DNA from: a virus
Lineage: Duplodnaviria > Caudoviricetes
IMG/VR virus record: IMGVR_UViG_3300020044_011154
Coordinates: 1-27,980 of that record
DNA: 27,980 nucleotides
Reading direction: 5' to 3' (one strand)
The notes beneath the pieces are model-generated. The model did not search any database. It worked only from the letters and a program-made list of their open reading frames with translations, and was not told the DNA's origin. Made by a program: the position numbers and the translations under genes. Every line of letters begins with the position of its first letter. Within the stretch, counting starts at the first letter, position 1. Of this stretch, positions 1 to 27,980 are shown piece after piece.

Positions 1-42
1 TTAGCGAAAACAACTAAGCCGTTTAAACGACGAGTAGTGTAA
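1..42 (+). CDS. 3' end of an upstream gene (partial)
   Basis: Frame 1 is open from the window edge (LAKTTKPFKRRVV) to TAA at 40-42 and is followed directly by a terminator-like hairpin. Confidence 0.35.
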   Translation, partial: LAKTTKPFKRRVV

Positions 43-47
43 ATTTA

Positions 48-81
48 AAAAGCGGCTCTTACCCGGGCCGCTTTTCTTTTT
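48..81 (+). terminator. Intrinsic terminator (possibly bidirectional)
   Basis: Stem AAAAGCGGCTC (48-58) / GGGCCGCTTTT (65-75), 6-nt loop, followed by CTTTTT; A-tract on the 5' side. Confidence 0.7.
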
Positions 82-96
82 CCCCAAGGTAGGTAA

Positions 97-855
97 ATGA
101 ACCCCCTCAAACCGCTCGTTAAAATAGCCCCGGCTCCCCCACTTCTAAAACCCCCTCCAATCGCCGGGGCGGTGCATAAGAAGATGCAAGAATGGCAGTC
201 GGCTGGCGTAAGGCAGAAGCCGGAGACTTGCAAGCTATGCGCTTACAATTTTGTAGGCTCGGCTTTCGTCCCGGACCACTTTCCAGCCGCGCCGAACATC
301 GCCTACGTCTTTTCTCATCCGCGGAAGGACGATTGTCAGGAGCAACGGCCTTTGTCGGGTCCGTTTGGAGACGTCCTCCGAAAGTTGCTGATTACTGATC
401 TGGGTAGGTCGGAGGACGAAGTCGCTCTCTGTCACACAATCCGGTGTATGCCTCGGCGAATGAATACAAGAAATGGACCTCGCTACGTTTATCCGACAGG
501 GACTCAACAGAGTGCGGCGGAGCGAAATTGCAGGCAGTTCGATAATTCGGCGTTTAAAAACGGGCTATTGGATAACGGCGGGTTAATCGACTGGACACCG
601 ACTCTTTTTCTTGTTACGCTGGATGTGGACACAGTCCTTGAAGTGGGGGCGTTCAAGTACATCATTCAACGTGATGTCGAAAAGGCTTGGCGTTTCGTCG
701 ACCGCGGTGAGAGAGTCACAGTTCTCTTCGGGTCCGAAGTCCTCTCCATCGTAGCTGGGCATCTGAAAGGTGGTTCGAAGAGATGGCGCGGAAGTTGGTG
801 GACGACAGATGGCTGGCCGTTCGAGGCTCGGATTCGGAAAGAAGGGTTCAGGTAG
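97..855 (+). CDS. Family-4 uracil-DNA glycosylase-like protein (SPO1 polymerase N-terminal-like), catalytic motifs degenerate
   Basis: CKLC...FVP...IAYVFSHPRKDD..EQRPLSGPFGDVL..LL...LG....V.LCHTIRCMP...ERNC parallels UDG4 CxxC...GEAPG..ED..G.PFVG.AG.LL...YITN.VKC.P...C. The four putative Fe-S cysteines are retained. Confidence 0.75.
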   Translation: MNPLKPLVKIAPAPPLLKPPPIAGAVHKKMQEWQSAGVRQKPETCKLCAYNFVGSAFVPDHFPAAPNIAYVFSHPRKDDCQEQRPLSGPFGDVLRKLLITDLGRSEDEVALCHTIRCMPRRMNTRNGPRYVYPTGTQQSAAERNCRQFDNSAFKNGLLDNGGLIDWTPTLFLVTLDVDTVLEVGAFKYIIQRDVEKAWRFVDRGERVTVLFGSEVLSIVAGHLKGGSKRWRGSWWTTDGWPFEARIRKEGFR

Positions 856-3800
856 ATGGGATCGAGAAAACTTTCGTTAATCAACCAAGATAACGCGCCG
901 GTTCAGTTATCGCTTCTTGATCTCCCCGGGACTTCTGTAAGGGGATTAGAAGAGTCCTTTTTCCCCAAAATAGTTCACGACACGGCTGGATTCAAGGAAG
1001 TTTTGCGCCGCTCAGAAAAACTCGGGCTGCTCGCTTTGGATTACGAGTTCCGGAATTATCACTCGCCGACCATTACGGGAATAGCGGTACGGGATCTGGC
1101 GTATGGCGGACGGTATGATCGAACTTTGCACTCGTACATTAAAGATGCAGCCCGTTCCGGAATTCGCTTAGTCGCACATTCTGGTTTCGGTGCAGATAAG
1201 CCTGTTTTCGATGCTGTCGAAGGCTTCGACTCCCCGCTAGAATGGTGGGATGATTCGATGCTCATTCACTGGTTCGAGAATTCGCATTTAACGAAAGCTC
1301 CCGGCAAGGAGGAGTCCGACGACTCCGGCGCGATGGGCTTCATGGATCTTTACACCGCCGCCTCTCTCGTCGTCGATATTCCGAACTGGAAGGAGTGTCG
1401 AGGTTCTGCCTGCCACGGCCCTTGTCCGCACCACGAGCCTTTTGCCTACTGCGCCGTCGACGCCTGGGCTGGGTTAGAAGTCTTCCTAGTCAACCGCGAG
1501 CGGTTGTTGAAGCGCGGCTTCAACTGGAAGACGTATGAGTTGCGGGCGGAACTCGCGCACTACCTCCACAAAATGGAATCGCGGGGAGTTAAAATCGACC
1601 GGCAGTTTGTAGCGAAGTTTTCCGAGAACCTTGAAACTCTTCGCGAAGGTCTATTCCCCGCAGGCGACGACGGTGAGCCGGTTCCGTTTAACCCCCGGTC
1701 GTCGCAACAAGTCGAGGCTTGGTTCAAACAGCGGAAAATCGCGCTAAAGTCGAACCAAAAGAATGATATCCGGAAGGCTTTGGAGGTTACGGCGGCGAGG
1801 TTTGGGTTCGCATCAATTGATGACCTCGATCAAGCGGATAGCTTGCCAGAAGTCCTATCAGCACTCCACAGGCTCGATCAATACAAAGGATCTGGAAAAA
1901 ATGTCGATTCCTGGTTCGATGAGAAATATTTCGACAAGGAAAGTTGTGTGCATCCTCGGTTTATTTATGTGGGTACATCGACCGGACGTCTATCGTCTTC
2001 GCGTCCGAACTGTTTTTCTGGCGATACGGAGGTTTTAACTCGCTCCGGGTGGATGTCCTTCGAAGATGCGGTTCAGTCGAAGCCGGAAGTTGCGACGTTT
2101 GACCCGAAGACGTATGCAATTCACTTCGAGGAGCCAGAAAGCTGGGTTTCGGTTGCGGGGCCTAATAAGATGGTTCATTTGTATAACGCACAGGTCGACT
2201 TGTGTGTGACAGAAGACCACGATTGTCTTGTGCGGCATCGGCGAACTGGGGAGTTTTATACTCGCAAGGCGGCGGTTTATCCGTCAGAGGTTGAGCAAGT
2301 GCAGGCGGGGCAGTATGTTGGCGGGCAAGGCGCTGTAGATAGCGATGCGATGATTCGTTTTCTTGTCGCGACTCAGGCGGATGGGTACTTCTCAGGCGGA
2401 AGCACAATAACTTTTGGCTTTACGAAAGCTCGAAAGATTCTCCGCTTAGAGGAGATCCTGAAAGAACTCGACTGCCCTTACACAAAACGGTTTAAGAAGC
2501 CGGGGGTGACGGTTTTCTATCTCCCGAAGTCTGCTGTTACGGAGAGGGTGTTAGTGTACTTGACGGCGGATAAGAGATTCGGACCCTGGCTTCTGAATTT
2601 CACAGCGGCTCAGTTGAAGTTGTTCGCGGAAGAATGTTTTTACTGGGACGGCTCGGGGCTAAGTTATTGCTCGGTTGTCCGGGAAAATGCCGAGTGGTTG
2701 CAGATTGCCTTTGCGTTGACAGGCAGACGTTGCAGTTTCACAATTACGCCGCGCCGGTTTCCTCGGCAAACGATGCATAAAATTGGCGTTGCTTTAGATC
2801 GAGACTTCACAAACATGACGATTCGAGAGAAGGATCATTATGTTTCGACTGAGACGGTTCATTGCTGTAAGGTCTCAACGGGGTGTATCGTCATTCGGCG
2901 GAAGGGAAAAATTTCGATAACCCACCAGTGTCAGAACATTCCGTCGCGCGGGTGGGGATCTTTGGTGAAAGCGGCAATTGTTCCGCACGATCCAGACTTC
3001 GACATCATCGACGCCGACCTTGGGCAGTTGGAGCTTCGCGACGTTCTTTACCAAGCCGGTTTTGACATCGGCGCGATAAAAGGAGACGCTCTTCAGTTCA
3101 TCGTCGAACAAGGTGGCGACCGCTTCGACCGTGCGGCTCAGATAGCCGGGGGTGAGGCTCGGGATATCGTTAAAACCGTCGTCTACGGCGGGCAGTACGG
3201 GGAGGGTTTGCAGATATACACCGGCGCTGACCTTATGAGGCCCACCACGCAACGAGAAATCGCCGCGGGGGCTATTCGGCTATACACGCCGCAGTACGTG
3301 CCGTGGTTGACGAAGGCGTGGGAGTACGGGGGTGGGATTGTGGGGTTTACTGGGGCGAATCTAGCAGAACGTCTTTTCGGCGACAAGTCCTGGGAGTCAC
3401 GAAAGAAAGCCCTGGAGATTCAAGACGACCTCATCTTCGGCGGCGACCTCCGGATAATCCGCGAATGGCAGATTAAGACGCTCGACGAAATCGAATCGAA
3501 AGGTTACGTCGATCTTCCGAACACCCAATTCCTGCGTTTAAACGGCTCCCCCCGGGACAACGCCAAAGTCGGGCTCGCCTTTAAAGGACAAGGACTCGGA
3601 GCCGTTCACGCCCAGGCCACTATGCTCGCTTGTATCCGCGAAAATAAAACTCTCCCCCTCTTGCAAGTACACGACTCTTTGGTGTATGCTGTGAACAGAA
3701 GCTGGTCGGACAGAAAGGTCCGCGAGTTCATCGCCCCGATGTTCGGAGAAACTTCCGTGTTACCCGGGTTTAAAGCCCCGGGGAAGGTTAAGCGGGGGGC

Positions 3801-3894
3801 TAACTACGGCGGGTTCGATGCGAAGTTAAATCCTGGAGGTTTGAAGATGATTTGGAATTCGGCGAAGGAACATGTGGATGGGAGTTTGGTATGA
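856..3894 (+). CDS. polA: Family A DNA polymerase (3'-5' exonuclease + polymerase) precursor containing an intein; about 706 aa after splicing
   Basis: ExoI LALDYE, ExoII HSGFGAD, ExoIII YCAVDA; TGRLSSSRPN|CQNIP; motif A DADLGQLELR; motif B RDIVKTVVYGGQYG; motif C LQVHDSL. Confidence 0.95.
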   Translation: MGSRKLSLINQDNAPVQLSLLDLPGTSVRGLEESFFPKIVHDTAGFKEVLRRSEKLGLLALDYEFRNYHSPTITGIAVRDLAYGGRYDRTLHSYIKDAARSGIRLVAHSGFGADKPVFDAVEGFDSPLEWWDDSMLIHWFENSHLTKAPGKEESDDSGAMGFMDLYTAASLVVDIPNWKECRGSACHGPCPHHEPFAYCAVDAWAGLEVFLVNRERLLKRGFNWKTYELRAELAHYLHKMESRGVKIDRQFVAKFSENLETLREGLFPAGDDGEPVPFNPRSSQQVEAWFKQRKIALKSNQKNDIRKALEVTAARFGFASIDDLDQADSLPEVLSALHRLDQYKGSGKNVDSWFDEKYFDKESCVHPRFIYVGTSTGRLSSSRPNCFSGDTEVLTRSGWMSFEDAVQSKPEVATFDPKTYAIHFEEPESWVSVAGPNKMVHLYNAQVDLCVTEDHDCLVRHRRTGEFYTRKAAVYPSEVEQVQAGQYVGGQGAVDSDAMIRFLVATQADGYFSGGSTITFGFTKARKILRLEEILKELDCPYTKRFKKPGVTVFYLPKSAVTERVLVYLTADKRFGPWLLNFTAAQLKLFAEECFYWDGSGLSYCSVVRENAEWLQIAFALTGRRCSFTITPRRFPRQTMHKIGVALDRDFTNMTIREKDHYVSTETVHCCKVSTGCIVIRRKGKISITHQCQNIPSRGWGSLVKAAIVPHDPDFDIIDADLGQLELRDVLYQAGFDIGAIKGDALQFIVEQGGDRFDRAAQIAGGEARDIVKTVVYGGQYGEGLQIYTGADLMRPTTQREIAAGAIRLYTPQYVPWLTKAWEYGGGIVGFTGANLAERLFGDKSWESRKKALEIQDDLIFGGDLRIIREWQIKTLDEIESKGYVDLPNTQFLRLNGSPRDNAKVGLAFKGQGLGAVHAQATMLACIRENKTLPLLQVHDSLVYAVNRSWSDRKVREFIAPMFGETSVLPGFKAPGKVKRGANYGGFDAKLNPGGLKMIWNSAKEHVDGSLV
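2011..2928 (+). mobile_element. Intein (306 aa) with LAGLIDADG homing-endonuclease domain, in polA
   Basis: Block A CFSGDTEVLT; block B VTEDH; LAGLIDADG-like FLVATQADG and FAEECFYWDG; ends ISITHQ followed by +1 Cys. Removal restores TGRLSSSRPN-CQNIP (cf. canonical PNLQNIP). Confidence 0.93.
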
Positions 3895-3980
3895 CACCCC
3901 TCGGTTTAATAGCCGCGGTGTTAATCCTCATCCTGGTAGCGATTGAACTAACTGACCGGGAACCGCGGAGGCCCGCGTGA
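3891..3980 (+). CDS. 29-aa single-transmembrane peptide (not in ORF track)
   Basis: MTPLGLIAAVLILILVAIELTDREPRRPA; its ATG overlaps the polA stop (ATGA). Confidence 0.55.
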   Translation: MTPLGLIAAVLILILVAIELTDREPRRPA

Positions 3981-4123
3981 TTATTCTCGGCCTCGTCTTC
4001 TTCATCACCTGGATCGCCATCCTCACCCAAGCCTTCGCCGTGAGCCGCGTTGAGATCGAATACGGCGTTTTAAAAACCCGCCTCGAAAAGTTAGAAAAGG
4101 AGCTTTCGCCTAATGGCAAGTAA
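3977..4123 (+). CDS. 48-aa membrane-anchored peptide with short coiled coil (not in ORF track)
   Basis: MIILGLVFFITWIAILTQAFAVSRVEIEYGVLKTRLEKLEKELSPNGK; its GTG overlaps the previous stop (GTGA) and its end overlaps the next gene start. Confidence 0.55.
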   Translation: MIILGLVFFITWIAILTQAFAVSRVEIEYGVLKTRLEKLEKELSPNGK

Positions 4124-4433
4124 TCAAAAACCGGCGTCTTCGAAGGACGTACAAGTCGCTATAAACAACGCCATCGCGCTTGTCATGGGGTCGGAGGAAG
4201 CTCCGCCGAAGGATAGGTTGCGGCGGTTAGCTCAGTACACCCGGGCCTTTTACGGCCCGATGAGGCAGACGTTGTTAGAAGAAGAACTACTCCGCCCTTC
4301 AGAAGCAGTTGTCATCCTGCTCTCCTGCGCGTTGTTGACGCACTCGGCGACTGTAGCAGCCGCGGATCGGAAGGTTCCGGCGGTTGAAGTGTTAAACGTG
4401 TTTTTTGCGGAGGGCGAAGAAGATGCGAGCTAA
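4113..4433 (+). CDS. Hypothetical protein, 106 aa
   Basis: AAGGAG upstream of the ATG; overlaps both neighbours in a tightly packed operon. Confidence 0.7.
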   Translation: MASNQKPASSKDVQVAINNAIALVMGSEEAPPKDRLRRLAQYTRAFYGPMRQTLLEEELLRPSEAVVILLSCALLTHSATVAAADRKVPAVEVLNVFFAEGEEDAS

Positions 4434-5226
4434 AAGATACTTTGTCTGTTCCGACTCCCACGTCCTCATGCAGAAGGGTAAGGTCGCTGGAATCGACCTC
4501 TTTACGAACAACGCAATTGTCAAGTTCATGGAGGACGAAGGCCCCTGGGATGGCTACATCCACGCCGGAGATAACTACGATCTGAATGTCATTTCGGATC
4601 ACAACAAAGGGAAGTTGAAGCTCGTGGAAGGGCAGCGACTTCTCGATGACTACCGTGCTGGAAACGCTGTCTTGGAGCAACACTACGCCGCGACCGGGAA
4701 GCCAGAAGACTTCTACCTCATCGAAGCGAACCATGAGTATCGTGAAGTTCGCTATCGCGAGGCGAAGCCGGAACTTGAAGGTTTCATCAACCTGGAGCTT
4801 CACATCCCGAAGTTTGTGAAGTACATCAAATACTGGAGTTCGAACGAGATTCTCCAGATCGGGAAGGCCACTTTTATCCACGGTATCGGATCGGGTCGAG
4901 GTCAGTGTGCCGCGGGTTTGCGCGACTATGGGACGAATGTCTTTATGGGCCACACGCACAGGCGCGAGCTTGTCTCCATGCGTCACCACGGGCCGGATTC
5001 GACGAAGATTGGCGAGAGTCTCCCGTGTTTGTGTGAGTATCGCCAGCCGTATTTGAAAGGTTCGCCGAGTTCCTGGCAGCAAGGATTCGCCGTTTTTCAA
5101 TTCTGGCCGTCGGGTGTGTTCAACTACACCGTGACGTCGGTGTTTAATCACAGCTTCTTTTCGCCGTCCGGGAAGTTTTACAACGGGCGGAAGATGCGAC
5201 CCGCGACTAAACTGGTGGTGATTTAA
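4423..5226 (+). CDS. Calcineurin-like metallophosphoesterase
   Basis: SDSH, GDNYD, ANHE (GNHE variant), FIHG and GHTH motifs in order. ATG 4423 follows GGAGGG and is preferred over TTG 4405. Confidence 0.88.
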   Translation: MRAKRYFVCSDSHVLMQKGKVAGIDLFTNNAIVKFMEDEGPWDGYIHAGDNYDLNVISDHNKGKLKLVEGQRLLDDYRAGNAVLEQHYAATGKPEDFYLIEANHEYREVRYREAKPELEGFINLELHIPKFVKYIKYWSSNEILQIGKATFIHGIGSGRGQCAAGLRDYGTNVFMGHTHRRELVSMRHHGPDSTKIGESLPCLCEYRQPYLKGSPSSWQQGFAVFQFWPSGVFNYTVTSVFNHSFFSPSGKFYNGRKMRPATKLVVI

Positions 5227-5810
5227 TGGCGAGGCCAATAACTCCAAACAAGTTCGGGGTCGACGAAGATGGCGATTACATGTTGCTCGACACTGGAGAG
5301 AAGGTCCGGATTGATGCTGATGATATTCCCCGGATCAAGTTAGTGAAATGGAAGCGGCACCTCGTCAAGAATTACGTGTACGTTCGGGCGATGTTATTCT
5401 CGGAGGAATATGGACGAGAGCGTGAAATTTTACTTCAGCGCTACTTGACAGAAGCCCCGTCTCATCTCTGGGCGGATCATCGAAATGGTGATACTCTCGA
5501 CAATCGGCGAAGAAACTTGCGTGTCTGTGCGCCCGCGGATAATAAGCGCAACCGAACAAAGATACCCGGCGGTACGAGTCAGTATAAAGGCGTTTTTCGC
5601 ACAATGTATAAACGCGAAGGTTGGAAGGCGAGTGTCCGGATTCGAAATCTAAAACCTGGGCAACACCCAGTTCGTGTGTCGCCGACTTTTCGCACTGAGC
5701 TAGAAGCTGCGCTCTGGTATGACAAGGTAGCTCGCGAGGAGCAAGGTGAGTTTGCTTGTGTAAATTTTGCGAAAGACGGAGAGCGTGGGGCGCTTTCCAG
5801 TGCGGGATAA
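5226..5810 (+). CDS. HNH-AP2 homing endonuclease
   Basis: HNH core DHRNGDTLDNRRRNLRVC...DN; AP2 domain SQYKGV...WKASVR...F.TELEAALWYD.VA...GEFA.VNF; TAATG coupling. Confidence 0.9.
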   Translation: MARPITPNKFGVDEDGDYMLLDTGEKVRIDADDIPRIKLVKWKRHLVKNYVYVRAMLFSEEYGREREILLQRYLTEAPSHLWADHRNGDTLDNRRRNLRVCAPADNKRNRTKIPGGTSQYKGVFRTMYKREGWKASVRIRNLKPGQHPVRVSPTFRTELEAALWYDKVAREEQGEFACVNFAKDGERGALSSAG

Positions 5811-5947
5811 TAAGGGCACACTGGAGTATGCCCGGCAAGCTCAGAAGCTCTGCGCTTCAGAGTACCTTCGTAGTGGGTGTCGAGGCGCGTGGTTAGGTGT
5901 CTTCGACTGGCAGTGTGAACAATTTTTAATCGAACAGGAGATGGAAA

Positions 5948-6415
5948 ATGGAAGACGTGAAGCAGGATGTGAAGCAGTGGCATCTGGAGGAAATCGCCAA
6001 GATGTACAAGAAAGCGATCTCAATAGTCCTCGAACGGACGAAGAAGTACGCGACGGAAGAAGATCCGTTTCTTAACTTCCGGCGAGGCGCGGCTTTCGCT
6101 AACACGACGGTTGAGCAGGGGATTATGACGCGGATTGGGGATAAGTTGTCGCGACTTCAGAACGCGCTGGAGCAGGATAATGACGGAGAGTTCTCCGACG
6201 AAGCCTTCGACGATACGATTATTGATCTGTGTAACTACTTCGTTATTCTCCGTAACTGGCGCGTTTTAAAAGCGGCGGAGCAGGAACTCGAAGCGCGGCA
6301 GTTAAATCTCTTCGCCGAAGAAGTGGTGGAAAACGAACCCCTCGACGAAGAACCCGGACCTGTCCGCCGCGCGATAAAAGGGCTTGCGTCCTCCCTCGGA
6401 GTCACGGTAGAGTAG
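5948..6415 (+). CDS. DUF1599 / nucleotide-modification-associated domain 1 (MazG-like fold) protein
   Basis: KKYA...DPFLNF...G.VEQGIMTRIGDKLSRL.N...DE.FDDT.IDLCNY.VI pattern; AGGAG upstream. Confidence 0.7.
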   Translation: MEDVKQDVKQWHLEEIAKMYKKAISIVLERTKKYATEEDPFLNFRRGAAFANTTVEQGIMTRIGDKLSRLQNALEQDNDGEFSDEAFDDTIIDLCNYFVILRNWRVLKAAEQELEARQLNLFAEEVVENEPLDEEPGPVRRAIKGLASSLGVTVE

Positions 6416-6419
6416 AGCC

Positions 6420-6938
6420 ATGACAACGAATGAACCAACGAGGGTGTGTCGGAATTGTTATGTGGACAAACCGTTAAGCGGGTACAGTTTGCTGTCCCGC
6501 GATCCGGAAGGTCGCCAAACGACTTGTAAAACATGCGCGTTGGATTACCAACGGTTTCGGCGCGCAAAGTTTCCAGAAAAGACGCGGCGGATTGCATTGA
6601 TCTCGGGTCTTCGGAATCATGAGAAGCGAAAAAGAACGCAATTGGCGTACCGTCAATCCGAACGCGGGCGACAAGCAGCTATCAATTCCACTCGACAGCG
6701 GCGAGCGAAACACCCGGAAAAAGTAAATGCGAGTAATGCGGTGGCGCGTGCAGTTCGACGCGGACTTCTGAAGAAGCAACCTTGTGAGGTTTGCGGGACG
6801 GAGATTCGGGTTGAAGCTCATCATCCGGATTACACAAAACCGCTAGAGGTAAAGTGGCTCTGTCGAGTTCACCATCGCGAGGAGCATTTGCGAGACGATT
6901 ATAAAAGGCGGCGCGACGAGATTTTTCAAACTGCGTAA
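6420..6938 (+). CDS. Zinc-finger HNH-like endonuclease
   Basis: N-terminal CRNC...CKTC; C-terminal CEVCG...EAHHPDY.KPLEV.WLCRVHH..EH. Confidence 0.8.
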   Translation: MTTNEPTRVCRNCYVDKPLSGYSLLSRDPEGRQTTCKTCALDYQRFRRAKFPEKTRRIALISGLRNHEKRKRTQLAYRQSERGRQAAINSTRQRRAKHPEKVNASNAVARAVRRGLLKKQPCEVCGTEIRVEAHHPDYTKPLEVKWLCRVHHREEHLRDDYKRRRDEIFQTA

Positions 6939-6949
6939 ACTTGTAACCT

Positions 6950-7882
6950 ATGACTCTCAAACCATTGTCGACGACCGCCCCGGCGGCGCGAACGACAAAG
7001 CCGGAGAGAGTGTACGATCTTCTTCAGCGCCCTATTGAAGGTATTCCTGCCTGGGTAGAGCCAGCGATTATCGTGAAGCAGGGCATTACCCTGTTCGGCG
7101 GTGAAAAGAAGATCGGTAAGTCTCTAATTCTAGGATCGTTAGCTCGCGCTTTGGTCTCCGGCGAGTCCCCCTTCCTAGCCCCGACTCTGTCAGTTCCGAA
7201 GAAATCCAGAGTATTGATAATAGACCAGGAGGTGGGTGAATACGGATTACAAACGAGAATGTCGCCGATGCTGGAGGATCTTCCGGTTGATATATACCGG
7301 GAAAGACTCTGGTTTGTATCGAAGGACATGGATCTAACGGTGGATACGTCGAAGGGGTTGGATATGATCCGCCGTCATATTGATGACGCGCAGCCGAATG
7401 TTCTTATACTCGATCCAATCGGAAAGCTCTTTTCTTGTGACGAGAATGATAACGTCGCTATCACGAAGATCGGACATAGTATGTATAGGCTGACAAAAGA
7501 GTATGCGGAACTCGGCCTCTCCATTGTTCTCGCGCATCACTTCGGAAAGCCGCCGAAGGGTAAGCAGAATTTGGAAGGTTATGACCCGCTGGACTTCAAC
7601 AACTTCCGTGGAGCCTCAGCCTGGACGGGTTTTCCGGATACACTAATCGCGTGTCACCGCGGAGATCGAATGGGGACGGCTCATCAGGCTTGGCGAATTG
7701 ACATGCGGATTCAGCCGAGACAGGGGGAGGAGCCCCCGGATATGCACCTAACGGTTAACGAGCATAAGGATCTCCGCGTCCGCTACGCCAGAACCGACAA
7801 GCGTTTCGTCCCCCGGCTGGATAAAGCCGACGTCGAACGCCCGCCGGTTGTTACGGAGCAGAAGGCTTTTGCTCTTGTGTAG
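6950..7882 (+). CDS. RecA-fold ATPase, RepA/AAA_25-type (SF4-like) DNA helicase
   Basis: Walker A GEKKIGKS, LIIDQE, Walker B LILDP, VLAHHFGK, FRGASA. Confidence 0.85.
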   Translation: MTLKPLSTTAPAARTTKPERVYDLLQRPIEGIPAWVEPAIIVKQGITLFGGEKKIGKSLILGSLARALVSGESPFLAPTLSVPKKSRVLIIDQEVGEYGLQTRMSPMLEDLPVDIYRERLWFVSKDMDLTVDTSKGLDMIRRHIDDAQPNVLILDPIGKLFSCDENDNVAITKIGHSMYRLTKEYAELGLSIVLAHHFGKPPKGKQNLEGYDPLDFNNFRGASAWTGFPDTLIACHRGDRMGTAHQAWRIDMRIQPRQGEEPPDMHLTVNEHKDLRVRYARTDKRFVPRLDKADVERPPVVTEQKAFALV

Positions 7883-9848
7883 GTGCGGGGCGGGTTCGGA
7901 AGGCATTAGCCGCAGCCACGACATTCGCCAGGGCTCCGGGGGTCTGCTTCGAAGCATATCTCCGGAGGGCGGACGAGAAGACGCTGTCGGTGGAGAGCAT
8001 GGATTCGACGAACTTCGGAATCGACTGGTAGCTTTTCAGCACCCCCGCGGTTCCAAGGGCGATTAATACCGGCTTCGACAGGATGTCTTCTTCGGCACTC
8101 TGTCGATTAGCCGCGTAGTATCCTGCCCCGGCCATTCCAGCACCGCCGCCCATGCCGAGGACGACGCGAAGGGCGTTTGGGTTGTTTCGCGATTTCTCAG
8201 CCGAGGAGAGCAGTTTTTCGACTCCGACGAGAACTTGGTGGGCGTTCGGGTTATCGAAGAGGTAGTCGACAGTCTCCTTCGGTAGTTTCGCGAGCTGCTC
8301 ACCGAAGCGTTTTCCAGAGAGCGCCTTACCTGGACTCACCGAATCATTGATATCCACCGCGGTTTCGAACATGTGAGACATCACTTTGTTCTTAATCGCC
8401 GTGTGTTCCGCTGATTTCGGTCCAAACAACTGAACCATCCCTTCGACCCGCTCGACCGACTTTTCTGGGTGGTCGAAGAAGTCTTTGACAATCACATCCG
8501 GGTGGTTTGAAGCAAGCCATTTAGCCGCGGCTCGTTTCTGCGGTGTTAGATCATTCGGGTGGAAGCCGGTTTTTTGACCGATGTCGTCAAAGACGGCTTG
8601 CGCGGCGTATTTTTCGATCTCGGCCTTCTCCTGAGCGTTGCGAGCGCGTGAGGTGATTCGGTCGAGGGACTTTTGGTAATTCTCGGCTTTCGTAAGATCG
8701 AGTTCCGCCTTCGCGACCCCCGGCGCTTTATTTGCCCGACGCTGAGTCACCAATTCGGTGTGTGCTTCGAGTTTTTGTTTCGCAAAAGCAAGTTCTGCAT
8801 CGAGTTTTTTCGCTGTTGGCGAATCTGCGGTTTGGAATTTAGCGCGCTGCTTGACGAGTTCCGAAATCTCACCCTGGAGATTGTTTTTCGCGCGGAACTC
8901 CATGAGCCGTCGGGTGGCTTCAAGTTGGTTCTCTGTCACCAATGACTTGTTCGCGGCGGTAACCTGTTGCGCGGCTTTTCCTCGCGGCCCGATTCGCCCT
9001 AACGTAACTTTATTTGTCTCGTCGCCGAGTTTCGCTTTAAATCCAGTCGTTTGTTCGATATAATCCGACGCATCTGCCAGGGCTTGCATCTTCGGCGCGT
9101 TGTCCAGCATGGTTCCACGGCTTCCCGGTAGGAGTTTAGAAGGCGCGAGGTTATCCGCCAATCCACGAGCCTGCTCCTCTGCGATGATCGGAGCCGCTTT
9201 CATTTTATTCGAAACCAGCTTACCGAGCCCCCCTGCGCCTGCGCCGACAAGGGTTCCCAGGATGCCCGGGAGTGCCGGGGAACTGTCGTCTTGACTTCCT
9301 ATAACAGAAGTCGTACCCGCCGCGCCTCCGGCGAGAGCATTTGTTGCGACCGGGTTATTTCCCATGGTTGTAGCGAGTTTTTCCCCGAGAGGCCCGAGGC
9401 GTTTTAGTAGGCCACCCGATTCAGCCGCGCCGGGAATCGAGGCGATTAGTTCGGAAAGGAAGTCGCCCGAGGTGATGGGACGGTAGTTAGTCGGACTGCC
9501 GTTGTTTAAACGATCCATCCCTTCACCAATAGCTGCGTTCGCTGCGCCGCCCAGTAAGGCGCTCGGCTTCATCCCTCCCATAACCGCGGGAATACCGAAC
9601 TCCATACCCCGGCGGAGATAGCGATTCTCCTCCCCAGGCATCATAGTCGCGGCATTCGCAGGGCTCAGGGGATCTGGAGCTTCAGCTTCCGCTAAGGCGT
9701 CTGGGTCGCCCATTCGAAGAGGTCCGAGTTGCGGAAACAACGACATCGCCTTTGCCTTCGCCGCTTTCGGATCGGGCGCGACGATGTATACGGGTTTGTT
9801 CTCCTTATCCCAGTGGAGGTATTCTTTCTGCTGAGGATCTTCGGCCAT
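7851..9848 (-). CDS. Putative internal virion / DNA ejection protein, 665 aa
   Basis: Last gene of the structural arm; Gly/Ala-rich hydrophobic segments plus a central coiled coil. Function inferred from composition and position. Confidence 0.55.
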   Translation of the reverse strand: MAEDPQQKEYLHWDKENKPVYIVAPDPKAAKAKAMSLFPQLGPLRMGDPDALAEAEAPDPLSPANAATMMPGEENRYLRRGMEFGIPAVMGGMKPSALLGGAANAAIGEGMDRLNNGSPTNYRPITSGDFLSELIASIPGAAESGGLLKRLGPLGEKLATTMGNNPVATNALAGGAAGTTSVIGSQDDSSPALPGILGTLVGAGAGGLGKLVSNKMKAAPIIAEEQARGLADNLAPSKLLPGSRGTMLDNAPKMQALADASDYIEQTTGFKAKLGDETNKVTLGRIGPRGKAAQQVTAANKSLVTENQLEATRRLMEFRAKNNLQGEISELVKQRAKFQTADSPTAKKLDAELAFAKQKLEAHTELVTQRRANKAPGVAKAELDLTKAENYQKSLDRITSRARNAQEKAEIEKYAAQAVFDDIGQKTGFHPNDLTPQKRAAAKWLASNHPDVIVKDFFDHPEKSVERVEGMVQLFGPKSAEHTAIKNKVMSHMFETAVDINDSVSPGKALSGKRFGEQLAKLPKETVDYLFDNPNAHQVLVGVEKLLSSAEKSRNNPNALRVVLGMGGGAGMAGAGYYAANRQSAEEDILSKPVLIALGTAGVLKSYQSIPKFVESMLSTDSVFSSALRRYASKQTPGALANVVAAANAFRTRPAPTQEQKPSAP

Positions 9849-9851
9849 CGG

Positions 9852-11660
9852 TTAGTACCTCGGAGCTTTCTTTAGATCGCCGAACTGCTGCGTGTAGAGG
9901 TCGGCGTAGAGGGCCATCGGGTCGGAGAGCTTTTCGATCAAGCCCCGGTATTGAGCCGCAACTTTAGATCGCTGGTTAGAGGGGGTTTTCGGTAAGATGT
10001 CCCGCATTTTCTTATACAAATTCGCAACTTGGTCGATACGGTCGCCAACTTCCTTTTCCGGGAAGAACGAGCCGAGGGAGTTAGGCGCGGCTTCTTCTTG
10101 GAGTAAACGATACTTCTGAAGCGATGTCATGAAGTGCATTGCGAGAGCCTTCTGAACCGCGTACTCCGGACCTTCGTACATACTCGCGCGCTCTCCAATA
10201 GCTGGGTAGCGTTCGGCCAGCCGTTTCAATTCCGGCATACCCGCGCCTTGTCCGGTAACCCATTTTCGATAGTCGTCGTTGACTTTTCGTAGCGATTGAT
10301 TTGCCACGGTGATAGCCCCGCCGACTTTACCATTCCGGCGTCCAGTGAGTTGATTCCAAATACCCGTTCCGCCGGTTGCGCTTTCTAGAACCGGGACGCC
10401 TTCGGAGTCGGTTGTGAACATGGTGCCTAGGAGGGAGCCTACAACACTGCGACTGCCGCGGGTTTGCTCCTTTACACCTTCGTAGGCTTTTTGTTTGTCC
10501 CGCCCGAAGACGATGCCTTTCCGCTCAAGGTTGCGCTCAAGCTGCTGTTCTGTCGCGGAGAAGGCCCCGTGATTTTCTTTCTCCGGCGGCTGCGGGTTGC
10601 GGTTTAGTAATGGAGCCGCGGGTGCGGGGTTGGGGTTTGTTGTTTGGCGTGCAGGAGAGGGGGATACAACCGGCTTTCCGGTGTCTCCGTTGGGCGAGGT
10701 TGTTTGTGCAGGAGCCCCGGCGGTCGTGGCTGGTGTTCCGGCGGTTTGAAAAAGACGGTTGATTTCGTCGAGGTTTGAGAATCCGCTGGGTTTCTTAACT
10801 ATGCGCTCAGTCGGCATCTCGCGATCCACTAAGTTACCGCCGGGGCCTACGACTGCTTGCCATCGACGTCCGGGGATTGTCGTATATTCACCCTCGCCGG
10901 GATTCTTTATTCGAACCCCTTTGGCAGCGTTTACCATGCCGAGAATGCCTAGTTTGTCCTTATTTTCGCCAAAGAACTCAGCGTTTCGAATATCATTGGT
11001 CTTACCAATGTCGTTGGTTTGAGCGTCAGTCTTCTCGGCCTGCGCGAGACGTAGAGCCACACCTGCGTCGGCGTAATTTCCCATCTTCCGGTCAAGTTCC
11101 GCTTTTGCGAGCAATTGCTTTCCTTTGGGCGTCAGCGGGGAGTTTCTTAACTCGTTCAGAGCCTTGGCCGTCGCGTCTTTCATCTGAGCAATCTTCGTCA
11201 CATTAGCTTGCTGCGCCGCCTGACCCATACGGGCGAGGGTGGCGGTGGAGTCTTTACCTAAGACCTCGTTTTCGAGCTTATAATCCTCCATCGCTTGGCG
11301 ACGAGCTTTGTCCCGGATCGTCGGGGTTCCGTTAGCCCCGCCAGCCAGAGCGCCCATACCTTCAGAAATAGTCCGCATGACGGAACGCCATTTCGGATTC
11401 TTCTCGCCGAGTTTTACACCAAACATTTGTTGGATTTTCTGCTTGTAGATCTCCTGCTCGCGCTCTCGCGGAGTTTTCAACGCGGCGTTACGAGATGCAG
11501 CGATTAGCGGCGCATTCTCTTCCATCGTCCGCTGAAACATCACCATCGGATCTTCCTGCGGTTCCTGCGGCTGACCGAGCATTCCCCCGAGCCCCGGTCC
11601 TTGGTCTTCGCTCGGCATATCAAGACCGAGCGAGCGAAGTTGTTCAATCATCCCGCCCAT
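9852..11660 (-). CDS. Putative internal virion / DNA ejection protein, 602 aa
   Basis: Helical, Q/A/K-rich, with a Pro/Thr linker; TAATG-coupled; podovirus-like position after the nozzle gene. Confidence 0.55.
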   Translation of the reverse strand: MGGMIEQLRSLGLDMPSEDQGPGLGGMLGQPQEPQEDPMVMFQRTMEENAPLIAASRNAALKTPREREQEIYKQKIQQMFGVKLGEKNPKWRSVMRTISEGMGALAGGANGTPTIRDKARRQAMEDYKLENEVLGKDSTATLARMGQAAQQANVTKIAQMKDATAKALNELRNSPLTPKGKQLLAKAELDRKMGNYADAGVALRLAQAEKTDAQTNDIGKTNDIRNAEFFGENKDKLGILGMVNAAKGVRIKNPGEGEYTTIPGRRWQAVVGPGGNLVDREMPTERIVKKPSGFSNLDEINRLFQTAGTPATTAGAPAQTTSPNGDTGKPVVSPSPARQTTNPNPAPAAPLLNRNPQPPEKENHGAFSATEQQLERNLERKGIVFGRDKQKAYEGVKEQTRGSRSVVGSLLGTMFTTDSEGVPVLESATGGTGIWNQLTGRRNGKVGGAITVANQSLRKVNDDYRKWVTGQGAGMPELKRLAERYPAIGERASMYEGPEYAVQKALAMHFMTSLQKYRLLQEEAAPNSLGSFFPEKEVGDRIDQVANLYKKMRDILPKTPSNQRSKVAAQYRGLIEKLSDPMALYADLYTQQFGDLKKAPRY

Positions 11661-13564
11661 TAGTTACCTCCCGACGGTCGTAGCGAAGTCAGCGGAGCCC
11701 AGGCGTTGTTAGTGCCAGAGAGCCCCGGTAGGTTAGAGGTGTTGTTCCCGAAGGTGTTCATGAGGTTGCCCGCCTGTTGACCGAGGCTGAGGAGAGGGCT
11801 AAGACTAAGGTTTTGCTGACCCGACATGGCGTTAGTCAGCGCGTTTCCTTGCTGGTTGATCCCCTGGTTCATTGCGTTGAAGAGGGTGTTGAAGTTCGAT
11901 TGCCCCAATTGCCCCGCGTTGATACCAAGCTGGCCGAGATTACTGCCCGCGTTTCCCGCTAACTGCCCGGCTCCGAGTCCGTAGTTCTGCGCCGACGTAT
12001 TCGCCGCGCCGGAAAGTTCGGAGCCTTTTAGCGCGGTGTTCAGCCAGTTGGACAGGAAATTCCCGCCGAGGTTCATTCGGTTCGTCTGGTCAGCGGAAGC
12101 GCCGAGGCCGAGTTGTCCGAGAGTCCCGGCGTTGTTAGTCGCCGCCCCTTGGGCACCGGTTTGGAGTTTCAGAGCTTCAAGTAGCCGGTTCGTCTGGAGG
12201 TTCTCTAAGTTACCGAGTCCCGAGAAGCCGGTGTTCGCGCGGTCGGTTGCCAGAGCGGTTCCCTTGCCGAGTAAGTCCCCGCCGGTCGAGAAGCGAGAAG
12301 CGGCGACACCTTCGAGTCCTTTGAGTAGATCGGCGTAAGTCCCGAGAGTCCCGCGTTCGAGGTTCCCCGAGGCTTCTCCCATCCCCGCGCCGGTTTTCAG
12401 ATAATCCATAAGAACACCCTGCTGTTTCGCCCGGGCGTCGTTACCAGCGGCAGCTTCGGCTCGGAGGGACTGGTCCGCGAAGTCCGCCATACCTTGGTTC
12501 TGAGAACCGGATGCGACAATGGAGCCCGGACCTCCACCACGAGCTAAAGCGCGGGCTCGAACCGACTCACCCTGTTGAGCGGCGGCAGTTGCGGCAGCAT
12601 CACGAGCGGCGGATACGGCGTCTTCTAAGGTCATCGTCGGGTTGGTTCGGAGGATCTCCAATGCCTTCTGCTGCAAAGCCCGAGAAGTAGCCGTCGCGCC
12701 ACCTTCCTGAAGACCCTGGAGAGCCGCCAGTTCACCGACCGCGCCGGTATTCGTTAAACCACCGACCCCGAGATTTCCCGCCAGTGCATTCATACCCGCG
12801 GCGTCCAAAGCGCCGGTTCCAGAAGTTGCCCCGCCGTTCATCAGCATGGAAAGCGCCTGCTGAATCCCAGCTTGGGAGCCCTGAGTGGTCCCGCCTTGCG
12901 CCTGGATGCCCTGTGCGCCGCTGAGAACGGATCGGAGGATGTCCGTGATACCCCCGGCGTTGACGGCGTCCAGAGCCCGGTCCTGGTAGCCGCGGTTTAG
13001 ATCCGTCCCACCGCCGGAGTTTAGCAAGTCCTGGCCGAGGTTCGAAAAAGCCCGCATCGGGTCGTTTTGGCCCGTCGCGAAACCCTGACCTTGGTCGAAG
13101 AGGGCGTAGTTCTGCGGAGTCCAGCCGCGGTCTCCAAAAATGGAGTTAGCCCCGCCGAGGAGTTCCGCTAGGCCCCCTGACGCGCCGCTGATTTGGTCAT
13201 TGTTGTAAGAACCGCCGTATTGGGAGAAGAGGCCGGGGATTTGACCGGAGAGCCCCGCGGCGTTGTCCATGTACGGACCAAGCGCCCCGTTGACCATTTG
13301 CGAGAAGCGGTCGCCAGCCCCTAAAGCCTGATCGCGCGCCGGGTTGAAGACGTTGTTGAACTGGTTCTGCCAGTTTTCATACTGACCGCGGCCAAAGTTC
13401 AGGTTATTCGCATAGGCCCCGTGTAGCCAGTCGAGAGCTTGCTGGCCGGAAATACCCGACATAACACCGCCGAATAGATTTCCCAGAGACCCGAGAGGTC
13501 CGAGGAAGGACGAAATCATCGAAGAGATGTCGCCGCCGCCCGCGTTTGTCGAATTACCAGCCAT
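11660..13564 (-). CDS. Putative DNA pilot/ejection protein, G/A/N/Q-rich, 634 aa
   Basis: N-terminal GxxG-rich hydrophobic segment and internal 20-aa and 18-aa periodic repeats. Confidence 0.65.
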   Translation of the reverse strand: MAGNSTNAGGGDISSMISSFLGPLGSLGNLFGGVMSGISGQQALDWLHGAYANNLNFGRGQYENWQNQFNNVFNPARDQALGAGDRFSQMVNGALGPYMDNAAGLSGQIPGLFSQYGGSYNNDQISGASGGLAELLGGANSIFGDRGWTPQNYALFDQGQGFATGQNDPMRAFSNLGQDLLNSGGGTDLNRGYQDRALDAVNAGGITDILRSVLSGAQGIQAQGGTTQGSQAGIQQALSMLMNGGATSGTGALDAAGMNALAGNLGVGGLTNTGAVGELAALQGLQEGGATATSRALQQKALEILRTNPTMTLEDAVSAARDAAATAAAQQGESVRARALARGGGPGSIVASGSQNQGMADFADQSLRAEAAAGNDARAKQQGVLMDYLKTGAGMGEASGNLERGTLGTYADLLKGLEGVAASRFSTGGDLLGKGTALATDRANTGFSGLGNLENLQTNRLLEALKLQTGAQGAATNNAGTLGQLGLGASADQTNRMNLGGNFLSNWLNTALKGSELSGAANTSAQNYGLGAGQLAGNAGSNLGQLGINAGQLGQSNFNTLFNAMNQGINQQGNALTNAMSGQQNLSLSPLLSLGQQAGNLMNTFGNNTSNLPGLSGTNNAWAPLTSLRPSGGN

Positions 13565-13590
13565 AGATGTGTAACCTCACATCTATTCTA
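13563..13590 (-). promoter_or_regulatory. -10-like TAGAAT plus a hairpin covering the RBS and start codon
   Basis: Minus strand ggTAGAATAGATGTG-AGGTTA-CACATCTATG: perfect 9-bp stem 13586-13578 / 13571-13563. Confidence 0.55.
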
Positions 13591-13595
13591 CCGTT

Positions 13596-13994
13596 CTAGG
13601 CCGCTGGTATTGTCGCCGTCGGGGAGTAAGCGGGGTTGTTGACAAAGCCGCTGTTTAGCTGTGTCTGAACAAAGAAGGTTATTCGGGTTCCGGAAGGTAG
13701 GAGTAGTCGAACCGTCGCGGGGGATTTTGAAGCCGCGGTTACGAAGATAGGCTCGCGGATGTCGCCGGAAGCGGAGTAATATACGTTGTAGCCGGAGATC
13801 TTCCCCGTAAACCCCTCCGGTTCCTGCCAGGAGACGATGTATTTGGTCGGGGAAGGCGAGCTTACTTTGACGGAGGAGACGAAAGGGACGCGGAAGAAGC
13901 CGCGTTGTTGAGGGGGTAGTGAAGTTCCCTCCGCGGCGTTCGCGCGGTTTATAAGCCGGTCGAGGCTGAATTGGTCTTCGCGGTTGTATTCCAT
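13596..13994 (-). CDS. Fibronectin type III (Ig-like) domain protein
   Basis: SPTKYIVSWQEP..FTGKISGYNVYY...L.SGTRITFFVQT...G...S fits the FN3 W/Y pattern. Confidence 0.75.
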   Translation of the reverse strand: MEYNREDQFSLDRLINRANAAEGTSLPPQQRGFFRVPFVSSVKVSSPSPTKYIVSWQEPEGFTGKISGYNVYYSASGDIREPIFVTAASKSPATVRLLLPSGTRITFFVQTQLNSGFVNNPAYSPTATIPAA

Positions 13995-14242
13995 TAACCC
14001 GGCTCCTTCAGGTCGAAGAGTTTAGCCGCGGCTTTTCGCGCTTTTAAGAATAGAACGGTATCCATTTCTCGCTTCGATTTGTCACACACTGGCGGCGCAA
14101 AAGTCCGGTTCTGTTCGCACCCGGCGAGCTTGTAGAGAAAGGGCGTCCAGTGCTTTTCGAACGCGAGGACGTCCGGTACAATGTCCGCTTGGGTCGCGCT
14201 GGTTATTTGGGCGAGGTAGAGGACGATGAGGAAGCGCATCAC
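13994..14242 (-). CDS. Small protein with a signal-peptide-like N-terminus and one Cys pair
   Basis: MRFLIVLYLAQITSATQA-DIV...; GTGA and TAATG overlaps with neighbours. Confidence 0.65.
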   Translation of the reverse strand: MMRFLIVLYLAQITSATQADIVPDVLAFEKHWTPFLYKLAGCEQNRTFAPPVCDKSKREMDTVLFLKARKAAAKLFDLKEPG

Positions 14243-16566
14243 GGCCCCGATCCGGCTTCGGGCTGGAAGACTAAGGCGAGGTTGAGGACTTCGATTAGGT
14301 CCGCGGTGGCGTCTCGCTGCATTTCGACGGCGAAACGGTGGCCGACGCCGAGGCGAGTTAGTAGTCTAGAAGCGTAGCCTTTTGAGGCGGACCGGCGGGA
14401 AGGAGGGTTTACGTAGCTTAATGATTCGGGCGTCGTCCAATAGTCGTCGACGTAGAGGAAGACTGAGGGGTCGAGATCCCCGGGGTAGAGCGTGCGGTCG
14501 TAGGTGACGCCGTAGAGGAAGGGGTCGAGGGCGGGTTCGCGGAGGGCGTTAACGTGGTTCCCGGGAGGGTTGGTTAGGAGAGAGGTCCGAATCTGCCAGC
14601 CATAGGGCCGCTGAACGCCGTTGAAGGAGTCCGTGCCGACGTTAACCCGCGGGTCGATGTAGTTGATACAAGAGTTTTCGGTGGAGTCGGTTAGATAAAG
14701 AAGAAGGCGTTTTTGCTCCGACGGGGTGGAGGGGATAATGCCGGAGGCTAGGGCAGTTAAAGGAATCGTCCAGGGGGTGTTCCAGAAGTCGGAGTTCGTT
14801 TGTTGAGACTTTTTAATGTCGTAGACGTAGACGCGGGAGTTTTCTACGCTTAGCGGCGTGCAGAGGGAGACGACGAGCCATTCTTTCTCCAAATCCGCCC
14901 AGTATTCGATGTCGAAGTAGGTTTCGTCGTTGGATTCGAGGATTTGGCGGAAGTCGTCGTATAGGGGGTCGGAGATGATGTCGGGTTGTTTTGCCCCCGG
15001 GTCGCGGATTACAGCGAGGCGGAAGTCGCCGGTTAGAAAGACGACGTTCGAGCCGTAGCGGGTTACCGCACGATGCTGGTTGATAGCCGCGCCGTAGTTG
15101 TCGTACAGCGGCTGGATGTTAAACGTCTCCTTCGTCGACCCCGTGAGGATGTAGGTGGTGGTTTCCGACCAGGAGTAGAGGGCGGAGTTAGTCGCGAGAA
15201 TATTCTGGCCTTCTTCTTGTAGGCGGAAGAAGTTACCGAAGAGACCTGAGGGGAAGCACTCTTCGGGGATTCCTTCGGTTAGCTCTTCCTGCGCGGAGTA
15301 GTAAAGGATGTTCTCAATCCAGTACCAGATACGACCTTGGTAGTAAGCGAGTGGGGAGGATTGTTGAACGGCGTCAACACCGACGACTTTCGGCGCGGCG
15401 CAAGACGGGGGCGGGGAGTTGGAGGTTAGCGAGGGAGCGACTTCCGCGGTGTTTATGAAGGCGTCGGGCACCGGGTCGTTTTCTGTCGTTCCAGCTACAC
15501 CAGAACCGAATGTCTTATCTTCGTAGGTGAGAGACGCCCCGGTGTTCGTGACCTCGTCGATTTTATAGAAAGTCCCGCCGCCGTCGGTGGTTCGGTAGAT
15601 ACAAATAGTAGGGAAGTTGACGGTATCGGAGCCGGTTAGATCGAGGACGATTTTCGGGCAGAGATTTTTAAAAGGCCCGGTTCCAGAAGGCGGGTAGTCG
15701 GGGTTCTCTTCGAGAGGCGCGCGGTTTGAGACATTTCCGGTCAGCGATTTGTAAGCGAAGGTGTAGAACCACCCTTGGGAGACGTCTACCGCGTGGGACG
15801 AAGTCGCCCAGCCCGAGCGGTAGACAATCAAAGTCCCCACGTCATGAGCCGCGGCTGTAGTCCCATTAGCCCCGCGGGTTACGTTGAATACCCCGGGGGA
15901 GGCGAGGGAGGTGACCGTAATCTCTTCATACTCGATCTGGATGGTGAACGGGTAGACGACCGGGAAGGTGCTGACGACGGTCGACCAGGAGACGGTCGTG
16001 GCTGTGTCGGTTAGCGCGGTTGTGACTTTGCCCACCACAGCGTTTAAACGTGCGGCTACGGTCGGGCCGAGAACTCCCCACGGGCGGACGGTCACTACTC
16101 CGCCGGTCCCGTCGAAGATCACCGAACCGAGCTTCTCCCCGGTCGACGCCCCCGGGAAGGCTTTTATGTAAAACCGCCCACGAGCCGCGACTCCTTCATG
16201 TGGCGTCACAGAGGCGTTTATAGAACGGTAAGAGCCCGCGGATACCCAGGTGGTAGGGTCGGTGGTTATGTTGCAGTAGGAAAGGCTGTAGAGGCCGGTT
16301 CCGGAGTCTTTGATCGAAGCGAGGAGGTAGGTGATCGGCTCATCCTCCATCGTCCGGTAAACCCAGAGGCGGTCGGCGCGTGTCTGGTCTGGTCGCGGGG
16401 AGACGGTTAACGTCCCGGGCCGTTTCACCGAAGCCCCTCCGAGAGTAACGTAATTGTCATACCCGCCGACTAAACGTGGAGTCTTAGCCAGCGGATGAAG
16501 GACGCGGTTATACGGCAGTTCGAGGTTGTCGAATTGGAGGACGTCGAACTGTTGGTTCTGGGCCAT
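14239..16566 (-). CDS. Putative tail nozzle / packaged-DNA stabilisation protein (P22 gp10 / T7 gp12-like), 775 aa
   Basis: Beta-rich with propeller-like segments (YYQGRIWYW.ENILYYS; VYVYDI...W); inserted VTRGANGTTAAAH..G domain; lies between adaptor and ejection genes. Confidence 0.65.
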   Translation of the reverse strand: MAQNQQFDVLQFDNLELPYNRVLHPLAKTPRLVGGYDNYVTLGGASVKRPGTLTVSPRPDQTRADRLWVYRTMEDEPITYLLASIKDSGTGLYSLSYCNITTDPTTWVSAGSYRSINASVTPHEGVAARGRFYIKAFPGASTGEKLGSVIFDGTGGVVTVRPWGVLGPTVAARLNAVVGKVTTALTDTATTVSWSTVVSTFPVVYPFTIQIEYEEITVTSLASPGVFNVTRGANGTTAAAHDVGTLIVYRSGWATSSHAVDVSQGWFYTFAYKSLTGNVSNRAPLEENPDYPPSGTGPFKNLCPKIVLDLTGSDTVNFPTICIYRTTDGGGTFYKIDEVTNTGASLTYEDKTFGSGVAGTTENDPVPDAFINTAEVAPSLTSNSPPPSCAAPKVVGVDAVQQSSPLAYYQGRIWYWIENILYYSAQEELTEGIPEECFPSGLFGNFFRLQEEGQNILATNSALYSWSETTTYILTGSTKETFNIQPLYDNYGAAINQHRAVTRYGSNVVFLTGDFRLAVIRDPGAKQPDIISDPLYDDFRQILESNDETYFDIEYWADLEKEWLVVSLCTPLSVENSRVYVYDIKKSQQTNSDFWNTPWTIPLTALASGIIPSTPSEQKRLLLYLTDSTENSCINYIDPRVNVGTDSFNGVQRPYGWQIRTSLLTNPPGNHVNALREPALDPFLYGVTYDRTLYPGDLDPSVFLYVDDYWTTPESLSYVNPPSRRSASKGYASRLLTRLGVGHRFAVEMQRDATADLIEVLNLALVFQPEAGSGP

Positions 16567-17694
16567 TTAGAAGCCGAGGAGGAGGGAGAGGAGGTGTTGC
16601 CCCATGTCATTTCCGTTTGTCGCCATCATATTTTGCGTTGAGCCTAATGTGGGGGTTTGCTGAAGTTGTGTATTTCTCGCGTTTTGATAATTTTGATACT
16701 CTTCCTGGGTTAAGCCGTTGGGGGCGGAGTAAATCGGATTAGGGGCTCGCGGCGGAGTTCCGTTATAAGTCGGAGCAGTCCCGACATTACTACGCGCGGG
16801 GGCGTTTCCGGAGTTGATTACTTGGGAGACAGAGAACTGGCCGTTAGGCGTCATTGCGCCCATCTGATTCCCACCTCGCGGAAGATTCGGATAGTATCCA
16901 GAATTCGCATAAGGTTGGCGATTTTGAGCCCGCTGCTGACCACCCATACCAAGTAACTGCAACAACTGCATCAACTGATTACCCCCGGGCTGTTGAGTAG
17001 ATACTGCCGGTTGGGGGGAGGTTAAGGTAGGTTCAGATCCGGGTCCGCCGAGGATGGGGTTTTGGGCGGGGGCAGTGACGGGGGCCGTCGGCGGGTGGTA
17101 GCCGGGGGTTTGGGACGGGTTTAACATCGGGTTGCCCGTTAGGTAGATAGCCCCCGCGTTTGGATTTGTGACAGCCGGGCCAGCATCTCGCTCGGCCATG
17201 GTCATGGCGTCGGCGGTAGCGCGGTCGTATTTGGAGTAGCGGTCACCTACGAGACCGGCGTTTAACTGGTTGCCGTTACCGAAGCTGATTTGGTTTTGAC
17301 CGAAGTCGCCGAAGGGGCCGAGGGTTTTTGTTCGCTCGACGGTTCCTCCCAGGCCCTGCGCGATTTGATTCGCCGTGTTGTCGTCGGCGTATTGAAGCGG
17401 GTTGTAGCCGCCGGGGGCGTTGTACGAAGGTTTCCACCCGGGGTTGCCGAACTGACTCTGATTCTGAGGCGGCGGGGTGTTGGGGTTTCCGAATCGTCCG
17501 GGTTGGGAGTAGACGCCGCCGAGGGGGTTTCCGTTCGATTGGACTAACGACGCGCCGTTGAAGCCGGAGGTGGACCCTCCCTGAGGAGCACCACTTCCAA
17601 GTGGTGTTTCCCCCGGGTCGGAATTCGAGGAGAAGCCGCTGTCGCCGGAGAAATTCTGAAACGACGGTTGGTAGCTCGGAGTAAACTGTCCCAT
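16567..17694 (-). CDS. Low-complexity P/G/N/Q-rich protein with a central ~70-aa domain
   Basis: 375-aa ORF abutting the next gene; ordered segment NPLQY...NAGL...AE. Confidence 0.7.
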   Translation of the reverse strand: MGQFTPSYQPSFQNFSGDSGFSSNSDPGETPLGSGAPQGGSTSGFNGASLVQSNGNPLGGVYSQPGRFGNPNTPPPQNQSQFGNPGWKPSYNAPGGYNPLQYADDNTANQIAQGLGGTVERTKTLGPFGDFGQNQISFGNGNQLNAGLVGDRYSKYDRATADAMTMAERDAGPAVTNPNAGAIYLTGNPMLNPSQTPGYHPPTAPVTAPAQNPILGGPGSEPTLTSPQPAVSTQQPGGNQLMQLLQLLGMGGQQRAQNRQPYANSGYYPNLPRGGNQMGAMTPNGQFSVSQVINSGNAPARSNVGTAPTYNGTPPRAPNPIYSAPNGLTQEEYQNYQNARNTQLQQTPTLGSTQNMMATNGNDMGQHLLSLLLGF

Positions 17695-17699
17695 GGAGG

Positions 17700-18188
17700 T
17701 TAGCCTTTCGGAAATTCAGCGTCGAGGGCGTTTAGTACAGTCGTCGCGCCGTGTTTGATTAAGGCGACGGCGAACAGACCGGGGTTGAAGGAGAGGTTGC
17801 GCCCGTCGCGCTTAGTGACCTCCACTGACCATTGCTTCGCGGAGTCGGAGAAGAAGAGGGTTTTCACCTCATACTTATGCGCGTACCAGAAGTTCGGGAG
17901 GGACTTCACGACTTCTAAAACCCAATCAACCGTGTCTTCGGAAGGAAACTGAACCGGGTTACCCGGGGGTAGGTGGAGCAACTGCTGACTAACCGGCTGC
18001 TCGAAGGTGAAGTCGGAGATCGGAACATCCGTCTCCGGGTCAACGAACTTCTTCAACTCCGGCGCATACCAGAGCCCGTTGTATTCAAACTTCTCCAGCG
18101 GCGGCTTAACCGCGGGCTTTTCCTTCGCCTTCACAGGCTCCGGCTTCTTCTCTTCCACCTTCACGTCTTCCGGTTTCACAACGAACAT
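17700..18188 (-). CDS. Hypothetical protein, 162 aa, sharing the NPxQ...NxGL domain with the downstream gene
   Basis: AGGAG 9 nt before ATG 18188 and TAAAAT at 18214-18209 favour this start over GTG 18206. Confidence 0.7.
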   Translation of the reverse strand: MFVVKPEDVKVEEKKPEPVKAKEKPAVKPPLEKFEYNGLWYAPELKKFVDPETDVPISDFTFEQPVSQQLLHLPPGNPVQFPSEDTVDWVLEVVKSLPNFWYAHKYEVKTLFFSDSAKQWSVEVTKRDGRNLSFNPGLFAVALIKHGATTVLNALDAEFPKG

Positions 18189-18317
18189 CTGTATTAGCTC
18201 CTGCACCTATTTTAACTGGTGTCGGAACGCGGTAATAGACGGGGAGGGAGCGGCGTTTAAACGTGTCGACGGAGGCGAACCCGCGAGCCGGTTTTTGCGC
18301 CACGAACTCCTCCCAGG

Positions 18318-19028
18318 TCATATCCAGGGGAAGACGCCGGGGATTAGAGTGTTGGAGAAGCCGGGGACTAGCGAGGATTCTGGAGCGATGTTCGGATCGC
18401 CCATTTCGAAGCCTTCCGCCGCCGCCATGTCGTTGATCGAGCGGATTGCGAGGAGTTCTCGGTCGGCTACGTCTTTTGAACCTTGTGCGACCCCTGCCGC
18501 CCAGCGCATTACGGTTACCATGGTGGATAGGTGCCGGTCGTCGTAGGGGAGAAGTTGGGTGCCGAAGAGAGAGGAGGTTACTTTCGTCGGGTTTTTCTTA
18601 TACTCGCCAATGATAATCCATTCATGGCCGGAAGTGTTGTCTGGAGCGGGCCGGTCGAGTTTGAAGGCTTGGGTCGCGCCGTCGTAGGAGATATAAGTGG
18701 GGTAGTTTCGAATGTGTGTTTCCCGAAGATCCCGGCGGGTGTGAAGCTCGAACTTCTGCACTGGAATTACGGTAGGCCGCGCGAGAAATGCTTGGTTGAA
18801 GCCCTGGAAGTCGGGCGGAACGGCTACTTCGGGGGCTCCATAATACTGCTGCTGCGGGACAAGGCCAAACGGGGGTAGGATAGCCAACGACTGCCGCCAG
18901 TTGTACGAGTTCCAAATCTTCTCGTTCATCATGTTACAGATCGCGACCGCTTTGTTATCCTCCTCGGACATACCGAGAGAGCCGCGGATCATGTTGAAGA
19001 TGTCGATGTACCTGTAGGTGATAGCCAT
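18318..19028 (-). CDS. Putative head-tail adaptor / ring protein (paralogue B)
   Basis: About 235 aa; N-terminal helices ending W..WR, then P.DF, YKK, YDD; position upstream of the nozzle gene. Confidence 0.6.
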   Translation of the reverse strand: MAITYRYIDIFNMIRGSLGMSEEDNKAVAICNMMNEKIWNSYNWRQSLAILPPFGLVPQQQYYGAPEVAVPPDFQGFNQAFLARPTVIPVQKFELHTRRDLRETHIRNYPTYISYDGATQAFKLDRPAPDNTSGHEWIIIGEYKKNPTKVTSSLFGTQLLPYDDRHLSTMVTVMRWAAGVAQGSKDVADRELLAIRSINDMAAAEGFEMGDPNIAPESSLVPGFSNTLIPGVFPWI

Positions 19029-19729
19029 TACTTACCCTTCTTCGCGGTGTCGACCGGGGGAGACGGCTGGATTAGCATGGGCTCGGTTTCTCGCATATGC
19101 TTAATGTTCGCCTCGAAAACGCCCCGCTGGCCGGTGAAAGTCGCCTGCCCGCCTTCGGTGTACTGAACGCCGCCTGCGCGTCCGTCGTCGGCGAAGAGAT
19201 ACGCTTGGTAGAGGACGGCGCTTACGAAGACATGAAACCACTCGTCGTCGAATACCTGGACGCCCGCGGTGTGGGAGTTTTCCGCGGTGATGACCGGGCA
19301 GGTTTTCTTATAAAGCGAAATCAACTGGGTTCCGGAGGTTACGGTCGCCCCGGGCTTCGGAGACACCCGAACGGTGTTAGCCGCGGGGTGAGTCATTTGC
19401 GTGGGGAGAGCCGAAACCCGTTTCACCGACGAGTGAATGTGAGCCACCGCATCAATATCCCGGCCTACATCGGAGTCACCGGCTGAAATGTAAGCCGACC
19501 CCGGAACTAACATCAAGAAGTCCGCCGGATCAACGACCGTGTAGTTAACCCGGGAGGCTTCGAGAGTAACAACTGGAAAGTCACCTAAAGTCCACCGCCA
19601 CGGAGCCGCCATCCAGAACATCTTCATGGCGTTGTCGAGGATGAGCGGGCCTGCTTCTTCCAAGGGCATTAGCTTAATAAACGCCTTGGAGAAGTTGAAT
19701 GCGTCGATGGGGCAGTAGGTGGAGGCCAT
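19028..19729 (-). CDS. Putative head-tail adaptor / ring protein (paralogue A)
   Basis: Aligns by eye to 18318..19028 over its full length. Confidence 0.6.
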   Translation of the reverse strand: MASTYCPIDAFNFSKAFIKLMPLEEAGPLILDNAMKMFWMAAPWRWTLGDFPVVTLEASRVNYTVVDPADFLMLVPGSAYISAGDSDVGRDIDAVAHIHSSVKRVSALPTQMTHPAANTVRVSPKPGATVTSGTQLISLYKKTCPVITAENSHTAGVQVFDDEWFHVFVSAVLYQAYLFADDGRAGGVQYTEGGQATFTGQRGVFEANIKHMRETEPMLIQPSPPVDTAKKGK

Positions 19730-19731
19730 TT

Positions 19732-20169
19732 TTAGAAGTCCGGACCGCCGACGGTCGACGGGTCAGGTCGCAGGTGCATCGGGAGACCGCCGGTCATCGG
19801 GTCGACTCCGGTGAACTCTTTCTGGCAGTTCTGACACAGCCAGTGGTAGACGCGCTTGGAGTCACGCTGGCCGACGACCGCCGTCTTACCGTTTTCCTTC
19901 AGGTGCGGGCAGTTATCCTGCGCATACTTCCGGCCCGCCTTGCCAATCTCCAACTGCTTAACCGTGGAGAGCCGAAGAGCCTGACCTTCAGCCTTCTTCG
20001 TCGCCTGGACATCCAGGGCTTCCTGCTGAAGCGCCAACTGCTGCTCCAACTGCTGAATCTGAAGAAGTTCGCGGCGTTTCTGAAGCTCGGCTAGCTCAGG
20101 GTCGTAAGACCCGTTCACCGGGGGTTTAACCGGGGCCGACGAGATGTTGATTTGATTTTTGTCCGACAT
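19732..20169 (-). CDS. Coiled-coil plus zinc-ribbon protein, 145 aa
   Basis: Q/L/E heptads followed by CPH...CQNC; TAGAAT 6 nt before the ATG. Confidence 0.7.
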   Translation of the reverse strand: MSDKNQINISSAPVKPPVNGSYDPELAELQKRRELLQIQQLEQQLALQQEALDVQATKKAEGQALRLSTVKQLEIGKAGRKYAQDNCPHLKENGKTAVVGQRDSKRVYHWLCQNCQKEFTGVDPMTGGLPMHLRPDPSTVGGPDF

Positions 20170-20173
20170 ACGC

Positions 20174-20626
20174 CTATTCTACCTTGTTGAAAGAAAACCC
20201 CGTAGCCGCTTCCAGATCGTCCCATTTCCCCGACCAGCCGACGGTGCCGCCCATGCGTGAGTAGGCCCAACGGGCGGGTTTAGAGCGCGCGTCGACGTGG
20301 ATGTAGTTCTGCCAGGGGTTCACGCCGATGCCTTTTAACTCGGGGTGTTGGAGGACGGCGTTGAACAGAGCTTTTAGGGGAAGCGACGGGCAAACGATAT
20401 CAGCCGCGATTCCATACGTGTGCGCGGAGAAGGACCCCGGGGGCTTCGATCTCTCAACCGGATGAGCCGCGCATCGGAAGCCAGAGTTGATTATCAAAGG
20501 CCGGGAGAGTTCGTCTCTCAGCTTCTGGATAATCCGAACAAACGACATCTCCGCGCGGCACACACCGCAGTGTTTGCAGGAGAACTCATCGACCGAGAAG
20601 TTGGGTGTCAGCATCTTCTTCGTCAC
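20174..20626 (-). CDS. Peptidase M15A-family (Peptidase_M15_3) endolysin
   Basis: NFSVDEFSC, INSGFRC..H, SAH..G.AADI, GIG....YIHVDAR. Confidence 0.88.
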   Translation of the reverse strand: MTKKMLTPNFSVDEFSCKHCGVCRAEMSFVRIIQKLRDELSRPLIINSGFRCAAHPVERSKPPGSFSAHTYGIAADIVCPSLPLKALFNAVLQHPELKGIGVNPWQNYIHVDARSKPARWAYSRMGGTVGWSGKWDDLEAATGFSFNKVE

Positions 20627-21288
20627 GCAGGCGTCCCTTCGATATCCGTGCGTTTGCCTGTATGAACCGCCCAGCCGCGCGAGGAGCCGCAGCCGAAGGT
20701 CGTTTCGACTTGGTCCAGGTCGAGTTCGCCCGCTTCGAGGAGATACAGAAGAACCGTCCGATACCCGCGTTTAACCTCCGACCAGGGGAGTTCGACCGCT
20801 TCTTCATGAGGCCGAAGACCGTCGAATTTAAACTCACCTGCTTCGTCATCCCAGTGAGAGGTCGGGAAGTCGGCTCTCTCCAAATGATGATGAAGGTGCC
20901 CGCCGCGGGTCGTGAGAGTGTTGTCCGAATTCTGCACTACCTCGGTCTTCCGCGCCCGTAACGAATACTCCGGCAACCAGTTACTCTCGTAAACGCAAAT
21001 CGGAATAGCCGTACCCCGGCGCTCGACAAAGACCACCCGCTTATCCGGTTTCGCCGGAAGAGTGCGGAAACGAAGTCGACCGTTTAAACGCGCGACCTTC
21101 TTTTCGAACTCGTCCGTGTTCATCCCGGTGGCTAGCCGCGCAGCCGAAGTCGGGTCATCGGCGGAGTCAATCCACACGGCTTGACTGAGAGTGGCTTCTT
21201 TGTGCTTTTCGAGACGTTCGAAATACTGGTCGATCAGAGCCTCCTCCGCCAACCGATCCAACGCCGCTTCATCACGTACAATCATCAT
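20623..21288 (-). CDS. Hypothetical protein, 221 aa
   Basis: 4-nt overlaps with both neighbours; no recognised motif. Confidence 0.7.
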   Translation of the reverse strand: MMIVRDEAALDRLAEEALIDQYFERLEKHKEATLSQAVWIDSADDPTSAARLATGMNTDEFEKKVARLNGRLRFRTLPAKPDKRVVFVERRGTAIPICVYESNWLPEYSLRARKTEVVQNSDNTLTTRGGHLHHHLERADFPTSHWDDEAGEFKFDGLRPHEEAVELPWSEVKRGYRTVLLYLLEAGELDLDQVETTFGCGSSRGWAVHTGKRTDIEGTPA

Positions 21289-21521
21289 TTCCCTTTCGTC
21301 AAGGTGCCGTTTAGCTCCGCTACAACTAAGCGTAACTGCGTAAGCTCCTTTGTCAGATCCTGAATCGCGGCGTCATGACGAAGCACGATCACCTGCAATT
21401 CCGAAACCTGCTGTGATTTTACACCATATCCAAAAGCCAGAGACCCGCAGAGTGACAGTGCGGCAACAACTCCTGCGAGAAACTCTCGGGGTGTTATTTG
21501 AATCTCGTCGGCGAATGACAA
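21285..21521 (-). CDS. Single-TM plus coiled-coil protein, possible holin/lysis accessory
   Basis: FLAGVVAALSLCGSLAFGYGV hydrophobic segment; AAGGAG 10 nt before the TTG; two genes upstream of the endolysin. Confidence 0.55.
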   Translation of the reverse strand: MSFADEIQITPREFLAGVVAALSLCGSLAFGYGVKSQQVSELQVIVLRHDAAIQDLTKELTQLRLVVAELNGTLTKGK

Positions 21522-21536
21522 TTTACATGTTCTCCT

Positions 21537-23717
21537 TTAAGGGCAAGTGGTGGATGTGATTAAACCGCCGGAAACAACGAGGTTACAAGCCCCCGCATCG
21601 TCCCCGCGGCGGACAGAAATGGTTCCGGTTAGTCCATTATTCCCGCTCGGCGCAGTTATTGTACCCGAGGCATTCAGGTTGACCGTGAAAACAGTACTCG
21701 GGCGGTTTCCGGTGGTTCCGAAGGAGTAGGTGTTATGAGCCTCCGGACGAAACGCGCCCCCAGCCTCTAAACGCCAGCGCCCGCTTCCGTTTGACTGGAA
21801 CAAGAAGTCGTGGTTAGATTGAGTTCCGACGACTCCGAAGGTAGAGGTCATGTAGAACTGCGCGATTCCGGCTAAGGTGGCGTCTTGTATCAGGATATTC
21901 GACGTCGAATCCTTACCCACAATCTTCAACTCCGTACTCGTATCCGGCGCGACATTCACACCTAGGAACTCGTTAATCCGCGCGCCGTTAGTCGTTTTCG
22001 TCCAGGGCACGGTGAGAGTCGTCGACGGCCCGTTATCGGTCACGCAAGCCGTGTCGTTTAGCGTACATTGGTTTGTCCCAATAGTCACGGTAGAGGCCCC
22101 TGAGCCGACAGAGATCGCGGTGTCGGAGCCTACAATTTGATTTCCGTCGATTAAAACCGTATTCGCCGCTTCCGCGCGAATGCCTACTACATTGATAGTC
22201 GAAGCCGGAGATTGAATATTATTCCCCAGGATGTTCAGGAAGTTCAGCCCGGAAGAGTTGATGTTGAAGGCGTAGAAGCCGTTAGTCGCAAACCAGTTGG
22301 AGACGAAGTTGTTCTGAATCTGGGCGTTTTGGAAAATCACCGGCCCGGCCCAGGTTATCGCCGAAGTCGTGTTCACGCCAGAGTCGAAGTTGTTCGAGAT
22401 AATCTGCGCCTGCGAAGTCGGCCCGACGTAGTAATTCGCCGCCGCGGAAGATCCGATGGCTGTCGAAGTCGTAATCTGTTGGTCGTTGTCGACGGAGAGG
22501 ATAACCGCGGTTAGCCCGTTTACGATGATTGAAGATCCCACCCATTCAGAGCGGAATTTGTTTCCAGAAACCCAGGTTACGGTGCTGCCGGAAGACGACG
22601 CGGTTCCGAACTTCAACTCTGCGTGAACCTGAGTCGTGTAGCCGTTAAAGTTGTTTTGTTTCACCTGCAAAGCCCCCGGGCCGTTCCACAAAACGCCGTA
22701 GGTGCAAGTGGATGAGCAAGATAGGATGTTGCCGGTGAAAAGCCCCGTCCCGGCGTCTCCGTTGTACAAACCCTCGAAGTGAACCCCGGCGGTCGCGGCA
22801 ATTGTGTTGATAAAGTGATTATCCTGAATAACCCAGCCAACGGTAACCGCGGAGTGAATCGCCTTGTCGAAGTTCGAAAACCAGTTATCCGAAATCTCCG
22901 CGCCGTAGGAGCCGCCGGTCGTCGTGTTCGAATAAATCGCCACTGTCCCCGTCTTCGAAGTCGCGTTGTTGAAATTACACCCCGACACTCGAATACCTGT
23001 CGCGGAGGCCGAGTTAAACACCTTCACATTATTCGCCATCGGCATGATGGTCGCGCCCAGGCCGTCACAGGCGACGTTAACCGCGCGGGTGCCGGTCAGG
23101 ACATCGGAGTAGACGTAGTAGGTACCTTTCCGAACGCGGACATTGACATGGCCGGAGTCGGAGGAGTAGAAGGCTTCCTGGAGGCCGGAGGAGGCCGAAG
23201 AAACCGCGGGGGTCGTGTAGGAGTTGACTAAGACGACCTGAACCGTGCCAGTAGCCGCGCCCACTGTGCAAGTTCCCACGCCGGTTGGGAAGGTGACTTC
23301 ACTTTTCGTCGCGTCATTTACGCGAATCGCCCAGGTGGTGTCAGCGGCGTTTATATGACACGGGCTTAGGGTTAAAGTCCTCGTCCCGGCGTTCACCGAG
23401 TTAACCGTTGTCGTCCAGTCGTAGTCGGAGGCTACAACACTGCCGGAGCAAGCGGCGAAGGACATGATGCCCGCCGAGGATACAGTCAGGCAGGTTCCGG
23501 TGTTTACCGGCAGGGCGGAGGGGAGTTGAAGGCGGAAGGACGATGCGATGTTCGCCGGAGCCTGCCAGCCGACGTAGTTTTGTCCGTTGGCGTACTTTTC
23601 ACGGAAGTCAATAACGCCCGTGTCAGAATCGTTCTGTTTTGGAACTATTGTGATTTTTGTAGAGGACTGGGCGTGTGCGGTAAGAGTAATAGCTACAACT
23701 AGCCAGGACAATCTCAT
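21537..23717 (-). CDS. Beta-helix (pectin-lyase-like) tailspike paralogue 2 with signal peptide, 726 aa
   Basis: MRLSWLVVAITLTAHA-QSS; fibre motif GQNYVGWQAP..LP; I..N.F and I.NN.I beta-helix rungs; C-terminal fibre-like NTYSFGTTGNR. Start reassigned from 23759 by alignment with the paralogue. Confidence 0.75.
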   Translation of the reverse strand: MRLSWLVVAITLTAHAQSSTKITIVPKQNDSDTGVIDFREKYANGQNYVGWQAPANIASSFRLQLPSALPVNTGTCLTVSSAGIMSFAACSGSVVASDYDWTTTVNSVNAGTRTLTLSPCHINAADTTWAIRVNDATKSEVTFPTGVGTCTVGAATGTVQVVLVNSYTTPAVSSASSGLQEAFYSSDSGHVNVRVRKGTYYVYSDVLTGTRAVNVACDGLGATIMPMANNVKVFNSASATGIRVSGCNFNNATSKTGTVAIYSNTTTGGSYGAEISDNWFSNFDKAIHSAVTVGWVIQDNHFINTIAATAGVHFEGLYNGDAGTGLFTGNILSCSSTCTYGVLWNGPGALQVKQNNFNGYTTQVHAELKFGTASSSGSTVTWVSGNKFRSEWVGSSIIVNGLTAVILSVDNDQQITTSTAIGSSAAANYYVGPTSQAQIISNNFDSGVNTTSAITWAGPVIFQNAQIQNNFVSNWFATNGFYAFNINSSGLNFLNILGNNIQSPASTINVVGIRAEAANTVLIDGNQIVGSDTAISVGSGASTVTIGTNQCTLNDTACVTDNGPSTTLTVPWTKTTNGARINEFLGVNVAPDTSTELKIVGKDSTSNILIQDATLAGIAQFYMTSTFGVVGTQSNHDFLFQSNGSGRWRLEAGGAFRPEAHNTYSFGTTGNRPSTVFTVNLNASGTITAPSGNNGLTGTISVRRGDDAGACNLVVSGGLITSTTCP

Positions 23718-23760
23718 GACTTTATTATCGCCTACGCAGTATTTTTCTTGCGTGCCCATG

Positions 23761-23817
23761 TTAATTTTGCGGGGTTACGTTGATTTCATCAGCGAATGAC
23801 AAATTACATAATCTCCT
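23761..23817 (-). pseudogene. Truncated duplicate of the RBS and first 13 codons of the 78-aa holin-like gene
   Basis: AAGGAGattATGTAAtTTG-SFADEINVTPQN* versus AAGGAGaacATGTAAaTTG-SFADEIQITPRE at 21537-21483. Confidence 0.7.
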
Positions 23818-23846
23818 TTTTGTTAAAGATTGCGACATTTGAACTT

Positions 23847-25745
23847 CTATGGCGTACCGGCTGAACAAACCCAGGAGCCGTTGACACGGGACGCAATAGC
23901 CCCGGTACCCGGCGTGGCGCAGGTCGAGGAGCAGTTGGAACAGTATAGCCGAGAACCGTTTTGTCCGTTTAAAGCCGACAACTCCGCGTAAGTTACGGAG
24001 AGAGAGTCGAATATCTCAGCCGTTAGATCAGTGGAGGTTAGACACGTAGTTCCGATGAGAATACACTGGTTTCCACTGACTTTCGGATACAAAGTAGTCG
24101 TCTCAATCGAAATCCCCGTCCCGGAGCCCGCGATTTGATTATTCTGAATCGCATACGTGTACCCGGAACGGATTCGGATTCCGTAAGTCGAAGTCCCCCC
24201 GGCGCTTTGGATTTGGTTGTTTCTGATACCGAAGAAGTTGAGGTTCGTGCCCGTTTCAACAGTAATCGCTTGGTGACTATTAACGCCGAACCAGTTGGAG
24301 AAAAAGTTGGATTCAAACTGAGCGTTCTGAAAAGTCACCCCGCCGGTCCAGCGGATTCCATATACCGTGTTAACCCCGGCGTCGAAGTTATTCGAAATGA
24401 TGGAGACCTGAGAGGAGCTGCTGATGTAGTAGTCCGTCGCTCCAAGTACCCCGATAGGTGCGGTGGTTTTGATCTCTGTGTCGCTCTCCACTGAGGAGAT
24501 GGTACGCGCCGTGCTACCTACATAGATTGTGGTTCCGACCCAGTTTGTGCGGAACTTATTCCCGGAAGCCCAGGTTATGGTTGACCCCGAGGAGGTTACA
24601 GTTCCGAAGGCGGGCTGAAGGTGGGCTTGGGTGGTGTATCCGTTGAAGTTGTTTAGCTTTAATTGAAGTGCCCCCGGCCCGTTCCACAATAACCCGTAGG
24701 TACAGGTGTCCGAGCACGTCATGATGTTGCCCGCAATCAACCCGGTGCCCTGGTCGCCGTTATTCAAAGACTCCGTGTGAATCGCCGCGGTGGCAGGATA
24801 GCCTGGCAGGTTCAAAATATGGTTGTTCAGAATATGCCAGCCGTTTGTCGTTACCGAGTGAATCGCTTTATCAAAGTTTACGAACCAGTTATTTTCAATA
24901 CGCCCCGCAAATGCCCCGCCGCTGGCAGGTCCATCAGCGCTGTTCGAATAAATCGCCGTGACTCCGGTCTTCGAATCGTCGTTTCTAAACGTACACGTAC
25001 TTACCTGAGGTCCGGTGCCAGCACGGGAATCGAGGAGTTTGATGTTATTACTCTTCGCTGAGAAGATAGCCCCGAGAGATGCACAGGACAAAGTCACAGG
25101 CCGCGTCCCGCCGCTGACCGTCGCATAAATGTTGTACTGCCCCGACGGAACCACAACCGCCACCTTTGCGCCATTCGCCACCGAATAAAGTGCTTCCTGT
25201 AAACCCGACGACGCACTCGACGCGGTCCAGGCTCCTGTATGAGTATTCGCCGCGGTAAACTGAACCGTCCCTGAAGTCGCGCCGCTTGTGCAAGTCCCGC
25301 CGGTAATAAGAACCGCTTCCGCCGTACCTGTGCCGCCGCTTAGATAAATGTAGTGATCTGAGTTCGACCCGCTTACATTAGTCGGACACGGAGTCAGAGT
25401 AATCGTATTCGCCCCGATGCTGATGGAGCCCCCGGGAGACCGGCTCCAGTTATAATCCGGAAGGTAGATCACAGAGGGACACGCGGCCCATGACCAGCGC
25501 CCAGAGCCGTTAGTCGAAAGGCACTGGCCGCTAATGCCGTCGGTGGAAGGTAGTGTCCAAGTTACGTCGCTTGGAATGGAGTTCGGCGCGCGAAGGGTTA
25601 CGGTATTCTGGCCGTTTTGATACAGTTCACGGAAACTGAGAACGCCTGTGGCAGAATCGTTCTGTCGTGGAACTATTGTGACTTTTGTAGAGGATTGGGC
25701 GTGGGTGTAGGCGGCGAGGAGAAGGAGGAGCGCGAATTTACGCAT
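23847..25745 (-). CDS. Beta-helix tailspike paralogue 1 with signal peptide, 632 aa
   Basis: MRKFALLLLLAAYTHA-QSS; fibre motif TLRAP..TWTLPSTDG.SGQ.LSTNGSG..SW; beta-helix rungs; Cys-rich C-terminal tip. Confidence 0.8.
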   Translation of the reverse strand: MRKFALLLLLAAYTHAQSSTKVTIVPRQNDSATGVLSFRELYQNGQNTVTLRAPNSIPSDVTWTLPSTDGISGQCLSTNGSGRWSWAACPSVIYLPDYNWSRSPGGSISIGANTITLTPCPTNVSGSNSDHYIYLSGGTGTAEAVLITGGTCTSGATSGTVQFTAANTHTGAWTASSASSGLQEALYSVANGAKVAVVVPSGQYNIYATVSGGTRPVTLSCASLGAIFSAKSNNIKLLDSRAGTGPQVSTCTFRNDDSKTGVTAIYSNSADGPASGGAFAGRIENNWFVNFDKAIHSVTTNGWHILNNHILNLPGYPATAAIHTESLNNGDQGTGLIAGNIMTCSDTCTYGLLWNGPGALQLKLNNFNGYTTQAHLQPAFGTVTSSGSTITWASGNKFRTNWVGTTIYVGSTARTISSVESDTEIKTTAPIGVLGATDYYISSSSQVSIISNNFDAGVNTVYGIRWTGGVTFQNAQFESNFFSNWFGVNSHQAITVETGTNLNFFGIRNNQIQSAGGTSTYGIRIRSGYTYAIQNNQIAGSGTGISIETTTLYPKVSGNQCILIGTTCLTSTDLTAEIFDSLSVTYAELSALNGQNGSRLYCSNCSSTCATPGTGAIASRVNGSWVCSAGTP

Positions 25746-26505
25746 TGACGAGTCCTTTCAGGGTTCCGATAAGCTGCCAACGACTTGCCGTCGTGTACTG
25801 AAAAACGTATTGTGTGTACGTACCCGCAGTGAGATCCGGGTCCTGGTCGGTGACACCGTCGAAGATTGCGCCGAAGGTGAGTGTAGAGCCGCCGCTGACC
25901 CCCTGATTGTGTTTGTACGTCAGGACAATACCGGGGACAATGACTCCGCCAGTATAAATGGGCGTCGACAGCATAACTGGAAGGCCGTTCGGTTCGCACT
26001 CTTGGGAAAGCGCGTCCGCAAGGTCTAAGGTGAGTGTCGAATCGTAATCGACGACATAGTAGCCGCCGTTGTAGTAGATTGGCATGTTTGTAGTAACCGT
26101 CGGGCCGGAATTTGGAACCGGCGGGATAAGGCCGACTGCGGGCGTCGGGAGAGTTAGGGAAGGTGGCGTGCAGGTTGCCGAGGAAACGGTGAAGAAACCC
26201 GTCGGCCCCGCGATTTGTTGCCCGGTGGAGTCGTAGTACCAAGCGACGTAGCGCGAGTTCGGCGGTTCAATATCGGCGTTGTAGCAAATCGACTCCGCGG
26301 TGTGGAAAGAGCCGTTGATAATCGGCACTTTGAGGAAAGTGGGAATCGCCACATCTGGGTAAGTCGCGGCGTAGTAGCCAAGTTGATAACCCGTCGGTAA
26401 GACTAAACCGACGAGCAAAAACCCCGTCAAAGCCGACCCATCGTCCCATGTCACCGACACGGACGGATCGAATCTAGCAAACCGAGGTAGTTGAGGGGAC
26501 GCCAT
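25738..26505 (-). CDS. Putative fibre/adaptor virion protein, 255 aa, no signal peptide
   Basis: Two beta-rich domains joined by a Pro/Thr linker; C-terminal Q..SGG.TLTF...F.Y....W fibre-type domain; ATG 26505 follows TACAAT. Confidence 0.6.
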   Translation of the reverse strand: MASPQLPRFARFDPSVSVTWDDGSALTGFLLVGLVLPTGYQLGYYAATYPDVAIPTFLKVPIINGSFHTAESICYNADIEPPNSRYVAWYYDSTGQQIAGPTGFFTVSSATCTPPSLTLPTPAVGLIPPVPNSGPTVTTNMPIYYNGGYYVVDYDSTLTLDLADALSQECEPNGLPVMLSTPIYTGGVIVPGIVLTYKHNQGVSGGSTLTFGAIFDGVTDQDPDLTAGTYTQYVFQYTTASRWQLIGTLKGLVNA

Positions 26506-26527
26506 TACGCTACTATTGTAGCGGGCC

Positions 26528-26558
26528 AAAAGAAGACCCCGGTTTTTACGCCGGGGTC
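26528..26558 (-). terminator. Intrinsic terminator downstream of the capsid gene
   Basis: Minus strand GACCCCGG-CGTAAAAA-CCGGGGTC-TTCTTTT. Confidence 0.8.
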
Positions 26559-26690
26559 GGTTGGTGGGTTTAGTGTAATCCCGGCATCGGACACCGGGAC
26601 TTAGCGAGGTGACCCCGGCGGCTGGCTAGAATAGGGGCTGACCGGGCGGGGTTATTTTTAGGGTAGCATGGGGTTTTTCTAAGAAACGAC

Positions 26691-26719
26691 TTGCTTATTA
26701 AAGAGGGCTCATGTATAAT
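26691..26719 (+). promoter_or_regulatory. Sigma70-type promoter of the antisense HNH gene
   Basis: TTGCTT (26691-26696), 17-nt spacer, TATAAT (26714-26719); in-frame GTG 7 nt downstream. Confidence 0.75.
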
Positions 26720-26726
26720 CAGAAGC

Positions 26727-27449
26727 GTGGGATCTAAATACATCCAAAAGCAATGTGAATTTTGTGGCAAGGACATGCCGATCAACTACAACCAGAAGCC
26801 TTCAGTCGCAAACCAGCGTCGTTTCTGCGCCCAGGCGTGCAGTGTGAGTTTTCGCCACTTGTCGTGGAAGGAGCAGGGAAAGGAGACGCCGCGGGGGTGG
26901 AAGCGTTTTGGCCCCGACGGAGGTAAAATCGTCCGGTCCTTTATCGGCGAGCGGGCTCGGGCGAAATACGAGGCAAATCCTAAGATTTGTCGAGGTTGCG
27001 GCATTCCGATTCCACTTCCGGCGTCTGGACGCCCGTGTGATTTAGAGAAAACCACACACTGTTCGCCGGAATGCTCGAAGGCGCATCGTAAGCGGCGGAC
27101 GTTCTGGGGCGAGGATAAGCTACCACCGACCCTGTTCGTTTCAACGATTCCTTTCAAGAAAAAAGGCGAGGTAAAGGTCCAGGATCTCCGTCAGCATGCG
27201 AAGAAGGTGTACCGCAGTTATTCGACGGAGCAGAAGTGCGAACTCTGCGGTATCGAATTGCCCTACTTACCAGAAGTCGCCCACATTAAGCCGGTAGCCG
27301 CCTGGGTCAACGACGACATTCTTCTGGAGATCAACCAGCTTTCTAATCTCATCGGTTTGTGCCCGTCGGATCATAAGTCTTTCGATCTGGGACACATCCC
27401 GCTTGAACGGATAAAAGAAAAGGTCGCGATCCGAAGACCACGACCTTAG
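26727..27449 (+). CDS. HNH endonuclease with two N-terminal zinc-finger repeats, antisense to the structural operon
   Basis: CEFC..FCAQAC and CRGC..HCSPEC; CELCG...EVAHIKP...NQLSNLIGLCPSDHKSFD. Start moved to GTG 26727 because TTG 26691 is the -35 box. Confidence 0.85.
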   Translation: MGSKYIQKQCEFCGKDMPINYNQKPSVANQRRFCAQACSVSFRHLSWKEQGKETPRGWKRFGPDGGKIVRSFIGERARAKYEANPKICRGCGIPIPLPASGRPCDLEKTTHCSPECSKAHRKRRTFWGEDKLPPTLFVSTIPFKKKGEVKVQDLRQHAKKVYRSYSTEQKCELCGIELPYLPEVAHIKPVAAWVNDDILLEINQLSNLIGLCPSDHKSFDLGHIPLERIKEKVAIRRPRP

Positions 27450-27471
27450 CCTTTTGCGAATTGGCGGACGT

Positions 27472-27978
27472 CTAAGCTATCGAACTCTGGGCATCAATCG
27501 TGCGGAACCTGAAATTTCCACCAATCCCGACCGACCCGTCGATCACAACTGCCGTATAGGTGAAACGGTAACTTACAGCCCCACCAATTTGCCCCTCAGG
27601 ATCTGGAATGCTAGGCACTCCGCCGCGGACCACTCGGACGTTGAAGCCCTGTTTCGTGGGGTCAGTGACCTTGGAGGGCACGGAGCCTTCGAGGGACGTA
27701 CAGGCGATGCCGCCCTTACCGAAGACGTAGGTGCGGTAGCTCGCCGGGGAGCCTGAGGAGTAGACGTTCGTCGACTCGATGATCTTCGAGCCAGCCACCT
27801 GGGCAAACTGGCCGCGGTCCTGGCGGTTAACCAGATTGGCCTTGTCCGGGTTGGTGTACTTGAAGATGTCCGCCAGACCGTTAGCCGCCGGGTCGTTAGC
27901 GAGGTCGTAGGAGTTGTACGGCGAGGTGACCACCAAGGACTGACCGTCCTCGAACGGCTCGACGCGGAGACCCTGGAG
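27472..27978 (-). CDS. Major capsid protein, C-terminal part (N4-gp56-like, HK97 fold); runs off the window
   Basis: Frame open to the edge: LQGLRVEPFEDGQSLVVTSPY.SYDL.ND...DIFKY...G..AG.KIIEST...YRTYVFG...DPEGQIGGAVSY.F. Confidence 0.75.
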   Translation of the reverse strand, partial: LQGLRVEPFEDGQSLVVTSPYNSYDLANDPAANGLADIFKYTNPDKANLVNRQDRGQFAQVAGSKIIESTNVYSSGSPASYRTYVFGKGGIACTSLEGSVPSKVTDPTKQGFNVRVVRGGVPSIPDPEGQIGGAVSYRFTYTAVVIDGSVGIGGNFRFRTIDAQSSIA

Positions 27979-27980
27979 GC

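Follow-up and report, generated by a model that had tools for sequence, protein, structure and literature searches.

The window, meaning the whole stretch of 27,980 nucleotides that was analysed, belongs to a short-tailed phage (podovirus) whose host is probably a member of the Acidobacteria. Unless stated otherwise, the features described here lie on the minus strand. In the direction of transcription they begin with the C-terminal portion of the gene for the major capsid protein (27472..27980), which has the same C-terminus as a 329-aa gene of locus L002 that matches phrog_1357 (major head, E 1.6e-20). An HNH gene on the plus strand (26691-27449) is inserted between the capsid gene and the gene of a 255-aa protein, referred to as the adaptor (25738..26505), composed of an N-domain (residues 1-122), a Pro-rich linker, and a C-terminal domain predicted to serve in docking. 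Upstream of the adaptor ATG lies a terminator-like hairpin (26558-26535, within 26505..26558), followed 9 nt ahead of the ATG by a TACAAT hexamer, and TACAAT or TACCAT is found close before the ATG in all eight adaptor loci inspected. This recurring hexamer is likely a promoter, and the resulting mRNA would have hardly any 5' UTR; a scan for the sigma-70 consensus was uninformative, with 4 sites against 4.2 expected.

The adaptor stop codon overlaps the start of the gene for spike A (632 aa, 14 Cys; 23847..25745), and spike B (726 aa from the ATG at 23717; 21537..23717) follows, with 12 Cys in its mature chain and a fibre-like C-terminal tip. Between the two spike genes sits a remnant of the 5' end of a 78-aa gene (23761..23819; 31/37 nt identical; a 13-codon mini-ORF), and close relatives carry only one spike at the corresponding locus. 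Spike B thus appears to be a later tandem insertion marked by this remnant. The intact 78-aa protein (21285..21521) contains a single hydrophobic segment plus a coiled coil and is holin-like by position only; since it has no Pfam or PHROG match, the label "holin" is unproven. Further downstream, an endolysin of the Peptidase M15 type is encoded (20174..20626; PF08291, E 2.5e-12; phrog_894). The first-pass annotation had placed the spikes directly upstream of the holin-like and endolysin genes; proximity to the lysis genes holds, but a 221-aa gene separates the 78-aa gene from the endolysin gene. This adjacency adds little and was rejected as evidence. The spike and adaptor block comes after the gene for the major capsid protein rather than after the tail genes, and "tail" in tailspike may be a wrong label of location, as the capsid gene is what precedes the dock gene in this podovirus.

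The central part of spike A (about residues 190-575; 24021..25178) is modelled as a right-handed parallel beta-helix of the tailspike type (pLDDT 84.8), and spike B, 48% identical to spike A over 573 aa (E 2e-164) with an unrelated C-terminus, would adopt the same fold. The single-sequence fold of spike A was unusable (pLDDT 34.5). No Pfam or PHROG match was obtained for either spike or the adaptor at the thresholds used, with only sub-threshold TIG and Big_3 matches (E up to 1), and the sole match of the spike profile in a PDB sequence search was the T5 L-shaped fibre (E 0.015). The right-handed beta-helix is shared with the tailspikes of P22, Sf6, HK620, and cyanophage Pam1, as reflected in structural matches to Pam1 7eea (VIA Z 31.3, rmsd 2.5, 338 aligned) and Sf6 2vbe (VIA Z 31.1, rmsd 2.9, 354 aligned). 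Because the non-phage beta-helix PfbA scores equally (Z 31.6), the fold reveals neither activity nor substrate. Asp331 and Asp455 are invariant in close homologues. The P22 tailspike attaches to finished heads in vitro. The tailspikes of these four phages are not known to have a signal peptide and are made and assembled in the cytoplasm, unlike spikes A and B, which carry leaders.

Leaders were called with a purpose-built heuristic that scores the n-, h-, and c-regions. Both spikes begin with a putative signal peptide of 16 aa, MRKFALLLLLAAYTHA in spike A (25698..25745, cut site T-H-A before Q) and MRLSWLVVAITLTAHA in spike B (23670..23717, cut site A-H-A before Q), each with a basic n-region, a hydrophobic h-region, and small residues at -3/-1. 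The leaders are thus located where they had been reported (25745-25698 and 23717-23670), and QSSTK(V/I)TIVP(R/K)QNDS comes next in each. Within the window, 3 of 27 genes were called, namely spike A, spike B, and an 82-aa gene; the adaptor, described earlier as signal-less, has no leader by the same heuristic. A chance origin was rejected, with 2 of 1200 random internal pseudo-starts reaching a score of at least 9.5 (49 of 1200 at any score), as was lipoprotein or Tat export, given that residue +1 is Gln rather than Cys and that RR is absent from both leaders. The spike B frame opens 14 codons further upstream, at ATG 23759; ATG 23717 is favoured as the start because the motif GCGATAAT-N6-ATG that precedes it also precedes the start of a 527-aa tailspike in 3/3 close relatives.

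At the DNA level, nt 43-120 of the two spike genes are 86% identical, whereas the leader-coding nt 1-42 are unalignable. Eight such leaders of 16 aa share a mean pairwise identity of 35%, versus 83% for the next 16 residues, in agreement with the earlier observation that the leaders diverge in sequence while keeping length and architecture. A check of homologues for the hydrophobic leader identified it in 85 of 118 by the heuristic, with Gln close to the predicted cut in 64 of these 85 under a lenient rule. The leader is present in 31/31 ORFs with this N-terminal segment (many of them near-copies, with 16 distinct N-termini), in 14 of 15 further proteins from a beta-helix search (P0134-P0148), and on both fibre-type genes of a 98%-complete siphovirus.

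The leader is accompanied by pairs of cysteines. Residues 97-192 of spike A (25170..25457) form a shared beta-rich domain of ~95 aa, in which Cys120 and Cys152 covary with the leader. The two columns switch jointly among 117 proteins (C/C in 82, V/A or V/G in 32, mixed in 3), and C/C occurs in 74/85 leader-bearing versus 8/32 signal-less proteins (odds ratio 20, Fisher p 3e-10), a type of p-value that overstates independence, because a phylogenetically independent pairs test had only 2 supported pairs (p 0.5, underpowered). In a set of DNA loci with checked start codons, which overlaps the 117-protein set, both cysteines are missing from 39 of 42 signal-less versions and present in 27 of 37 with a leader. 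A second N-terminal domain displays C..C in 10/10 proteins with a leader and 0/3 without, and the mature N-terminal fibre segment of spike A (residues 17-91; 25473..25697; Cys75/Cys89) corresponds to a segment in which C..C is found in 13/13 aligned leader-bearing proteins versus 0/3 signal-less fibres of isolated phages. Each of the 14 cysteines of spike A is 76-100% conserved, and the cysteine count is even in only 57 of 85 leader-bearing proteins. The shared-domain tree is poorly resolved (4/115 branches starred), with 18 label changes versus 28 when shuffled. Taken with the conserved leader, this covariation in three separate domains of the sequences lends support to the earlier claim of export, so that export of both spikes is well supported, by computation only. 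Three Acidobacteriota contigs encode leader-bearing proteins with the shared domain amid ordinary chromosomal genes, and such proteins can therefore exist without a virion.

The adaptor C-domain (residues 138-255; 25741..26094) resembles PF26209, a phage tail-fibre C-terminal domain, with Atlas TM values of 0.78-0.81 to PF26209-type clusters, and its profile matches the phiTE fibre 9cuy_g in the PDB (E 0.006). The domain may be similar to gp10-type domains; the absence of a gp10, TSP4, or KP32 chain among the profile matches listed for the C-domain excludes nothing. The full adaptor profile returned nothing meaningful against the PDB, and tblastn searches of 50,697 deposited phages yielded no match for either the adaptor C-domain or the shared domain of the spikes. 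Neither PHROG nor the PDB gave a match for the N-domain, so the place of the adaptor on the virion rests on gene order.

A complex of the adaptor C-domain trimer with the mature N-terminal trimer of the spike was predicted with a score of 0.94 (best of 3 controls 0.00), above a mark reached by 116/157 solved and 2/215 mismatched pairs, although a 3+3 complex is unlike the calibration set of the tool and the pass may reflect a resemblance to branched-spike complexes of solved structure. Agreement between runs is 100% of contacts, with a partner pLDDT of at least 91; the N-terminal 78 residues modelled as three copies reach pLDDT 92. Predicted contacts involve adaptor residues 206, 208-209, 220-226, 229, and 248-252, and residues 1-5, 7, 9-13, 26, and 30 of mature spike A, the very first mature residue included. 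Between the paralogues, 12 of 13 contact residues are identical, versus 17 of the remaining 31 among positions 1-44, whereas the adaptor contact residues are no better conserved than the rest of the C-domain (0.76 vs 0.77). The fibre segment lies internally in the fibres of isolated phages, and the docking-specific part is therefore only the first ~13 residues.

Comparison of loci links the two partners. An adaptor with the C-domain is coupled to a leader-bearing spike in 6/6 loci (the window, L002-L004, L119, and L120), and a short adaptor without it to a spike in 0/2 distinct phages (G004 and L121), with the adaptor N-domain staying directly after the capsid gene even in the spike-less phages. 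In siphoviruses L011-L013, a tail protein (PF13550, phrog_1727) ends in the same C-domain (E 4e-26) and is encoded directly upstream of a leader-bearing spike keeping I-x-P-K-Q-D-D-S. In 23 of the 30 coupled loci, the upstream C-domain is no more than a weak look-alike; between the siphovirus look-alikes and the adaptor C-domain, local hhalign was not significant, and the global score was 16.4 versus 3.5 ± 2.0 in 60 shuffles. Together with the predicted complex, this presence and absence and the matching changes in the partner support the earlier proposal of the 255-aa protein as the dock. A beta-helix spike of 527 aa without a signal is encoded as well in close relatives (3/3), and a complete relative lacks any fibre with a leader, so this group can dispense with export; in some siphoviruses, exported spikes may be needed for infection.

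Based on these results, the spikes quite probably fold in the periplasm and then dock onto the signal-less adaptor on the virion when lysis mixes the compartments. The host Sec pathway would export both spikes via their N-terminal leaders, cleavage would occur before Gln17, and folding in the periplasm would involve disulfide bonds. The freed N-terminal trimer would then bind the adaptor C-domain through the predicted interface, with the adaptor likely positioned on the virion, probably on the head, as a head-decoration protein, a role suggested by its gene following the capsid gene. The spikes would join particles at or after lysis, and spikes A and B, which share the docking residues, would be alternative occupants of one site, conferring accessory polysaccharide binding alongside a conventional tailspike. 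In broader terms, it seems reasonably likely that many podoviruses and siphoviruses infecting Acidobacteria form a widespread group in which virion assembly is divided between the two sides of the inner membrane. Their spikes would be secreted, would fold with disulfides in the periplasm, and would attach to particles built in the cytoplasm through a branching domain, at lysis and not before, once signal cleavage has uncovered the docking peptide.

The first-pass annotation had left open whether the exported spikes dock onto virions or act as free depolymerases or receptor-masking proteins, and docking is now better supported than a free depolymerase. It is unlikely that the spikes are exported and never reach virions, serving as free or cell-associated polysaccharide binders or degraders that clear capsule for progeny or mask receptors. 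Such a role would be in line with the soluble, diffusible depolymerases hypothesised for some Klebsiella phages in passages of PMC6872550, with the separate signal-less tailspike of close relatives, and with host chromosomal proteins combining the same domain and a leader, like the exported MAT fibres of Bdellovibrio described in part of PMC10769870, but it fails to account for a mature N-terminus that hardly varies, for the interface predicted with a protein that has no signal, and for the 6/6 versus 0/2 linkage to the adaptor C-domain, and the coupling to siphovirus tail proteins. A soluble complex of spike and adaptor released at lysis, or a membrane site loading particles before lysis, would place their binding off the virion; gene order alone puts the adaptor on the particle, but its N-domain is retained right after the capsid gene in spike-less phages and the docking domain belongs to a tail protein in siphoviruses, making this very improbable.

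Leaky export, with virion copies drawn from a cytoplasmic fraction (unexported or from another start codon) and the exported pool doing something else, is quite improbable. The leaders are short (16 aa), the upstream in-frame ATG of spike B would lengthen the n-region, and virion disulfides are reported for phage Milano in passages of PMC10491603 and PMC11972413, so that Cys pairs alone are no proof of export. Nevertheless, the Cys pairs come with the leader and disappear without it, no in-frame Met lies between leader and docking residues, and the predicted contacts begin at mature residue 1. Cleavage, being predicted only, also admits an uncleaved leader, a hydrophobic structural or membrane-anchoring segment mimicking a signal peptide; the sequence of the leader nevertheless drifts while its length, the small -3/-1 residues, and the following Gln are retained, and the same domains exist elsewhere with the leader cleanly missing, which renders this reading extremely improbable.

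Periplasmic folding followed by docking has partial counterparts in known systems. Branched receptor-binding systems, such as Klebsiella phage KP32 gp37/gp38, G7C gp66/gp63.1, and the K1-5 adaptor gp37, use a T4gp10-like branching domain and a conserved N-terminal peptide, according to passages of PMC13352976 and PMC6872550. As in those systems, an upstream anchor carries the docking domain and a downstream beta-helix spike is held by a short conserved N-terminal peptide, which is present on second-spike equivalents here. In contrast to those systems, the peptide here is masked by a signal peptide, so that spike and adaptor would come from separate compartments; moreover, the spikes have paired cysteines, and the anchor has no enzymatic domain and is encoded after the capsid gene. 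The MAT fibres of Bdellovibrio, as described in part of PMC10769870, are trimeric adhesins that resemble phage fibres and are synthesised with a signal peptide, indicating that such folds are exportable, and have a conserved ~130-aa beta-rich domain after it; they are chromosomal cell-surface adhesins, whereas the present spikes are encoded in the late operon of a phage and coupled to an adaptor of virion type. Sec-exported endolysins such as fOg44 Lys44, and SAR endolysins, in passages of PMC6116005, are late products of tailed phages that pass through Sec and are stored outside the membrane until lysis, but they are lysis enzymes and not particle parts. Disulfides occur in structural proteins of the tailed phage Milano, in passages of PMC10491603 and PMC11972413 that mention no signal peptides or periplasm, while here the Cys pairs track the leader. 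Where signal peptides come up in passages of PMC5723332, PMC8951688, and PMC11474366, the link is with lysis or with unspecified proteins, not with spikes.

Searches of the main texts of open-access literature yielded no published case of exported phage spikes docking at lysis. The textbook view is that assembly of tailed phages takes place entirely in the cytoplasm, and a periplasmic branch of assembly, if true, would change this rule, explain how phage spikes obtain ordered disulfides, and make docking at lysis a step controllable by the host Sec, signal peptidase, and Dsb systems. Possible benefits would include more stable spikes, spikes kept from cytoplasmic sensors or premature assembly, and module exchange with exported host adhesins. 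For annotation, it follows that filters based on signal peptides will wrongly assign spikes of this kind to the host or to morons.

The 632-aa beta-helix protein (spike A, 23847..25745, minus strand) and its 726-aa paralogue (spike B, 21537..23717, minus strand) are 48% identical over 573 aa, and each begins with the 16-aa Sec-type leader that the first-pass annotation had described, at the positions it gave, as confirmed in the sequence. At the DNA level, nucleotides 43-120 of the two genes are 86% identical, and the leader-coding DNA is unalignable. Leaders were called by our own n/h/c heuristic in place of SignalP. This heuristic marked 3 of the 27 window genes as leader-bearing and, among 1200 internal pseudo-starts serving as the null, returned 2 calls at a score of at least 9.5 and 49 at any score. 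The frame of spike B contains an earlier in-frame ATG at 23759; since the motif preceding ATG 23717 recurs ahead of the start of a 527-aa tailspike in three relatives, the start at 23717, giving the 16-aa leader, is favoured. The spacer of the two spike genes holds a 37-nt remnant (31 identical) of the 5' end of the 78-aa gene that lies downstream. Relatives carry only one spike at this locus, so the two-gene arrangement probably arose by recent tandem acquisition.

Several features of expression accompany these genes. At 21538-21521 (minus strand), ATG-TAA sits behind a strong ribosome-binding site, and the 78-aa holin-like gene opens with TTG one base further on; the arrangement is kept in the window and in all three close relatives L002-L004, has a remnant at 23819-23800, and may damp expression. 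Hexamers resembling a -10 box lie a few bases ahead of the adaptor and spike ATGs (26520-26503 and 23731-23715), and likewise in L002-L005, L104-L106 and L119-L121, with a clear Shine-Dalgarno sequence absent, which suggests promoters for mRNAs with nearly no 5' UTR.

Evidence for export was sought among the best 120 of 243 protein matches, or 118 after removal of the window's own proteins. The hydrophobic leader, expected in homologues if export is genuine, is present in 85 of the 118 listed at any heuristic score. The ~95-aa shared beta-rich domain (spike A residues 97-192) was alignable in 117 of them, with positions 120/152 occupied by C/C in 82, V/A or V/G in 32, and mixed pairs in 3. The C/C pair is carried by 74 of the 85 proteins with a leader and by 8 of the 32 signal-less ones (odds ratio 20, p 3e-10, a value inflated, as are the other leader-cysteine p-values, by relatedness of the sequences); in three of these eight a leader escaped the heuristic but is visible by eye, and the sequences of several start inside the domain. 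DNA loci provided a second census, overlapping the protein set, which comprised the best 80 of 201 viral matches, 13 genome matches and earlier loci, leaving 80 rows after removal of exact domain duplicates and the window. Here, 39 of 42 signal-less rows have neither cysteine and 3 have both (two with a visible leader), and of 37 leader-bearing rows 27 have both, 8 one and 2 none, one further row being open-ended.

The association extends to other domains. A second N-terminal domain has a C..C pair in 10/10 leader-bearing versus 0/3 signal-less proteins, and the N-terminal fibre segment has one in all 13 aligned leader-bearing proteins; the fibre-segment pair is absent from the signal-less fibres of three isolated phages, DSL-LC04, S-B05 and Mosig, the 3 examined of 11 matches. 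Even cysteine counts are found in 57/85 proteins with a leader (p 0.002) versus 18/33 without, and each of the 14 cysteines of spike A shows 76-100% conservation in about 21 close homologues. A test on phylogenetically independent pairs gave p 0.5 from only 2 supported pairs. Phage Milano suggests that disulfides alone need no export (PMC10491603, PMC11972413); it is the covariation of cysteines with the leader, not disulfides as such, that points to folding of the spikes in an oxidising compartment. Judged from sequence, real export of the spikes is very probable.

Among homologues, phrog_7578 and phrog_26190 N-terminal domains occur with a leader (P0013, P0023, P0096) and without one (P0029; P0049, whose start is possibly truncated; L104 6423-8006), so export seems to have become attached to several anchor types. 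The leader-bearing homologue P0074 ends in a C-terminal S74 intramolecular chaperone domain, like trimeric phage fibres and MAT adhesins.

The fold of mature spike A was modelled from a 33-sequence alignment (pLDDT 84.8), and the model matches GH110 and GH87 enzymes, Klebsiella depolymerases and phage tailspikes, with a VIA Z of about 31 against the Pam1 and Sf6 tailspikes and an equal value for PfbA. The predicted fold is tailspike-like and does not by itself point to a substrate or activity.

The 255-aa adaptor (25738..26505, minus strand) lacks a leader and has 13 identified homologues. Its C-domain (residues 138-255) is similar to PF26209 tail-fibre C-terminal domains (Atlas TM about 0.8), has a weak match in a fibre of 9CUY, the phiTE baseplate entry (E 0.006), and may resemble the T4 gp10 XD domains. 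Adaptors with the C-domain are followed by a translationally coupled, leader-bearing spike in 6/6 loci, which include one at 43% identity and L119, close to L004; behind short adaptors (133-136 aa) the spike is missing in two of two distinct phages. More broadly, ORFs with the N-terminal segment bear a leader in 31/31 cases and have a coupled upstream gene in 30. This gene ends in an adaptor-type C-domain in 7 of the 30, one of them encoding a siphovirus tail protein of 1247 aa (E 4e-26), and in the other 23 in a weak look-alike domain whose local alignment is not significant and whose global score is 16.4 versus a maximum of 8.7 in 60 shuffles. The I-x-P-K-Q-D-D-S motif is kept in the spike of the siphovirus sharing the C-domain, whereas it is absent from the spikes of siphoviruses with the look-alike.

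A complex of three adaptor C-domains with three copies of mature spike residues 1-78 was predicted with a score of 0.94 (best of three controls, 0.00), a mark reached by 116/157 solved complexes and 2/215 mismatched pairs, counts that apply only roughly to an oligomeric case run with our own alignments. Part of the score may also come from similarity to branched complexes of solved structure. Contact agreement between runs was 100%, and partner pLDDT was at least 91. The predicted spike contacts (mature residues 1-5, 7, 9-13, 26 and 30) are identical between spikes A and B at 12/13 positions versus 17/31 neighbouring residues, and adaptor contact residues are no more conserved than the rest of the C-domain (0.76 versus 0.77). 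The model supports binding of the spike N-terminus to the adaptor C-domain, and the earlier proposal of the 255-aa protein as the dock gains from both this predicted trimer complex and the gene linkage (6/6 versus 0/2).

In the proposed mechanism, adaptor and spike A would likely share a single mRNA. The adaptor would stay cytoplasmic and likely particle-bound: since its gene lies behind the capsid gene in all podovirus loci covering that region, and its N-domain is retained in phages without spikes, a role as head decoration protein is suggested. The spike would likely be exported, cleaved before Gln17, oxidised and trimerised, and at lysis both pools would meet, the freed spike N-terminus plugging into the adaptor trimer. 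Taken together, the leaders are a real feature, export is very likely, docking on the adaptor is a prediction backed strongly by comparison, and incorporation into virions at lysis is proposed; the reading as a whole is reasonably probable. A less likely explanation is that the spikes are free or cell-surface proteins and not virion parts. The adaptor linkage and predicted complex speak against it, and it is kept alive by three long Acidobacteriota contigs in which ordinary chromosomal genes surround large leader-bearing proteins with the shared domain. This setting also suggests exchange with host adhesins of the kind represented by the MAT fibres of Bdellovibrio (PMC10769870). The chromosomal proteins (1116-1276 aa; L090 6936-10286, L095 6783-10220, L097 6939-10769, Acidobacteriota MAGs) are possible domesticated fibre adhesins.

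The exported spike looks accessory in this podovirus group, because a signal-less 527-aa beta-helix spike is encoded upstream of terminase in 3/3 close relatives, in a region beyond the window, and one complete relative has no leader-bearing fibre. A 98%-complete siphovirus has leaders on both fibre-type genes. The system would be a variant of branched receptor-binding systems: docking would work as in KP32, where a branching domain and conserved peptide form a validated pair (PMC13352976, PMC6872550), whereas here the two partners would be made in different compartments, separated by the inner membrane. Sec export in tailed phages is documented for endolysins (PMC6116005), and exported spikes or fibres joining virions were not found in the published literature covered, mostly open-access titles and abstract openings. 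If virion incorporation is borne out, the export-then-dock route would be new for tailed phages.

The window, which spans an entire virus record of 27,980 bases, encodes a family-A DNA polymerase, an SU10-like adaptor, an M15 endolysin and the capsid gene end. The gene order of close relatives (terminase, portal, scaffold, major capsid, 255-aa gene, one spike, 78-aa gene, 221-aa gene, endolysin and neck genes) indicates a podovirus. A shared-domain search of 185,579 genomes gave 13 matches, 11 of them Acidobacteriota MAGs, so the host, judging from relatives, is probably an Acidobacterium. An HNH endonuclease gene (26691-27449, plus strand), a reversed insertion flanked by terminator-like hairpins, separates the capsid and adaptor genes and is absent from the equivalent place in L002 and L003. 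The 1012-aa polymerase (856-3894, plus strand) carries a ~310-aa insertion at about residues 387-695 that is intein-like in appearance, and the best Pfam and PHROG stretches stop at about residue 386.

Further leader-bearing proteins were observed. In the siphovirus L107 (G005), small cysteine-containing ones follow the exported spike at 17170-17927, a place often taken by fibre chaperone genes, and are possibly co-exported chaperones. A variable module of others, one matching virion-protein PHROGs, adjoins the signal-less 527-aa tailspike upstream of terminase in two close relatives (L104 2915-5595, L105 5723-8000). In the window, an 81/82-aa gene (13994-14239, minus strand) without a family match encodes a leader and two cysteines between nozzle-like and fn3 genes, and gene and leader are kept in G001-G004, including a phage without exported spikes.
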